NCBI GenBank assembly: GCA_963736195.1
Contig: CAVTNP010000004.1
Location: 627,077 to 691,076 of the forward strand
Length of the DNA stretch: 64,000 nt
Source of the DNA: Ignavibacteriota bacterium
GTDB lineage: Bacteria > Bacteroidota > Ignavibacteria > Palsa-1295
Reading direction: 5' to 3'
Position numbers and translations under genes: made by a program
Notes under the pieces: generated by a model
What the model was told of the DNA's origin: nothing
The model's input: only the letters and a program-made list of their open reading frames with translations
The model's database searches: none
In this document: one piece after another, positions 1 through 64,000 of the stretch
Layout: every line of letters starts with the position of its first letter
Position numbering within the stretch: the stretch's first letter is position 1

Positions 1-1567
1 TCTCGATACGTCGCAACGCTGCTTTGTATATCTGCGGATGATCGTGCTCGAAGAAGAGCATGGTCTTGATCGGTTTGCGCCCGCCGGGGAGTTCACGGAT
101 CGTGCTCACCTCCATATCGCCATAGAGAGTGAGTGCGAGTGTGCGCGGAATTGGGGTGGCTGTCATGAGCAGCACATCCGGGGTCACAGGCTGTGGCGTG
201 TGAACTGTCATTCGAAAGAGTCCATGCTCGATCTCATTCAGGCTTGCAGCATCCGCGCCCTTTTCGACGAGCGCCTTCCGCTGTGCGACGCCAAAACGAT
301 GTTGTTCATCGGTCACAACCAGCCCAAGCCGATTAAATCGAACAGAGTCCTGAATGAGCGCGTGTGTACCCACAACGATATGGGTCTCCCCTGCCGCGAT
401 CTCCTCCAATATTCTCTTGCGTTCCCGCTTCCCCTGGCCACCAATTAGAAGTGCGGTGTTTACCACCGTATTTTTCAGTAGATTTGAAAGAGTGTTGAAA
501 TGCTGCGCCGCCAGCACTTCCGTTGGCGCCATGAATGCACATTGGTAACCATTTTCTATTGCAACGAGCATCGCGAGCAATGCCACGACCGTTTTACCAC
601 TTCCCACATCGCCTTGCAGCAGCCGATTCATCGGATAACTGCGACCACCCGCCTTCGACATATCGTGAAGGATCTCTCGTAGAGATTTCACCTGATCGGA
701 TGTCAGTTTGTAAGGCAGCGAAGCAAGAATACTTTCCGCAATTCCAGGATCGGAACTTGTTTTCCCTTCCAACGCGGCAAGCATGTGGGAAACATCGTAA
801 GTAACGACTCCACGAACGGCCATACGCATCCGGTGACGCTCCATCGCAAGCCGAAGCTGCATAAAGAACACCTCTTCATATTTCAGACGTCGCCGCGCAT
901 ACTCAACCCGTTCGGGGCTTTTTGGATGGTGCGTTTCACGGATAGCTTCGGGGCGAGGCATAAGGTGCTCGCGGCGCAACAGTTCATCTGGGAGTATTTC
1001 GTGAAGTAGTCCGAGTTTCTCAGCTTTGTCGATCGCGGCTTGTATCAGATCTCGGAATTGCTTATCTCGGAATCCGGCCTTGCGCAAGGCTGGAGGTAAA
1101 TAATACAGTGGCAGCATTTGACCGCGCACAAACTCATCTGGATTAACAAGATGCTCGATGAACGGAGGCTGAACGATCTGCACGATCCCCTGATACTCGC
1201 CTGCATACCCAGCAGCAAGATATTCCTCCTCCACCTTGAATTGCTTAGCACGCCACTCGGGAAAATCGAAAAAAACTAATTGCAACACACCTCCCGAATC
1301 ATCTTGCATCGCAATAACTGCACGAGCGCGTCGATGCCCGGGGATACATCGCGCTGAGATCACCTTGCCTCGGATACTTACGGGCTTTCGAAGATGCTTT
1401 CGAATTTCAGCAAGTGGGACAAGCTGCCGTGCATCGAGGTAGCGACCTGGAAAATGCTGGATTAGGTCTTCGATCGTCTCCATTCCGGCAGAAGCAAGCG
1501 CCTCCGCTTTTTTCGGAGTGATGCCGGGAAGCTGGCGGATGGATTTGGCTGGAATGGAGGTGGTCAA
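1..1567 (-). CDS. recG: ATP-dependent DNA helicase RecG (N-terminal part; truncated by window edge)
   Basis: Manual minus-strand translation from TTG at 1567 gives MTTSIPAKSIRQLPGITPKKAEAL...HFPGRYLDAR and the RecG motif PMNRLLQGDVGSGKTVVA; the frame runs off position 1. Confidence 0.93.
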   Translation of the reverse strand, partial: MTTSIPAKSIRQLPGITPKKAEALASAGMETIEDLIQHFPGRYLDARQLVPLAEIRKHLRKPVSIRGKVISARCIPGHRRARAVIAMQDDSGGVLQLVFFDFPEWRAKQFKVEEEYLAAGYAGEYQGIVQIVQPPFIEHLVNPDEFVRGQMLPLYYLPPALRKAGFRDKQFRDLIQAAIDKAEKLGLLHEILPDELLRREHLMPRPEAIRETHHPKSPERVEYARRRLKYEEVFFMQLRLAMERHRMRMAVRGVVTYDVSHMLAALEGKTSSDPGIAESILASLPYKLTSDQVKSLREILHDMSKAGGRSYPMNRLLQGDVGSGKTVVALLAMLVAIENGYQCAFMAPTEVLAAQHFNTLSNLLKNTVVNTALLIGGQGKRERKRILEEIAAGETHIVVGTHALIQDSVRFNRLGLVVTDEQHRFGVAQRKALVEKGADAASLNEIEHGLFRMTVHTPQPVTPDVLLMTATPIPRTLALTLYGDMEVSTIRELPGGRKPIKTMLFFEHDHPQIYKAALRRIE

Positions 1568-1745
1568 TGAGAAATAAAGAATTAAGAATTGAGAGTTATG
1601 GTTCGGTTAATTCAGTTTGGCATTGGTACAAAATGAAATTTTTATTGCTAAAGACATGGGAACTCTCTAGTCTTTCCCGTGAAACACTTGCCCTCGACCC
1701 AATTGATGGCAGGAATCCGGATTTGGCTGTCGTAAGGGCGGGGCC

Positions 1746-1842
1746 TGGATCCCCGCTTTCGCGGGGATGACAATGAAGGGAATATGGCGCAAAGCGCAAG
1801 AAATCCAACGATACTGTCATTCCCGCGAACGCGGGAATCCAG
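1746..1842. repeat. Inverted pair of REP-like palindromes (GTCATTCCCGCGAAAGCGGGAATCC family)
   Basis: GGATCCCCGCTTTCGCGGGGATGACA and TGTCATTCCCGCGAACGCGGGAATCCAG in opposite orientations; same family at 45181-45280. Confidence 0.8.
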
Positions 1843-1921
1843 CTTCGTAGTTATAGAGACGCAATTTATCATCCAAATCCAAATTGAGCCAACACTTATA
1901 ATTCCCCATTCATAATCCAAA

Positions 1922-4204
1922 TTGTTACGAGATAACATCCTCCAGCTCTTCCGAGAGCATTCCGGCGAGTTATTCAAGACGAACGAGATCTCGAAAATGC
2001 TCGCCATAAAATCCGATAGCGATGAGTACCAAACACTTCGCCGCACCCTCGATGCGCTGGAGCAAGAGGGTACGATCGTTCGCGGATCGCGCCGCAGATA
2101 TGGTTTGCCGAAAATTGCGCTCACGGAGGTTGAGGGTGAACTGCATGTTAAATCAACCGGCAATGGTATCGTTACACCCTCAGCCGAATACGAAATCGGT
2201 GATACCGTGCTGATCCGCTCCCGGAATTTGCACTCGGCTCTCGATGGCGATCAGGTGCGCGTGCATCTGTTTGCCGCGAAAAAGGATGAGCGTCCTCAAG
2301 GTGAAATAACCGAAATTCTTCGAAAGGCCGCGCATCGAATCGTGGGAACCATCGAGCGTAACAGGCAAGGATTTTTCGTGCGACCCGAATCCGGAAAGAT
2401 CAAGCGCGACATTTTCATTGCCCGCAAAGATCTGCATGGCGCACGCGAGGGTGATCGCGTGACGATCGAGCTGTACGAATGGACGGATGAATACCTTCAA
2501 CCCGAGGGTTTTGTCCTGAATGCGCTCGGTACTACGGCAAAGCAGGGTTTTTCGAACGCTGCTATTATCTCTGAATTCAACCTGCCCGAGCAGTTCCCAA
2601 GCTCGGTTCTTAAAGAAACCGATAAACTTCCGGAGTCTATCCCAGAAAGCGAGATCGCTAAACGCCTCGACCTGCGTGGCGAAACAATTTTCACGATCGA
2701 CCCAGAGGACGCGAAGGATTTTGACGATGCGGTCTCTCTTACTGTGAACGCTGATGGCACAGTCACGCTTGGCGTACATATTGCGGATGTCAGCCATTAC
2801 GTACGCGAAGGTTCCGCGCTGGATCAGGAGGCGCTGAATCGTGGCACGAGCGTCTATCTGGTAGGCAGCGTGGTGCCGATGCTTCCGGAACGCATTTCGA
2901 ATGAGCTGTGCTCGCTCCGGCCCGATGAAGATAAGCTCGCCTACTCCGTTTTTCTTCGCATTGACCCGGAAACCGGCAAGGTGAAGAAATCCGAGATGAA
3001 GAAAACCGTCATTCGAAGCGTGATGCGTTTCTCTTATGAAGAAGCAGAGCAGCGCATAAAAACCGGACGCGGTAAACATGCAAAGCTACTTCGGCAAATG
3101 CGCGCACTTAGTCTAAAGATGTATGATCTCCGAAAGGAATCCGGCTCCATCGACTTCGAATCGGAGGAATTCCGTTTTCGGTTCGAAAAGGATGACCCAT
3201 CATCCGTCGGGGAGCCCGTCGAATCCATTCGCAAGGAACGCCTTGGTTCAATGCGCATGATCGAAGATTTTATGCTCGCCGCAAACCGTGCTGTCGCAGA
3301 ATTTATTACTCGCAAAGCCAAGGATGGAGCTGAACGGCCGTTCCTCTATCGCATTCATGCCGAACCTGACTCCGCAAAAATTCGGGAACTTGCACAGCTT
3401 GCGAAAACGCTTGGATATAAACTTTCAGCGGAGAATCCTACGCCGCGCACCATACAAACTTTTCTCGAATCACTCAAAGGCAAGCCGGAGGAGCATTTGC
3501 TCAATCAGCTTATGCTCCGCTCGATGGCAAAGGCAGTCTATGCCGAGCATAATGTTGGCCATTTTGGGCTGGCGTTCTTGCATTACACTCATTTTACTTC
3601 CCCGATCCGAAGGTATCCCGATCTGATCGTTCACAGAATGCTCGCCGAGTACCAGCGGCCCGGCGGCATGAACCGCGAGCGGGAAAACCATTACTATCAG
3701 ATCCTTCCCGAGATCGCCGACCAAACGAGCGCCTCGGAACGACATGCGACCGATGCTGAGCGGCAATCCATCAAGCTTGCGCAAATACATATCCTCAAAT
3801 CGAAGGTCGGCGATGAGTTCGATGCCGTTATCTCTGGCGTTACGCACTTCGGGATCTTTGTCGCGATTAATTCCGGCGCCGAAGGGCTGGTGCACATTCG
3901 CGATCTGCCCGGATATTACGAGTTCGATGAAGCGCATTATTCGCTCATCGAGCGGCGCGGGCAATTCGGCGGCAGAAACGAAGGGCGCAGATTCCGTATC
4001 GGCGATACGCTGCGCGTTCAGCTCGTAAAAGTTCTCGAAGAAAAACGACAGGTAGATTTCCGGCTGGCAGAAGTAGAAGATACGGCGAACATCTCTGAAG
4101 CACGTGTGCTTCCAACTGAAAAGCTCAAACGGCAGAGGCTGCACCACGAGCGCGTTGCCGGAGCACCTCGAAAAGCGCTACGCCGGAAGCAACGCTCGCA
4201 TTAA
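1922..4204 (+). CDS. rnr: Ribonuclease R
   Basis: HTH N-terminus, CSD domains, RNB motifs TIDPEDAKDFDDAVS and YTHFTSPIRRYPDL, C-terminal S1 domain. Confidence 0.96.
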   Translation: MLRDNILQLFREHSGELFKTNEISKMLAIKSDSDEYQTLRRTLDALEQEGTIVRGSRRRYGLPKIALTEVEGELHVKSTGNGIVTPSAEYEIGDTVLIRSRNLHSALDGDQVRVHLFAAKKDERPQGEITEILRKAAHRIVGTIERNRQGFFVRPESGKIKRDIFIARKDLHGAREGDRVTIELYEWTDEYLQPEGFVLNALGTTAKQGFSNAAIISEFNLPEQFPSSVLKETDKLPESIPESEIAKRLDLRGETIFTIDPEDAKDFDDAVSLTVNADGTVTLGVHIADVSHYVREGSALDQEALNRGTSVYLVGSVVPMLPERISNELCSLRPDEDKLAYSVFLRIDPETGKVKKSEMKKTVIRSVMRFSYEEAEQRIKTGRGKHAKLLRQMRALSLKMYDLRKESGSIDFESEEFRFRFEKDDPSSVGEPVESIRKERLGSMRMIEDFMLAANRAVAEFITRKAKDGAERPFLYRIHAEPDSAKIRELAQLAKTLGYKLSAENPTPRTIQTFLESLKGKPEEHLLNQLMLRSMAKAVYAEHNVGHFGLAFLHYTHFTSPIRRYPDLIVHRMLAEYQRPGGMNRERENHYYQILPEIADQTSASERHATDAERQSIKLAQIHILKSKVGDEFDAVISGVTHFGIFVAINSGAEGLVHIRDLPGYYEFDEAHYSLIERRGQFGGRNEGRRFRIGDTLRVQLVKVLEEKRQVDFRLAEVEDTANISEARVLPTEKLKRQRLHHERVAGAPRKALRRKQRSH

Positions 4205-4931
4205 GCGAGGCCGTCTTGCCAGACATCGGAATTGCCGCTAACTTTTCGCAACGTTCCCTCACCAAGCGGTGTAAGCCTTTTTCTTCACTGCCTATGATAA
4301 GACAAATGGGTCCGATGAGACTGATTTCGTAAATTGATTCGCTGGCTTCTCCAGCAAGCCCACAGCAGGTTACTCCAAATTCATCCTGCAATTTGCGAAT
4401 CGTCTCGGCGAGATTTCCATATTTCACGATCGGTAAGTGATTTGCCGCGCCTGCACTCGATTTATATACTGCGGGCGTGAGCACCGCGCCGCGCTTCGGC
4501 AATAGAATTGCAGTCGCGCCAGCAGCCTCCGCAGAGCGGATGATCGCGCCGATGTTATGCGGATCTTCGATGCCATCGAGTGCGACTAGGAGTGGGTTTG
4601 GATTGTCGGCAAGTACATCTTCTAATTCCTGGTAGCCGCGCTGTGCGATCAGGACAATAATTCCTTGCGAGTCTATTGGACGCCTCTCCCCCAAACCCCT
4701 CTCCCTGCTGGGAGAGGGGGCTATTCGACTCTCAAGCTCGCGGAATTTGCTGCGATCAACTTCGCTGAATGCGATCTTATTGGTTCGGAGCAAATGCAAA
4801 ATCTCCCCGATCTGCGGACCATGATTGCCGTGAGCAATATAGACTTTTTCGATACGGGCGCGGGAGGACTCATCGCGAAGCAATTCGAGCACGGCACGGC
4901 GCCCGGCAACGTAGTTTTGATCTTCTTTCAT
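4125..4931 (-). CDS. rlmB: 23S rRNA (guanosine-2'-O)-methyltransferase RlmB (SpoU/TrmH family)
   Basis: LDGIEDPHNIGAIIRSAEAAG, IIGSEEKGL and IPMSGKTASLNASVA SPOUT motifs. Confidence 0.92.
   Translation of the reverse strand: MKEDQNYVAGRRAVLELLRDESSRARIEKVYIAHGNHGPQIGEILHLLRTNKIAFSEVDRSKFRELESRIAPSPSRERGLGERRPIDSQGIIVLIAQRGYQELEDVLADNPNPLLVALDGIEDPHNIGAIIRSAEAAGATAILLPKRGAVLTPAVYKSSAGAANHLPIVKYGNLAETIRKLQDEFGVTCCGLAGEASESIYEISLIGPICLIIGSEEKGLHRLVRERCEKLAAIPMSGKTASLNASVASGVALFEVLRQRARGAASAV
4683..4720. repeat. Palindromic repeat embedded in-frame in rlmB
   Basis: CCCCTCTCCC-TGCT-GGGAGAGGGG hairpin (4696-4719) encoding PSPSRERGLGE; related to the intergenic palindromes at 10751-10877. Confidence 0.75.
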
Positions 4932-4944
4932 TTTTGGAAAAGTA

Positions 4945-5514
4945 TCATGTAATTACTTGCAGTTCCGGCAATGGTAATTGTGTGCCAAATACTTTAAGGA
5001 TGGCTTCCACTGCCGATTCCGGAGATACGTGATATACGACCAGATTCACCCACTCGGCAAAACCACGTTCATTCTGTAAATAATCGATAAATCCCTTCCA
5101 GCTACTCCCTATGAGCATGATCGGCTTTTTAGGAAGGAATCCTTTGGTGAGAAAATCCCATGCCATTGCTATTTCTGCAAGTGTGCCCGTCGAGTTTCCG
5201 ATCGCAATAATGGCGTCGGAAAGGTCGAGTAGTTCCATAAGGCGGTCGGTGGCGCTCTTGAGGCGTACTTCGCGCGTTAGATACCGGTTTGCTTCCCGGC
5301 CTCTTGCATAATATACTTCGGCGGTAACTCCAATTGCTTGGCCACCGGCTTCCCGCGCTCCTTTCGATGCAGCCTCCATCACGCCATCGTATCCGCCGGT
5401 GACGACGGCAAAGCCAGCAGATGCAAGCAACGCACCAAGACGCTCCGCCTCGCGATAAAGCGTATCGCTTGGATCGACATTGCCGGGCCCGAATACTGCT
5501 ACGAGTTTCTTCAT
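4945..5514 (-). CDS. LOG/SLOG family protein (putative nucleotide monophosphate nucleosidase)
   Basis: VAVFG, VVTGGYDGVMEAASKGAREAGG and GTLAEI motifs; likely start MKKLV at 5514, overlapping the upstream stop. Confidence 0.85.
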   Translation of the reverse strand: MKKLVAVFGPGNVDPSDTLYREAERLGALLASAGFAVVTGGYDGVMEAASKGAREAGGQAIGVTAEVYYARGREANRYLTREVRLKSATDRLMELLDLSDAIIAIGNSTGTLAEIAMAWDFLTKGFLPKKPIMLIGSSWKGFIDYLQNERGFAEWVNLVVYHVSPESAVEAILKVFGTQLPLPELQVIT

Positions 5515-7865
5515 TAGTCCAGGAAAGCCCACACGACATCCAAGCGCCAGTGGAACCCATCGCGCGGGTAGAACGTGGTATTGTAATAGGGTGCGCCGAG
5601 AACATTCAGGAACTCCATGCTCACCTGAGCGCGTCGATCCACTTCTGCTGAAAGCAGAACATCGAAAATAGGCTGAAATGCAGATAGACGCGAATCGGGA
5701 ATTCTTGCAAGTGCAGAATCGCCGACCACGGTATAAGCATAACCACGATACACATAATAATCGGACGCCGGGTCATAGGTAAGTTGTGGATCGAGCTGGT
5801 TTATAAATCGGACGCGCGGGCCAACCGTGAACCGCATGTTTCCTTCGCCAAGTTCGTTCTCGAAATAAATTCCAGTATTGCCAAAGAATCTATTCGGCAG
5901 ATCACCTTCGAGCGCTGGCGTTATTGTATAAGGACTGATCGGAACCGTGCTCGGGAAATACGTGACCGATGTGGCCCAATGAAATTTTGAAAGATACGCA
6001 TCGAACGCCAGCGTGTAAGATTGCGTATGCAGATCGGCGCTCGAAAATGTCGGCGGCGTAAATGTATCCTGTAGATTGGGGTAAACAATTCCCTCCGGCT
6101 CGTGACGGTCGAGAAAACCGGCGTGGAGCGCAATGCTATCGTGCTCCGCAAAAGCGAAATGCGCGTCGAACCAGCCGCCGATATTGCGAAGCTGATAGGT
6201 CGCCGTGGGATCCGGGCTTAGCGTGGCGCGATCCTTCGAATATTGATAACTGGCATGGAACGATATAGCATCGGTAATACCGAGAGAACCGGAAAACCCA
6301 ACCGAAGGCAGCACGGCAGCAGAGATCGGCCCTCCTCCCACCGACAAATTTGATTCCACCGTTCGCGCAAATCCAAATAACGAGATGCGTAATGCGGTTT
6401 TGAGCGCAAGCGAATCGCTGGCCATTGCAGATACTCTTGATTCGGTGATGGGATGTTCATTGGTAAGATCGGAATCCTTTTGATTTCGCTCCGCATCGCC
6501 GCGTACGTTGGCGCTCGTCATGAAATCACCGATAGAAAGCTTGAGCGGTTGTTCGAGCATTACGCCAACGCGAGAACCTTCAGAGGTACCCGAAACATAC
6601 GTCGGGAAAGTGCTATCTGGCGTGAGAATCGAGCGGGTTTCAACCGAAGCATACCCTGCGATCTTGGTACGGGCCTCGGCCAGCAACGGCAATTCAAGTT
6701 CCGCCAGTGCATCCGCGCGTGTGCGATGATCGGATGCGTTGACGTTATTGATCTGCGCATTCACTTGATCGAACACATCGCTGGAATCTATTGCGCCGAT
6801 TCCACCATTGAGACCGGTAAATGCCGATGTATATTGCGTCCAGAGCAGAAAATCCAGCGTCTTTGCTCGTGCTGCGGGCGTGGCTAGGATCGAGTCGGTC
6901 TTGTGCGCGGTCATGGTGCTATCGGTGGGAAGCGTTCCAAGATATTGATCGATCGACATTTGTGCACGCGCGGTCCAGGTATCGCTGCGCGGGTTGAACG
7001 AGAGATCGTACGGAACTGGCGAAGAGCCTGCAGTATGCCGGTTGATGGCAAACGTCAGATTCGTCGCGCGCGAGGCATTGATACTGAATAAACCATCGAA
7101 ATTAGAATTATCGCGTGCAAGATCCTGCGTGAAATGGATGCGCGAATACGGCACCGGCGCACGAAATCGTTCGATGGAATAATTAAGGGCATCGCTTGCG
7201 GCAAGATCCGCGCCCGTCATCGCGGCGCCCTCCGCGCCGCTATTCATGCGGATGCTGCTGAATGCCTCGATCGGGTAATAATTCGTCAGCGTCATGCCGT
7301 TCAGGATGCTGTTCATCGGGAGCACGTCATCCATCATCGTCGATGCAATATCTTCGCTCGTGCGCGAGGTCATCACGAAGGATTCGCGGCCGTACCCTTC
7401 GTCGGACTGCACCAGCGCATAAGGCCCACCCGATTCCTCGAATAATTCCGGCGTTGTATTTTGCGAGCCATAATAGCGCAAGGCCTCACCGGTATAAAAC
7501 AGATCGCCGCCATCACGCATGACTTGGGGCCTGCGCCAAATTCCATTTGCGGGCTTCGGCGAGAACGGCAATGTCGAATCACCGCCCTGCCGTTGCGGAG
7601 GTATTTTCGCCGTATCCTCAACAAACATGGCGTGGCTGGTATCCGAGCCGATCGGCGTCTGCGCGCGAGCGCCCACAGCAAAGCATGCCGCCCAAAGGCT
7701 AACCAAAGCGGCGACGCTAGCGATGAAAAAAAGAAATGGCGTGATGCGCAATGTCTGTAGGCGGTTGCTTTCTAATCCCACTCTAACGAAGGCAGGCGAA
7801 GATTGTTTTCGACATACGGAAAACCACTTTAGACAGGGTAAGTGTTCACTATTTAATTCTTGCAA
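5514..7865 (-). CDS. Putative outer-membrane beta-barrel (porin-like) protein
   Basis: Signal peptide-like hydrophobic stretch, amphipathic beta strands, C-terminal FHWRLDVVWAFLD barrel-type end; true start probably downstream of 7865. Confidence 0.65.
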   Translation of the reverse strand: MQELNSEHLPCLKWFSVCRKQSSPAFVRVGLESNRLQTLRITPFLFFIASVAALVSLWAACFAVGARAQTPIGSDTSHAMFVEDTAKIPPQRQGGDSTLPFSPKPANGIWRRPQVMRDGGDLFYTGEALRYYGSQNTTPELFEESGGPYALVQSDEGYGRESFVMTSRTSEDIASTMMDDVLPMNSILNGMTLTNYYPIEAFSSIRMNSGAEGAAMTGADLAASDALNYSIERFRAPVPYSRIHFTQDLARDNSNFDGLFSINASRATNLTFAINRHTAGSSPVPYDLSFNPRSDTWTARAQMSIDQYLGTLPTDSTMTAHKTDSILATPAARAKTLDFLLWTQYTSAFTGLNGGIGAIDSSDVFDQVNAQINNVNASDHRTRADALAELELPLLAEARTKIAGYASVETRSILTPDSTFPTYVSGTSEGSRVGVMLEQPLKLSIGDFMTSANVRGDAERNQKDSDLTNEHPITESRVSAMASDSLALKTALRISLFGFARTVESNLSVGGGPISAAVLPSVGFSGSLGITDAISFHASYQYSKDRATLSPDPTATYQLRNIGGWFDAHFAFAEHDSIALHAGFLDRHEPEGIVYPNLQDTFTPPTFSSADLHTQSYTLAFDAYLSKFHWATSVTYFPSTVPISPYTITPALEGDLPNRFFGNTGIYFENELGEGNMRFTVGPRVRFINQLDPQLTYDPASDYYVYRGYAYTVVGDSALARIPDSRLSAFQPIFDVLLSAEVDRRAQVSMEFLNVLGAPYYNTTFYPRDGFHWRLDVVWAFLD

Positions 7866-7985
7866 GCCCGCAACGAGAGCGAAGATTTTGCGCCCGTCAG
7901 CTTCAAAGCTTTCGAATCGGCCTATAAAGCACTGACGGCAAAGTTACAACCAATGGTTTATGAATTGGGGTTTTTGAAGGGGTAA
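7860..7985 (+). pseudogene. Orphan 3'-terminal fragment (42 codons) of the same gene family as 9516-9939
   Basis: LQARNESEDFAPVSFKAFESAYKALTAKLQPMVYELGFLKG* aligns without gaps to 9814-9939. Confidence 0.8.
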
Positions 7986-8026
7986 TTTCACAGCTACATT
8001 GATGAAACTTTTATGGAGAGGAAAAA

Positions 8027-8845
8027 ATGGCTAAAGATAAACGTAATAGCATGCCACAAGAAGGATTAGAATACGAGGAAAAAATCGTTGCCTTCGTTGA
8101 TATCTTGGGTTTTCGGGAACATGTGCGTGAGAGCGACGAGATGAAAAATGAAGAGAACATAACGGCGTATCAACTTGCATATCTATTTCATAGTTTTGAT
8201 CAGGAGCTTGTTCCTAGTACGGAAGCAAAATCGAATCACGAGCTCCTATCTGGAATCGGGTCCGATGGACGGCACATTACCCGTTTCTCGGATTCAATCA
8301 TTTTGTCTTGCGACGTTAGCCCATGGGGTAGCTTCCGACTTTTAAAGGATCTGTTTTGGATACAAGTAAACGCTCTTGACGCTGGAATTCTTCTTCGTGG
8401 GGGTATCACCATTGGTAAGGCGGTGCACTTACCCGGATTGTCAGGTACGGTTTTCGGTCCCGCCGTGACCCAGGCATATGACTTAGAGCACGATATAGCT
8501 ATTTATCCAAGAATCATTTGGCGTGACGAAAATATACTTGAATTAGCAAGGCAAGCACCCTTGGTTTCGGGTGACATCCTTAAAACATCAATAGAAGAAT
8601 ATGTCGGTGTGGATTGCGATGGATGGTCATACATTGATTATATCTCTGGAAAAATATTTGACAGAGAAATTCAATATACTTTCCACACTAACCTTAGCAC
8701 ATGGATTTACCGAGCCAGCGCATCAAAAATACTGACGGATCAACTGCATCATGATCCTCCTCATCCGAAAAAGATATTGGAAAAATGGAAATGGGTGGAG
8801 CGCCAATGCAATAAATGGGAACCCGGACCACGCCATTATCCTTAG
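8027..8845 (+). CDS. Hypothetical protein with class III nucleotidyl (adenylate/guanylate) cyclase-like motifs
   Basis: VAFVDILGF, FSDS, LLRGGITIG, FGPAVTQAYDLE and YPRII follow the cyclase palm-fold pattern. Confidence 0.6.
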   Translation: MAKDKRNSMPQEGLEYEEKIVAFVDILGFREHVRESDEMKNEENITAYQLAYLFHSFDQELVPSTEAKSNHELLSGIGSDGRHITRFSDSIILSCDVSPWGSFRLLKDLFWIQVNALDAGILLRGGITIGKAVHLPGLSGTVFGPAVTQAYDLEHDIAIYPRIIWRDENILELARQAPLVSGDILKTSIEEYVGVDCDGWSYIDYISGKIFDREIQYTFHTNLSTWIYRASASKILTDQLHHDPPHPKKILEKWKWVERQCNKWEPGPRHYP

Positions 8846-8852
8846 CAGCCGT

Positions 8853-9512
8853 TAGTCGCGGAGCGACGGAGTACTCGCAGCCCAGGGTGAAGCAAAGCGT
8901 AACCCTGGGTTATCAGAACCATTTATTTTTTTAGCCCTGAAAGGGCGTTGTATCATGCCACAAGCATACGGACCGGTTTACATTCACATCGACTTCGGCA
9001 CAAAACGCCGTGCGAATATTCTCACGCCGCAATTGCATACCGATTTCGCACGATACATTACTCCAATCTTGCGCGAATGCAAAGCGCGATTGATCACGGA
9101 AGGGGGAATCCCCGATCATGTGCATCTCTTGGTCGATCTCGGTCGCGAATCGTCGGTCGCAGCAGTCGTTCGCGAGATAAAATCGAAATCATCGGCCTGG
9201 TTGAAATCAAAATTAGGAACAAAGTTTAGCTGGCAAGGAGGATATGGTGTTTTCAGCGTGAGCGCAAGTCATATGAAGAATGTCGCGCAATACATCGACA
9301 ATCAAGAGGAACATCATCGTCATAAAGCGTTCCAGGAAGAGTTTGAAGATATGTTGAAAGCTGCAGGGATTGAATTCGATTCGAAGTATTTTTTGAAGGA
9401 CGATGATTAGGTACATCGCCCCTTCGGGGCTTAGGGATTTTATTGGCCCGCATACCCAACATTCCGCTTCGCTCCATGTTGGGCTGCGAGTACTTCGTCC
9501 CTTCGGGACTAA
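8853..9512 (+). mobile_element. IS200/IS605-like (RAYT-type) element: Y1 transposase flanked by REP-like palindromic arms
   Basis: Left arm AGTCGCGGAGCGAC..CCCAGGGT..ACCCTGGG..GCCCTGAAAGGGC; right arm GCCCCTTCGGGGC..GTCCCTTCGGGAC; the arms are related in inverted orientation. Confidence 0.75.
8955..9410 (+). CDS. tnpA: IS200/IS605 family (Y1, HUH) transposase
   Basis: HUH motif PDHVHLL, WQGGYGVFSVS and catalytic-Tyr region YIDNQEEHH. Confidence 0.92.
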   Translation: MPQAYGPVYIHIDFGTKRRANILTPQLHTDFARYITPILRECKARLITEGGIPDHVHLLVDLGRESSVAAVVREIKSKSSAWLKSKLGTKFSWQGGYGVFSVSASHMKNVAQYIDNQEEHHRHKAFQEEFEDMLKAAGIEFDSKYFLKDDD

Positions 9513-9515
9513 TTT

Positions 9516-9939
9516 TTTTGGCAGTAACCTCACCGCCAGCGCCAACGATTTAGAATGGAACGGGAAGAAATGGAGCATCGTCAATCATTTCATTCCCTAC
9601 ACCGAACAAGCTGTCGGCGCGCCCGACCGCTTCGAAAGCGATTTTATGGTGCAATACATGCGCGGCAAGAAATTTTCGAAAGAAGCCAGCGCGGTACTCG
9701 AAGCCAGTAAAGCATTGTGGAAAGCATATTTTGCACATACGGACGTTCACGCCGTCCGCCAGGAACTAAAACTAAACCGCGCGGATGTGGGCTGGTACCA
9801 AATCCGCAAAGCCTTGCAATCTCGCAACGAAAGCGGCGATTTCGTTCCCGTCAGTTTCGATCCGTTTAACACCGCCTACAAACCCTTGACGGAAAAGCTG
9901 CAACCAATGGTGTATGAGCTGGGGTTTTTGAAGGCGTAA
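9516..9939 (+). pseudogene. 5'-truncated C-terminal remnant of a larger protein (possibly a methyltransferase/type IIG RM-like protein)
   Basis: The first ~37 aa of ORF 9403-9939 are read through the REP arm; the rest (FFGSNLTASANDLEWNGKKWSIVNHFIPY...YELGFLKA) is protein-like with no start of its own. The family assignment is from recall and is tentative. Confidence 0.6.
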
Positions 9940-9942
9940 TTT

Positions 9943-10617
9943 ATGATTGCAACACGCATATTTGACCCCTGCTTGTTTTCAACAGAAATATTTCGTGGTA
10001 TTTTAACATTTATCGGTGCGCTTTTCGGTGCATGGGGAGGCCTCTATTTACTTCAGTGGAGCAAGACCCGCCACAACGGAGGGAATGTTGATGTTGAGGT
10101 TCTCGAACCCTATGGTAATGAGACCAACATACGCGTTTTAAACCGCTCATCTTTCCCGTTGCATAATGTCATCCTTTATCTCACCGCTGAACACAAAAAA
10201 TGCGATGTCATGCCGAACCCGCAGGCTGTCATTAGGAAGCCAGATCTCGTCGTACATTTGTATGAGGATCGAATGGCATGGTGTCTCGAAGTCGATGGTC
10301 GGAATCATCCTAACATTGATATCTTTCCGAATGAGAGGCAGGCTGCCACGTTTGTCCGGTTTCATCCGAACGGTGAAATTGAATTGCCATCAGAACATAG
10401 ATTTGCAGGTGATGGCCAGCCTCCGAACCCATGGAGTAGGATATTTTTGAAAAAAGGCAATTACAACTTCTTACTAAAGATCGTCTCGGAAGATTCAACA
10501 GCTTCTTGCTGGCGTCTCAGAATCTTTGAAGGAAAGCTTGAACCAGCTCTTAAGATTAAATTAAAAGAATACTCTGAATTACTTGCCGCATATAAGCGAA
10601 ATTGGTTGACACAATAA
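9943..10617 (+). CDS. Hypothetical protein with N-terminal transmembrane helix
   Basis: 224-aa ORF, hydrophobic GILTFIGALFGAWGGLYLL, starts 3 nt after the upstream stop. Confidence 0.7.
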   Translation: MIATRIFDPCLFSTEIFRGILTFIGALFGAWGGLYLLQWSKTRHNGGNVDVEVLEPYGNETNIRVLNRSSFPLHNVILYLTAEHKKCDVMPNPQAVIRKPDLVVHLYEDRMAWCLEVDGRNHPNIDIFPNERQAATFVRFHPNGEIELPSEHRFAGDGQPPNPWSRIFLKKGNYNFLLKIVSEDSTASCWRLRIFEGKLEPALKIKLKEYSELLAAYKRNWLTQ

Positions 10618-10639
10618 TCCCGCGTTGCGGATCGACGGG

Positions 10640-10952
10640 GGATCTGTCGTCCCTCCGGGACTCTGGTTCTTAAAAAAATCCCGCACACCCCGCGCTTACG
10701 AACGGGGCTACAAATATGCCGCCGCTACGCGGCTTAGGAAACCCGAATTATTCCCCTCCCGCCCCAGCGGGAGGGGTTAGGGGAGGGTGTGCGAGGAGTT
10801 AACTCTATACTTTTAGAAAAATATCTCACTTCGGTCGGCGCCCTCCCCCGGCCCCTCCCGCTGGGGCGGGAGGGGAGAAAAATGAATCGTCGACCAAGGT
10901 TCTGCTTTGCTTCACCCTGGGCTATTGGGTACGTCGTGCCTCCGGCACTTTG
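10640..10952. repeat. Cluster of REP-like palindromes, including an inverted CCCCTCCCGC-N4-GCGGGAGGGG doublet
   Basis: GTCCCTCCGGGAC, GCCGCTACGCGGC, doublet at 10751-10787 / 10841-10877, and CACCCTGGGCTAT..GTGCCTCCGGCAC matching 37980-38013. Confidence 0.8.
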
Positions 10953-10978
10953 GGGTCCGTTATACGTTTTAGCATCAA

Positions 10979-11953
10979 ATGAAAGCAGCCGTTATCTATC
11001 AGAAGGGTGAATTGCCCCAGTACGTTGATTTCCCGGAACCTACCGTTCAAAATAGCGACGAAGTATTGGTGCAGGTGAAAACGGTTGCAATTAAACGCTT
11101 AGATAGGGGTCGCGCCGCCGGAACTCATTATTCCAGCGGTGCGGCTACGTCGCAGGCCAAGGTGATCGGCGGCGATGGAGTTTGTTTGCTTCCTGACGGA
11201 ACTCGAGTCTATGCGATTGGCGCGAGCGGTATGATGGCAGAACTCGCGACCATCGAGCAAGATCGCATTGTAGCGGTTCCCGACGCTCTGGACGATGCAA
11301 CTGCTGCGGCTCTTCCGAATGCCGTTATGGGTTCGGCGATGGGCTTGCGTTTCAAAGCGGATATTCAGCCCGGCGATGTAGTGCTCATCAATGGCGCTAC
11401 CGGCTTTACTGGACGGTGCGCCGTACAAATTGCCAAACACTATGGCGCAAAACGAGTGATCGCAACCGGCAGAAATCCGCAATCGCTTCAAAACTTATTG
11501 TCGCTCGGGGCAGATGAGCTCGTTTCCGTCGTTCAGGATGACGATCAATTTAGAGCACGGATTTCCACAATTCATTCTCGCACACCTATCGATGTCATCA
11601 TTGATTATCTATGGGGTCACACCGCAGAAATGATCCTCGCCTGTCTGAAAGGCGATGGTTCCTTTACTAACAAGATACGCTATGTGTCCATTGGCGGCAT
11701 GACGGGCGATCTGATCCAATTATCGGCCGCAAATCTGCGAAGCGTCGATCTCCAGTTGAGTGGGTCGGGGCTTGGCGCATGGTCGAAGCAGCAAGTTAGC
11801 CAGCTTTTTCGCGAAATACTTCCTGAAATGTTCCAGTTAGCATCCGAAGGCAAGCTCCAGGTTGAAACCATCACCGTTAAATTAGAGGACATTGCAGAGC
11901 TTTGGAACCTGGATGTTCCAAATGGTCAGCGACTTGTTGTGAAGATATCGTAA
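10979..11953 (+). CDS. Zinc-type alcohol dehydrogenase / quinone oxidoreductase (MDR family)
   Basis: MKAAVI N-terminus and VLINGATGFTGRCAVQIAKHYGAKRVIATGRN Rossmann motif. Confidence 0.9.
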   Translation: MKAAVIYQKGELPQYVDFPEPTVQNSDEVLVQVKTVAIKRLDRGRAAGTHYSSGAATSQAKVIGGDGVCLLPDGTRVYAIGASGMMAELATIEQDRIVAVPDALDDATAAALPNAVMGSAMGLRFKADIQPGDVVLINGATGFTGRCAVQIAKHYGAKRVIATGRNPQSLQNLLSLGADELVSVVQDDDQFRARISTIHSRTPIDVIIDYLWGHTAEMILACLKGDGSFTNKIRYVSIGGMTGDLIQLSAANLRSVDLQLSGSGLGAWSKQQVSQLFREILPEMFQLASEGKLQVETITVKLEDIAELWNLDVPNGQRLVVKIS

Positions 11954-12179
11954 TCGCGTTTTTTGCTACCGGCTGCGTGGTTTGTGTGGCCCGCATCCGA
12001 GGTCAACCGCAAGAGGTGCGCTCGTAGAAGCGGAAACTTGAACTTCCATGTGTTGAGTGCCAGGAACACGTATGATCGCTCATGCTCGGCTTCTTCCCGG
12101 AAAGGGTCACGGAAGCGGCGCTTCCGAGTACACTGTTTCCAAAGACAATTGGGAAAAATCAATTATTTTCTGGAATTAC

Positions 12180-12293
12180 TTGACTTCCGGAAATTGCCGC
12201 CGTATATTAGGTGGTGAGATGATAGGCACCTATATCAATTTTCCATTTCGAATTGAGAGTTAAGAGTAGGGGCTACGATCGTTCATTGACAAT
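12180..12293 (+). promoter_or_regulatory. sigma70-like promoter followed by boxA-like motif (copy A of repeated unit)
   Basis: TTGACT(12180)-17 nt-TATATT(12203); GGCACCTAT; GTTCATTGACAAT at 12281-12293. Confidence 0.65.
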
Positions 12294-12604
12294 TAGGCAG
12301 TAGTGTTCATTATGAACGAGTTCTTTGTGAAAAGGGATTGTGGATAACTTTTGCATCTTTTGGCGAAATTGGGTCCAGTTCGAGGGTGTCAGGGAACTCA
12401 GCAAGAAAAAAAAATGGCACCTATTGCTGGAGGAAAGCTGTTTTGCCTTTTATGTCATACGTACCCTGCCGTTCCAATTCTATCCATTATTCCGTGGTTG
12501 TTTCCGCGGTGTGGCTTGAAACTCGCCTGTTTTGTGTTATCACACGAACTTTGAAGAGGGAAATTGAAATTACCTCTCGCTAAGCATATCCTATTGAAGT
12601 ACCA

Positions 12605-13894
12605 ATGAAAATCAGACCATTCTTTTTTGCGACATTTTTTCTAGCACTTGTTCAAATCTTGCTTCTCGCGCCAAGGCCGGGTCATGCGCAAACACCCGGT
12701 GTGGAATCGGCATTACAGCAGGCAGTGCGGTGGAATGATACGGGCGCGATCATTACGGATCTGAACAACAATCCTAATCTGGTGAACCAACCGAATGAGG
12801 ATGGTTGGACTCCGCTTGCGACCGCGTCATTCGGCGGGAAAAACAAAGCCGCGCGGATCTTGCTTGAACGCGGCGCAAATGTAGATGTGCGGGATGAGGA
12901 CGGAGAATGCCCACTGAGCCTCGCGGCAGCCAACGGGCATGCGGAGATCGTCGAGATGCTCTTAGCGCATGGAGCTAAACCGAACACTCCGAATGAATCC
13001 GGAGAGACTCCCCTATTTCAAGCGTGTTCGAAAGGAAAAACAGAGGTGGTGAAATTGTTGCTCCAGGCGCATGCGGATATCCATCTGGCACGAACTGCGG
13101 ATGATATGACCCCCTTCGATGCGGCCTGCGAATCGGGCTACGATACGATCGCACAAATTCTGATCGAGCATGGCGCGCCAATAGGACGCGCGACCCATGC
13201 TCCGGACGTCGAATCGAATGGATTTACTCCGCTGCATTTTGCCGCCCAGGGTGGGCATACGAGCCTAGTAGCCATGCTCCTCGATCATGGCGCGAAGATC
13301 GATGCACGAGCTGCCAACGGAGATGAACCCATCCATTTGGCTACGAGCTGGCATGGCAATGACGCCACGCTTGATCTGCTGATGGCTCGCGGAGCTGATG
13401 TCAACGCGCTTAACAAGTTCCATCAGACTCCCCTGCATTTCGCCACCTGGGAAGTGCGAACTTCGGCAATGGTGAAGCTTCTTAGAAAAGGCGCTAACCC
13501 CAATATTGGTGACAGTGCCGGCGATTGCCCACTGCATCTTGCCGCTCACGCTGGAAGATCCGAGCTGATCATGGATCTCATATCGCTCGGTGCAAAACCA
13601 AATATGAAAAATGCGAAAGGGCAGACTCCCCTTATGCTTGCCGTGCAGGGGAACTACGACGCGCCTGTGGATTCCCTTATTTCCAATGGCAGCGACCCGA
13701 ATCTAAAGGATAAATGGGGCCAGACCTCTTTATTTTATCTGGATTCAGAGAACTTTCAATTTATCGCTTATCTTCTGAAGACCCACGGAGTCAACATGAA
13801 GGCTAAGAACAACGATGGTCTCACTGCTTCGGAGTTCTATCGCAGGAAAGGGTACGATACCGTTGTTCACTATCTTGCGGATCCCAACCATTAA
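12605..13894 (+). CDS. Secreted ankyrin-repeat protein
   Basis: Signal peptide followed by ~11 GxTPLHxAA-type repeats. Confidence 0.93.
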   Translation: MKIRPFFFATFFLALVQILLLAPRPGHAQTPGVESALQQAVRWNDTGAIITDLNNNPNLVNQPNEDGWTPLATASFGGKNKAARILLERGANVDVRDEDGECPLSLAAANGHAEIVEMLLAHGAKPNTPNESGETPLFQACSKGKTEVVKLLLQAHADIHLARTADDMTPFDAACESGYDTIAQILIEHGAPIGRATHAPDVESNGFTPLHFAAQGGHTSLVAMLLDHGAKIDARAANGDEPIHLATSWHGNDATLDLLMARGADVNALNKFHQTPLHFATWEVRTSAMVKLLRKGANPNIGDSAGDCPLHLAAHAGRSELIMDLISLGAKPNMKNAKGQTPLMLAVQGNYDAPVDSLISNGSDPNLKDKWGQTSLFYLDSENFQFIAYLLKTHGVNMKAKNNDGLTASEFYRRKGYDTVVHYLADPNH

Positions 13895-15177
13895 TGGCTC
13901 AATGGGGTAACCGCCAGATAAAGCGACAAGCGGAAGTGAAGCATGATGCGTATGCCGCACTGCGCGTTCGTGATTTTCGAATTCTCCTCTTTACGCGACT
14001 TGCGATTACCATCGCAAGTCAGATGGAGGTCGTCATCGTGCGCTATCAAGTTTATGGCCTTACCCACGATCCATTGCCCATCGGGATCGCTGGACTTGTC
14101 GAGGCTATCCCGTCGCTTATCGTCTTGCTTTTCGCCGGACAAATCGCCGACCGGATGGAGCGTCGGAAACTGGTCATCCTTTCACGGTCCGCACTTATTA
14201 TTTCTGCCGGAGGGTTGCTTGCTCTTTCGTTTACGATGCAGCAATTGTATCCCATTACCGGCATCTGGCCTATCTATGCGATGATCTTTATTGCCGGCGC
14301 CGCATCCGGTTTTTCAAGTCCAGCGCAGTTTGCGTATAATTCAGAGATCCTTCCAAAGGAATTGTATGCTAATGGCGCCGCTTGGAACAGTTCCACTTGG
14401 CAAACCGGTGCGATACTCGGGCCTACCCTTGGTGGATTGATCGCTGGGTTCTTCAGCATCTCTGCCGCGTATGGTGTCGATGTCGTTCTGACAGCCGCTT
14501 CCGTGGTGCTAGTGTTCCTTATTCCGGCGCGGCCGTTCGCACCGCGAGTGAAAGAAGAATCCCAAGTGCAGAGTATCGTCGCAGGATGGAAATTCGTGTT
14601 TCATAATCAGCCGATCCTCGGATCGATCTCGCTCGATCTCTTCGCCGTGCTCTTCGGAGGCGCTACTGCAATGCTTCCCGTTTATGCCAGCGTCATTTTT
14701 CATGTTGGTGCCCAAGGCTTGGGGTTGTTGCAGGCCGCACCATCCGTAGGTGCAGTACTGGTTTCAGTGCTGTTCGCTCATTACCGCTTGCGTGGTAGTG
14801 TTGGCAAACAGATTCTGCTCACAGTTGCAATGTTCGGAATTACGATACTGCTGTTTGCTATCTCCACGAATATCTATCTTTCACTTGCCTTGCTGGTGCT
14901 TTATGGTGCAACTGACAGCGTAAGCGTCATCATCCGCTCGACTGTCATTCAAATCATTACGCCCGACAACATGCGCGGACGCGTCGGCGCAATTAATTCC
15001 ATGTTCATCGGTACATCCAACGAGATCGGAGCCTTCGAATCAGGATTAGCTGCTAAGCTAATGGGGCTTGTACCATCCGTCATATTTGGTGGTGTGATGA
15101 CGCTCCTCACCGTCGGTGCAGTTGCGACCATTGCTCCAAAACTCCGCAGATTGCGTGGTGGAGATTTAGCGACGTAA
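13894..15177 (+). CDS. MFS transporter
   Basis: About 12 TM helices, GQIADRMERRK motif A, TPDNMRGRV. Confidence 0.92.
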   Translation: MAQWGNRQIKRQAEVKHDAYAALRVRDFRILLFTRLAITIASQMEVVIVRYQVYGLTHDPLPIGIAGLVEAIPSLIVLLFAGQIADRMERRKLVILSRSALIISAGGLLALSFTMQQLYPITGIWPIYAMIFIAGAASGFSSPAQFAYNSEILPKELYANGAAWNSSTWQTGAILGPTLGGLIAGFFSISAAYGVDVVLTAASVVLVFLIPARPFAPRVKEESQVQSIVAGWKFVFHNQPILGSISLDLFAVLFGGATAMLPVYASVIFHVGAQGLGLLQAAPSVGAVLVSVLFAHYRLRGSVGKQILLTVAMFGITILLFAISTNIYLSLALLVLYGATDSVSVIIRSTVIQIITPDNMRGRVGAINSMFIGTSNEIGAFESGLAAKLMGLVPSVIFGGVMTLLTVGAVATIAPKLRRLRGGDLAT

Positions 15178-15252
15178 TTTTATTCGAATCTGTAACTTTC
15201 TTGATTCTTTTGGGTTAGCATAATCGGGAAGATAAATATAGGGAGATACCGA

Positions 15253-15696
15253 ATGAACCAGTTTCAATACAACGCAACAACATTCCTTACACATGCCTCG
15301 CTACTGTGCGGAGTTGCACTGTTAACTATTGTATTAACAAACTCTTGTGCGTCGCACACGGTAAAGCCGGCGGCATTTCAGGACGGTATTACGATGCTAT
15401 CGAGTCCTGAGCCGGTATTGTTGTCGCGATCGGGGGCTGTCGATACCGTTCAAGTTTGGCTTTCATGCCGATGCCTTTATTCACTGTTACAAACGGGTGA
15501 GGGCGGAGATACCAGCATGTTCCAACTCCGCCGCATTGATCCCGATACCACGAGACTTCCCTTGCACGAGCTGGCCGTTACCACCTCACCAAAATGCCAA
15601 TCTAACCATCATTATTCAGCATGGTATGCATTTTCAACAATCGATCATTTTGGCAATACCAAATACGATACGGTGCATGTGAACGGGGATTTTTAG
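15253..15696 (+). CDS. Hypothetical exported protein/lipoprotein
   Basis: Hydrophobic N-terminus ending LTNSC; SD-like GGGAGA upstream. Confidence 0.6.
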   Translation: MNQFQYNATTFLTHASLLCGVALLTIVLTNSCASHTVKPAAFQDGITMLSSPEPVLLSRSGAVDTVQVWLSCRCLYSLLQTGEGGDTSMFQLRRIDPDTTRLPLHELAVTTSPKCQSNHHYSAWYAFSTIDHFGNTKYDTVHVNGDF

Positions 15697-15719
15697 AAGG
15701 AGTTCAGCTGGTTCAAACT

Positions 15720-15800
15720 GGAAATCTAACTACCAAAGGTTGCGTTTGAAATTAGAATTCCCAATATGTCATCGTCTTTATGCGTCTACTTTTGGTTCTT
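15720..15800 (+). repeat. Copy 1 of ~43-bp repeated motif plus 5' fragment of the tonB-like gene
   Basis: 15751-15800 is identical to 17706-17755; 15727-15762 is identical to 16648-16683. Confidence 0.85.
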
Positions 15801-15963
15801 TTACCCTCTGGCTCTCATACCAACAAACTATACCGATTTAGCCGACGAATGCGGAGCCCTTGGCGGCTTGATTTCAGGAATACCTAACCCGGTATCTATG
15901 GGTATGAACGCGCTTGGATCCGCTATTGGAGGTTCACTTTATGTAGCTTTGACAGGTGGTTAA
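15766..15963 (+). CDS. Small Gly/Ala-rich ORF, probably a chimeric fragment
   Basis: Start lies inside the duplicated segment; C-terminus GALGGLISGIPNPVSMGMNALGSAIGG is hydrophobic and Gly-rich. Confidence 0.3.
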   Translation: MSSSLCVYFWFFYPLALIPTNYTDLADECGALGGLISGIPNPVSMGMNALGSAIGGSLYVALTGG

Positions 15964-15997
15964 ACTAGCTCGGAAACAAATTTGTTTTATTTTTTAA

Positions 15998-16312
15998 GTG
16001 ATAAATTCGATAAAAAATACCAACATGCTTGGAGGGAAAGTGAATTTTCGTATTGCCGCAAAAATCACTTCACTTTCCCTCGTCGTTTGGTTGCTTACTA
16101 TCCTTACGAAGGCAGCGGTCGATTCGTACCCGGCTCCTGCCTTCTCATTCCATGATACAAGTCATTCCTGGGGAGCTTTATTTATACCAGAGCTTTTACT
16201 TGTTGCAAATTCAGCTTTCAAAATTGACAAAACCCCATTTGGGAAAAACGCCTTAGTTACAGGAGTCTTATCGATTGCTATTGCACTGGCGATGAGTTTG
16301 GCATACCGTTGA
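15998..16312 (+). CDS. Small membrane protein (3 predicted TM helices)
   Basis: Three hydrophobic segments; start may be GTG at 16040 after GGAGG. Confidence 0.55.
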   Translation: MINSIKNTNMLGGKVNFRIAAKITSLSLVVWLLTILTKAAVDSYPAPAFSFHDTSHSWGALFIPELLLVANSAFKIDKTPFGKNALVTGVLSIAIALAMSLAYR

Positions 16313-16339
16313 GAATTAGTAATCCTTTTAGAATTTCAA

Positions 16340-16566
16340 TCCCAAATCCGGCGCCAATTGGGAATCTAAGTCGTTTAAGTGGCGATGGTGGCATTGTATC
16401 TGCTGATGTTGTAGATGACGCTGGCCGAATTGTGCGTAATTATCGAATAAACGAGAATCTTCCAATCACGGAAATACCCACGCAAGGTCTTGCAGCAGGA
16501 ATGTATAATGCTATCCTTTTTCATTCCGATGGAAATTCGACAAGTGTGAAATTCGTAGTGGAGTAA
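16340..16566 (+). pseudogene. Orphan T9SS C-terminal-domain fragment duplicated from 16697-17599
   Basis: 16412-16626 is identical to 17445-17659 (offset 1033); no signal peptide or passenger domain. Confidence 0.75.
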
Positions 16567-16696
16567 GGATTCGTCAATACCCAATAGATGCCCTCCATGC
16601 TATGGGGATTTTAAGTCGAGGTTATTACGGCAATTTGGCCGGAAATTTAACTACCAAAGGTTGCGTTTGAAATTAGAATTCCCGCTTTTATAAATC

Positions 16697-17599
16697 ATGG
16701 CTTTAAAACGAACTGCTTTTTGGTTACTCTTGATTACCGCGCTCACGCCGCGCGGACTCGCTCAATCTCGAATAACATACGCTGACACAACAGATCCTAT
16801 AATAGATTGGCAAACTGACATGCAATGGGTTGGACCAGAAATAGTTTATGGCTACGGAGAACGATTCGATCTTCAGGTCAATACTGGAACTATCGATTCC
16901 GTCGACTTCGTCGTCGACGGCCTTGGTTCAGATTCCATAATTTTGGAACTGATGAAAGACACTATTGTTGATTACGTTGGTGTATATGAAAGTGTCCCAG
17001 ATCTTACGAGTAATCCCTTTCTTAAAATAACGATATACAATGAATCAATTAAACTCGGTTCCAGAACCCATATAGCCCTCCCAAGAGCTGTTGTTCCGGA
17101 TTCTTTTTTTGTGGTTCTCATTAATGATTCCAATGTCGTCAATGAGTACCGAAGTTATCAAACTCAACCTGAAAATCTTGGGGTTTTTCGTTCTGTATTT
17201 CTTTCTGTTGATACTCAGTATGGGTCCGGTGACTTCGCCGCCTATCTGAATCGCGCATTTTCAGACTCCAATAATAATCCGCTTTATGCCGAAATGGATA
17301 TTGGCGTTACATACGAGAGCTCAGAAGGTGTTCAAATGCATCTTTCGTCGTCACCCGTTTCAATCGAAGTTTATCCAAATCCCGCACCCAGCGGAAACCC
17401 AATTCGGTTAAGTGGCGATGGTTCCATGGTCTACGCCGAAGTACTAGATGACGCTGGCCGAATTGTGCGTAATTATCGAATAAACGAGAATCTTCCAATC
17501 ACGGAAATACCCACGCAAGGTCTTGCAGCAGGAATGTATAATGCTATCCTTTTTCATTCCGATGGAAATTCGACAAGTGTGAAATTCGTAGTGGAGTAA
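16697..17599 (+). CDS. Secreted protein with T9SS type A C-terminal sorting domain
   Basis: Signal peptide; C-terminal VYPNP...GLAAGMY...KFVVE. Confidence 0.85.
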   Translation: MALKRTAFWLLLITALTPRGLAQSRITYADTTDPIIDWQTDMQWVGPEIVYGYGERFDLQVNTGTIDSVDFVVDGLGSDSIILELMKDTIVDYVGVYESVPDLTSNPFLKITIYNESIKLGSRTHIALPRAVVPDSFFVVLINDSNVVNEYRSYQTQPENLGVFRSVFLSVDTQYGSGDFAAYLNRAFSDSNNNPLYAEMDIGVTYESSEGVQMHLSSSPVSIEVYPNPAPSGNPIRLSGDGSMVYAEVLDDAGRIVRNYRINENLPITEIPTQGLAAGMYNAILFHSDGNSTSVKFVVE

Positions 17600-17734
17600 G
17601 GATTCGTCAATACCCAATAGATGCCCTCCATGCTATGGGGATTTTAAGTCGAGGTTATTGCGGCAGATTGGGCCGGAAATTTAACTAACAGTGGTTGCGT
17701 TTAACATTAGAATTCCCAATATGTCATCGTCTTT

Positions 17735-18502
17735 ATGCGTCTACTTTTGGTTCTTGCTTCGGCAGCTTTTATTACAGTTAGTTCTCGCGTTCTAGCGCAA
17801 ACTACAGAGAACCCCACGCCGAATACTTTTGTCGATGTTTCGGATGAGCCGCACGAACTCGAACCTTTAGAAAATCTTATTGTCTATCCGGAAGCCGCAC
17901 GGCGCAGCGGGCTCGAAGGCAAAGTAACCGTTGATCTGCTTATCGCGAGCGATGGACACGTCGATAGCGTAATCGTGCAGCAATCCGACTACGATATATT
18001 CGAAGATGCGGCCATCGATGCGATCCAGCGCGCTCATTTCATACCGGCAAAGAATAACGGAATCCCAGTGAAAGTATGGGTCACACGAACGATCAACTTC
18101 AAACTACAGGGTGGATCCCAGCTAAAATATTTCAGTGGGCTGCTGGGTGCGAGCAAAGCTGAAGCCCTTGGCAGGTTTCAAGAGGTCGGCAATCTGGACG
18201 AAGAAGAAGAAACCGACGGAATTCATTTGCACGCAGAATCTCGAACCGGCTTCAGCAGGGGAAGGCATCCCTCAGCGCTCGATGGAATAATCGGCGATAA
18301 TGGTATGAACCAATTGACAATTTATTATCACTGTGAAAATGACGATGATTTTAACATAGTTACATCGATCTGGAAAGTCAATAAGTTTAGCGGCGGCAAG
18401 CTGACTTCTGTGTCTGCGCGGGCTGAATTCCCTTCTATGCTAATGTCCGTGGACCTGGATGCAGCCAAACGCACGCTGCGAATTAATCTGAGATCAAAAT
18501 AA
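17735..18502 (+). CDS. TonB C-terminal domain protein with signal peptide and extra C-terminal domain
   Basis: YPEAARRSGLEGKVTV...AKNNGIPVKVW TonB_C motif, very similar to 20747-21490. Confidence 0.85.
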   Translation: MRLLLVLASAAFITVSSRVLAQTTENPTPNTFVDVSDEPHELEPLENLIVYPEAARRSGLEGKVTVDLLIASDGHVDSVIVQQSDYDIFEDAAIDAIQRAHFIPAKNNGIPVKVWVTRTINFKLQGGSQLKYFSGLLGASKAEALGRFQEVGNLDEEEETDGIHLHAESRTGFSRGRHPSALDGIIGDNGMNQLTIYYHCENDDDFNIVTSIWKVNKFSGGKLTSVSARAEFPSMLMSVDLDAAKRTLRINLRSK

Positions 18503-18694
18503 ATAAGGTAGGCTGCCATATTGCAAATTGCAGGAACGGGTCTTGCCTTCCTGCAATTTACAGGGCTTCTTTTATATCGCATGGCGAATTTTGGCCTGAA
18601 AACGACAATTTTTGCTTTGGCATTTGGTTTTATAGAGATAGGGAAGGACGTGCAATGCGCGTCCCTACATTAACAATCACAACTTCACAAAATC

Positions 18695-19490
18695 ATGAAG
18701 AAAAATTCTCTTTTTTGTAACGATCGTCATCACCTCGGCATTCGTCGCAGCCGTACTGATCTATTCCTTCATTTTCGGATCGGATTCCCATTTCACAGAT
18801 GCCGCAACCAAAGAACATCCGAAGGATGTCATGGGCATTATCTATACCGGTGGTATCATTGTGCCGTTGTTGCTCATGCTGACCATCATGGTCTTCACGT
18901 TCATCATCGAGCGTTTCTTTTCGCTCTCCAAAGCCCAGGGATCTGGCAATATGAACAAGTTCTTGGCCAGCGTCGAATCCACGCTCGATGCCGGTAACGT
19001 CGATGCTGCCATCGATCTCTGCGCAAAACAGCGTGGCACCGTTGCAAACATTCTTCGTGCAGGTCTGGAAAGCTTTAAGAAAGTTCGCAACGATAATAAG
19101 ATGGAAGCCGCTCTCAAACTCGCTGAGGTAAAGCGTACCATCGAGGAAGCCACGAGCATCGAAACCCCGTTGCTCGAGCGAAATCTGATCGGCCTTTCAA
19201 CAATCGCTTCTATTTCAACAATGGTCGGTCTGCTTGGAACAGTACTTGGTATGATCCGGTCGTTTCGCGCTCTTGGTGAGCAAGGCGCTGCAAGCGCAAC
19301 GCAGCTTTCCATCGGTATTTCCGAGGCGCTTGTCAATACGGCATTCGGAATTTTCGGTGCTATCATCGCGATCGTATTCTATAATTTCTTCACCACCAAG
19401 GTTGATAGTTTTATTTACACGATCGATGAAGCCGCGCTGAACCTGGTCGAACAGCTCGATACACGCTTTTTAACGAAAGCATCGGCCTAA
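18695..19490 (+). CDS. exbB: MotA/TolQ/ExbB proton channel protein (apparent +1 frameshift at 18701-18716)
   Basis: STMVGLLGTVLGMI and GISEALVNTAFG motifs in 18831-19490; removing one base from the A5 or T6 run joins ATG 18695 in frame and restores an N-terminal TM helix. Confidence 0.9.
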
Positions 19491-19567
19491 TTTGGTAGCC
19501 ATGGGCTTTGGCCCGCGGTCACATATAAATTTAATCATATCGTACCCTTATGGGTACGACTATAAAC

Positions 19568-20113
19568 ATGGCAAAAGTAAAACTAAAAAGGCACAGCTAT
19601 CGCCTCGACATGACCCCCATGGTCGATGTAGGCTTTTTGCTCTTGACGTTCTTTATGCTTACGGCCAAGTTCAAGCCGCAGTCCGATGAGCCGTTACAGA
19701 TCATGCTGCCGGTTGCCGTGGCGGATACAACAAAGTTGCCAGATGCGAATATCGCTACAATAGAAGTTGGCCTGAAGCCGCGCCCGGATGGACATGTCGA
19801 TACGGTTATCGAATATGGCCTTTCCAATGAAAAGGATCGGGCTCCGGTTTATAAGCCACTGAACCTTCAGGATCCGAAAACGGGACAGCCGCTTACCGAT
19901 CCCGAACTTGCGATGAAGGCCGGTGTAGTGGTGACGAAAGCAACGCTCGAAACCGTAGTCCTGCAATCACGCCTGCAAAATCCTTCCATGCGTTTTGCCA
20001 TCAATGCCGATTCTGCTGTCACGTATGGCACGATCGATGAGGTGATGAAAGTATTGCAGAAGAACGGCGCGACACGCATGAACTTGGTCACGATGAATAA
20101 GGAAGCTCATTGA
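19568..20113 (+). CDS. exbD: Biopolymer transport protein ExbD/TolR
   Basis: LDMTPMVDVGFLLLTFFML motif. Confidence 0.93.
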   Translation: MAKVKLKRHSYRLDMTPMVDVGFLLLTFFMLTAKFKPQSDEPLQIMLPVAVADTTKLPDANIATIEVGLKPRPDGHVDTVIEYGLSNEKDRAPVYKPLNLQDPKTGQPLTDPELAMKAGVVVTKATLETVVLQSRLQNPSMRFAINADSAVTYGTIDEVMKVLQKNGATRMNLVTMNKEAH

Positions 20114-20142
20114 ACGTATAACAAGTATAAGGATTTAGAAAA

Positions 20143-20640
20143 ATGGCTGAAATTGTTCAAGGCGGAGGCCGCAAAGGCAAAGGCAAAAAACGCTCTCGAT
20201 TAGGTGTGCGCTTGGATATGACTCCTATGGTGGATGTCGCATTTCTATTGCTCACGTTCTTTATGCTGACCACCACCCTGCTCACCCCGCAGGTCATGGA
20301 GATCACCATGCCACCGGATTCCAAGATACCGGTCGAGATCGCAGAGTCGAACTTGCTGACACTGCGTATTCGCGCGGATATGGCAGTGTTCTGGAACATG
20401 GGAACCGAAGCACCTCAGCGCATCGCTGAAGCGGATGTCCCTAAAATATTGAAGGAACATCTCCAGATCAACCCAAAGCTTTCTACGCTCATCAAGATCG
20501 ATAAACAGGCGAAATATCAAACGCTCGTTACAATGGTCGATGACCTGAATGAAACACAAGGACTGCTCAAGCAATCAGAAAAACGCTTCAGCCTCGTCGC
20601 AATGGATGATACGGACATGAAGTTGGTAGGCGGATTATAA
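20143..20640 (+). CDS. exbD: Biopolymer transport protein ExbD/TolR (second copy)
   Basis: LDMTPMVDVAFLLLTFFML motif. Confidence 0.93.
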   Translation: MAEIVQGGGRKGKGKKRSRLGVRLDMTPMVDVAFLLLTFFMLTTTLLTPQVMEITMPPDSKIPVEIAESNLLTLRIRADMAVFWNMGTEAPQRIAEADVPKILKEHLQINPKLSTLIKIDKQAKYQTLVTMVDDLNETQGLLKQSEKRFSLVAMDDTDMKLVGGL

Positions 20641-20746
20641 GAATAATCCGGGATTATTTTCATCCCGAACTACACCGTCTTTGGTTTGGTATTTAGCCCG
20701 GGTTGGAATGGAACGGAACCCTGGGATGTGAGAGGAAGGAAAATTT

Positions 20747-21490
20747 ATGGCACTCAGTAATTTAGTATCGGATAAGTTAGAACAATACGGAGGCATTGAC
20801 CTCAAGAAGAATCAACAGAAGTTCTTCTCGAATGCGCTTGGCATTTCCATAGGCCTGCATTTGCTGCTTATCTTGCTTTATATTGGCTGGTCGTGGTTCT
20901 CGAGCGACGAGCGGAACGTGCCTCACGTTCGTATCCACGGCATCGCCGAATTAGCTCCCCCGCCATCGATCGAAAATCAGCAGGAGATGCAGCCCGTTAC
21001 TCCACCGCCGCCAAGTAACGTAGTAAAACCGAATTTGGGTGTCCCCGTGCCAGTTCCGGACGCCATCGCGCCGCAGCTAACACTGCCAGATATGAATCAG
21101 CCGGCACCGCCGGCTGCAGTTAGCGGCAATGGGCCAGTAACTAATGCTCCTGTTGAATTGCATATCGAGCAGCCTGTGCAGGAGGCCGATCCAAGCCCCG
21201 ATGATTTTATTGACGTATCCGATGAACCACACGAGATCCAGCCGCTGGAAAAATTGATACAATATCCTGAGATCGCGCGACGAAGTGGACTCGAAGGAAA
21301 AGTTACTGTCCAAGCGCTCATCAACAAAGATGGCTCAGTTGAAAAGGTCGATGTGCTTAAATCGGATTACGATATTTTCAAGGACGCTGCCATTCAGGCG
21401 ATGAAAAGCGCAAAGTTCACCCCTGCTCGCCAAAACGGTACACCGTTGAAAGTTTGGATCACACGAACGATCAACTTCAAGCTGAAGTAA
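20747..21490 (+). CDS. tonB: Energy transducer TonB
   Basis: TM anchor with SxxLH, Pro-rich linker, TonB_C domain YPEIARRSGLEGKV. Confidence 0.93.
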   Translation: MALSNLVSDKLEQYGGIDLKKNQQKFFSNALGISIGLHLLLILLYIGWSWFSSDERNVPHVRIHGIAELAPPPSIENQQEMQPVTPPPPSNVVKPNLGVPVPVPDAIAPQLTLPDMNQPAPPAAVSGNGPVTNAPVELHIEQPVQEADPSPDDFIDVSDEPHEIQPLEKLIQYPEIARRSGLEGKVTVQALINKDGSVEKVDVLKSDYDIFKDAAIQAMKSAKFTPARQNGTPLKVWITRTINFKLK

Positions 21491-21599
21491 CTATTACTTT
21501 ACATGGTAGTTTCCGATATTGAGTTCTCATCTTCGGAGTGCTTAAGGCTCGAGGATTAGGAGCGACAATATTTGAATTTCTAAATTACGAACGAAGATC

Positions 21600-21893
21600 A
21601 TGCCACACCCAACGCACCGCACCTCTATTGAGCGTGCCCCGAACAAGATCGCGGGAGTGGTATATATCCTGATCGGATTCATGGCGCTTGGAGTTGCCGC
21701 CTTTGTGTATTTTTATAGGGGAACCGTGTCTGACCCCACTTCTAATATTTGGGTAGGTTTTTGTATCGTTATCTCACTGTATGGCCTCTTCAGAATTTAT
21801 ACTGGTATTTCAGCAATACGGCGCGCTAATAAAATGAGGGATGCCATAGATTTGAGTGGGCGACGATCCCAAAGCAAACCTACCGATCTATGA
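21600..21893 (+). CDS. Small membrane protein (2 TM)
   Basis: Two hydrophobic helices; stop overlaps the next start (ATGA). Confidence 0.7.
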   Translation: MPHPTHRTSIERAPNKIAGVVYILIGFMALGVAAFVYFYRGTVSDPTSNIWVGFCIVISLYGLFRIYTGISAIRRANKMRDAIDLSGRRSQSKPTDL

Positions 21894-22792
21894 AGTACCG
21901 TATTTTTCTTCCGACGTTCGCTCTCCTATTGCTAATGGCCTGTGGCAAACAGGAAAGTAGCGTTATCACCGAAACCGCGACCTCCGGAACCTTTCAGCTT
22001 GTAGCCGATGAGGCGCTGAAACCCGCTATTGATAGCCTTGTGACGGGCTTCATGATCGAAAACCCAGGTGCAAAAGTATCTGTAAAATATACCAGCGCAA
22101 CCGAAGCCGTTCGGGAGCTTATCAACCATGACGCTCGCGCGATCATTATTGATCGTTCGCTCACCCCACCGGAGCGTGAAATACTTCAAAAGGATTCGGT
22201 AACATTACCGGAATACCGCCTCGCTGAAGATGGTATTGCTTGTATCGTTTCTGCCAGGAACACGCGCACCACCATTCGTAAACACGATCTGGAGTCAATT
22301 TTCAATGGTATGAAGAATGATTGGGATCCCGTGACGCTCGTCTTTCCTGGGTACCCATCAAGCATAGAGTACGGAATGGATTCCATCCTGAGCAACGGCT
22401 CTGAGCCCAAGTCGAAATTTCTCGTGCGACTTGGCTCATCCGATAGCATTGCACAGTACGTTGCGACACACGAGACGTCGCTTGGATTCATTGGATCTGC
22501 TTGGATACACTGGCTTGAGGCAGGCGGAGATTCCGGACTGAAAGTACTGCCTGTGATTCCCGCCGATTCCAGTTCTCGTGGCCTTATTGAACCCGTGCTT
22601 CTGAACATGGCCTATATTGCTGAAGGATTATACCCGCTTGTCACACGAGTGAACGGATATTCTTTTGAGGTTCCGAACACCCTTCCACGAGGTTTTCTCG
22701 CTTACGCTTCCACTGCGCATGGCCAGACAGTATTTAAGAACTTCAACGTGCTTCCGATCACCCAGCCGATCCGAATCGTCCAAAATAGATAG
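21890..22792 (+). CDS. PstS-like substrate-binding lipoprotein
   Basis: Lipobox LMAC; ETATSG...ADEALKP, LAEDGIA and YPLV motifs; typical position after tonB in Bacteroidota. Confidence 0.85.
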   Translation: MKYRIFLPTFALLLLMACGKQESSVITETATSGTFQLVADEALKPAIDSLVTGFMIENPGAKVSVKYTSATEAVRELINHDARAIIIDRSLTPPEREILQKDSVTLPEYRLAEDGIACIVSARNTRTTIRKHDLESIFNGMKNDWDPVTLVFPGYPSSIEYGMDSILSNGSEPKSKFLVRLGSSDSIAQYVATHETSLGFIGSAWIHWLEAGGDSGLKVLPVIPADSSSRGLIEPVLLNMAYIAEGLYPLVTRVNGYSFEVPNTLPRGFLAYASTAHGQTVFKNFNVLPITQPIRIVQNR

Positions 22793-23040
22793 AAGCACAA
22801 TATGCTCGATGAAAGGGAGTCCAAAGTGATCCATTCGGAACGTCATTTGACAGCGAACCAGGCCTCGACACCGGCCAGGACGCTGCCATGCTATTCCAAC
22901 CCTGGGCAAGGGGATTGTTTCAAATCACCGTTTGCAGCGTATAAGGTTATTTGCGCGGTTGGCTCAATGATCCGCAATGAGAATAAAAGAATCGCTTGCT
23001 CTAGGGGATTCCTTTATGGCCTTTATCGTTTTTGCATCTT

Positions 23041-24735
23041 ATGAAGCGCTTATTTTCATTTTTTTTCGTTTTATTTACTCTAGCCACCGGCGCATGGGCA
23101 CAAGCCCATGACGCTGGAGTCGTAGATGCGATGAAACTCATCGATCTTGGAAATCCCCGCGATGCCGCCGATCAGCTTCGCAAACTGATCGCTAGTGACC
23201 CCAAGAACGCTGAAGCCCATGCCGGACTTGCGATCGCTCTTATTAATTTAAATCAACTCAACGATGCGGCTACCGAAGCACAGGCAGGTTTCGACTTACA
23301 GCGCCATGATGAACTCGTTCGCATTGCTCGTGGAATGGTTTACGGAAAACAAGGCAAAGTGAGCGATGCTCTTGACGAATTTCATCAAGCAATAAAGATC
23401 GATCCTAAGGACGTTGGTGCTATGGTTGCACTCAGCCGGTTTTACATTTCGATCGACTCATTAAAATCGGCAGAAATTACCTTGTACCAAACCCAAGCCC
23501 TCAATAGCAAGGATGTTCGTTCTTACCTTGGCTTGGCAGAATTATACGAGCGTCAGCATATTCCAGATCTTGCTATTTCCCAGTATGAACAGGCGATGAA
23601 GATCGATCCGAACGACGAACGCGTCCACACGGCGCTCGCCGGCCTATACTTGCGGGTCCATAAGTATAATGAATCCGCAAAAGAGTGGCTGAAAGTTATT
23701 CAGATCGATTCTAACTACGCCGATGCCTATTATCAGGTTGCAAGTCTATATTTTCTTGCGAAATTGTATCCAAATGCAGCCACATTTGCTGAGCGCTATG
23801 TGAAGCTGCGTCCCAATGACATTAATGGCCAATGGCTATATGCCAGGGCGCTAACAGAGTCTGGTCAATACCAGCAGGCACTACCGGCGTTACAAGCCGT
23901 TTCCGCTAATGACTCACTTCGACCACTCTCGCAAATGCTCCTTGCTCGCAGTTACTTCTTCTCCAAGGATTATCCCAAAGCTCTGGACATTTATAAAGCG
24001 GCCAAGGCACTCTCTCCTATGGATCTCAGGAATTACGCTGCTATCCTGGTGATTCAAGGTGACACTGCCGGCGGGATTGAGGAGTATAAGAAGTCGCTCC
24101 AAGTCGATACAGTCAGTTCTGCTAAGGATAAGATCGAAACGCAATTGGCATTGGTTAATTTGCTTTACAAAGAAAAGCGGTTCGAAGAAGCAGGCCAGAT
24201 CTTTGATGACATGGCGAAGGCTAATCCTTCTGCACATTGGTTATTATGTGCGGGAGAAGCTTGTTTTGCAGCCAAAAAGCCGGACCTTGCCAAGCAGTAT
24301 TATCAAAAAGCACTCGCGCTCGATTCGAATTCTCTCGAGGTGCATTATCAAATGGCATTCGACGACCTTTCGACCAACGCCGCAGCTCCTGAATCACTCG
24401 AAGAATTTGAAAAGCTGCAAAGTCTTGCCAAGGCTGCCGGAAATACTGATACTGCTGCGACCGCCGAAGGATTTATGGGGTACGATTTTGCCGCAAAGAA
24501 GGACTGGCAAGGAGCAGTTGATCATCTTGAGCCTGCAATAGCCGTGCTTGAAGGGAAATCATCTCAATTCCTTCCGAGCTTTGAACTGCTCTTAGCACAA
24601 TCTTACCATCAGTTGCATCAGTTCACAAAAGCAAAGGAATGGTACGAAAAAGTCCTAAAGCTCGATCCCGAAAATAAGGACGCAAAACAAGGCCTCGAAT
24701 ACCTAAAACAAACGGCACCTTCAAAAAAGGAATGA
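23041..24735 (+). CDS. Secreted tetratricopeptide-repeat protein
   Basis: Signal peptide (AWAQ) followed by many TPR repeats. Confidence 0.9.
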   Translation: MKRLFSFFFVLFTLATGAWAQAHDAGVVDAMKLIDLGNPRDAADQLRKLIASDPKNAEAHAGLAIALINLNQLNDAATEAQAGFDLQRHDELVRIARGMVYGKQGKVSDALDEFHQAIKIDPKDVGAMVALSRFYISIDSLKSAEITLYQTQALNSKDVRSYLGLAELYERQHIPDLAISQYEQAMKIDPNDERVHTALAGLYLRVHKYNESAKEWLKVIQIDSNYADAYYQVASLYFLAKLYPNAATFAERYVKLRPNDINGQWLYARALTESGQYQQALPALQAVSANDSLRPLSQMLLARSYFFSKDYPKALDIYKAAKALSPMDLRNYAAILVIQGDTAGGIEEYKKSLQVDTVSSAKDKIETQLALVNLLYKEKRFEEAGQIFDDMAKANPSAHWLLCAGEACFAAKKPDLAKQYYQKALALDSNSLEVHYQMAFDDLSTNAAAPESLEEFEKLQSLAKAAGNTDTAATAEGFMGYDFAAKKDWQGAVDHLEPAIAVLEGKSSQFLPSFELLLAQSYHQLHQFTKAKEWYEKVLKLDPENKDAKQGLEYLKQTAPSKKE

Positions 24736-24864
24736 TGACCGAAGAGTGAGGACACCATGCCTCCGCGCATTTGCCAAAGCACGTCTGGCGACGGAGCCAA
24801 TTCACTGCCCTTCGCCTCCTCATTGGTTCCGGAATGAACATGGCACTCGTGACGTAATTAGTTC

Positions 24865-25728
24865 ATGCAAGGCAAAATCATCCTGAGAGCACTTCCGCTT
24901 ACGATACTACTATTCGCGTCATGCGGCACAGTCCCAAAGTGTTCTGTGGTACCTGGACCTGCGGAACAGCCTCTTGCTTCGGTGGACGACTCGTTGTATG
25001 CCAATGTGCTCGCACGAGCCATCGCAACGAATGGAGCGGTTAGCTACAGTGAGTTGCGATCCGACACTGAACTTACTGCATATCTTCAACAGATTTCTCG
25101 TGTTCAAACGAGTGCCTTCGTTTCGCGAACGGAACTTCTTGCCTTCTGGATCAACACCCACAATGCCTATGTGCTCGATATGATCCGCCTGAATCCTGCT
25201 CGATCCATTGACGATATTCCAGGCTTTCGCTATGCGAAAATAATAGTGACCGGGGATGGCCAGCGCTATTCGCTGGATGATATTGAGCATGGCATTCTTG
25301 AACATCAGTTCCGAGAACCCCGCGCGTTCTTCGCACTCTTCGATGGCACCCGAACCTCCCCCGCACTTCGGCCGGCACCCTATCAGGGCGAGAGTTTGGG
25401 CGACCAGCTCGATCAGCAGCTTCATCAGTTTCTCGCCGATTCAAGCAAGAACTATCTTGATCGACCTTCCAATTCGTTGTATCTTTCAAAAATATTTCAG
25501 GACTACCATACCACGCTGGAAGAAATGACTTCCGAAAAATTACCAGTGTTCGTCCGAGATTTTGCACCGCCTGCTATGGCCGAATGGATCGCTCGACATC
25601 CGGCAGTTAACCTTGCGTTTCTTACCAGCGACAACAACATTTTTAGCAATGATTTCGGACAAACCCCCTCATCTTCAAATGAACGAAGCCATACACCACC
25701 CAGAAAAACATCTGGCGGCATTAGATAA
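24865..25728 (+). CDS. DUF547 domain lipoprotein
   Basis: Lipobox FASC; LAFWINTHNA, SLDDIEHGIL, EPRAFFAL, LYLSKIF. Confidence 0.85.
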   Translation: MQGKIILRALPLTILLFASCGTVPKCSVVPGPAEQPLASVDDSLYANVLARAIATNGAVSYSELRSDTELTAYLQQISRVQTSAFVSRTELLAFWINTHNAYVLDMIRLNPARSIDDIPGFRYAKIIVTGDGQRYSLDDIEHGILEHQFREPRAFFALFDGTRTSPALRPAPYQGESLGDQLDQQLHQFLADSSKNYLDRPSNSLYLSKIFQDYHTTLEEMTSEKLPVFVRDFAPPAMAEWIARHPAVNLAFLTSDNNIFSNDFGQTPSSSNERSHTPPRKTSGGIR

Positions 25729-26182
25729 AAGTTTTGGCGTTTTTTTTAAAACCGCGGCGGAATATCCTCGGACACTCGTTCGCGAAAAGCCTTCGGAGAA
25801 AGCGTTCAGTGCGACCGAAATTGTCTATCACATGCTCGATGTCGAACGGCTGTGGCAACGCCGCATTCGGGGCTTGCTCGATCATACACTTACCCACTTT
25901 CAGCAAATGGATCCTGATAAAGAGGCGGTCGAAAACCGATATAATGAGAAAGATTATGACCATGGACTTTCCGAGCTAAAGAACGCTCGGAAGGAAACTC
26001 ATGACCTTGTCCGATCCATGAAACCGCGTGAATTCGAGATCGCCGGTACCCACCCGAAATTCGGTGAACTAAACACCTTTAAGATCCTGGAAACCATGAC
26101 CGACCACGATCACCGGCATGAAGCACAGTTGCATCGAACGCTGCATCAGGTTACGCAGCAAAACAGCACCCCCTCCACGTGA
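25679..26182 (+). CDS. DinB family protein
   Basis: FSATEIVYHMLDVE and HDHRH metal-binding His pattern; probable start MNEAIHH. Confidence 0.8.
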   Translation: MNEAIHHPEKHLAALDKSFGVFFKTAAEYPRTLVREKPSEKAFSATEIVYHMLDVERLWQRRIRGLLDHTLTHFQQMDPDKEAVENRYNEKDYDHGLSELKNARKETHDLVRSMKPREFEIAGTHPKFGELNTFKILETMTDHDHRHEAQLHRTLHQVTQQNSTPST

Positions 26183-26940
26183 TCATTGCACTTATTATCG
26201 GTGCGATCACTGGTTGGCTCATGTCGATGCCGATCGGTCCAATAAATGCCGCCGTTATTTCTCGCACGATCAAGTATAGCGCTCGTTTTGGAGTGGCCGT
26301 TGCGATCGGAGCTGGTTTGATGGACGTGATCTACTGCGGCGGCGCCGCACAGATCAATCAATTCCTCGTAAAATCTCCCGTCATCAACCTGGCCTTTGAA
26401 TTTACAGGCTTCGCAGCGCTTCTCACACTGGGAATTCGGCAGCTAACTGTCAAAACAACCGCACACGAACATCCCAGTGAAGAACCGATACCGGAAAGAC
26501 CCGATCGCAGCGAGCGCGTTGCAGCCGCTGCGATCCACAAAATGCATTTGGAGCGAAAAAGCCTGATCGGCCCCTTCACCATAGGGATCTTGCTCTATGC
26601 GACGAATGTAATGGCCGTTCCAGAATGGATCATCGTTTCTGGGCTTTGGCGCAGTTGGGGTCTGCTGCAGTCCGGAGTCGATGTTAACGCCTCGTTCGCA
26701 CTTGGCGCCGGAGCAGGAACCATTGGTTGGTATCTCGTCCTCATTAGTTGGATCTCTAAACGCCGCCGAGGTTTCAAGCCAGCCACACTTCAAAAGATCA
26801 ACTTGGGAACTGGACTCGCCATGCTTGCCTTCGCTGCATACTTTGCCTTTGCAATCGCCGTTAAAACGCAGTGGGAGGATGTCCGGTCTCACTTCGTACA
26901 TAATACTGGAAGCTTCATTGATTCGATTCGAGCGAAGTAA
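26179..26940 (+). CDS. LysE family translocator
   Basis: SMPIGPINAAVI N-terminal motif, multiple TM helices. Confidence 0.85.
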   Translation: MIIALIIGAITGWLMSMPIGPINAAVISRTIKYSARFGVAVAIGAGLMDVIYCGGAAQINQFLVKSPVINLAFEFTGFAALLTLGIRQLTVKTTAHEHPSEEPIPERPDRSERVAAAAIHKMHLERKSLIGPFTIGILLYATNVMAVPEWIIVSGLWRSWGLLQSGVDVNASFALGAGAGTIGWYLVLISWISKRRRGFKPATLQKINLGTGLAMLAFAAYFAFAIAVKTQWEDVRSHFVHNTGSFIDSIRAK

Positions 26941-27113
26941 AACTTTTCACTCGGCGTTTCTTGGATTGCTCACAGAAATGGGTGCCAGTTTTTTTCCTAA
27001 CGAGATCCGACCACCCTCGATTCTAAGCTAATTTCGCCATTTGTGCCTCCCAAAATATTTTTTTTTGCATTAGGAATTCATAAACTGTAGAGTATTTGAG
27101 TCAGTTGCCGCCG

Positions 27114-27231
27114 ATTGTCAATGAACCCCTCCCCTTCCTCATTTCATCTTTGATCTCTCATATTTCATCTTTTCCCCAGAGGGTGCCCATGCTTTCACAT
27201 ACAATCTACGCAATTAAGTGGACGATGTCAA
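27114..27231 (-). promoter_or_regulatory. sigma70-like promoter plus boxA-like motif (copy B)
   Basis: Minus strand TTGACA(27231-27226)-17 nt-TAGATT; ATGGGCACC; GTTCATTGACAAT (27126-27114). Confidence 0.65.
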
Positions 27232-27437
27232 GGGATTTCTGAAGATTCTTCAAAATAAAAAACTATGGCTTGCTTAAAGACAACAACTATCTTTCAATTT
27301 TCAAGCATTCGTACTTTTTTTTCATTATTTTCGTACAAAGCTTGCCGACGCATCTGTGCCCGCCGTTCGTGTTGACGGACCTTATACGCCTGACAAATTG
27401 GTCACTTTTTAGGAACGTATTTCAATTACTTCAAAAT

Positions 27438-30400
27438 ATGAAAAACTCAGCTCACAGCTCACAGCTCACAGCTCACAGCTCTCAGCACCACTCGCCACGC
27501 ACCCATAAGCGAGTAGCAATAATGTTAGCGCTCGTTCTTGCATGTACGATAAGCACCGGGGGGATGCGGGCGCAAATGAACGCGGAGTACAAATTCCGTC
27601 AGCAGAGCGTAGTGAATGGAACTGCTTACGACGCAAATGGCGACCCTGTTCCAGTATTGTCAATGGATTGCTTGGCAGCAAACGGCTATGGACAATGGGC
27701 CTTTAGCTCTACACCCGGCCAGGGAAGTTACGGCGGCATATCAGGAGCAAACGAGTTTCCTGCTGGCTGGTATCTTCTTGAAAATGGTATGTACGCGCCG
27801 AGCGTCGGATGGAAACCCATGGATGCTGTACATCACCCTTACTGCATTCCTCCGGGAGTAGTCCAATCCGGTCCGCTCAGCGGGGGCGCGCTACCAACGG
27901 AATTGGAAGTTACCGCCAATCTCGATGGAACGGAGGATTATGTCTGGCCAGATAGAACAACGTCCGGTGCGACATTTGTGGTCAATCAATTCACCACAAA
28001 TGATGTAGATATTTCCTTAGCCTTTCTCTCGAATCCAACGCCGTGGACGTCACTTTCTAACCCAGGCAACATGATGGTTGTGACAAACCCTATTCATAAC
28101 GCTAGTCCGGAAATTCCAACAAGCACTTCCTGCGGATGCTCCGGCCCCACCTGCGATCACAACGTAGTTACCACTTCACCATACCAAGATGAATTTCAGA
28201 TCACCTGTGACGCACGTTTCCTTTACATAGTGTGGTGCTCTTCTTCGAACTTATGCGCGGCGCCCACAAGCGAAGTATGGGCCACAGTGGTTTATAGGGC
28301 AACACTTACTACAGTTTCAGGTTGGCCAAAAGAACTTGGAAATGGACTAAAACCGACCGTTGCTTGCGACCCGCGAAACAACAGAACATCCAATAGCCCG
28401 GCATTCGAAGCTGCCTGGCTTCGACTTTCGCCTTCTCCAAACATCCGACGAGTTTCTTGCGTGGCTGGAGCGCTTGGAACTCCTTATTCGCTTGCAACAA
28501 CTTATGTCAATCCATCACTGATAACTATGAATTATTCAGGCGTCTCTCACGCTCGCATATTGGTAAGCAGTGCACCAGGCGTATCGCCGACTACTGCGCT
28601 CTATGCGATCGTTCAGGATGAAATGGGTCAGAACGCGCTCGTATTTTACGAATCCGCAAATTCTACCACCGCACCAGCGAACTATGTTGACGGTGTTCTG
28701 GAACCGCCCGATCCCTCGATGGTTTCGCTTGCCTTGACGCCAGGGCCGGTGGTAGATAATTTTATTACTGCCTTTGCTAACCCATACGATTATCTCGATA
28801 ATCATAGCGGATTAGATCTGCCTGATCAGTTCCACTGCGTGTATCAGATGACCACGCCTCCGACATACTCCAATCCACTGCAAATCGTACAGGGGTGCGA
28901 TAACAACACATTTGGTGTAGCGGACACGCGCCTGATTCTCAATCAGTCAGGTAGCGCACTCCTCGGAGACCCAACCAAATACGTTGCCGCCGTCAATCAA
29001 ATGGGTATCCATGTGCATTGGTTATCCAACGATGGTGGAGGAACGCATTACTATGCGCGTGACACTGGCAGGGCTTTCGATGAGCCAATAGAAGAAAATA
29101 CACTCGTCACTAATAGATGCACCGTCGCCAATGGAACGAGCCACGGTGGAACAGTGGGAGCAACTGTAACACGCGGTAGTCAGGTGACAGTCTGGAGCGA
29201 TCCAAACTACGGTCCGCCCGGTGTATCCGGCTCCAATTTTTACGGGCTCTATTCGCCGATAGATCTGACAACCGTCAACAAGTTTGTGGGAACCCTTAAT
29301 TTCGCCGGATCCAATGTAAAGCTTACTGTTGGAGGGGACACCTATTTCGACGACGATTGCGATTGCCAAATTCCCTTTCCTGCTTCACTTTCTGTGATGC
29401 CATTTATTGACTTCTATTTCAACAACGCCGGACAAGGAGTAACGATTGAACCCAATTGCAGTTTCGATTACTGGGGGCTTATCGCAACGCATGGAAGTAC
29501 AACTACAATTGCATCACCTTTTAACACCAACCCCTATAGTCCGAGCACTTCTACGATCGATCTCGAGGGATCTTCCCCCGGCTACCCAGCATATCTGAAC
29601 GTCCATGGCGGTTCCGATTTCTTCCTTGGGGTGTATACTAATCTCATTGAAAATAATAGTGTCACGAACGTCTTTGATGAGGCGCCGATGTACCCTACCA
29701 CGAACGGTACCCCGAATTCTCCGACGGCTACCGGGCACATGACGCTTTGGGCGTATGCAACACTTTCAAATAGCACGATCTATGGAAACGCCACGAATCC
29801 TACCAGCACCTATCCTGGTAATGATGTCATTCTAACAAGTTACGGGACTTTCTCGGCAACTACGGGTGGCGTTTCGAACAACACCAATACCGGCCTGAGC
29901 ACGATTCAATTTGGAGATTATAACGGAAACGGCTTTACCTCTGCGACAATTACAGATGGATTGTTCAGCGCTGCCAATATTCATGCGCTTAATGGAGCCT
30001 GCACGACAACACTTTCCGTTGAGGGTAGCTCGTTCGATCAGCTCCGTAATTATGGCATCTTGGCAGAGGGCCAAACCACCGGTGACCCTGCACAAAACAC
30101 AAGGCCCATCGTGACCATAAGTGGAAATTATTTTCTTGGGTTTGCACCAAATGCTGCCAGCGAAGTGTACCCATATCCTAACCTTGAGAGTGGTCTCGGA
30201 CCTCAGTCATCGCTCTTTGGCATTTGGCTCCGCAATTTCGCGCATATTCCTGAAAGTGATGTGGACTGCGATCTAGAGCCAGGACCATATATCCCTTGGA
30301 ACAAGATCGATGTTGAACTAAATCAATTCCAGGAAACAGGGAATTTTAATGATACCCTTGTGAATAATCTGTCGCTTGGCTCAGCACTATTTATGGACTT

Positions 30401-32273
30401 CGATGCTCCTCCAACTTCCGCAGCGATACTCCTTGAAAACACCTCAGCAAACGTTACGAGCAATACTATTGAGGACAATGGGTATTCAGTGGGGATTGGT
30501 GCTGTATCAGATGATCCCGGACATGGCTATAACACGCCTTTCACTTCCTCGCTCATTTGCAGTAATACTATTAGCGGACTGTCAAATCCGGGGTCGAGTG
30601 GCGGCGTCAACGAAGAACTGGGAATGTTTACTGCTGACTTCAATGGATTTGTCCAGAACAACACAATCACAGGTTGTGATAATGGGTACAGCGCGGGCGG
30701 GAACGGAAATGGAACAGGTGGAAATACCCCCACGCATTTCATCTGCAATACACTTTCTGGAAATCGCCATATTACTATTGATGTTAACGACTACGCCACT
30801 CTGGATATGTCAGGAATTCATAGCAACAATCCCAGTAGCTATGATTATCCAGGTTTCAACAACATATCAGGGCCTTCTACATGGATTGGACCCGATAACT
30901 ATTACAACGAGGTAAAATTGATACTCATCAGCCAATACTCAGGTGGGGATTTGGGCACAATTAATCTATCCAATTCCTTAAAAACATGGAATTGGGGTAC
31001 AAATAGTATAGGAACCTATTTTTACGGTTGCAACAGCATAACAGCAAGTAATCAAACCTCGGGCGTAAATCAGCCATTGATAGAGTACGACGGGTCGTCG
31101 AACATGGAAATCCGAAGTGTTGATTGGAATTACTTTGGCTATGGAATCGATCCGTCAAACGGTTCCAATCCGTGTAGCTCGGACCCATTCTGTTTGATAC
31201 CCACTCCCTGTTATACATCTAGCCCTTATTCTTGGCCCGCAAGTAGTGGTGTGACAAATGCCCTGAGGATCTCCTATTGCGCCACGCCAAACGCTACCGC
31301 ACCTGAATCCGCAACAGCATTACCACCCTGGGCTTCTGATTGTCAAAATTGGGTTGATTATCTGAATAATGGAACAAAGAAAAAGAGAATTGAACCTTTG
31401 GAGTCTGAGGACACAATAGTTCATGACTGTAGTTGGCTACTAAATTACGGGGTAAACGCAAATAGTTTTGATCAATATCAGGAAAGCTATGACACGCTCA
31501 TGAAATGCGTCGATAGCTGCGCTCAAGACCCAGAAACGGCTGGAGCATTTGGCCCAATGACAGATGATGTCGAGAATTTACTTCAACCAGCTAATTATAA
31601 TCAAGACTCGGCAATTTGGGCTCAATACCGGGCCTGGCTCTACAACGTGCTCTACCTGAACACCACAGATCCATCATATTTTTGTGCATGCGTTGGTCAA
31701 ATCTTTGGCTCTTTCGGTTACGCTATTGATGACACATCGGACCAGCAAGGTTTTATAGCCGATAATGAAAGCGTTGCATTCATGAGATGGGCACTTCTTA
31801 ACACAAATTGCGATTCCTCTTCGGAATGGGATAATTGGCAACACGTACGCAGGGAACAATTCCAAATGTGGTTACAAGATTCTCTCGATGGGATACATTA
31901 CCCGTTCGATACGACCATCCCAACGCTATCGCAAATAGGTTATGGCCTCGATACGCTGCTGGCAAAACATGCCTTTTATGCCAGCGTGAGCGAAACGCCA
32001 CAGCCGGGCATTATCTCCAACGCCGCCGCCTATCCCAACCCCACAGGCGAGGGAACGGTAATCTCGTTCGGCATCAGCAAAGAGGCGTATGTGAAGATCG
32101 AGCTATTCGATGTGCTCGGGCATGAAGTTGGCTCGGCTGGTTTCGAAAGCCTGTTCGAGCCGGGGAATAAATCGGTTCCCTTATCGCTGGCAGGGCTGCC
32201 ATCGGGCACCTACTTCGCGCGCATCCAAACCGCCTACGGCGAAGCGCAATCCGTTAAATTGGTGAAGCAATAG
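27438..32273 (+). CDS. Very large secreted protein with probable right-handed beta-helix region and T9SS C-terminal domain
   Basis: ORF open from 27270, probable start ATG 27438; signal peptide; Asn/Gly-rich repeats (SNTIED, NNTITG, CNTLSG); Cys-rich; C-terminal AYPNP...GLPSGTYF...KLVKQ. Confidence 0.85.
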   Translation: MKNSAHSSQLTAHSSQHHSPRTHKRVAIMLALVLACTISTGGMRAQMNAEYKFRQQSVVNGTAYDANGDPVPVLSMDCLAANGYGQWAFSSTPGQGSYGGISGANEFPAGWYLLENGMYAPSVGWKPMDAVHHPYCIPPGVVQSGPLSGGALPTELEVTANLDGTEDYVWPDRTTSGATFVVNQFTTNDVDISLAFLSNPTPWTSLSNPGNMMVVTNPIHNASPEIPTSTSCGCSGPTCDHNVVTTSPYQDEFQITCDARFLYIVWCSSSNLCAAPTSEVWATVVYRATLTTVSGWPKELGNGLKPTVACDPRNNRTSNSPAFEAAWLRLSPSPNIRRVSCVAGALGTPYSLATTYVNPSLITMNYSGVSHARILVSSAPGVSPTTALYAIVQDEMGQNALVFYESANSTTAPANYVDGVLEPPDPSMVSLALTPGPVVDNFITAFANPYDYLDNHSGLDLPDQFHCVYQMTTPPTYSNPLQIVQGCDNNTFGVADTRLILNQSGSALLGDPTKYVAAVNQMGIHVHWLSNDGGGTHYYARDTGRAFDEPIEENTLVTNRCTVANGTSHGGTVGATVTRGSQVTVWSDPNYGPPGVSGSNFYGLYSPIDLTTVNKFVGTLNFAGSNVKLTVGGDTYFDDDCDCQIPFPASLSVMPFIDFYFNNAGQGVTIEPNCSFDYWGLIATHGSTTTIASPFNTNPYSPSTSTIDLEGSSPGYPAYLNVHGGSDFFLGVYTNLIENNSVTNVFDEAPMYPTTNGTPNSPTATGHMTLWAYATLSNSTIYGNATNPTSTYPGNDVILTSYGTFSATTGGVSNNTNTGLSTIQFGDYNGNGFTSATITDGLFSAANIHALNGACTTTLSVEGSSFDQLRNYGILAEGQTTGDPAQNTRPIVTISGNYFLGFAPNAASEVYPYPNLESGLGPQSSLFGIWLRNFAHIPESDVDCDLEPGPYIPWNKIDVELNQFQETGNFNDTLVNNLSLGSALFMDFDAPPTSAAILLENTSANVTSNTIEDNGYSVGIGAVSDDPGHGYNTPFTSSLICSNTISGLSNPGSSGGVNEELGMFTADFNGFVQNNTITGCDNGYSAGGNGNGTGGNTPTHFICNTLSGNRHITIDVNDYATLDMSGIHSNNPSSYDYPGFNNISGPSTWIGPDNYYNEVKLILISQYSGGDLGTINLSNSLKTWNWGTNSIGTYFYGCNSITASNQTSGVNQPLIEYDGSSNMEIRSVDWNYFGYGIDPSNGSNPCSSDPFCLIPTPCYTSSPYSWPASSGVTNALRISYCATPNATAPESATALPPWASDCQNWVDYLNNGTKKKRIEPLESEDTIVHDCSWLLNYGVNANSFDQYQESYDTLMKCVDSCAQDPETAGAFGPMTDDVENLLQPANYNQDSAIWAQYRAWLYNVLYLNTTDPSYFCACVGQIFGSFGYAIDDTSDQQGFIADNESVAFMRWALLNTNCDSSSEWDNWQHVRREQFQMWLQDSLDGIHYPFDTTIPTLSQIGYGLDTLLAKHAFYASVSETPQPGIISNAAAYPNPTGEGTVISFGISKEAYVKIELFDVLGHEVGSAGFESLFEPGNKSVPLSLAGLPSGTYFARIQTAYGEAQSVKLVKQ
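27448..27482 (+). repeat. Heptamer tandem repeat (CAGCTCA)x4 plus one imperfect copy
   Basis: Direct reading of 27448-27482, just after the probable start codon. Confidence 0.9.
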
Positions 32274-32328
32274 AGATTTGCTCATTAGATGAACTCAGTT
32301 ACCACTATTATTGTAGTTAACAGTGGAA

Positions 32329-32940
32329 GGCCCTTCGAGGAAGATACTACGGGTGATCGATCGTTTCGCATGATCGATCATTCGAGATGAGCGATCATCT
32401 ACCGCAAGGCCTCCGGAGCACAACGAAAAAAGAACCAACAGTGAGCCATAGGGCGCTTGACGCTTGATTCCAACGACAGGCCCCGCTCCGCTATCGTAAG
32501 TTCGTGGATTATTTGCAATGAGCTAACCGCGCGTGTTCTTAGTTTAGGCGCGCACTCCTCGTGTATAACCAGCGATTTTACGGTAGCGGAGAACTCCGAT
32601 ACGCCGCGAGCGAGACCGTCGTTCGCAGCCGATGTAACGGGTCGTCACACGCTTCGATCTATCGAAGCAATGTGCCGGTTCTAAGCATCCGCAGGCTGAG
32701 GGACAGGGGAAGCCAGCGGTCTTTCGTGGACATAGAAATCCACACAAGGCAGGTGCCCGCTGATACTTGGGATATTACGGTTCTTTATTCCCTTGTACAG
32801 GGATGCCGTCACGAATATTGTTAAGATATTCGCCGGTATCTCGCCGGTGGAACTCACTGGCATGCCGCAGCGATTGCGCCATGTTCCGTTCCACCGGTCT
32901 CCGGAGCAAACTTTGGGGGACGTTTCTTCCTCGCAGGGCC
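32329..32940 (+). ncRNA. Candidate large structured non-coding RNA (~612 nt), family not recognised
   Basis: Ends pair (32329-32344 with 32925-32940, 15/16 bp); at least 10 internal helices; GNRA loops GCGA and GCAA; G-U wobbles on the + strand; no credible ORF. Confidence 0.7.
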
Positions 32941-32969
32941 GTCCTTTAGGCTAATTTAAAAAATGAAGT

Positions 32970-33995
32970 ATGAACGATGAAATGAGAACACGAATAATTC
33001 TATTCATCCTTCATGCTTCATTTTTTTTCGTGGTGTTTTCTTTGCAAAGCTTTGTGCGCGCGCAACCCGCTTCAAAGAAGCGATCAGCCGCAAAACCTGC
33101 AGAATTCAACTCTTCGCCTCGGTATTACCGACTCACCGGTTTGGGTAGTTCGCCTGGCGACAGCTCAAATAACTTCCCACACCCCACCGTCGTTCTAAGA
33201 GCATTAGATACTTCCAGCGTGAACATTCTTGTTCGATTTCCTGAACTTGGAATACTTGGCATCAAGGAAGATACTGTTCGTGTGCCAACGTTCAAAACTC
33301 ATGACAGCCTCATCGGCTACAAATCTCGCGAGCCGATGTATTTTCTTACGTACCCTAAAACGAAATATTTTCTATTTATCGATGTTTGGTCGAAAAATGC
33401 AGGGTCGAATGGCCATTTGACCCTGCTGGATTCTCGTCCTTTCGAGTACGATATGAACACTCAAGCATATCGCAAGGCGCGGTTCTCCTATGAACACGCA
33501 CCCACAACTGGCATGGGCAGCCCTACTTTGCGGCGCACTTTTCAACCGAAACTCTTGCCGTTTTCTCTTGGTACTAATCCAGGATGGGGCGCAACGGAAA
33601 AGCTTGATTCGAGTATGACGTATGCGCTTGTTTTTCATGATCCAACCCAGCCTGGGAAGCTCGATTTGTCATTGACCCTTCGGCCGGCAAACGTTGGCAC
33701 GGTCGATTCAGCAATGTGGAGCACGTTCAAAGCCAAAGCTGAAATTTCTTTTGGAGAGCATGGAGTTGCTACAAGCGCGATAGGATCGTTCGATGTTGCG
33801 GACACCTCAACGCGACATGTCATCAAAGCTGGCTATGAATTTATTTCGAGAAATGTCGATAGCTCGCTCGATTATGTTGCTGCATTCCTCACGCCGCGCG
33901 CCATACTGCTGCTGCTCGCGCCGATAGATCAGCCTAACCAGCAATTGCAGATCACCTATTTCGAGGGCATTGCGAGAAGCTTGAAACTGGACTGA
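32970..33995 (+). CDS. Hypothetical exported protein
   Basis: 341-aa ORF with signal peptide (VRAQ). Confidence 0.75.
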   Translation: MNDEMRTRIILFILHASFFFVVFSLQSFVRAQPASKKRSAAKPAEFNSSPRYYRLTGLGSSPGDSSNNFPHPTVVLRALDTSSVNILVRFPELGILGIKEDTVRVPTFKTHDSLIGYKSREPMYFLTYPKTKYFLFIDVWSKNAGSNGHLTLLDSRPFEYDMNTQAYRKARFSYEHAPTTGMGSPTLRRTFQPKLLPFSLGTNPGWGATEKLDSSMTYALVFHDPTQPGKLDLSLTLRPANVGTVDSAMWSTFKAKAEISFGEHGVATSAIGSFDVADTSTRHVIKAGYEFISRNVDSSLDYVAAFLTPRAILLLLAPIDQPNQQLQITYFEGIARSLKLD

Positions 33996-34130
33996 GATTC
34001 TTGGGATTTTTATGGGGATTTATGGGATGTTTTTCAATGACATTCAGAGCGAGCAAGACGTAGCAAGCTTCGTCTGCGATGCGGCGGAGTTTTTGCACAA
34101 TTGAAGAATCTGCGGAAGTTAGAACGTACT

Positions 34131-34613
34131 ATGCTATTCAAAAGAACTTTCATCACCTTAGCTGCGATGATTCTATCAGGGCGGGCATCGGCCCAAGCCC
34201 CAAACCCCTTTGACATGCACGGCTTGCGTCCCGGAATGATCACGCGAGAGATCATCCTTCACTCCCAGGCGCCGATCGATACCCTGCTTTGGGGCGGATC
34301 GGATGGCCAGTGCGTTTACGGATTCAAGGGAATCTATCTTGGCGATACCGGAAAATTTAAGATCGAAACTACCGGCCAAACGATTACGCGCATTACCTTT
34401 AATGCTAAACAGCGAACCGTGGAGCATAACGGAGCTGCGTACCGCCGCGCGATGCAAGCCATCACCAAGATGCTCGGTAAACCATATCAGGATTACCACA
34501 ACAAATACCGCATCGTAACCTGGTATGTCGGCAACGAGCAACTCGTCCTCACCACCGCCGACGGCGGCAAGTTTTTTAGCGTAGCGCTGACGGGTGGTGA
34601 GCACTCGAAATGA
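34131..34613 (+). CDS. Hypothetical exported protein
   Basis: Signal peptide MLFKRTFITLAAMILSGRASAQ. Confidence 0.75.
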   Translation: MLFKRTFITLAAMILSGRASAQAPNPFDMHGLRPGMITREIILHSQAPIDTLLWGGSDGQCVYGFKGIYLGDTGKFKIETTGQTITRITFNAKQRTVEHNGAAYRRAMQAITKMLGKPYQDYHNKYRIVTWYVGNEQLVLTTADGGKFFSVALTGGEHSK

Positions 34614-34769
34614 ATGGTTGCCCATTTGTCTGAGTGACAATGAAAATATTTTTTTTACAAATTCATAATTCATGATTTTGCGTTTCTGAACCAATTTGCC
34701 ACATTTTTTGCAACAACTATTCATCAAAAAGGCACCTATTTCCCTAAGAAATTTACTTTGCCCATCCCA

Positions 34770-34874
34770 ATTGTCAATGAACTCCTCCCCTTTCATAATT
34801 CATACTTCATAATTTCCCCAATAGGTGCCCATCAAAGCAAATGCTAATATACGCAATGAAATGGACAATGTCAA
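34770..34874 (-). promoter_or_regulatory. sigma70-like promoter plus boxA-like motif (copy C)
   Basis: Minus strand TTGACA(34874-34869)-17 nt-TATATT; ATGGGCACCTAT; GTTCATTGACAAT (34782-34770). Confidence 0.7.
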
Positions 34875-34919
34875 GTGTTTCCGAAAAAATAATTGTCTGA
34901 AACGTGATTTATTGGGTTA

Positions 34920-35228
34920 CTAAGTATAAGGAGCCTTCTTGAAGCTTTGAGTCCAAATATCGTAGAGCAAAATCTCTAAGCCGTCAGGAGCATCACGCCC
35001 GTAGTATTCTATCTCCATTCTAGCACGAATGGCAGCATTAACAATCCCGATAGGATCACTATAGAGAAGATAGATCATATAGGAATTGTCCAAATCCTTC
35101 CCTACTAATTCGAGCGGGTCAGATTTTTTGAGCCTTTCAATTATGAAGGTTGTAAATTGATTATCTTCTTTAGTTAATCCGCCTTCTCTTCTAAAAGAGA
35201 CTTCGAAACCGAATATCAAATCTTCCAT
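34920..35228 (-). CDS. Hypothetical protein (AT-rich segment)
   Basis: 102-aa ORF with ATG start, protein-like composition. Confidence 0.5.
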   Translation of the reverse strand: MEDLIFGFEVSFRREGGLTKEDNQFTTFIIERLKKSDPLELVGKDLDNSYMIYLLYSDPIGIVNAAIRARMEIEYYGRDAPDGLEILLYDIWTQSFKKAPYT

Positions 35229-35311
35229 AAGTTAAGCGTGTTTAGAATTTAAGAGAACACGTTCTTCAACCGAAAAAATTCAAAAAGCTTTGGTAAGGCC
35301 GATAAAGGTTC

Positions 35312-35623
35312 CTACATGAAACTCACTATTTCCCCTCGCACAATTTTTAATATGTCACGCGGATCAATTAGTGAGGGAGACTTGAGCTCTTCGAGAATAT
35401 CGTAGATACTACGCATCTCATCAGTCATGATTTCATACACCCCCTCGAAAATCGGAGGCTGATTACCGTCCGTGAAATTATTAGCGAGGTACATGCGCAT
35501 TTGATCTCCGTGGCTACGCTCACGATCAAGAAGCTCCCTGCCGGGGAAGGGATGATATATCACAAATGTGCGTTTCATAAATAAGCGATTTCTAATTTTC
35601 ACTGAAAGATTTAACGGCTCCAA
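35312..35623 (-). CDS. Hypothetical protein (AT-rich segment)
   Basis: 103-aa ORF, same strand as its neighbour. Confidence 0.45.
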   Translation of the reverse strand: MEPLNLSVKIRNRLFMKRTFVIYHPFPGRELLDRERSHGDQMRMYLANNFTDGNQPPIFEGVYEIMTDEMRSIYDILEELKSPSLIDPRDILKIVRGEIVSFM

Positions 35624-35690
35624 TAGCGCGGCAGTTCCGTGTAAAAAGAGACGCTTCCGTTATCTTTTCAAGTAACAAAGCAACTAACCC

Positions 35691-37778
35691 ATGATACGGA
35701 AACTAATTTTCATACTATTAATTGCGCTCTCTTTCGCAACGAACGTGAACGCACAATGGGCGCAGACGAATGGGCCTTATGGAGGTGCCGTTACGTGTTT
35801 CGCCACGATCGGAACCAGTCTTTTTGCAGGTACTGCCGACGGCGTTTACCTTTCGACTGATAGTGGTAAAACCTGGACTTGGTCGGGAAGCGGCTTGCCG
35901 AATACCAGTTATGGTGGTGTCACTGCGCTTGCAGTGATTGGAACAAATCTCTTCGCCGGTATCGACGGCGTCGTTTTTCTATCATCCGACAAGGGCGTAA
36001 GCTGGACTTCCGCTAGTACTGGCTTAACGTACTCTTCTATCTTTGCGCTTGCGGCGATTGGAACGAATCTCTTTGCAGTCGAGCAGGACGACGGCATTTT
36101 TCGCTCTACCAATAACGGTGCAACTTGGTTTGCGGCGAACAGTGGATTGCCATCTAACCCTACCGTCACGTCCTTCGCGGCGATAGGCTCTGATCTCTTT
36201 GCAGATATTGACTACGGTGGAGGAGTTTACTTCTCTGCTAACAACGGCACAAGCTGGATTCGGGCAAGTACTGGCCTACCAGGCGGATATGCAAATGCGT
36301 TTGCGGAGATCGGCACGCACCTATTTGCCGGGACTTATGACAGCGGAGTTTATCTCTCTACAAACAATGGCTTTACCTGGACGGCCTCTAGCTTGTCAAA
36401 TACTGGTGTCGGTGCTTTTGCGGTGTTTGATTCGGTTCTTTATGCAGGTACTTCAACCCGCGTTTTTTCGTCTTCGGACAACGGCGAAAGCTGGACATTA
36501 TGCTCAAATTTTCCGGGGCTACCTTTGGTATGGGGCGTAAATCTTTTTGTGTATGAAAGCGGAGACGTATTTCTATCGACCGACAAAGGCACAAGCTGGT
36601 CTGAGGCTCCAAGTAAAGGTTTGGCCAGTACTAATGTAAGTGACCTTGAAGTAATTGGCACGAATATTTTTGCGTCATACGACTATGGCATTTCTTCAAC
36701 GGCAGATTATGGCACAAGTTGGACAACCCCGAGCCTCGGACTGACGAGAGGAGGAGCCCTTGCAGCAATTGGCACGAATATTTTTGTGGGGACAGACCAA
36801 GGCGTGTTTCTTTCTACCGACTACGGTGCAAGCTTTTTTTCTGTGAGTAATGGCCTCACGAATGAAGATGTCACAGCGTTTGTGGCGAGCGGTGATGACT
36901 TATTTGCGGGCACCGAAGGTAGCTTCGGTGCCGATATTTTTCTTTCTACCAACAACGGATCAAGCTGGAACGCTATCGATTCCGTGTTTGCCGGCGGCAG
37001 TAGTACGACCGTCAATTCTTTGGCGGTGATTGGCGCAAATATTTTCGCTGGCATTAGTATAGTGTATGGCTATAGCGGCATTTTTCTATCAAGCAATAAT
37101 GGGATGAACTGGGCTGAGCCCGCTGATTCGGGTCTGTCAAGATCACCTTATATACTTGCCGTTTTTGGAGGGAATCTTCTTGCCGTGAATAGTTATTCCG
37201 GCGACAGCGTTTTCCTATCTTCTAATAACGGCACAAGCTGGACTTTAGCGAATGAAGGTTTACCGAAGACTGGTTCTATCAATTGCTTTGCATTTATTGG
37301 AACGAATGCCTTTGCTGGAACTGACAGCGGTGTTTTTCTTTCAACCAACAATGGCACAAGCTGGACGGCTGTCAACTCTGGTATTAGGGATTCTAATATT
37401 CTTTCTCTGGCTGTTAGCGGTACGTATCTTTATGCTGGAACTGCATATAGTGGCGTTTGGCAGAGACCACTGTCCGAAATGATCGGCAACAGTTCTGTTA
37501 AAGACCAAGCACCAGCTGGGACTTCCATTTCCGCCTACCCCAACCCCCTCTCCCAATCCACCACCATTCGCTTTACCTCGCCGGAGAGCGGTGTGGCGCG
37601 CGTTACGGTTGTGAACCTTCTTGGTGAAGAAGTTGCGCGGGTGTTCGAGGGCGCGCTTACTTCCGGCGAACACAGCTTCCTGTGGAGCAAACCTCCAGGA
37701 TTGCCCAATGGCATGTACGAGTGCGTTGTGCAGATGAACGGGAGCGTTCAGCAGGTACCGATGGTGATTACGCAGTAA
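35691..37778 (+). CDS. Beta-propeller (BNR/Asp-box repeat) secreted protein with T9SS C-terminal domain
   Basis: Repeated LFAGT..GVFLSTNNGTSW motifs; signal peptide; C-terminal AYPNP...GMY domain. Confidence 0.9.
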   Translation: MIRKLIFILLIALSFATNVNAQWAQTNGPYGGAVTCFATIGTSLFAGTADGVYLSTDSGKTWTWSGSGLPNTSYGGVTALAVIGTNLFAGIDGVVFLSSDKGVSWTSASTGLTYSSIFALAAIGTNLFAVEQDDGIFRSTNNGATWFAANSGLPSNPTVTSFAAIGSDLFADIDYGGGVYFSANNGTSWIRASTGLPGGYANAFAEIGTHLFAGTYDSGVYLSTNNGFTWTASSLSNTGVGAFAVFDSVLYAGTSTRVFSSSDNGESWTLCSNFPGLPLVWGVNLFVYESGDVFLSTDKGTSWSEAPSKGLASTNVSDLEVIGTNIFASYDYGISSTADYGTSWTTPSLGLTRGGALAAIGTNIFVGTDQGVFLSTDYGASFFSVSNGLTNEDVTAFVASGDDLFAGTEGSFGADIFLSTNNGSSWNAIDSVFAGGSSTTVNSLAVIGANIFAGISIVYGYSGIFLSSNNGMNWAEPADSGLSRSPYILAVFGGNLLAVNSYSGDSVFLSSNNGTSWTLANEGLPKTGSINCFAFIGTNAFAGTDSGVFLSTNNGTSWTAVNSGIRDSNILSLAVSGTYLYAGTAYSGVWQRPLSEMIGNSSVKDQAPAGTSISAYPNPLSQSTTIRFTSPESGVARVTVVNLLGEEVARVFEGALTSGEHSFLWSKPPGLPNGMYECVVQMNGSVQQVPMVITQ

Positions 37779-37785
37779 AATTCTA

Positions 37786-38015
37786 AGCCGCGAAGCGGCG
37801 GAGTACTCGCAGCCCAGCATGGAGCGAAGCGGAATGCTGGGTAAGGATTGCAATGATAATTTGGGAGTCCTGAAAGGACGGAGTAATCCTCGACGGCAAA
37901 CATCGCCCTTTCAGGGCTGTGATGCTATTGGCTCTTGTTTACCCAGGGTTCCGCTCGCATCGTGGGCGATGCTTGCTCCACCCTGGGCTATCGGGTACTT
38001 CGTGCCTCCGGCACT
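37786..38015. mobile_element. Non-autonomous REP-arm element related to the ends of the 8853-9512 element
   Basis: GGAGTACTCGCAGCCCAG left arm, GTCCTGAAAGGAC and GCCCTTTCAGGGC hairpins, right arm ending GTGCCTCCGGCAC; no transposase inside. Confidence 0.7.
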
Positions 38016-38066
38016 GAAAAAAACATCGCGGGCACTTTGGGAGCATCGCTTGCGTAGTGTGCTGCG

Positions 38067-39167
38067 ATGGGAATACAATGTGGAATTGTTGGCTTGCCGA
38101 ATGTCGGGAAATCGACGCTGTTCAATGCTATTACCGCCAGCTCGCAGGCGGCGGCGGAGAATTATCCTTTTTGCACGATCGAGCCGAATACCGGCGTGGT
38201 TCCGGTGCCGGATGAGCGCATCCGCGCGCTGACCGCGCTCGTGAACCCCGCGCGCGAGGTTCCGGCTACGATAGAATTTGTCGATATTGCCGGCCTTGTC
38301 AAGGGAGCCTCGCAGGGCGAAGGACTCGGCAATCAATTTTTGGCGCATATCCGGGATGTCGATGCCATCGCGCATGTCGTCCGCGCGTTTGACGATGAGA
38401 ATGTGATTCACGTCGATGGCTCGGTCAATCCGAAGCGCGATATTGAAGTTATCGAGACCGAGCTTATCCTGAAAGATTTAGAAACGCTCGATAAAAAATC
38501 TGACGCTGCCCAACGTAAATCCAAGACCGGCGATCCGAAAGCTCGCGCTGAATCCGATTTTTATACACGACTTAAAGATCATCTCGAAAAAGGCCGACTC
38601 GCAAAGTACCTTCCACTAAATTCCGATGATGAGCAAACGTGGCTCCGCGAAATGCACTTGCTGACTGCAAAACCAGTGCTCTATGTAGCGAATACCGATG
38701 AGCATGGCGTTACGCATGGCAATCCTTACATCGATACCATCCGTGAAATAGCGGTGAAAGAGAACGCGCGCGTCGTACCCATCTGCGCGAAGATCGAAAT
38801 GGAGCTTGTAGAACTCCCCGAAGCTGAGCGATCCGAATTTCTGCGCGAACTTGGCTTAAGAGAGCCAGGACTAAACGCCCTCGTCCGTGCGGCATACGAT
38901 TTGCTTGGATTACAAACATATTTCACCGTCGGGCCAAAAGAGATTCGCGCCTGGACGGTACGCAAAGGCGCTAAAGCACCGGAAGCAGCAGCCGTTATTC
39001 ACACAGATTTCGAAAAGGGATTTATCCGAGCTGAAGTAATGAAACTAGGCGATTTCCTCAGACTAAGATCCGAAAGCGCTGTCCGCGAAGCCGGACTTTT
39101 ACGAAGCGAAGGCCGCGAATATGTTGTTGACGATGGGGACATCATGCACTTTAGATTCAATGTATGA
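38067..39167 (+). CDS. ychF: Redox-regulated ATPase YchF
   Basis: CGIVGLPNVGKSTLFNA, NYPFCTIEPN, DIAGLVKGASQGEGLGNQFL, C-terminal FRFNV. Confidence 0.97.
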   Translation: MGIQCGIVGLPNVGKSTLFNAITASSQAAAENYPFCTIEPNTGVVPVPDERIRALTALVNPAREVPATIEFVDIAGLVKGASQGEGLGNQFLAHIRDVDAIAHVVRAFDDENVIHVDGSVNPKRDIEVIETELILKDLETLDKKSDAAQRKSKTGDPKARAESDFYTRLKDHLEKGRLAKYLPLNSDDEQTWLREMHLLTAKPVLYVANTDEHGVTHGNPYIDTIREIAVKENARVVPICAKIEMELVELPEAERSEFLRELGLREPGLNALVRAAYDLLGLQTYFTVGPKEIRAWTVRKGAKAPEAAAVIHTDFEKGFIRAEVMKLGDFLRLRSESAVREAGLLRSEGREYVVDDGDIMHFRFNV

Positions 39168-39173
39168 GAACAG

Positions 39174-39420
39174 AACCTGGATTTCGCAGATTTGGGCGGA
39201 TTACGCGGACGATTTTGGGGATTAGCGTTCCCCAACCATACAGAAATTTTATGTGTTTGAATTGATATCTAATGATGAAACGAAGAATTTGCTGTGACAT
39301 TGCTTCCCTTATAAGTCATGGAAGAATTGATTATTTTGGAGCAAATATAGTGGTAAATTCTACGAATCAATCCTAAAATCGTCCGCGTAATCCGATTAAA
39401 TCCGTGTAATCCTGGTTCAA
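39174..39420. repeat. MITE-like unit with ~50-bp inverted arms of nonamer (GGATTACGC-like) repeats
   Basis: GAACCTGGATT..GGATTACGCGGACGATTTTGGGGATT is the reverse complement of AATCCTAAAATCGTCCGCGTAATCC..AATCCTGGTTC. Confidence 0.75.
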
Positions 39421-39423
39421 CCC

Positions 39424-40050
39424 ATGCATCTCGAGGAAGGAGTTCCGAAATATAACGAGACCTATCTCTCCCGTCGAGAGTTGGAATCGCTATTGCGCGA
39501 GCGGGGTATCGATGCCGTTGCGGTGAATAAAGTTCTCGATGCGTATGATATGGCTGAGAGCGTTCATGAATTCCAAAAGCGCCCCGACGATACACCTTAT
39601 TTTTGGCATCCAAGCCGCGTGACTAAGATTATGCTCATCGAGCTTAATCAAACCGATGCGAATATTCTTTGCGCTGCATTGCTCCACGATACTCTCGAAG
39701 ATTCTCATGTGCTGACGCCGGAAATTCTCGAATTAAACTTTGGGTCCTATACTAGTTATCTGGTTCAAAAGCTGACGAAGGACATCAAGGCCGAAGGCGC
39801 GATGAAAGAATGGGTCGAGAGAGAGTACATCGAAAAACTGCTTGCCGCCAGCGAGGATGCGCGAATGCTCAAGCTCGCCGACCGTTTGGATACCTACCGA
39901 TGCCTCGAATTCAATGTAAAGAAAAACCCCATCAAGTACATTATGGAAACGCAGACGCACTACTTCCCTCTTGCCCAGGGATCTCATGACCCGCGAATGA
40001 AATATCTTATCAAAGAGCTTCAAAAAGAGCAGAATAAGTTTTTAGGGTAA
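39424..40050 (+). CDS. HD-domain protein, small alarmone hydrolase/Mesh1-like
   Basis: H..QKR...PYFWHP, AALLHDTLED, V..LTKD and LKLADRLD RelA/SpoT-hydrolase motifs. Confidence 0.85.
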   Translation: MHLEEGVPKYNETYLSRRELESLLRERGIDAVAVNKVLDAYDMAESVHEFQKRPDDTPYFWHPSRVTKIMLIELNQTDANILCAALLHDTLEDSHVLTPEILELNFGSYTSYLVQKLTKDIKAEGAMKEWVEREYIEKLLAASEDARMLKLADRLDTYRCLEFNVKKNPIKYIMETQTHYFPLAQGSHDPRMKYLIKELQKEQNKFLG

Positions 40051-40122
40051 GCCTATATCAGGATTTCGGAAACATTTCCCCCCAATCGTGCTTTTACATG
40101 CCGCGACATCGCCAACCACGCT

Positions 40123-40194
<72 letters not shown>

Positions 40195-40220
40195 CTTTGG
40201 ACAATTATGAAGTATGAATT

Positions 40221-41294
40221 ATGAGGTATGAAGGGATGGGAAAGAATAGTCCCCAAAATCCCATGCATCCCATAAATCCCGGTTCAGACAACATTCTAAT
40301 CGTTCGAACGGATCGTCTGGGGGATGTTGTGCTTACCCTGCCAATGGCGCGCGCGATCAAGAAAGCATTGCCACATCCTCACGTTTCGTTTCTCGCAAGT
40401 GATTATACACGTCCCATTATCGAACGATGTCCGGACGTCGATGCAATCCGCACGGTCAATGAGCAGACAAGCTTTTTAAAACTAATAAGGCAATTTCTGC
40501 AAACCGATATTGCTTTTTTCCCAAGTCCTCGATTTCGACAGGTTTTAGCGGCATTCGTAGCTCGTGTGCCACGGCGTATCGGTACAGGTTACAGATGGTA
40601 CTCATTTCTGTTTTCTAAAAAGATCTATGAACATCGCAAGACTGCGGAGCATCATGAAGCAGAGTATAATCTGCGAATGTTGGCACCGATGGGAATTGAG
40701 GCTGAGCAAAACGAACTACCAACAATCACACTCCAATCGCCTGAGAGAGAAACAGTTGACCAGTGGCTCCATAAGAGCCTCGGCTCCGGCAATGCGAGGT
40801 TCGCAGTGCTACATGTCACAAGCGGAGGATCGACTCAGCCCTGGCCTGTCCATAATTTCGTTGAGTTAGGTCGCGCAATAAACGATCAATATGGATTGGC
40901 CATTGTGCTCACAGGGGTCGATAGGGATGCTCGTGTCATTGAGTCTACGAGAGATTCCATGGGAAGTACCCAGACACTTGTTTTTGTCGGGCAAACACTT
41001 CTGGAATTAGCAGCGCTTTTGGAACGAGCCAATTTAGTCATAACCATCGGAACAGGCCCAGGACATCTTGCAGCGGCGCTTGGAGCGCCTACCATCGGGC
41101 TATTTCCGCTTCCACCGCCGCTCAGCAAGGAGCGCTGGGGCTTTCGAGGCCCAAAAGTTATCAACGTATCGCCAAACCCCATTAGCGGATGTCCCACCTG
41201 CCAGCACTGCACCTGCATGGAACGCATAGACACACAATCCGTAATGAATGCCGTGCAGACGATGTTCGCTCATGAACGTTCATCGGAAATTTAA
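40221..41294 (+). CDS. Glycosyltransferase family 9 (LPS heptosyltransferase-like)
   Basis: ILIVRTDRLGDVVLTLP and TGPGHLAAALGAPTIGLF motifs; start uncertain because the N-terminus derives from repeats. Confidence 0.92.
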   Translation: MRYEGMGKNSPQNPMHPINPGSDNILIVRTDRLGDVVLTLPMARAIKKALPHPHVSFLASDYTRPIIERCPDVDAIRTVNEQTSFLKLIRQFLQTDIAFFPSPRFRQVLAAFVARVPRRIGTGYRWYSFLFSKKIYEHRKTAEHHEAEYNLRMLAPMGIEAEQNELPTITLQSPERETVDQWLHKSLGSGNARFAVLHVTSGGSTQPWPVHNFVELGRAINDQYGLAIVLTGVDRDARVIESTRDSMGSTQTLVFVGQTLLELAALLERANLVITIGTGPGHLAAALGAPTIGLFPLPPPLSKERWGFRGPKVINVSPNPISGCPTCQHCTCMERIDTQSVMNAVQTMFAHERSSEI

Positions 41295-41341
41295 TTCTTT
41301 TTACAGATATTCAACATTTGGCATGTTAAATCGTCTTAGGA

Positions 41342-42196
41342 ATGGCGTTCTATTTTATATCCATGCGGCACACATTAATTATCGCACTTTTTGTCACTGC
41401 GACAGGCATTTTTTGGCCCCGTTCGTATGATGGTACGATCGCGGCACAGACACCCAGCACCGGCAGATCAGATCCATTTACTTTTCGTCATTTGCCAAAT
41501 AATGCTTTCGCAGTCGGTGAGCGGCTTACCTTCGATATTGATTGGGAGGGCGTGACCGGCGGTCAGGCCGTGATGTCCATTCCTGATATTCGTTATGTGA
41601 ACGGCAGAAAGGCAATGGAGACTCGCGTGGAGGCCACTTCTGGCTCGGCGCTCGATCTGTTCTTTCGGGTGAGGGACCGGTACGAAACGTTCATGGATGC
41701 CGATGGGATTTTTCCCTGGCGCTTCGAGCAGCATGTCCGTGAGGGAAGCTATTCCAAAGATTACGATGCCAATTTCGATCCCGAGGCTCAAACCGCCGAG
41801 ACCAGCGATGGCCATGAATTCAAGACCCCGAGCTACGTACACGACATTGTTAGCGCCTTTTACTACGTACGAACGCAGGACCTGACGCACTCGCGCAAAG
41901 GCGATGTCATTCATCTACAGAATTTTTTCAATGGTAAAACGAACCCACTCGATGTTCGCGTGCTCGGACATCAGCAGGTCGAGACGGATGTAGGTACATT
42001 CGAGTGCTCCGTCATCGAACCCATGGTTGTGCAAGGCGGACTCTTCAAGAGCGAGGGCTCGATCAAGATCTGGCTTACGGATGATGACAATCACATGCCG
42101 GTTAAGATGTCATCGAAAATATTGATCGGCGAGATCGAGGCAAAGCTTGTGAAATACGAAGGCGTGCATGGGCCACTGAGTTCGAAAGTGAATTAG
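41342..42196 (+). CDS. DUF3108 domain protein
   Basis: AFAVGERLTF, FRVRDRYET, DIVSAFYYVR, IWLTDDDNHMPVK. Confidence 0.85.
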   Translation: MAFYFISMRHTLIIALFVTATGIFWPRSYDGTIAAQTPSTGRSDPFTFRHLPNNAFAVGERLTFDIDWEGVTGGQAVMSIPDIRYVNGRKAMETRVEATSGSALDLFFRVRDRYETFMDADGIFPWRFEQHVREGSYSKDYDANFDPEAQTAETSDGHEFKTPSYVHDIVSAFYYVRTQDLTHSRKGDVIHLQNFFNGKTNPLDVRVLGHQQVETDVGTFECSVIEPMVVQGGLFKSEGSIKIWLTDDDNHMPVKMSSKILIGEIEAKLVKYEGVHGPLSSKVN

Positions 42197-42203
42197 GGAA
42201 ACA

Positions 42204-42232
42204 CTGGTTAATCCAAAACTGGATTACCAGTT
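42204..42232. terminator. Possible bidirectional terminator hairpin
   Basis: ACTGGTTAATCCA-AAAC-TGGATTACCAGT between convergent genes. Confidence 0.5.
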
Positions 42233-42273
42233 CATGACCGATCGCGCGCCGTTCGCGGGAATAACACAAGAAT

Positions 42274-44115
42274 TCAGTGCATCATAACAAGCTTTGCCCG
42301 TGCTACGCCGGACGCACCATGAAGCTCCACCACATACACGCCAGCCGCGAGATTTGGAAAATAGATGCGCTGCTGTTCCGGCCCACCGAGCAATCTGATC
42401 TTCTCCGTTTGCACCGCCGTTCCTAATAGATCATAGACACATAGATCGGCTTCTTCGGCCTCAGGCCACACGATTGTTGCCACGCTCCACGTTTGTGTGG
42501 GATTTGGAAAAAGAGTGAGCGCCACACCATTCTGTGTCGGAATGTTCTTGACATCAGACCATTGCGAATTGAGATGGACTGGAATTTTATTTGTCCCATA
42601 CATCAGCCACAACGTTCCCTCATATCTGTTGTTGGTATTCTGTAAATCGGAATCTCCTGTGAAACCTGGACGACCGAGTAAAAAATCCTCTAAAGAATCG
42701 GAATTTGCGGTTAAGGTGTCGCCTCCACCAGCAGCGCTCGAAACATTATAAATGTCGATCTTGTCGTCGAGCGCATTGCCGGTTACATAAAAATTGTCCC
42801 ACCAAGTGTCACCGACGTCATTCCGTGCTTCCACAAGCAGGATGTGATTCCCTGTACCGGTCATGTCTCCTGCATCAATGAGATTGAATCCCCAATTATC
42901 TGTTCCGTATCCCAAAGCTGGTGGATGAATGACAAAAGCCGCGCTATCCAGCGTAAGGCGATGGGAACCGAAATCAGCACCGCCGCGAAAAATGAAAATA
43001 CCACCGTTGGTGGAATCGTTAAAGGTGTTAAAAACGGGCAAGAGATCGACCGACCGATCTCCCGGCGCTTTGGGGAGCGCCCTCATCGTAAAGAACGTTT
43101 GATTGGATGTTACACCCAATAAGTTCGGGCTTTGCCATTGAGCAAAGATCGTATCGTTCGAAATTGCCTGTGCAAATTGCTGAATAGAGAACGGCGGATC
43201 GTTCTTATAATAACAGAGATTTGTGTAATCCGCTGCAATCAAATCGTCCCGTCCCACGCCACGAAAATCTGCCTGTGTGCAGGCTCGGAAAGCCGCTGAA
43301 TTTGGGCTCATAGGATACATCAAGGCGGAAGTATCTTCAAAAGCTGTATCCTTGGAATAAAGTCCCCCTCCCCCTTTGAATAAAAGAGCGTATGCTGTAT
43401 CCTGATCGTTGTTGTAATCTGAGTAACACGTCGTCACAATGTCATCGATCGTATCATTCGTAAGGTGTGCAAAGTACGGGCTGATAAGATTCGGCTGAAT
43501 GCCGCCCTCCAAGAAATCCCCACCTCGAAGATTAGCTTTCAGAACGGAAAAGCGCGTACTGTCGTAATTGCCGTCATCGTCGGCCCAGTATATCCGCCAG
43601 TTACCAACGACAAAAATATCGAGATGCGCGCGATCCCGAAAATGACCGAAATGAAAACCGTTATTAAAATCGTTGACTTGCCCTCCGTCCGGGATAAACT
43701 TCTGAACATATTTGACCATGTTATGAAGATTGAATGAAGGACCGGTCAAAACTTGAGTGAACGGATCGAATGCGAACGGGGCAGCATTAAGATCTTCGAT
43801 GAGCATGTTTCCGAAGCCACCGTCTGATTTTGTGCCAAGGTTCTTTACGAATGAGCCGAGTTCCTGTTCGTTTACGCTCCCGTAGATCGTATCCATCTCC
43901 GATGGATCGCCGATCTGCGGGAAATAGCAATTGCTGTCGAGCGAGGGGTTTTTAAACGGCGGGTTGCTTTGGGCGCGTAGCAGAGATGGTGCAGCGAGAA
44001 TGAAGCCCGCCAACGCGAGAAGCTTAATTATGGGAAAAATGGAAATGGCAAAGGTGCTCTTGCTCGCTTCAACGCGGGAATTTTCGGCTCGATTGTATAG
44101 CACACTGCGCTTCAT
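42274..44115 (-). CDS. Secreted protein with FG-GAP-like repeats and T9SS C-terminal domain
   Basis: Signal peptide; ADFRGVGRDDL and AGDMTGTG motifs; LFPNP...NLAAGVY...KLVMMH. Confidence 0.8.
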   Translation of the reverse strand: MKRSVLYNRAENSRVEASKSTFAISIFPIIKLLALAGFILAAPSLLRAQSNPPFKNPSLDSNCYFPQIGDPSEMDTIYGSVNEQELGSFVKNLGTKSDGGFGNMLIEDLNAAPFAFDPFTQVLTGPSFNLHNMVKYVQKFIPDGGQVNDFNNGFHFGHFRDRAHLDIFVVGNWRIYWADDDGNYDSTRFSVLKANLRGGDFLEGGIQPNLISPYFAHLTNDTIDDIVTTCYSDYNNDQDTAYALLFKGGGGLYSKDTAFEDTSALMYPMSPNSAAFRACTQADFRGVGRDDLIAADYTNLCYYKNDPPFSIQQFAQAISNDTIFAQWQSPNLLGVTSNQTFFTMRALPKAPGDRSVDLLPVFNTFNDSTNGGIFIFRGGADFGSHRLTLDSAAFVIHPPALGYGTDNWGFNLIDAGDMTGTGNHILLVEARNDVGDTWWDNFYVTGNALDDKIDIYNVSSAAGGGDTLTANSDSLEDFLLGRPGFTGDSDLQNTNNRYEGTLWLMYGTNKIPVHLNSQWSDVKNIPTQNGVALTLFPNPTQTWSVATIVWPEAEEADLCVYDLLGTAVQTEKIRLLGGPEQQRIYFPNLAAGVYVVELHGASGVARAKLVMMH

Positions 44116-44218
44116 TTTTCCATTACTCGACTATTGGCTCACAACCGGGCTGCATTTAGCACCCCCTACATCTCCAACAAAGCGCCTCTCTGTAAAAAGT
44201 AGTGGGATTTAATTGAAG

Positions 44219-44497
44219 TCACTCCATTGCCTGTTCGAGTGTAGTAGAAAGCGTTTCGAGATCAAGCGCGATCCGATCGATCTCTCGTCGCTCGTTCTCT
44301 TTGGTATGAGCTTCCTGTTCCGCGAAGTTGAGGGCGGCAAGCACTGCCAGGGTTGTTGTAGATTGTGAGGGGAGCTTCGTCTGGAGTTCGCGCAATTGGG
44401 CATCGACATCCATTGCAAGCTGCTGGGTGAGCGCTTCATCATTCGAACGGAGCGGATACTCCGAACCCAGAATTGTAACTTTTACGGTTTGTGCCAT
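44219..44497 (-). CDS. zapA: Cell division protein ZapA
   Basis: VKVTILGSEYPL...LAVLAALNFAE; downstream of pheT. Confidence 0.9.
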   Translation of the reverse strand: MAQTVKVTILGSEYPLRSNDEALTQQLAMDVDAQLRELQTKLPSQSTTTLAVLAALNFAEQEAHTKENERREIDRIALDLETLSTTLEQAME

Positions 44498-44500
44498 AAC

Positions 44501-45127
44501 TTACTTTTGCTCCTCCGCTTGCATTCGTGACTCGATCATGGAAAGTTGATCGATTAGCTCGTCTACCGCTTTCGCAGCATTATCTCGATCCTCCGAGGTT
44601 AATCGCAACACATACTGCGCATCCATCCGTTCACCTTCCATGAGTTGCGTTCTCATTGCATCACGTTCAGAGCTGATCTTATTCAATCGCTCTTCAAGTT
44701 GAATATTTTTTTCCTTCCAATCTGTCAATTCAGCATGCCATGCGATCTCGAGCGCTTGCTGCTCTCGTAATTGAGAAGACCTACTGGCAAGCTCCGATTC
44801 TAAACGAGAAATAGTGTCGATCTGCTCGCTTAAGAGCCGCTCCTGGTCATTGAGCCGGGCGTTCAATTCATTAAATGCTTTTGATCGCTCTTCGCTTTCC
44901 AATGCAACGCTTGTCAGCAGGGATTCTCGCTGCTCGACGTTCTGGCGCTCCTGAGCATACAATGCCTCCAGATCGGCAAGCCGCTGTTCGAGCGTCTGTT
45001 TTTCTTGCCTGAGATGATGAATACGCTCCGTAGCGTCACGCGTGAGGCGCTCCAAACGTGAACTTGCTCTGGCAAGACGTTCGCGGCTAAGGCCTAATAC
45101 TACTTCACGGGATTCGGTTGGTGTCAC
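44501..45127 (-). CDS. Coiled-coil protein (between pheT and zapA)
   Basis: Heptad-rich E/R/L/Q composition; position matches the usual pheT-hypothetical-zapA order. Confidence 0.75.
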   Translation of the reverse strand: MTPTESREVVLGLSRERLARASSRLERLTRDATERIHHLRQEKQTLEQRLADLEALYAQERQNVEQRESLLTSVALESEERSKAFNELNARLNDQERLLSEQIDTISRLESELASRSSQLREQQALEIAWHAELTDWKEKNIQLEERLNKISSERDAMRTQLMEGERMDAQYVLRLTSEDRDNAAKAVDELIDQLSMIESRMQAEEQK

Positions 45128-45180
45128 AATCAGTATCGAGTAATGGGTATCGAGTGGACGGCACCTCTAAACTCCGCACC

Positions 45181-45280
45181 TGGATCCCCGCTTTCGCGGG
45201 AATGACAGAACTGTGCGGTTCCTGGCGCTTCGCGCCATGCTTCCTTCATGTGTAATTCCCGCGTAAGCGGGAATCCAAGA
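45181..45280. repeat. Inverted pair of REP-like palindromes (same family as 1746-1842)
   Basis: TGGATCCCCGCTTTCGCGGGAATGACA and TGTAATTCCCGCGTAAGCGGGAATCCA. Confidence 0.8.
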
Positions 45281-45366
45281 GTTATTAGAGCTGCCCAAGA
45301 GCGAGAAGAGTCAGAATAGTAGCATATCATAAATATCCACTCGTTACTCCCTGACTCATTACTCAA

Positions 45367-47793
45367 TTAAACACGAAGTCTCGCGTGAAGTTCTCCCTCT
45401 AATCGCTTAATTATCAGATTGATAAGAGCATCTACCTCATGTTCCTCCAAGGTGCGATCATCCGCCCTGAAGATCAGGTGTAACGCAAGGCTTCGTTCCT
45501 GCGCCAATTTCATATCTTTCGATTGAAATTGATCGAATAACGATACGTCCCTTAAGATCTCTTTCGGTGCTACTGAGCGAATCTCCTCCATTATTTTTCT
45601 CACCTGGATGCCATCAGCAACGACGATCGCTAAATCGCGCTCGACCGATGGGTATTTCGGCAATGGAAGAACCGGCTTCGGATGCTCAAGTATTGTTCTG
45701 GTTAACTCGTAGAGTGCACCATAATCGAAAAGTGCGATCCACGCATCATTCCGGAGATCGTACGAATTGGAAATTACTGCCGCCAGTCGCCCGAGCCGGC
45801 ATAGAGTCTTCCCTTTCGATGTGATCGTTAGCGATTCCGCCGATTCAAATATGTGCTCACTCGACTCTGAATATTCCCACTCCTGAATTCCAAGACGGGC
45901 CAGCAATGCCTCCGTGATGCCTTTTAAAAGAAAAATATCGGACTTAATTGCTTCCGCGTTGTAGGCTGTTTTTGGCTCCTGGATTCCTGAGATTAGGATA
46001 CCAAGCTCCTGACGCTCAGAGATATGCCCAAGTTGCTGTTGCGAATCGGAATAGTGAAAGATATTACCGATCTCGAAAATGCGCTGTCCGCTTGAACCGA
46101 ACCGCTCACTAACCCGTGCTGCTTCCAGCAAATTGATCGCAACACTTGTGCGCATCCGATCTCGCTCGATATTCAGTGGGTTAATAAGTTCAACAGGCTG
46201 CGCTTGAAATTGAAGTGCATTCTTCTCACTGACTAATGGTACCGAAATACACTCGTTTGCTCCCAATGAAAGAAGCGTTGATCGTACTCGCGAATCGAAA
46301 TCGCCCAACTTCAGCGGATTCCGAGCACCGGTAAGCGGGGTTCGCTCGAAAGTGCCTATGGGTATCTCGTCATACCCATAAAGGCGCGCAACCTCCTCTA
46401 TCGCGTCCTCTTCTCGGTTAATATCAACACGAAACGACGGAGAAGTTAGAAGCCAATCCTCAGAGTCGGAATGTTGGACGCCTATGTTAAGTCGCGCGAA
46501 AATCTCCAGCATTAACTCGCGCGAAATCGATGTGCCGAGCAGGCTATTTGCCCGCTTAGGCCTGAATCGTAACTGCTTATTTATTAATGGGATAGGAGTT
46601 TCATCTATTCTTCCCCTGACGATCTCGCCACCAGCCAACTCGACGATCATTTTCGCAGCGCGCTCCGCTGCATACTCCAGAATATTGAAATCGGCGCCAC
46701 GCTCAAAGCGGTAGGATGCGTCCGAAGAAAGGCCCAATTGCTTGGCTGTTCTGCGAATGGAGGTTGGATTGAAATACGCCGATTCTATCAGCACGTCCCG
46801 AGTGGTATCTCGAATCTCCGAGTTCTCGCCACCCATGATTCCAGCAATACCCAGCGGCTTAATACCATCTGTTATCAGGAGTGCATCAGGCGGCATCTTG
46901 CGACTCTTACTATCGAGCGTGACATATTCCTCAACAAATCCACCCGCTGTTCTTACCTCAATTTTACCATTTTCAACACTTGCGAAATCGAAAGCATGAA
47001 GAGGATGCCCGCATTCCATCAGCACAAGATTCGTGACATCGACTACATTGTTAATGGGGCGCAATCCCACGGCTTCTAATCTTTGCTTCAGCCATTGCGG
47101 GGATGGTGCAACCGTAACACCCTTCACCAATTTTGCCACGTATCGCGGACATAGATCGGGTTGTGGAAGCGAGACTCTTACCTGCTCGGATATTGCACCA
47201 CCCTTCGTATCAATTTTCACTTCCGGCCAGCGTATAGATTCTCCGGTTATAGCATGAATCTCTCTCGCAATCCCGATATGGCTTAAGCAATCTGGGCGGT
47301 TGGGTGTTACTCCGATCTCGAAGATGACATCTCGCATTCCGAGTGCATCCGCGAGTTGTAAGCCAACTTTGGCGTCGGCTGGCAATTCCCAGATTCCATC
47401 ATGGTATTGAGAAACGCCAAGCTCACGCTCCGAGCAGATCATCCCTTCGCTAGCCTCACCTCGGATTTTCGCTTTCTTGATCACCATCCCTGCTCCAAGA
47501 TCGGCTCCAATGGTTGCAGCTGCAACCTTCAGCCCAGCACGCACATTAGGCGCACCACAAACGATCTTTAGCGGCTCCCCTCCGCCTATCGTGACGAGTG
47601 TAAGCCGGAGTTTGTCCGCATTTGGGTGCGGAGTTACTTCCAGCACTTCACCGACCACAACCTTGTCCCAGCGTTCTCCGACACGCTCGATGGACTCGAC
47701 TTCTATGCCGAGCATCGTCAGCCGGTGATCTAATTCTTCCGGGGTAAAAGGGACCGAGATATACTCGGCCAGCCAATTCAAAGAGATACGCAT
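45367..47793 (-). CDS. pheT: Phenylalanine--tRNA ligase beta subunit
   Basis: MRISLNWL, HPNADKL, IVCGAPN, TPNRPDCLS, INNVVD, SYRFERG. Confidence 0.97.
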   Translation of the reverse strand: MRISLNWLAEYISVPFTPEELDHRLTMLGIEVESIERVGERWDKVVVGEVLEVTPHPNADKLRLTLVTIGGGEPLKIVCGAPNVRAGLKVAAATIGADLGAGMVIKKAKIRGEASEGMICSERELGVSQYHDGIWELPADAKVGLQLADALGMRDVIFEIGVTPNRPDCLSHIGIAREIHAITGESIRWPEVKIDTKGGAISEQVRVSLPQPDLCPRYVAKLVKGVTVAPSPQWLKQRLEAVGLRPINNVVDVTNLVLMECGHPLHAFDFASVENGKIEVRTAGGFVEEYVTLDSKSRKMPPDALLITDGIKPLGIAGIMGGENSEIRDTTRDVLIESAYFNPTSIRRTAKQLGLSSDASYRFERGADFNILEYAAERAAKMIVELAGGEIVRGRIDETPIPLINKQLRFRPKRANSLLGTSISRELMLEIFARLNIGVQHSDSEDWLLTSPSFRVDINREEDAIEEVARLYGYDEIPIGTFERTPLTGARNPLKLGDFDSRVRSTLLSLGANECISVPLVSEKNALQFQAQPVELINPLNIERDRMRTSVAINLLEAARVSERFGSSGQRIFEIGNIFHYSDSQQQLGHISERQELGILISGIQEPKTAYNAEAIKSDIFLLKGITEALLARLGIQEWEYSESSEHIFESAESLTITSKGKTLCRLGRLAAVISNSYDLRNDAWIALFDYGALYELTRTILEHPKPVLPLPKYPSVERDLAIVVADGIQVRKIMEEIRSVAPKEILRDVSLFDQFQSKDMKLAQERSLALHLIFRADDRTLEEHEVDALINLIIKRLEGELHARLRV

Positions 47794-47925
47794 CCTTCAA
47801 AAATACGAAAATTATAGGCTTCCCAAGCTCACTTCGCGATTGAGAACGGAAAAGGGAACGTTCGACCTTCTAAATAACCTAATAAAAAGCCCATCATTAT
47901 TTGAACTTTCAGAAACCCCAAAAGC

Positions 47926-49332
47926 ATGGTTGAAACCGAGCGTACTACGCCTGATCTAACATACACGCTTGACGCTCAAGCGATACGTAAGCATTTTCCT
48001 GCGATCACAAAAGGCCGCATTGTGACGAACAACGCGGCCAGCACGCAGGCGCCCAAAAAGATCGCAGACCTGTTCCGCGAGCTTTCCCCGGATTATGAGA
48101 ACGTTCATCGAGGGCAATCTAATGCCTCCCGCGCGATGACAACCCTGTTCGAATCTTCCTACGATACCATCGCAGCGTTTATTGGCGCGAAGGGGCGTAA
48201 GAATATCGCGCTCTATCGCAATACCACCGAGGCGCATAATTCCATCATGTATTCACTGATGACAGAGTTTCGGGATGGCGATAATGTCGTAACCACCATG
48301 ATGGAGCATAATTCAAATTATGTACCCTGGTACGCTATGTGCCGCGAAATTCTCCCGAAATTTGGAATTAATGTTGATTATCGTATCGCAAATTTTGACC
48401 CCGACACCGGTGAGCTTGATCTGGAGCATTTGGCATCGCTCGTTGATCAGCGAACAAAAATAGTTTGTGCAAGCGGAGCTTCTAATTTTTTGGGTACGAA
48501 AAATCCGATCGGCAAGATCCGTGCGATTGCAAACGGCAGCGGTTATGAGCAACCTTCCGGCGAACTTCGCTCCTATCTGCTCATCGATGGTGCGCAGCTT
48601 GTTCCTAGCACCTACGTTGATGTCGAAGCACTCGATGTAGATTTCCTCTCTTTTTCATTTCACAAAGTGTTAGCACCATTTGGAATTGGAGCACTTTATG
48701 GTAAGGAACATCTCCTGGCACGAATGCGGCCATTTCTATATGGCGGAGACATGGTGGCATCCGGCCAGGTAGGGCCGGAACTTGTATTATACAACGATCT
48801 TCCATGGAAATTTAGCGCAGGAACCCCAAATATTCTTGGAGCCATCGTCAGCGCACAAGCACTCCGGATCCTGCTTGATCTAGCACTTTCGCCAGAAAGG
48901 GATCTGTATTTCATGACGGAAAAAGTGATCGCTCGAACTGACGTAAAGGAAGCAATGGATCGAGTTACCACCTACAATCGATCCTTAACTGAGCGTGCAT
49001 TGGAGCGAATTTCAAAGATTCCAGGTGTCCACATTTACGGTCCTGCTGATGCGAAAGAACGCACGTCGCTTGTGGCGTTTAATGTGGACGATCGCAGCCC
49101 ACACGGCTTAGCCGACGCACTCAACGAGTTTGGAGTCGAATCTCGCGCAGGTTGCCATTGTGCAGATCTTGCGCATCGCGATCTTGGAATTCCGGCAAGC
49201 TGCCGGCTCAGTTTTTACATCTACAACACTTTAGAGGAAGTTGATATCGTGACCGACATTCTGGCGAAGATCGTCCGTGAAAAGATCTACGCCAAGCACC
49301 CGACGATCGGACACACCCTGGCGACGAGCTGA
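47926..49332 (+). CDS. Aminotransferase class V / SufS-like cysteine desulfurase
   Basis: NNAASTQ, NVHRG, MEHNSN, FSFHK (PLP Lys), AGTPNI, RAGCHCA. Confidence 0.9.
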   Translation: MVETERTTPDLTYTLDAQAIRKHFPAITKGRIVTNNAASTQAPKKIADLFRELSPDYENVHRGQSNASRAMTTLFESSYDTIAAFIGAKGRKNIALYRNTTEAHNSIMYSLMTEFRDGDNVVTTMMEHNSNYVPWYAMCREILPKFGINVDYRIANFDPDTGELDLEHLASLVDQRTKIVCASGASNFLGTKNPIGKIRAIANGSGYEQPSGELRSYLLIDGAQLVPSTYVDVEALDVDFLSFSFHKVLAPFGIGALYGKEHLLARMRPFLYGGDMVASGQVGPELVLYNDLPWKFSAGTPNILGAIVSAQALRILLDLALSPERDLYFMTEKVIARTDVKEAMDRVTTYNRSLTERALERISKIPGVHIYGPADAKERTSLVAFNVDDRSPHGLADALNEFGVESRAGCHCADLAHRDLGIPASCRLSFYIYNTLEEVDIVTDILAKIVREKIYAKHPTIGHTLATS

Positions 49333-49338
49333 TCTAAC

Positions 49339-50415
49339 TTAGTTTTCGTGGAAAGATACCAACTTGTAGTTGGTGGTTGTCGCACTCGTTGTTGCTCCTG
49401 TTCCACCTGTACTCTGAGTGCTCGATTGTACATCCTGTCGTTTCGGATAAAAACCTAAGCTGTTTGAAAACCATACCTCGGTCACATTTTCGGCTGATAT
49501 TACGCTGATGAGCCCTTCGAGGGTTGCATTGATACCAATGGACATCGATCCTTGTACCGTTTGAAAAGTATTTCCAGCGGCGGTTACGGATGATGTACCG
49601 ATATATAAACCGGTATCTGAAATAATAACGCTGACAGGGAGACTTTGAATGGTCAGCGTTGAATCAAAGAGAATCCCAGTTACGGGTTGCTTGCTTCCTA
49701 ATGGAATTGTGACCCAAGTAGAAGGAATGTTCGCAACCACACCAAAAGCGATCAACTGTGCACTATATGAACTTAGATCGACAAAAACCGCTATATCCCC
49801 ATTAGACTCAAAATGATAATAGTTCAAATTTCCCGTCGGGCCTCGCACCTCCAGCACATTTGTTTTACCATGAAAGGTCAGGGAATTACTTACGACTGTA
49901 TAAGTAGAATCCCCTTGCGAAACTCCACTCGTGTCAACTGCATAGGTAAAGGTACTACCAGGATTTGGCGAGCTGGCTGATGATCCTGCCACGCCCGTCG
50001 CGGTAAGGGTAATGGTCACCGAAGCATTCGTCCCCCCGACCGTGTAATTGATGCGGTCAGTCCCGGTTTGTGTGCCGGCTGCGGATGGATTGAACTGAAG
50101 ATGGATGGTCGTCACGCTCGGAGCAGCAAGCAGAACCGGATGAACAAAATTTGAATCACTCACTTCCGCAGATGATACAGAATCCGAAGTGATGATGACG
50201 AAGCTCGTCCCACTGTTGACCAAACTGATAGTTGTATCATGCGATTGACCGATCGGCAGTGAACCAAAATTGATATTGAGAGGAATAACTGTTAGGCCGC
50301 CAGCGCTACCTCCACCGGAGGTCGAAGGTGAAGTCGATGACGAGCAACCGCTCATTGCAGCCAGTATCACGATGATGCAAGCCAGATAAAAGGATCGAGT
50401 ATTTTTAAGGGTCAT
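49339..50415 (-). CDS. Lipoprotein with Ig-like (ASH/choice-of-anchor D-like) domain
   Basis: Lipobox MSGC; INFGSLPIG..DTTISLVNSG..FNPSAAG. Confidence 0.75.
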   Translation of the reverse strand: MTLKNTRSFYLACIIVILAAMSGCSSSTSPSTSGGGSAGGLTVIPLNINFGSLPIGQSHDTTISLVNSGTSFVIITSDSVSSAEVSDSNFVHPVLLAAPSVTTIHLQFNPSAAGTQTGTDRINYTVGGTNASVTITLTATGVAGSSASSPNPGSTFTYAVDTSGVSQGDSTYTVVSNSLTFHGKTNVLEVRGPTGNLNYYHFESNGDIAVFVDLSSYSAQLIAFGVVANIPSTWVTIPLGSKQPVTGILFDSTLTIQSLPVSVIISDTGLYIGTSSVTAAGNTFQTVQGSMSIGINATLEGLISVISAENVTEVWFSNSLGFYPKRQDVQSSTQSTGGTGATTSATTTNYKLVSFHEN

Positions 50416-50436
50416 CGTCTTGAATGATAATGTTGA

Positions 50437-51489
50437 TTAATAGGCCTTGAAACTCGTGAGCGTGATTTCATCTCCACCGCCCGTAACAGTTCTCGTTTTC
50501 CCAACGGTCTTAACGCCCTTCTTAACTTTTGAATGTCGCACAATAGCACTGATGTCCGGGCTGAAATACATTTCCACTTCTACTTTGATAACGTTTTGAC
50601 CCCCGCTGAATGAATAGATCGCTTGCTCAGAAAGATGAACGTGTGATGCCTGCACTTGGACACCCTCGATCGTAGTAGGAAGGGTTTCTACGTAATTGGC
50701 ACTATCATTGATCGTGAGTTGTACCGGGATCCCGGTAGCACTATCGTTATAGTTCTGTACGTCGGAATAAAGCTGGAAGCTCCCGCGGTGGGTTCCGAAA
50801 GGTAAGGTCTGCCAGCCGCTGCCAATGATATTCGTTGAAGGATTGGTTGGAAAACCATTCACGTAAACGCTGACGTCGCCATTATCTTCGATGATAAAAT
50901 ACGTGGAGTCTGAGGTTCCGGTAACATTCGAAGAATCCTCATAATTGATGCCAGACTGAATGACACTATCCACATGGGTATATGGTGAACCGATCACTTT
51001 ACCGGCGGTATCAAGATTGTTGGCAGTGTAAGTATAGACCGAGTGAAGCCCAGGAACATACGGTACGCCATTACCGGTGAGCGTGACAGTCAGCGACGAA
51101 TCCTGTGAGGCATTACTGTTGATGATAAGCGTTGCGCTTGCAGTCCCGGTTTGTGATGGGCAGAATTGTAGCTTCATCGGACCGGAGCCCGAAGGCGGAA
51201 TGACTGAGTCAAGCGATACAACTGTGAACGCAGGTGCCTGCGGAGTTGCCGAGTGGATGTGCAAGGTATCCGAGCCGGTATTCTGGATCGAAATGATTGA
51301 GTCTCGCGGAACTCCAAGCAATGTGTCGGCGCATACCCCGAGTCGACCATTGCCGAGATTGATCGAGGTCGGAAGAGCCAGGGTTCCACTCGAGACAGGC
51401 GGCGTTGTTGTCGTTGATGCAGAACAGCCGGAAAAAAGATACCCGACTGCAAATATCAAAATGGTATTTATTAAATGCTTGTATTTCAT
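50437..51489 (-). CDS. Lipoprotein with Ig-like (ASH-like) domain, paralogue of 49339-50415
   Basis: Lipobox FSGC; IQNTGSDTLHI..FCPSQTG; shared PGxxSxYTY, NGDV and W.TLP.G motifs. Confidence 0.75.
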   Translation of the reverse strand: MKYKHLINTILIFAVGYLFSGCSASTTTTPPVSSGTLALPTSINLGNGRLGVCADTLLGVPRDSIISIQNTGSDTLHIHSATPQAPAFTVVSLDSVIPPSGSGPMKLQFCPSQTGTASATLIINSNASQDSSLTVTLTGNGVPYVPGLHSVYTYTANNLDTAGKVIGSPYTHVDSVIQSGINYEDSSNVTGTSDSTYFIIEDNGDVSVYVNGFPTNPSTNIIGSGWQTLPFGTHRGSFQLYSDVQNYNDSATGIPVQLTINDSANYVETLPTTIEGVQVQASHVHLSEQAIYSFSGGQNVIKVEVEMYFSPDISAIVRHSKVKKGVKTVGKTRTVTGGGDEITLTSFKAY

Positions 51490-51578
51490 AACAATTCACA
51501 AGAAAAGGGTTGTAGGAAAGCACTTATTATGTAGGAAGCACTATAAAGGTAAGTTTAGTTCGCCATTGAGATAGGACG

Positions 51579-52631
51579 CTAGAACTGCTCCAAGAAACGG
51601 TAATCGTTCTCATAGAAATCCCGAAGGTCGTTGACTCCATATCGCATCATGGTGGTGCGCTCAATACCGATACCAAACGCGTAGCCGGTATATACCTCCG
51701 GATCAATTCCACAGGCAGTGAGTACGTTGGGATGAACCATTCCCGCACCCAATATTTCAAGCCAGCCAGAATTCTTGCACACCCGGCAGCCTTTTCCTCC
51801 GCAGATATAGCAGCTAACATCAACCTCTGCGCTTGGCTCAGTGAATGGGAAAAAGCTGGGTCGGAGACGGATCTTTGCATCGCTCCCAAACAATTGCCGT
51901 GCAAACGAAAGCAACACACCTTTGAGATCAGCCATCGAAACGCCAGTATCGACAACAAGGCCCTCCATCATGAAAAATGCCACGGCACTGCGAGCGCTGA
52001 TCGCCTCATTCCGATAAACCCGGCCTGGCATGATGGCCCTGATAGGCGGCTTCTGACGCTCCATCAATCGTATTTGCACCGAAGAAGTGTGGGTGCGCAA
52101 CAATAGTGGCGACGCGTCGCCGGACTTCCAACCGGCGTTCGGCTTCACAAAAAAAGTATCCTGCATATCGCGAGCGGGGTGGTCGGCTGCAAAATTTAGC
52201 TTCCCAAAATTGTGCTCGTCATCTTCGATCTCGGGACCGTATTCTACTGCAAATCCCATTCTTTCGAAGATCCCGATCATTTCATTCATGGTCTTCATGA
52301 GCGGGTGTTCATGGCCCGGTGATGTGACGGGGATGGTGCGTGCCGGCAGGCTTAGATCGACATGCTGATGCCCTAATATGGCGCGTTCGCCGACAGCGGC
52401 TTCCCGTTCCACAAATCGCTCTTCAACGGCTTTCCGAAGAAAATTCAGTTCTTTGCCTGCGGTGGGCTTATCTTCTTTCAAAACAGTTCGAAGTTCATCG
52501 AACATCGCAGCGATAGTGCCTTTTCGCGTGAGATGCGCAAGCTTGAAGGCTTCGAGCTCCGATCCGCTGGTAATGCTGTCAAGTTCCGCAAGCAGCTTTT
52601 CGCGTAAAATAGAGATTTCGTTCAATGTCAT
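51579..52631 (-). CDS. pheS: Phenylalanine--tRNA ligase alpha subunit
   Basis: HPARDMQDTF, LLRTHTS, PGRVYR, FPFTEPSAE, AFGIGIER. Confidence 0.97.
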   Translation of the reverse strand: MTLNEISILREKLLAELDSITSGSELEAFKLAHLTRKGTIAAMFDELRTVLKEDKPTAGKELNFLRKAVEERFVEREAAVGERAILGHQHVDLSLPARTIPVTSPGHEHPLMKTMNEMIGIFERMGFAVEYGPEIEDDEHNFGKLNFAADHPARDMQDTFFVKPNAGWKSGDASPLLLRTHTSSVQIRLMERQKPPIRAIMPGRVYRNEAISARSAVAFFMMEGLVVDTGVSMADLKGVLLSFARQLFGSDAKIRLRPSFFPFTEPSAEVDVSCYICGGKGCRVCKNSGWLEILGAGMVHPNVLTACGIDPEVYTGYAFGIGIERTTMMRYGVNDLRDFYENDYRFLEQF

Positions 52632-52700
52632 GACCTAATGGAACGCACACAGCATGGAAATCGCGCCGCAGAAACCAGAATCAGCCCGGCTTTCACCAAC

Positions 52701-54080
52701 CTAACGCTTACGGACATAGCGGTCCACAAAATTCCGTATGATTCCGGTAAACACTCGATCCACGCCCAACCCAGATCCACTCTGAATCGATGCAGTATTT
52801 AAAACAGCCGTGCCATTCTTATGATAGGTGATGGTCATTTCCCCACCACCGGAGCCATCCCATCGCGGATCGGAGGCATCATAAATAGTGCCGATCTCAG
52901 CAGAGGCGCAGTTCAAACCTTGCGCTATAATATCTATGCTGCCAGTCTGCTGTGTCGCTTTATCTGTTTCAGCGCCGCTGATGGGTTTTCCATCAATACC
53001 CGTCATGCCGAACAGAAGTCCCGGCTGAACATCCAATCCATCAAGCACCCAATGGCTTTTTTCCGACACAAGGCGGTACGGCGCGAAGGTGAACATTCCT
53101 AAGCCATTATACCGACCGCCAAGGTATTTCTGCGGTGGACGAAAATGGTGCTTCCACATACCTCCATACGAAAGGGAATGATCGAAAAACGTTACATCCT
53201 TATGACATTCCATGACGGTGTGACCCGCATTCCATCGCACGACCCAAAACAGCTGGTTAGCCCCGAGCAATATCAGCGAAATTCCGCGTTGGACAATCGA
53301 GCGAACCGCTGAGTGCATTTGCTTTGAAATGTACTCACAATGATATGCCAGAACGAGCAAATCGCATGCTTCAAGAATTCCTTCCTGCTCGAGCAAATAA
53401 TCGGGAATGATCGACACGTTCGGATAGGTTTTTGAAAACCAATTGAAAATATTTGCTTCGACGTTGATCGAGTGGTTCGTCTCAAACGCTGTATTGGGTC
53501 GTTGAGTCGAAACATGATACACCGTCTGTTTGGCAAACTTATTTTGATAGAGCGATTTCCCTCCCCACGGGTTATACGCGGTCCATGTTGATACCGGTGC
53601 TACCAGTACAATGCCTTTCGGAATGCGTTGACCGACAATAAAGTAGATCTCAAACGTCGCACCTGTTTCTTCGTCGAGAAGCTGGGCCTGATAATACCCA
53701 CTGATAAAATCCTCGCCGATCGGGATGGTCTGGGAAGGGTTCCACGAACAGCCTTGCTCGGAGCAATTAACAGGGATCGTTTGCTCCTGCGCCCCAAACG
53801 CGGTTGAATAGACATTCTCATACTCGAACGGTCCAACCATTCTTCGGATCGTCAGGGTATTTCGCGATCCACGAGAGCGGAGAAAAAAGATAATTTGCTC
53901 GCCGGGCAAATAATATGGTTTATCGGTATAACCTTCCGGGGATCGTGGCTCCATATCGCCGGTAGGGGCAGAGCGCACGAACGATACAAACCGGTAGCGA
54001 TAAAAGCGTATGAAGATCGTCAGCCCCACGAGCCCTGCTGCTGCGGCAAGGCAGATGCCGATCGTTACAATAAGGCTCAT
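52701..54080 (-). CDS. N,N-dimethylformamidase large-subunit-like domain protein, membrane-anchored
   Basis: N-terminal TM; EGYTDK..Y.PG, SGYY, STWTAYNPWGGKSLY..VSTQRP and HCEY motifs. Confidence 0.7.
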   Translation of the reverse strand: MSLIVTIGICLAAAAGLVGLTIFIRFYRYRFVSFVRSAPTGDMEPRSPEGYTDKPYYLPGEQIIFFLRSRGSRNTLTIRRMVGPFEYENVYSTAFGAQEQTIPVNCSEQGCSWNPSQTIPIGEDFISGYYQAQLLDEETGATFEIYFIVGQRIPKGIVLVAPVSTWTAYNPWGGKSLYQNKFAKQTVYHVSTQRPNTAFETNHSINVEANIFNWFSKTYPNVSIIPDYLLEQEGILEACDLLVLAYHCEYISKQMHSAVRSIVQRGISLILLGANQLFWVVRWNAGHTVMECHKDVTFFDHSLSYGGMWKHHFRPPQKYLGGRYNGLGMFTFAPYRLVSEKSHWVLDGLDVQPGLLFGMTGIDGKPISGAETDKATQQTGSIDIIAQGLNCASAEIGTIYDASDPRWDGSGGGEMTITYHKNGTAVLNTASIQSGSGLGVDRVFTGIIRNFVDRYVRKR

Positions 54081-54098
54081 CTCAACAATGAGTGGCGC

Positions 54099-55193
54099 TT
54101 ACACACCGTACTTCGTGCGTTTGCTGCACATAAGCCCATAGGCATCGATGCAATGCGTACATTGTTCGGGGATCTCCGCGTGCCGGTGCTTTTCGCGGAA
54201 GGCTCGCACTTCTTGCGAACGATAAATATCCAGAATGTTGTCGGTAAGAACATTCCCGAACCGGACGGGTGGGCCCTGTTTGGTCTCACCGAAAAATTCG
54301 AAAGGAGTGCTCTCGTTTAGGAAATCACACGGCGACACATTACCCTTCTGGTCGATATACACCGCCTCAACGATGCTGCATCCCATCGGTTTTGGCGTCA
54401 GACCCGGAACGTAGATGGTCATATTATTTCGCTCCACGCGATCGATCGCTTGGCGAAAAATACGCTCAGCTTCTGCATTGCCAGCCGGCGTGTAAAGATA
54501 TTGATCCCGGAACTTCGGCGTGAAAGAAAGAAGATTGTTAACATAAATGGTTTTGACTCCAAGGTCCCGAACAAAATCGACGTAATCGGGCAACTCGGCT
54601 ATGTTATCTTTATGCGCCACGAAAACCACCCCAACCCTTGCTTTCCAATCGAGTGCAACCGCTTTACGAATTGTGGAAATGATCTGATCGTAGCTGGCGC
54701 CGGTTTTGAACCGCTCGACGGTTTCCTTATTCATTCCATCCAGCGAAATGGTGAGTTCCGATATTGGATAGCTAGCCAGGCGCGCCAATTTGGCATCATC
54801 GATCAGCATTGTGTTCGAATGGATCGGAAACTGTATCTTCGGATTGACCTTCAGCACAGCGTCCATCATTTCAAAGATGCGCTTATGCATCAGTTCCTCG
54901 AATGTGGAAAACTGAAAATACTCGGCGTGTTTTACAGCGGGAGCAATGCGGTCTAATATTTTAAGAAAAAACTCCAGATGCATAATATTATTATGCGCAT
55001 CCGGAATCTCGACTCCGTAGTTCGTAATAAAGCAATGCTCGCATGCCAAATTGCATGCGGTGACCGTATTGACAATAATGTGAACCGGGTACTCCAGCAG
55101 CATGTGCCGAATACCGCGTGACACCTTCTGTGGCAACGCGCTGATTGGCGTATTGCTTATCTTCGTGACGATGAGTGGAAGGTCGAGGTTCAT
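54099..55193 (-). CDS. Radical SAM protein with SPASM/twitch domain
   Basis: CNLACEHC motif, ISLDG, C-terminal C...GNVSPC...CTHC...C; probable start MNLDLP. Confidence 0.92.
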   Translation of the reverse strand: MNLDLPLIVTKISNTPISALPQKVSRGIRHMLLEYPVHIIVNTVTACNLACEHCFITNYGVEIPDAHNNIMHLEFFLKILDRIAPAVKHAEYFQFSTFEELMHKRIFEMMDAVLKVNPKIQFPIHSNTMLIDDAKLARLASYPISELTISLDGMNKETVERFKTGASYDQIISTIRKAVALDWKARVGVVFVAHKDNIAELPDYVDFVRDLGVKTIYVNNLLSFTPKFRDQYLYTPAGNAEAERIFRQAIDRVERNNMTIYVPGLTPKPMGCSIVEAVYIDQKGNVSPCDFLNESTPFEFFGETKQGPPVRFGNVLTDNILDIYRSQEVRAFREKHRHAEIPEQCTHCIDAYGLMCSKRTKYGV

Positions 55194-55283
55194 GGGGTGG
55201 ATGTTAATTCGCGAGCGATAGCAAGGACAAGAGAGAACGTGGATTCGTTCACACTCGCCCATCGCATGCCAGAAATCATCGGT

Positions 55284-56225
55284 TCAGCCCCTAAAAGCGT
55301 CTGTAGCCTCGATAAGTGCAGATCGGTTTTCCGGCTCGAACGCTGAATGGCCCGACATTGGCGTAATTACCAACTTGGCCTCCGGAAAAGCGCGATGCAG
55401 ATCCCATGCGCTTCGAATTGGACAAACGACATCATACCGGCCCTGCACTATGACCGTGGGAATATGGCGAATGCGGTCGACATCCCTCAGCAGCTGACCA
55501 TCCTCCATAAATCCCTTATTGAAGAAGTAATGGCACTCGATCCGAGCGAATGCTATTGCGAAATCATCATCGCTGTAATGTGCAACCATATCCGGATCGA
55601 CGAGTAATTTTGAGGTTGAACCCTCCCATCCACTCCACGCACGGGCGGCTTCAAGCTGAACTTTGCGGTCGGTGCCGGTAAGGCGTTTGTGATACGCAGT
55701 GACAAAATCATTCCGCTCTGCTTCGGGGATCGGCTTGATGTAATCCTCCCACTTATCCGGGAAAATCGCGTCGGCGCCTTTTTGGTAGAGCCAATCAATT
55801 TCCCATTGGCGGACGAGAAAAATTCCACGCAGTACCAAGTGGGTGACGCGCTCAGGATGCGTTTCAGAGTACGCAAGCGAAAGCGTCGAACCCCATGACC
55901 CGCCGAACACCAGCCATTTTTCAATTCCAAGATGCTCCCGCAGCTTTTCCATATCGCGAACCAGATCCCAGGTCGTATTCGCTTCGAGCGAAGCATTCGG
56001 CGTACTCTTACCGCAGCCGCGCTGATCGAAAAGGATGATGCGATAGTACTTCGGATCGAAGTACCTGCGATGCTCCGGCTGCGTTCCTCCGCCAGGCCCG
56101 CCATGCACAAACACGGCTGGGAATCCATTAGGATTGCCGCTTTCTTCATAATACATCGAATGAATATCCGATACTTTGAGATGGCCTTGATTGTAAGGAT
56201 CGATTGGGGGGTAGAATTCTCTCAT
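55284..56225 (-). CDS. pip: Proline iminopeptidase
   Basis: HGGPGGG, FDQRGCGKS, FGGSWGS, GRYDVVCP, GHS. Confidence 0.96.
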   Translation of the reverse strand: MREFYPPIDPYNQGHLKVSDIHSMYYEESGNPNGFPAVFVHGGPGGGTQPEHRRYFDPKYYRIILFDQRGCGKSTPNASLEANTTWDLVRDMEKLREHLGIEKWLVFGGSWGSTLSLAYSETHPERVTHLVLRGIFLVRQWEIDWLYQKGADAIFPDKWEDYIKPIPEAERNDFVTAYHKRLTGTDRKVQLEAARAWSGWEGSTSKLLVDPDMVAHYSDDDFAIAFARIECHYFFNKGFMEDGQLLRDVDRIRHIPTVIVQGRYDVVCPIRSAWDLHRAFPEAKLVITPMSGHSAFEPENRSALIEATDAFRG

Positions 56226-56242
56226 TTTGTTTATTTTTAAGC

Positions 56243-56351
56243 GTCATTGCGAGAAGCATTTTGCGACCGGAGGGAGCTAAATGCGACGAAGCAATCTGTA
56301 ATGTTGAGATCGAGACTGCTTCGTCGTCCCTCTGGGACTCCTCGCAATGAC
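56243..56351. repeat. RPE/REP-like palindromic element (GTCATTGCGAG...CTCGCAATGAC)
   Basis: 11-bp terminal inverted repeat plus inner GACGAAGCAATCT/AGACTGCTTCGTC. Confidence 0.8.
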
Positions 56352-56366
56352 AGAAAAACTCTTTGT

Positions 56367-57332
56367 TTATGAAATAAATATCGGCTCTTCCAGTATTTGA
56401 TCGATACTCGTTAACGTTGTATTCCACGAAGCCCATTCCACTGCTCTTGCAAGTGCCTCTTCGGGTCGTTTACCATATAACAGAAAAAACGTGAATGCCG
56501 AGCCAAACACATCCCCAGAGCCAGTTGTCTCAACTACCTCAACGGTTGGTGGTGTGGCATTAAACACCATTTTCTGCTCGAAATCGAACAGGGTTGCGCC
56601 GCGCTCTGCTCGCGTCAGAATGAGATGCCGAAGCTTTGGAAACTGCTGACATAGAAGAATATATTGTAATAGTTCCGCTTCAGACTTGATCTCAGGGTCT
56701 GCGAACCAGCGCACTTCCAGCTCGTTCAGTTGCGCCGAGTCTGCGAGGGCAAGCCACCGTTTCCATTCTTTTACTCCACGCGGTTCGCGGCCTCGACCCA
56801 ACGGAGCATTTTCATCGCGTTCTGAGAGTGAACCAAGCACCAGCGCATGAATATCAATGTGAACATACGGTCGTTTTGCAACCCCATCCAACGCTGCTTC
56901 CAAAGTGTCAATGGAAACATCATACCCTGAGATCATATTGACGAACAAACCGTCTAACGAGTCCATCACGTCCACCGAAAGTTGGTCCGGGTTTAATGAT
57001 GGAAGAATATGCGGGCAATGCTCCGTCCGTTCGCCATTTCCCCGATACACAAGCTGAACGCGGTTTGTCAGCGAATCCGTTGGCCAGAGCCCGATATTGC
57101 GTTCAAGATGGCCAAGTTTGCCAAGCAGAGATTCGAGGAATGGGCGATCTGGATCCGATAGCCACGTTAATGGCGCAAACGAATCGATTTCCGAACCGCA
57201 CTCCCTCATCAATCGCTCCATTGCGGTGTAGGAATAGAGCACACCACCTAAGGCTTGCTCAGGCACTGTGGAAGGATTTTCTACATGGATGATCTCATCG
57301 ATGCAGGGCTGCCCAATAATTCCAACACGCAT
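56367..57332 (-). CDS. PfkB family carbohydrate kinase
   Basis: QLNELE, LTRAERGA, ETTGSGDVFG. Confidence 0.85.
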   Translation of the reverse strand: MRVGIIGQPCIDEIIHVENPSTVPEQALGGVLYSYTAMERLMRECGSEIDSFAPLTWLSDPDRPFLESLLGKLGHLERNIGLWPTDSLTNRVQLVYRGNGERTEHCPHILPSLNPDQLSVDVMDSLDGLFVNMISGYDVSIDTLEAALDGVAKRPYVHIDIHALVLGSLSERDENAPLGRGREPRGVKEWKRWLALADSAQLNELEVRWFADPEIKSEAELLQYILLCQQFPKLRHLILTRAERGATLFDFEQKMVFNATPPTVEVVETTGSGDVFGSAFTFFLLYGKRPEEALARAVEWASWNTTLTSIDQILEEPIFIS

Positions 57333-57991
57333 CAGGCCTGCCCTGCGCGAACGATATGAAAATTGAACTGCGGAGATTTGAACAGCCCCATCAGCCTGAC
57401 CCAGATCGGCAATAGTTGTTCTGTTCCCCGCGCGGTGGTTATATCGCCCAGATCAATTACGTTCTTCCATCCGAACCACTCTGTAAGAATTTTGCGGACC
57501 ATCACTTTGGCACCCGTATCGTTGCCACTCATAAAAAGATCATGTTCGCCCGGCAGAAGTGACGGGTTCACCATGAGCACACAATTCACCGTGTTTAGCG
57601 TTTTCACGATTTTTGCTTCCGGGAATTCCCTCTGAATTTGCTCACCGAGCGAATCGTCATTACAAATAGTGAGTGTTGGCGGGAATCCCTTGGAAAAATC
57701 GAGTGGGTTGGAGACATCGATCAATATCTTCCCAGCCAGATTTGCACTGCCAGCCATTCGAAGGGCTTCCAGGGTACCCATTCCATTTGTGCAAACAAAT
57801 AGTATCTCCCCAAATGCTGCAGCATCGGCAAATGTCCCCTGCGATGCATTCGCACCGGTCTTGCCGACCCATCCCGCGGCTTTTTCATTCGTGGATGTGC
57901 GCGAACCCATCCGCACATTATGCCCTAACTCGACAAGTTTCGAACCGATCGTCTGTCCAACGATCCCGCTACCTAAAATAGCTATTTTCAT
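57332..57991 (-). CDS. NADP oxidoreductase, F420-dependent family
   Basis: MKIAILGSGIVG, LIDVSNP, IVKTLNTV, IDLGDI. Confidence 0.9.
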   Translation of the reverse strand: MKIAILGSGIVGQTIGSKLVELGHNVRMGSRTSTNEKAAGWVGKTGANASQGTFADAAAFGEILFVCTNGMGTLEALRMAGSANLAGKILIDVSNPLDFSKGFPPTLTICNDDSLGEQIQREFPEAKIVKTLNTVNCVLMVNPSLLPGEHDLFMSGNDTGAKVMVRKILTEWFGWKNVIDLGDITTARGTEQLLPIWVRLMGLFKSPQFNFHIVRAGQA

Positions 57992-58045
57992 TTTCGTAAA
58001 AAGATAAAATTATCTACAAAATTAAGGAGAAATGAGGCGCAACTG

Positions 58046-59452
58046 ATGTTTACATGCTATTCTAATCAAAAAACGCACGTGAAAGAACGCATACGCATTG
58101 CATCGGGTCAGGGTTTCTGGGGCGATCTGCCCTCTGCGCCGATCGACCAAATTCGCCGCGCCTCCGCCGAATCTCCTCTAGATTATATGATGATGGATTA
58201 CCTTGCCGAGGTAACGATGTCCATCATGCAAAAGCAAAAACTGAAAGATCCGCGCGCGGGCTATGCGCGTGACCTCATTGATGTGATCGATGCCATCCTG
58301 CCGGATATTGTTGAGAAGAATATAAAGATCATCACCAATGGTGGCGGAGTAAATCCCGAGGGCTGCCGCGATGCCATCTTTGAAGTTGCTAAGCGGCGCG
58401 GCATTCCGATCAAAGTTGGGGTCGTGCTCGGCGATAATATCTTGGATGGGCTCGATCCGCTCCTCGCGCAAGGCCATAAGTTAAAGAACATGGAAACGGG
58501 TGAACCCGTCGGCGATATTCGTGACCGTCTGCTTTCTGCAAATGTCTATTTCGGCGCGTGGCCTATCGTTGAAGCTCTGCGGCAAGGCGCGCAGATCGTT
58601 GTAACAGGGCGCACCACGGATACCGGGCTTACGCTTGCGCCAATGATTCATGAATTTGGATGGAGACCCGATGATTGGAATATGCTGGCGGCAGGAACCG
58701 TTGCGGGACATATTCTCGAATGCGGTGCGCAATCATCCGGTGGGAATTTCTCTGCCGATTGGAAGTCTGTGAAAGATATGGCGCATATCGGGTTCCCAAT
58801 CGCGGAAGCTTATCCGAACGGGGATTTTATTATCACCAAACATCCCAAAACCGGAGGAAGAGTTTCCCGCCAAACCGTTGCGGAGCAATGTTTGTATGAG
58901 ATCGGCGATCCAACCAATTACATAACTCCGGATTGTGTCGCGGATTTCACGTCGATTCATCTCGACGATCTGGGCCGCGACCGTGTAAAAGTCTCAGGCA
59001 TTAAAGGCCGCGCCGCAACCGATTCCTATAAAGTTTCCATGTCTTATCGTGACGGATATTCCGCACAAGGAACACTCACCTACACCTGGCCCGACGCGAT
59101 GGAGAAAGCCCGCGCTGCCGACAAGATCCTCCGCACCCGACTCAAAGATGCAGGATGTACCTTCGAAGAAATGCGAACGGAATTTCTCGGTGTCAACTCC
59201 TGCCACGGTCCGCTCACACCTGTCGATCTCGATGAAGTGCAGGAAGTGGTTATCAAATGGGGTGTACGCGGGCAAGATAAAGCTTCCATCGAACGATTTG
59301 GGAAAGAGCTGGCGCCGCTTATTCTCACAGGTCCACCAAGCGTCACCGGCTTCGCGGGCGGAAGGCCGAAGCCAAGCGAAGTTGTTGCCTATTGGCCGGC
59401 GCTGCTGGATAAGAAGGCGGTGACACCGAGAGTCATTGTATCAGAACCATGA
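58046..59452 (+). CDS. Acyclic terpene utilization AtuA family protein (DUF1446)
   Basis: GQGFWGD, DYLAEVTM, SANVYFGA, AGHILECGAQSSGGNF, YITPD. Confidence 0.9.
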   Translation: MFTCYSNQKTHVKERIRIASGQGFWGDLPSAPIDQIRRASAESPLDYMMMDYLAEVTMSIMQKQKLKDPRAGYARDLIDVIDAILPDIVEKNIKIITNGGGVNPEGCRDAIFEVAKRRGIPIKVGVVLGDNILDGLDPLLAQGHKLKNMETGEPVGDIRDRLLSANVYFGAWPIVEALRQGAQIVVTGRTTDTGLTLAPMIHEFGWRPDDWNMLAAGTVAGHILECGAQSSGGNFSADWKSVKDMAHIGFPIAEAYPNGDFIITKHPKTGGRVSRQTVAEQCLYEIGDPTNYITPDCVADFTSIHLDDLGRDRVKVSGIKGRAATDSYKVSMSYRDGYSAQGTLTYTWPDAMEKARAADKILRTRLKDAGCTFEEMRTEFLGVNSCHGPLTPVDLDEVQEVVIKWGVRGQDKASIERFGKELAPLILTGPPSVTGFAGGRPKPSEVVAYWPALLDKKAVTPRVIVSEP

Positions 59453-59653
59453 TTACGCGGATTAAAGGGGATTACGCGGACGATTAATGGATTCCGCTCA
59501 CTTAAATATATTGTCGATCTAAAGAGCTAATCTGAACGGATATTCGAAATTAGAGCAACGTCTGCACTTATTCAGGGTGCTGAGAACTTTTTCAACTTCA
59601 CATCCTAACAATCGTCAGCGTAATCCCCTTTAATCCGCGAAATCCAGGTTCAA
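59444..59653. repeat. MITE-like unit with inverted nonamer-repeat arms (same family as 39174-39420)
   Basis: GAACCATGATTACGCGGATTAAAGGGGATTACGCGGACGATT versus AATCGTCAGCGTAATCCCCTTTAATCCGCGAAATCCAGGTTC. Confidence 0.75.
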
Positions 59654-59654
59654 A

Positions 59655-60602
59655 ATGACCGATATCGGCAAAGACATCGCAAAAGCTCGCGCCCTTTTGG
59701 AGCATGGCCTGCTCGTTGCGGTTCCAACCGAAACCGTCTATGGCCTTGCAGCAAATGCGTTGAATGAAGAAGCCGTCCTGCATATCTTCGAAGTTAAACA
59801 GCGGCCAAAATTCGACCCGCTCATTGTGCATGGCGCAAACAGAGAACAGCTTTCGGAGTATGTAACTTCATTCCCAGATTGGGCTGCGTCCCTTGCGGAT
59901 GCATTTTGGCCGGGACCGCTGACACTGGTGCTCCCAAAACGGGTCATCATTCCCGACATTGTTACATCAGGACTCGAAACCGTTGCCGTGCGCGTTCCGA
60001 ATAGCCCACTCACGCAGGAACTTCTTGCACAGCTCGATTTCCCGCTTGCAGCACCGAGCGCAAATCCGTTCGGATATGTCAGCCCGACTTCCGCGCAGCA
60101 TGTGATGGACCAGCTTGGCGGGAAGATTCCCTACATTCTCGATGGCGGTCAATGCTCCGTCGGACTTGAATCAACTATTGTCGCCGAAGAGAATGGAAAG
60201 CTTCACATTCTTCGATTGGGAGGGATCTCTGTTGAAGAAATAGAGAGTGTGGTTGGGAAGGTTATCGTTGGCACCGCATCGCCGGAAGTGGTGCATAGCC
60301 CCGGCAGCATGAAAAGCCATTACGCAACGCGAACGCCGCTAAAACTTGGGTCAATTGACCTCACAGATTGCGATCTAAATACAACAGGTATTCTTAGCTT
60401 CCGAAACCGATATGAACAAATTCCACAAAATCACCAAGTGGTGCTTTCCCCAACCGGCAACCTGCATGAGGCCAGCAAAAACCTGTTTGCCGCCATGCGC
60501 TACCTCGATTCGCTGAAGCTCAGGATCATTCTCGCCGAAGAATTTTTCGAAACGGGATTGGGGCGGGCGATTAATGATCGGTTGCGGCGGGCGGCGGAGT
60601 AG
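59655..60602 (+). CDS. tsaC: L-threonylcarbamoyladenylate synthase (Sua5-type)
   Basis: PTETVYGLAAN, KQRP..DPLIVH, FWPGPLT, AAPSAN, ESTI; C-terminal SUA5 domain GLGRAINDRL. Confidence 0.95.
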   Translation: MTDIGKDIAKARALLEHGLLVAVPTETVYGLAANALNEEAVLHIFEVKQRPKFDPLIVHGANREQLSEYVTSFPDWAASLADAFWPGPLTLVLPKRVIIPDIVTSGLETVAVRVPNSPLTQELLAQLDFPLAAPSANPFGYVSPTSAQHVMDQLGGKIPYILDGGQCSVGLESTIVAEENGKLHILRLGGISVEEIESVVGKVIVGTASPEVVHSPGSMKSHYATRTPLKLGSIDLTDCDLNTTGILSFRNRYEQIPQNHQVVLSPTGNLHEASKNLFAAMRYLDSLKLRIILAEEFFETGLGRAINDRLRRAAE

Positions 60603-60647
60603 CGGGCACTCTTTGGGTGGTATTCTCGTATCATTCGAAGGGGTATT

Positions 60648-61490
60648 ATGAAAGTCATTCTTGCAATTGCATTCTTACTTCTTCTTCAAACCGCTTCGGC
60701 GGATGCGCAACCGTTAACGGATTCGGTCATTATCAACAACTTCGTTTTCGATAGCAGCGGTTCGCCCTGGCTTGGCGATTGGGTATATTCAGCGGGGAAA
60801 ATCGATACTGCAACCGTATTCTTTCCTTCTGCTCCGCCTGGTTCGTCTGCTAAATGGTCGATATGCTTTTCGAGTGGCGTAGGAGAGGTTATTCGAACGT
60901 TCACACATTTATCGAGCGGCATCTATCAACTGAGCTGTTGGGCGAAGTCATTTGAAGATGGCAACGGAACTGCTTGGTTCATTCAGGATGATAGTACAAT
61001 AATGTCTAAAGTATTAGGCACTCTCAAGGATAGCGTCCCTAGGATAGTTGACACCAATTGGATACAATACTTTCTTACCGATACGTTATCTCTCACTTCG
61101 TCGGATACGTTTCAAGTCGTACTGTTGGGGGAATGGGGCTCAATATCAATAGGACCTTCTGGGACTCTCATCAACAACATTACTTTCGACAAGCTCATAC
61201 CGTCGAGCGGCATCTCCGTATTGCCGGGATCAACACATTCATTAGCCATCTATCCCAACCCCGTTTCGGATGCGGCAACGATCAGCTTTTCATCGGAAGC
61301 CGCAACGCCCGCGAATGTGAGCATCTATAATCTTTTGGGCAGCGAGGTTGCGAAGCTATACGATGGCACGTTGGATGCTGGTAATCATTCCTTCACGTGG
61401 GATGCAGGCGGCGCTGCGTCCGGTGCGTATATATGCATTGTGAGAATGAACGGGCAGGTGTTGCGTGTGCCGGTTGTGGTGGCAAAGTAG
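60648..61490 (+). CDS. Secreted protein with T9SS C-terminal domain
   Basis: Signal peptide; IYPNP..IYNLLG..SGAY..VVVAK. Confidence 0.85.
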   Translation: MKVILAIAFLLLLQTASADAQPLTDSVIINNFVFDSSGSPWLGDWVYSAGKIDTATVFFPSAPPGSSAKWSICFSSGVGEVIRTFTHLSSGIYQLSCWAKSFEDGNGTAWFIQDDSTIMSKVLGTLKDSVPRIVDTNWIQYFLTDTLSLTSSDTFQVVLLGEWGSISIGPSGTLINNITFDKLIPSSGISVLPGSTHSLAIYPNPVSDAATISFSSEAATPANVSIYNLLGSEVAKLYDGTLDAGNHSFTWDAGGAASGAYICIVRMNGQVLRVPVVVAK

Positions 61491-61493
61491 GCG

Positions 61494-61868
61494 TTAAATT
61501 CCAGCTCGATTCAAACGGCCTTCGTGACCATCGAGCTTATCGTCCATTTTATCGATGAGTCTCAGAATATCCCCTTGCATGGAAACTATAATATTATTCT
61601 GATGCACTAATTCACAATTGGACCGCACTAATTCGGCCAAAATCTCCTCATTTTGGCCTACACGATACTCGTTCTGCTGAAACCGGCGATCCGTCCGGTC
61701 TCGATATTCGATAAGTGCTTCCTCGATAAGACGCATGCGTTCCTCATGCTCGCGTTTCATCTCTCGCGTTTCGGTCCGCTGTTCATCGAGCCAGCGGTAA
61801 AACATAGCCATATAGTCCTCGAAACGGTTTTCGAGATTTCCTAAGCGCTGTTCGAAATCGTCTGCCAT
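61494..61868 (-). CDS. Hypothetical coiled-coil protein
   Basis: 124-aa ORF with heptad pattern. Confidence 0.6.
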   Translation of the reverse strand: MADDFEQRLGNLENRFEDYMAMFYRWLDEQRTETREMKREHEERMRLIEEALIEYRDRTDRRFQQNEYRVGQNEEILAELVRSNCELVHQNNIIVSMQGDILRLIDKMDDKLDGHEGRLNRAGI

Positions 61869-62027
61869 ATGAATGTAAAACTAATAGTAGCGAATTAGTT
61901 CGCTCTCGCTCAATCAGGGGCTTTGCGGGAGAGTTGTGAAATGATCGAAGACGTGAAGTAATGTGCTCGCTTGGGACATACGACGGGCTTTGCAGCACGC
62001 ACACAAACTAAAGTTTGCGCTACACTC

Positions 62028-62219
62028 TTACTTCACGTCTTCGACCTTCACCAAATGCTGGACCGTGCGGATCATGCCGCGGATGGCAGGTGTATCGTTG
62101 TGGATGGCAACGTAATTCGGGCGTCCGAGTCCGAGCGCCTTGATGGTGCGCTTGTGAACCTGGAGCGTGTCGTTCGTCGAACGTGTCTGTTTTACGAGAA
62201 TTTTCTTTGCTGCTGCCAT
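62028..62219 (-). CDS. rpmD: 50S ribosomal protein L30
   Basis: KILVKQTRS...TIKALGL...DTPAIRGMIRTVQHLV. Confidence 0.95.
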   Translation of the reverse strand: MAAAKKILVKQTRSTNDTLQVHKRTIKALGLGRPNYVAIHNDTPAIRGMIRTVQHLVKVEDVK

Positions 62220-62273
62220 AATTAACCACCCCCTCGCCCCCGCCTTGAAAAGTCGGGGGGACATAGGATTACT

Positions 62274-62777
62274 TTATCCGTTAAAAACTTTTGTGAGCGA
62301 AACACCGCGGCGCTCGGATACCATTGAGGCATCGTTCAGGCTTTCGAGCGCTGCCATTGTTGCCTTGACAAGATTGTGCGGATTCGATGAACCTTGCGAT
62401 TTCGTCAGAATATCCTGCACACCTGCGAGTTCCAGCACGGCACGAACGCCGCCGCCGGCGATCAGTCCGGTTCCAGGAGAAGCGGGCTTCAAAAATACTC
62501 TGCCAGCGCCAAACTTACCTTCGATCGCGTGAGGAATTGTTCCTCTGCGAAGCGGTACAGAATGCACGTTACGCTTTGCATCTTCCGTCGCTTTAGTTAC
62601 CGCGTCGGCCACTTCATTGGATTTGCCGAGGCCAATACCAACATGTCCACCGCCATCGCCAACAGCGACGATCGCATTAAAGCTGAAACGGCGTCCGCCC
62701 TTCACCACCTTCGCAACGCGATTGACGGCGACGAGCTTGTCCTTAAGATTTAGTTCGGCTGATCGAATTTTTGCCAC
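62274..62777 (-). CDS. rpsE: 30S ribosomal protein S5
   Basis: [28 protein letters not shown]. Confidence 0.98.
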
Positions 62778-62794
62778 GTATGTTTTCTATAAAA

Positions 62795-63151
62795 TCAGAA
62801 TGCCAGGCCGCCTTCGCGCGCGCCTTCTGCCAGCGCTTTCACCCGGCCATGATACAAATATCCATTACGATCGAACACGACCGATTTAATTCCCTTTTCC
62901 GTTGCAATGCCCGCCAACGCAGCGCCCGTTTGCTTCGCAACCTCGGACTTCTTGCCGCTTAGTCCTTTACTGCTCGCCGCGGCGAGCGTAAAGCCTTGCA
63001 TATCATCAATCAACTGCGCATATACTCCTGTATTGCTGCGAAAGATGACCAGACGCGGCCGCGCGCTTGTGCCCTGGACCGTCTTGCGAATCTTAAACCT
63101 GCGGCGTTCGCGCCGGTGCTCTCTATCCTTTAATTTCAGTTTTGATGCCAT
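62795..63151 (-). CDS. rplR: 50S ribosomal protein L18
   Basis: RPRLVIFRS, VVFDRNGYLYHGRVKALAEGAREGGL. Confidence 0.98.
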   Translation of the reverse strand: MASKLKLKDREHRRERRRFKIRKTVQGTSARPRLVIFRSNTGVYAQLIDDMQGFTLAAASSKGLSGKKSEVAKQTGAALAGIATEKGIKSVVFDRNGYLYHGRVKALAEGAREGGLAF

Positions 63152-63154
63152 AAA

Positions 63155-63694
63155 CTATTTTCCTGCTGTCTTACCGGCTTTGCGGCGGATCGTTTCGTCA
63201 GAGTATTTCACGCCCTTGCCCTTGTACGGTTCCGGAGGACGGATCGAGCGAATCTTTGCCGCTACCGCACCGACAAGTTGCTTGTCGATACCGTTGATCG
63301 TTACTTGTGTAGGAAGTGGAACATCAATGGTGATCTCCGGCGGCGGAACAAAGGCTATAGGATGGGAATATCCCAAAGCGAACTGTACCCATTTACCTTT
63401 TTTCTCGGCTTTGAATCCAACGCCGACAAGTTCAAGCTTTTTCTGATAGCCGTTGGTGACGCCTTCGACCATATTGTTCGCGAGCGCGCGCGAAAGGCCG
63501 TGTAATGCACGAACGCGTGCTTCATCACTCGATCGCGAGAACGAAAGCTCCTCGCCTTCGATCTTAACACCGATCTCTGACGGTATCTGCTGCGCAAGCT
63601 GACCTTTCGGTCCCTTGACCGTGAGCGCGCCATCCTTGGCCGTGATCGTCACGCCCTTTGGAATCGCAATAACTTTTCTTCCTATTCTCGACAT
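63155..63694 (-). CDS. rplF: 50S ribosomal protein L6
   Basis: MSRIG, RPPEPYKGKG. Confidence 0.98.
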   Translation of the reverse strand: MSRIGRKVIAIPKGVTITAKDGALTVKGPKGQLAQQIPSEIGVKIEGEELSFSRSSDEARVRALHGLSRALANNMVEGVTNGYQKKLELVGVGFKAEKKGKWVQFALGYSHPIAFVPPPEITIDVPLPTQVTINGIDKQLVGAVAAKIRSIRPPEPYKGKGVKYSDETIRRKAGKTAGK

Positions 63695-63704
63695 ATCGTT
63701 CCTT

Positions 63705-63811
63705 GACTGGGATTTATTAGATTCTTAAGGGATTCATGGGATGTGCAATCCCAAAACAAATCCCTAAACCCCTATCCCAAAAATCATTTCAAAATCTTAT
63801 GAATCTCAGTC
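63705..63811. repeat. Inverted nonamer-repeat element between rpsH and rplF
   Basis: GACTGGGATT...GGGATT arms versus AATCCC...AATCTCAGTC. Confidence 0.6.
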
Positions 63812-63821
63812 TAAAAATGAG

Positions 63822-64000
63822 TTACCAGATGTAGCACAAAACTTCGCCGCCGACGTTCGCCTGGCGGGCTTGTTTATCGGTCATGAGTCCTTTCGGTGTG
63901 GAAAGGATAGCAATTCCGAGCCCGGAGAGCACACGCGGTGTCTGGCTGGCAGAGGTATATCTGCGAAGCCCAGGCGTAGAAATGCGCTTTAACCCCATGA
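63822..64000 (-). CDS. rpsH: 30S ribosomal protein S8 (C-terminal part; truncated by window edge)
   Basis: Minus-strand translation [11 protein letters not shown]...[33 protein letters not shown]. Confidence 0.96.

What the first reader, a model, noticed from the sequence alone, without database searches (positions are those of the whole stretch)
32329..32940. Candidate large ornate non-coding RNA (~612 nt) of unrecognised family
Seen in sequence: the ~700-bp gap between the giant T9SS gene and the next CDS has no credible ORF but is densely base-paired. Closing stem GGCCCTTCGAGGAAGA 32329-32344 / TCTTCCTCGCAGGGCC 32925-32940 (15/16). 15-bp hairpin 32350-32384 with G-U pairs. AGATGA-GCGA-TCATCT 32385-32400 and CC-GCAA-GG 32402-32409 (GNRA loops). 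Long-range CTCCGGAG 32411-32418 / 32899-32906 and AAAGAACC 32429-32436 / GGTTCTTT 32779-32786. 15-bp helix 32486-32500 / 32577-32591 with two G-U pairs. Hairpins 32529-32553, 32651-32668, 32714-32762, 32789-32803 and 32804-32838. Perfect 10-bp CCGGTGGAAC 32844-32853 / 32888-32897. CAGTGAG 32439-32445 / CTCACTG 32853-32859 would cross the 32429/32779 helix, forming a pseudoknot. The mismatches resolve as G-U only on the + strand, which argues for a transcribed RNA rather than a DNA palindrome. I see no tmRNA, RNase P, SRP, 6S or group I/II intron signature. Inference: a stand-alone large RNA in the size class of OLE/ROOL/GOLLD/MISL, possibly a new class. The self-complementary CUCCGGAG octamers could alternatively mediate multimerisation (speculative).
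Basis: partly seen in the sequence, partly recalled or inferred. Interest (0 to 1): 0.88.

Follow-up and report, generated by a model that had tools for sequence, protein, structure and literature searches.

The report
Giant insertion-expanded 6S RNA gene
The 612-base structured RNA is real, but it is most likely an oversized version of the well-known 6S RNA, which regulates RNA polymerase, with large extra folded domains added in one family of Kapaibacterium-like bacteria.

Summary
The + strand folds far better than shuffles (-274.3 kcal/mol, z -7.2). No Rfam family matches.

It is not a new RNA class. A model of its 3' core (R1) finds one copy in 29 of 35 genomes of its family, and weaker matches in 4 genomes of two sister families. 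Those 4 matches are about 200-nt RNAs just downstream of zapA that align full length to Rfam 6S. An independent 5'-core profile hits the same RNAs. The family itself has no recognisable 6S (0 of 16).

The helices and strands around the 6S central bubble keep their normal lengths. The 3' arm grows from about 35 to 160 nt, the apical region from 43 to 220 nt and the 5' arm from 32 to 141 nt. The added domains covary.

Metatranscriptome contigs of 576-666 nt from relatives cover the RNA at depth 47-340, and flanks at 0-6.5.

Verdict: a 379-705-nt 6S (SsrS) variant. Binding to RNA polymerase is inferred, not shown.

The parts
32291..32296 (+). GAACTC box conserved upstream in relatives of the same genus; function unknown
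   Evidence: Sequence; alignment of upstream flanks.
32306..32313 (+). TATTATTG, candidate Bacteroidota-type -7 promoter box (consensus TAnnTTTG is recalled, not from a call), 16 nt before the closing stem
   Evidence: Related boxes sit upstream in other genera, for example TATCTTTG and TAAATTTG. The sigma-70 consensus scan found none. Inferred.
32329..32347 (+). P1, 5' strand of the outer closing stem
   Evidence: Pairs with 32922-32940. 99.3% of cells paired and 5 of 18 pairs with compensatory change in 15 sequences. Other genera have entirely different sequences that still pair.
32350..32409 (+). 5'-arm expansion: hairpins 32350-32384, 32385-32400 (GCGA tetraloop) and 32402-32409
   Evidence: Fold. 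The number and sequence of these hairpins vary between relatives. The same short hairpin recurs elsewhere in the genome.
32411..32418 (+). P3, 5' strand (CUCCGGAG), inner closing stem
   Evidence: Pairs with 32899-32906. 88.2% of cells paired and 2 pairs with compensatory change.
32426..32436 (+). P4, 5' strand (AAAAAAGAACC): the helix next to the central bubble; predicted template for product RNA
   Evidence: Pairs with 32779-32789. Invariant AAAGAACC/GGUUCUUU in 14 of 14 short forms. It occupies the GAgCC position of Rfam 6S, where the short relatives' AGAACC aligns. The template role is inferred by analogy with E. coli (recalled).
32437..32450 (+). Central bubble, 5' strand (AACAGUGAGCCAUA)
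   Evidence: Unpaired in the MFE. It corresponds to the 6S bubble in the cmscan alignments of the short relatives.
32451..32466 (+). Internal stem, 5' strand (GGGCGCUUGACGCUUG)
   Evidence: Pairs with 32745-32758. 96.2% of cells paired in 15 sequences; 88% paired with 2 compensatory pairs in 14 short forms.
32477..32484 (+). Apical stem, 5' strand (CAGGCCCC)
   Evidence: Pairs with 32706-32713. One pair is C-G in 7 sequences and U-A in 4.
32485..32705 (+). Apical expansion (about 220 nt), including the 15-bp helix 32486-32500/32577-32591, its tip hairpin 32529-32553 and hairpin 32651-32668
   Evidence: The CAGGCC-to-GGAAG distance is 225 nt here; the median is 43 in 15 ordinary 6S RNAs. The base of the helix covaries (3 of 4 pairs).
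32706..32713 (+). Apical stem, 3' strand (GGGGAAGC)
   Evidence: GGAAG is invariant in this family and in the class 6S RNAs.
32721..32744 (+). Genus-specific inserted hairpin in the 3' strand of the internal stem region
   Evidence: Present in 9 and absent in 6 of 15 genus-type sequences, and absent in all other genera.
32745..32758 (+). Internal stem, 3' strand (CAAGGCAGGUGCCC)
32759..32778 (+). Central bubble, 3' strand (GCUGAUACUUGGGAUAUUAC)
   Evidence: Its position relative to the 6S alignment of the short relatives and to the R1 model.
32779..32789 (+). P4, 3' strand (GGUUCUUUAUU)
32790..32898 (+). 3'-arm expansion found across the family: hairpins 32789-32803 and 32804-32838, and helix 32844-32853/32888-32897 enclosing UCACUG
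   Evidence: The 3' arm is 156 nt here; the median is 35 in ordinary 6S. In the 10-bp helix 7 of 10 pairs have compensatory change. In the homologous domain of 11 short forms 20 of 30 predicted pairs have compensatory change.
32853..32859 (+). CUCACUG, possible pseudoknot partner of CAGUGAG (32439-32445) in the 5' bubble strand
   Evidence: 7 of 7 complementary. The 6 pairs tested are invariant in 15 of 15 sequences, so there is no covariation test. Speculative.
32899..32906 (+). P3, 3' strand (CUCCGGAG)
32922..32940 (+). P1, 3' strand; likely mature 3' end region
   Evidence: Metatranscriptome contigs end inside or next to this strand.

Best explanation
Window 32329-32940 (+) encodes the 6S RNA (SsrS) of this Kapaibacterium-like bacterium, in a form expanded about three-fold by insertions. 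The core is kept: a closing stem, the AAAGAACC/GGUUCUUU helix, a central bubble of about 14 and 20 unpaired bases, an internal stem and an apical stem. By analogy with characterised 6S RNAs, this core would mimic an open promoter, occupy the active site of the housekeeping sigma-A RNA polymerase holoenzyme in slow-growing cells, and be released when the polymerase copies the AAAAAAGAACC strand into a short product RNA. Three structured expansions are added to this core. A 3'-arm domain of about 125 nt is present in the whole family. The apical loop has grown to about 220 nt. Extra 5'-arm hairpins occur in this genus. Shown here: homology to 6S, the fold with covariation, one copy per genome, relocation away from zapA, and abundant discrete-length RNA contigs. 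Inferred: polymerase binding, product-RNA synthesis, the promoter, and any role of the added domains.
For: (1) Model R1, built only from the 3' core of 20 family members, finds one match per genome in 29 of 35 family genomes, in 8 of 9 genera.
(2) Of 135 genomes from other families searched, 4 match R1 at 28.5-36.2 bits. All 4 matches are 210-221-nt RNAs that align to Rfam 6S RF00013. Three align over model positions 1-187, at 33.7, 32.0 and 27.3 bits; the fourth aligns over 59-133 at 22.3 bits.
(3) A profile of the family's 5' core, a region separate from R1, hits 7 of 16 RF00013-matching loci. All 7 hits lie inside the 6S interval on the right strand (E 1.9e-5 to 0.034 in 51 kb).
(4) R1 with filters off gives 7 hits in 12 further RF00013 loci, and 6 of them lie inside the 6S interval on the right strand.
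(5) RF00013 finds 6S in 17 of 151 genomes of the class (5 over cut-off) but in 0 of 16 of this family. It finds none in the own genome, or in 5 family genomes that also lack R1 hits.
(6) Segment lengths. Bubble-5' plus stem has medians of 41 and 45 nt in the two family groups against 44 in ordinary 6S. Stem plus bubble-3' is 42 against 39. The 3' arm is 156-162 against 35.
(7) Covariation. In 14 short forms 91.9% of cells are paired and 22 pairs show compensatory change, against 10.8 +/- 1.9 in shuffles (0 of 500 as high; slid controls 40-55% paired). In 15 genus-type sequences 94.9% are paired with 16 compensatory pairs against 6.0 +/- 1.7 (0 of 500; slid controls 42-49%). In the 3'-arm domain 20 of 30 predicted pairs are compensatory.
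(8) RNA contigs of relatives (under 90% alike), 590, 666 and 576 nt long, cover 32408-32906 at word depth 117, 69 and 47. A fourth run has pieces at 313-340. Flanks are at 0-6.5.
(9) RNase P RNA and a tmRNA-like RNA lie elsewhere in the genome.
(10) zapA lies directly upstream, on the same strand, of 13 of 16 short 6S RNAs. This matches the ZapA->ssrS array described for proteobacteria (PMC7641849, passages seen).
Against: RF00013 itself does not match the window RNA even at E<=10, nor 10 family loci.
Model R2, built from 15 ordinary class 6S cores, gives no hit in the window with default filters. With filters off its best hit is only 9.5 bits (E 0.45). That hit starts at the right place (32425), but its 3' half is aligned to the wrong sequence.
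Sequence-only profiles of ordinary 6S are weak against the genome. The 16-sequence profile's only hit is inside the RNA at E 0.0034. A profile without the four R1-found RNAs misses it, and half-profiles give E 0.77 or nothing.
The link to 6S is therefore transitive, through sister-family RNAs that themselves score below the Rfam cut-off of 46.4 bits.
The gene is not next to zapA. zapA is at 44219-44497 (-), with only about 103 nt before the next gene, and none of 18 family loci has zapA nearby.
The size is 612 nt, against 160-200 nt for 6S (PMC8414754, passage seen).
If the CAGUGAG/CUCACUG pairing forms, part of the bubble would not be open.
Four of 14 genomes of the same genus have neither this RNA nor a 6S hit.
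Contigs cannot show strand, ends or absence of DNA.
Confidence: 0.8

Rival explanations
1. It descends from 6S but no longer works as a sigma-A holoenzyme decoy. The added domains and the move away from zapA mark a new function. Examples would be binding core polymerase as Ms1 does in actinobacteria, scaffolding another protein complex, or a 6S whose bubble is gated by the 3' domain.
For: All family members are 379-705 nt, against 201-251 nt for the 6S RNAs of the class outside this family.
The added 3' domain is conserved and covaries.
CUCACUG in that domain is complementary to the 5' bubble strand.
The gene has left the zapA locus.
Ms1 is a precedent for a longer 6S-like RNA with a different polymerase partner (PMC9130861, passage seen).
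Against: The parts of 6S that contact polymerase in characterised systems keep their length and near-invariant sequence across 8 genera. These parts are the bubble and its flanking helices.
No second 6S that could carry the ancestral function was found.
Nothing here tests binding.
Confidence: 0.13
2. It is a new class of large ornate RNA unrelated to any known family. The resemblance to 6S would then be chance or convergence.
For: No Rfam family matches. A class-specific 6S model does not reach significance on the window. Its size and complexity are in the OLE/ROOL range.
Against: Two separate cores match the same short 6S RNAs in the right order and on the right strand. Core segment lengths agree. 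The family otherwise lacks 6S, while sister families have it.
Confidence: 0.04
3. The extra length is selectively neutral clutter: small mobile or duplicating hairpins that accumulate in tolerant loops of a normal 6S RNA.
For: The hairpin GGATGAGCGATCATCC has 8 exact copies in the genome (0.0017 expected) and 79 hits with up to 2 mismatches on both strands. One lies in the tmRNA-like locus, and a related copy lies in the RNase P RNA locus. In relatives such hairpins differ in number and position within this RNA.
Against: This can explain the genus-specific 5'-arm and some peripheral hairpins only. The 3'-arm domain and the base of the apical expansion are present across genera and covary, which indicates a maintained structure.
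Confidence: 0.03

Closest known systems
6S RNA / SsrS (Rfam RF00013)
   Same: It has a closing stem, central bubble, internal stem and apical stem. It shares conserved motifs with the class's Rfam-matching 6S RNAs: AAAGAAC, CAGGCC, GGAAG, CCC and GGUUCU. There is one copy per genome, and it is abundant in metatranscriptomes.
   Different: It is 612 nt (379-705 in the family), against 160-200 nt (PMC8414754 passage) or 201-251 nt in this class. It has three structured expansions, is not matched by RF00013, and is not adjacent to zapA.
Ms1 RNA of actinobacteria
   Same: It is a 6S-like RNA longer than ordinary 6S, with extra hairpins at the ends (about 300 nt against 180 nt; PMC9130861 passage).
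   Different: Ms1 binds core polymerase and is restricted to actinobacteria. There is no sequence relation: no Rfam family other than tRNA reaches threshold in the window. The RNA here is two to three times larger and demonstrably related to its class's 6S.
Large ornate bacterial RNAs (OLE, ROOL, GOLLD, raiA)
   Same: Similar size class, dense conserved secondary structure, stand-alone gene, unknown role of most domains.
   Different: It matches none of their Rfam models. Unlike them, its core can be traced to a family with a known mechanism. No evidence of homo-oligomer contacts was found.

Membership tests
6S RNA (SsrS) | Match to the Rfam covariance model RF00013 at its gathering score (46.4 bits) | tested here: not met
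   No RF00013 hit in window 32200-33050 at E<=10, in the whole genome, or in 10 loci of the family. The large insertions probably prevent alignment.
6S RNA (SsrS) | Sequence and structure homology to accepted 6S RNAs of related organisms | tested here: met
   R1 (3' core) and a 5'-core profile both hit RNAs that RF00013 matches, at the right place and on the right strand. Five class 6S RNAs are over the Rfam cut-off. The four directly linked ones score 22-34 bits.
6S RNA (SsrS) | Rod architecture: closing stem, large central bubble, internal/terminal stem | tested here: met
   The flanking helices are kept and covary. Bubble-flanking segment lengths equal those of ordinary 6S. The 5' bubble strand is unpaired in the MFE. 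Whether the bubble is open in vivo cannot be told.
6S RNA (SsrS) | Length about 160-200 nt | tested here: not met
   612 nt here and 379-705 nt in 29 family sequences. The length criterion comes from a PMC8414754 passage.
6S RNA (SsrS) | Conserved gene neighbourhood (zapA upstream in this class and in proteobacteria) | tested here: not met
   zapA is upstream in 13 of 16 ordinary 6S loci of the class but in 0 of 18 family loci. In the window zapA is at 44219-44497 (-), with no room for an RNA gene after it.
6S RNA (SsrS) | Binds housekeeping RNA polymerase holoenzyme and templates product RNA | not testable with these tools
   Needs pull-down or in vitro transcription. The invariant AAAAAGAACC strand is the predicted template, by analogy only.
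6S RNA (SsrS) | Abundant stable transcript of discrete size | tested here: inconclusive
   RNA-library contigs of 576-666 nt from relatives sit at depth 47-340, with flanks at 0-6.5. Contigs show neither strand nor true ends, and DNA carry-over cannot be excluded.
OLE / ROOL / GOLLD / raiA / HEARO large RNAs | Match to the family's Rfam model | tested here: not met
   cmscan of the window against all 4227 Rfam 15 families: only a tRNA reaches gathering score, and nothing relevant appears at E<=10.
RNase P RNA / tmRNA | It would be the genome's only copy of that RNA | tested here: not met
   RNase P RNA is at G000:C4:782042-782541 (193.4 bits). A tmRNA-like RNA is at C4:776559-777003 (39.4 bits, below the 47-bit cut-off).

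The most novel reading that the evidence does not exclude
The family-wide 3' domain is a built-in switch. Its loop CUCACUG pairs with CAGUGAG in the template-side strand of the central bubble, so this 6S alternates between a closed, polymerase-blind form and an open promoter mimic. A ligand, a protein or temperature might control the switch. That would make it the first 6S RNA with its own regulatory domain.
Probability: 0.15. Interest if true: 0.7.

Novelty: new variant of a known kind. Interest (0 to 1): 0.55.

Why it matters
6S RNA is one of the most widespread bacterial regulatory RNAs and is regarded as a uniform rod of about 160-200 nt. The longest described relative, Ms1, is about 300 nt.

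Here a whole bacterial family carries a 6S homologue of 379-705 nt, with conserved, covarying extra domains. Two consequences follow:
- The 6S scaffold can carry large added modules.
- Standard annotation (Rfam) silently misses 6S in such lineages. Genomes scored as lacking 6S may simply have expanded forms.

It gives a natural system for asking what extra RNA domains can add to a polymerase decoy. It also cautions that a large, ornate, unrecognised RNA can be an overgrown member of a known family.

My searches found no paper on 6S in Kapabacteria or Ignavibacteria, or on 6S RNAs of this size. Subscription journals and supplementary files were not searchable.

Tried and rejected
Direct recognition as 6S failed.
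- RF00013 gave nothing on the window, the own genome or 10 family loci.
- RF01685 (6S-Flavo) gave nothing, but its controls were silent, so that result is uninformative.
- Model R2, built from ordinary class 6S cores, gave no hit with default filters. With filters off it gave 9.5 bits, E 0.45, with only the 5' half placed correctly.
- nhmmer profiles of ordinary 6S against the whole genome were weak. One hit lay inside the RNA at E 0.0034. A profile without the four R1-found RNAs missed it. Half-profiles gave E 0.77 or nothing.

Rejected identities:
- RNase P RNA and tmRNA: both lie elsewhere.
- A decayed protein gene: no ORF over 87 aa in the gap.
- A cis-leader of the downstream gene: downstream genes differ. 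In three other-genus loci inspected (L016, L027, L029) the downstream ORF begins with a GxxGSGKST motif that I read by eye as coaE. In the window it is an unrelated 341-aa ORF with no Pfam hit.
- A sigma-70 promoter or a simple intrinsic terminator: the scan found no promoter and only one terminator-like site, inside the RNA.

Collection scans:
- The genome contigs pattern scan gave 14 loci. Twelve carry Kapaibacterium, Ignavibacteria/Ignavibacteriota or 'Bacteroidetes' MAG titles and contain BLAST matches to the RNA. The Roseivirgaceae and Opitutia loci had no BLAST match and were dropped as chance.
- The metagenome pattern scan gave 50 loci. Only 12 matched the family profile, and the other 38 were dropped. 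Of the 12, L078 and L066/L085 are identical to loci already held. L064 and L102 looked by eye like copies of L014 and L027.

I looked by eye for a covarying partner of the 5' bubble strand in genera where it differs and found none convincing. RNAduplex over-extended when used to find closing stems, so boundaries were set by eye. PF12072 (RNase Y N-terminal domain) was not found in the own genome; I did not pursue this.

Sequencing runs: 20 runs hold part of the stretch and 11 are on record as RNA, all with small shares. Supplementary files of papers were not opened.
Full report
OBSERVATION

The region between the 1667-aa ORF with a Por_Secre_tail domain (27270-32273) and the next ORF (from 32970) has no ORF over 87 aa.
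- closing stem, 15 of 16 paired
- CTCCGGAG pair, 8 of 8
- AAAGAACC/GGTTCTTT, 8 of 8
- the 15-bp helix, 15 of 15 with 2 G-U
- the 10-bp helix, 10 of 10
- CAGTGAG/CTCACTG, 7 of 7
- 7 of the 8 local hairpins; the 2-bp CC-GCAA-GG does not fold alone

As RNA the + strand folds to -274.3 kcal/mol, against -206.5 +/- 9.4 for 20 shuffles (z -7.23). The - strand gives -245.8 (z -5.94). Rfam 15 gives only a tRNA at 40123-40194 at gathering score and chance-level matches at E<=10.

CONSERVATION

By BLAST the element occurs in 11 of 14 other genomes of the same genus. One of these 11 (G001) matches only a short hairpin, and fragments match in three other genera of the family. Record titles of matching public contigs name Candidatus Kapaibacterium, Ignavibacteria/Ignavibacteriota or 'Bacteroidetes' MAGs.

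A pattern scan of metagenome contigs added 12 true members among 50 pattern hits. A covariance model of the 3' core (R1; 20 sequences, 93 positions) then found exactly one match in 29 of 35 genomes of the family, in 8 of 9 genera. Full-length members, delimited by their closing stems, are 504-705 nt in the window's genus type (15 sequences) and 379-438 nt in other genera (14 sequences).

THE TURN

In a sample of 151 genomes of the class, R1 also matched 4 genomes in two other families at 28.5-36.2 bits. Those loci hold RNAs of 210-221 nt. In three of them I read the flanking genes as a zapA-like gene upstream and an RNase Y-like gene downstream (by eye).

Against Rfam they match 6S (RF00013). 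Three align over the whole model at 33.7, 32.0 and 27.3 bits, and the fourth over model positions 59-133 at 22.3 bits, against a cut-off of 46.4.

RF00013 also finds 6S RNAs of 201-251 nt in 17 of 151 genomes of the class, 5 of them over the cut-off, but in 0 of 16 genomes of the window's family. It finds none in the window's genome.

Those ordinary 6S RNAs carry the same motifs as the large RNA: AAAGAAC, CAGGCC, GGAAG, CCC(A) and GGUUCU.

Two further links are independent of the first R1 result:
- A profile of the family's 5' core hits 7 of 16 RF00013 loci, all inside the 6S interval and on its strand (E 1.9e-5 to 0.034).
- R1 with filters off gives 7 hits in 12 RF00013 loci that it had not found before, and 6 of them lie inside the 6S interval and strand (10.8-17.1 bits).

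zapA lies directly upstream, on the same strand, of 13 of 16 of these ordinary 6S genes. This is the arrangement described for proteobacteria (PMC7641849, passages).

ANATOMY IN 6S TERMS

Measured between shared anchors:

| Segment | Ordinary class 6S (n=15), median | Family, other genera (n=14), median | Window's genus type (n=15), median | Window RNA |
|---|---|---|---|---|
| Bubble-5' plus internal stem | 44 | 45 | 41 | 41 |
| Internal stem plus bubble-3' | 39 | 42 | 69 (one inserted hairpin) | 66 |
| 3' arm | 35 | 162 | 156 | 156 |
| Apical region | 43 | 73 | 220 | 225 |
| 5' arm | 32 | 57 | 141 | 101 |

So the parts that define 6S are preserved and three sites have expanded.

The skeleton is supported by covariation.
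- In 14 short forms, 49 pairs are 91.9% paired and 22 pairs show compensatory change, against 10.8 +/- 1.9 in shuffles (0 of 500 as high). Slid controls are 40-55% paired.
- In 15 genus-type sequences, 86 pairs are 94.9% paired with 16 compensatory, against 6.0 +/- 1.7 (0 of 500). Slid controls are 42-49% paired.
- The closing stem has unrelated sequences in different genera that still pair.
- The family-wide 3' domain is itself a conserved fold: 20 of 30 predicted pairs are compensatory in 11 sequences.

The AAAGAACC/GGUUCUUU helix never varies, so it is neither supported nor refuted by covariation.

RESULTS AGAINST

- RF00013 does not see the large RNAs at all.
- A class-specific 6S model reaches only 9.5 bits on the window, with the 3' half misplaced.
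- Sequence profiles of ordinary 6S are marginal on the genome.
- The gene is not at zapA. zapA sits at 44219-44497 on the - strand, with about 103 nt to the next gene.
- Four of 14 genomes of the same genus, and two others in the family, show neither R1 nor (for the five I tested) RF00013 matches. I cannot explain this.

The assignment is therefore by transitive homology and architecture, not by the Rfam test.

EXPRESSION

Twenty public runs hold part of the stretch, and 11 are RNA libraries, all with small shares. I laid four metatranscriptomes from four studies at 80% likeness.
- In three, single contigs of 590, 666 and 576 nt cover 32408-32906 (one from 32415 to 32914 with a diverged middle) at word depth 117, 69 and 47.
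- The fourth has pieces at 313-340.
- Flanking bins are 0 to 6.5, and only in one run.

The contigs are less than 90% alike to the window, so they are relatives. Their lengths equal the RNA, and two end within or beside the 3' closing strand. This fits an abundant, discrete RNA, as 6S usually is. Contigs cannot give strand or true ends, and DNA in the libraries cannot be excluded.

On the DNA, a TAnnTTTG-like box lies 16 nt upstream of the closing stem (TATTATTG, 32306-32313), with counterparts in other genera. The consensus is recalled from knowledge of Bacteroidota promoters. The sigma-70 scan found nothing.

MECHANISM

Most likely (0.8) this is the lineage's 6S RNA. From what is established for E. 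coli and B. subtilis 6S (abstracts seen; details recalled):
- It would bind the sigma-A holoenzyme as an open-promoter mimic.
- It would be released when the polymerase transcribes a short product RNA from the 5' bubble and closing-stem strand.
- Here that strand is the class-invariant AAAAAAGAACC.

These steps are inferred.

The role of the expansions is open. The varying 5' hairpins look like copies of a short GNRA hairpin that is over-represented genome-wide and also sits in the tmRNA-like and RNase P loci, so some growth may be neutral. The 3' domain is conserved and may matter. Its CUCACUG could pair with the bubble's CAGUGAG, but both are invariant, so this is untested.

The 5' and 3' copies covary with each other and lose self-complementarity in three relatives.

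COMPARISON AND NOVELTY

- The closest known family is 6S/SsrS. The core and probable mechanism are the same. The RNA differs by a two- to four-fold greater length, three structured expansions, failure of the Rfam model and a changed locus.
- Ms1 is a precedent for a longer 6S-like RNA (about 300 nt; PMC9130861 passage) but is unrelated in sequence and lineage.
- OLE, ROOL, GOLLD and raiA share only size and ornateness, and their models do not match.
- I found no paper on 6S in this lineage or on 6S RNAs of this size. These searches cover open-access text only.

I rate it a new variant of a known kind, of moderate interest.

Noticed in passing
G000 genome-wide; e.g. window 32385-32400; G000:C4:776790; G000:C1:501163-501246: A 16-nt GNRA hairpin, GGATGAGCGATCATCC, has 8 exact copies in the 3.7-Mb genome (0.0017 expected) and 79 hits with up to 2 mismatches on both strands. 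Some lie in tandem clusters. One lies inside the tmRNA-like locus, and a related copy lies inside the RNase P RNA locus. It looks like a small repeat that settles in loops of stable RNAs.
   Followed up: partly
G000:C4:782042-782541 and G000:C4:776559-777003 (outside the window): The RNase P RNA match spans 500 nt for a 367-position model. The tmRNA-like match spans 445 nt for a 374-position model and scores below the cut-off (39.4 against 47 bits). Other stable RNAs of this genome may also carry insertions.
   Followed up: no
window 44219-45127 (-) and 42274-44115 (-): zapA (92 aa) follows a 208-aa ORF whose sequence looks coiled-coil and ZapB-like (judged by eye). It is followed after about 103 nt by a 613-aa ORF that I read by eye as T9SS-type.
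   Followed up: partly
genomes G001, G002, G003, G006 (same genus), G043, G016: These six family genomes show no R1 match. Two of them are a one-contig genome 93% complete and a genome 99% complete. The five tested with RF00013 show no 6S either. The cause may be loss, a more divergent form or an assembly gap.
   Followed up: partly
L118:1761-1833; similar in L119 and L120, between the RNA and the downstream coaE-like ORF: Long perfect palindromes of repeated AGTGCTGAG / AAGAACT units lie just downstream of the RNA in one genus. They caused spurious microRNA matches in Rfam.
   Followed up: no
L014 (G011), inside the loop of the 10-bp helix homologue: A tandem repeat of about 16 nt (GCCTCGCTGCTCTACA, 3-4 copies) is inserted in the 3' domain of one relative.
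   Followed up: no
window 32955-33030: A long AT-rich hairpin (ATGAAGTATGAA...TTCATGCTTCA) followed by eight T overlaps the predicted start of the 341-aa ORF at 32970. The motif recurs downstream of the RNA in several relatives. It may be a terminator, or the ORF may start later.
   Followed up: no
L064 / L014 (G011) and L015 (G018), upstream of the closing stem: In two relatives about 60-70 extra nucleotides with their own hairpins lie between the promoter-like TTTGTAG box and the closing stem. This suggests a processed 5' leader.
   Followed up: no
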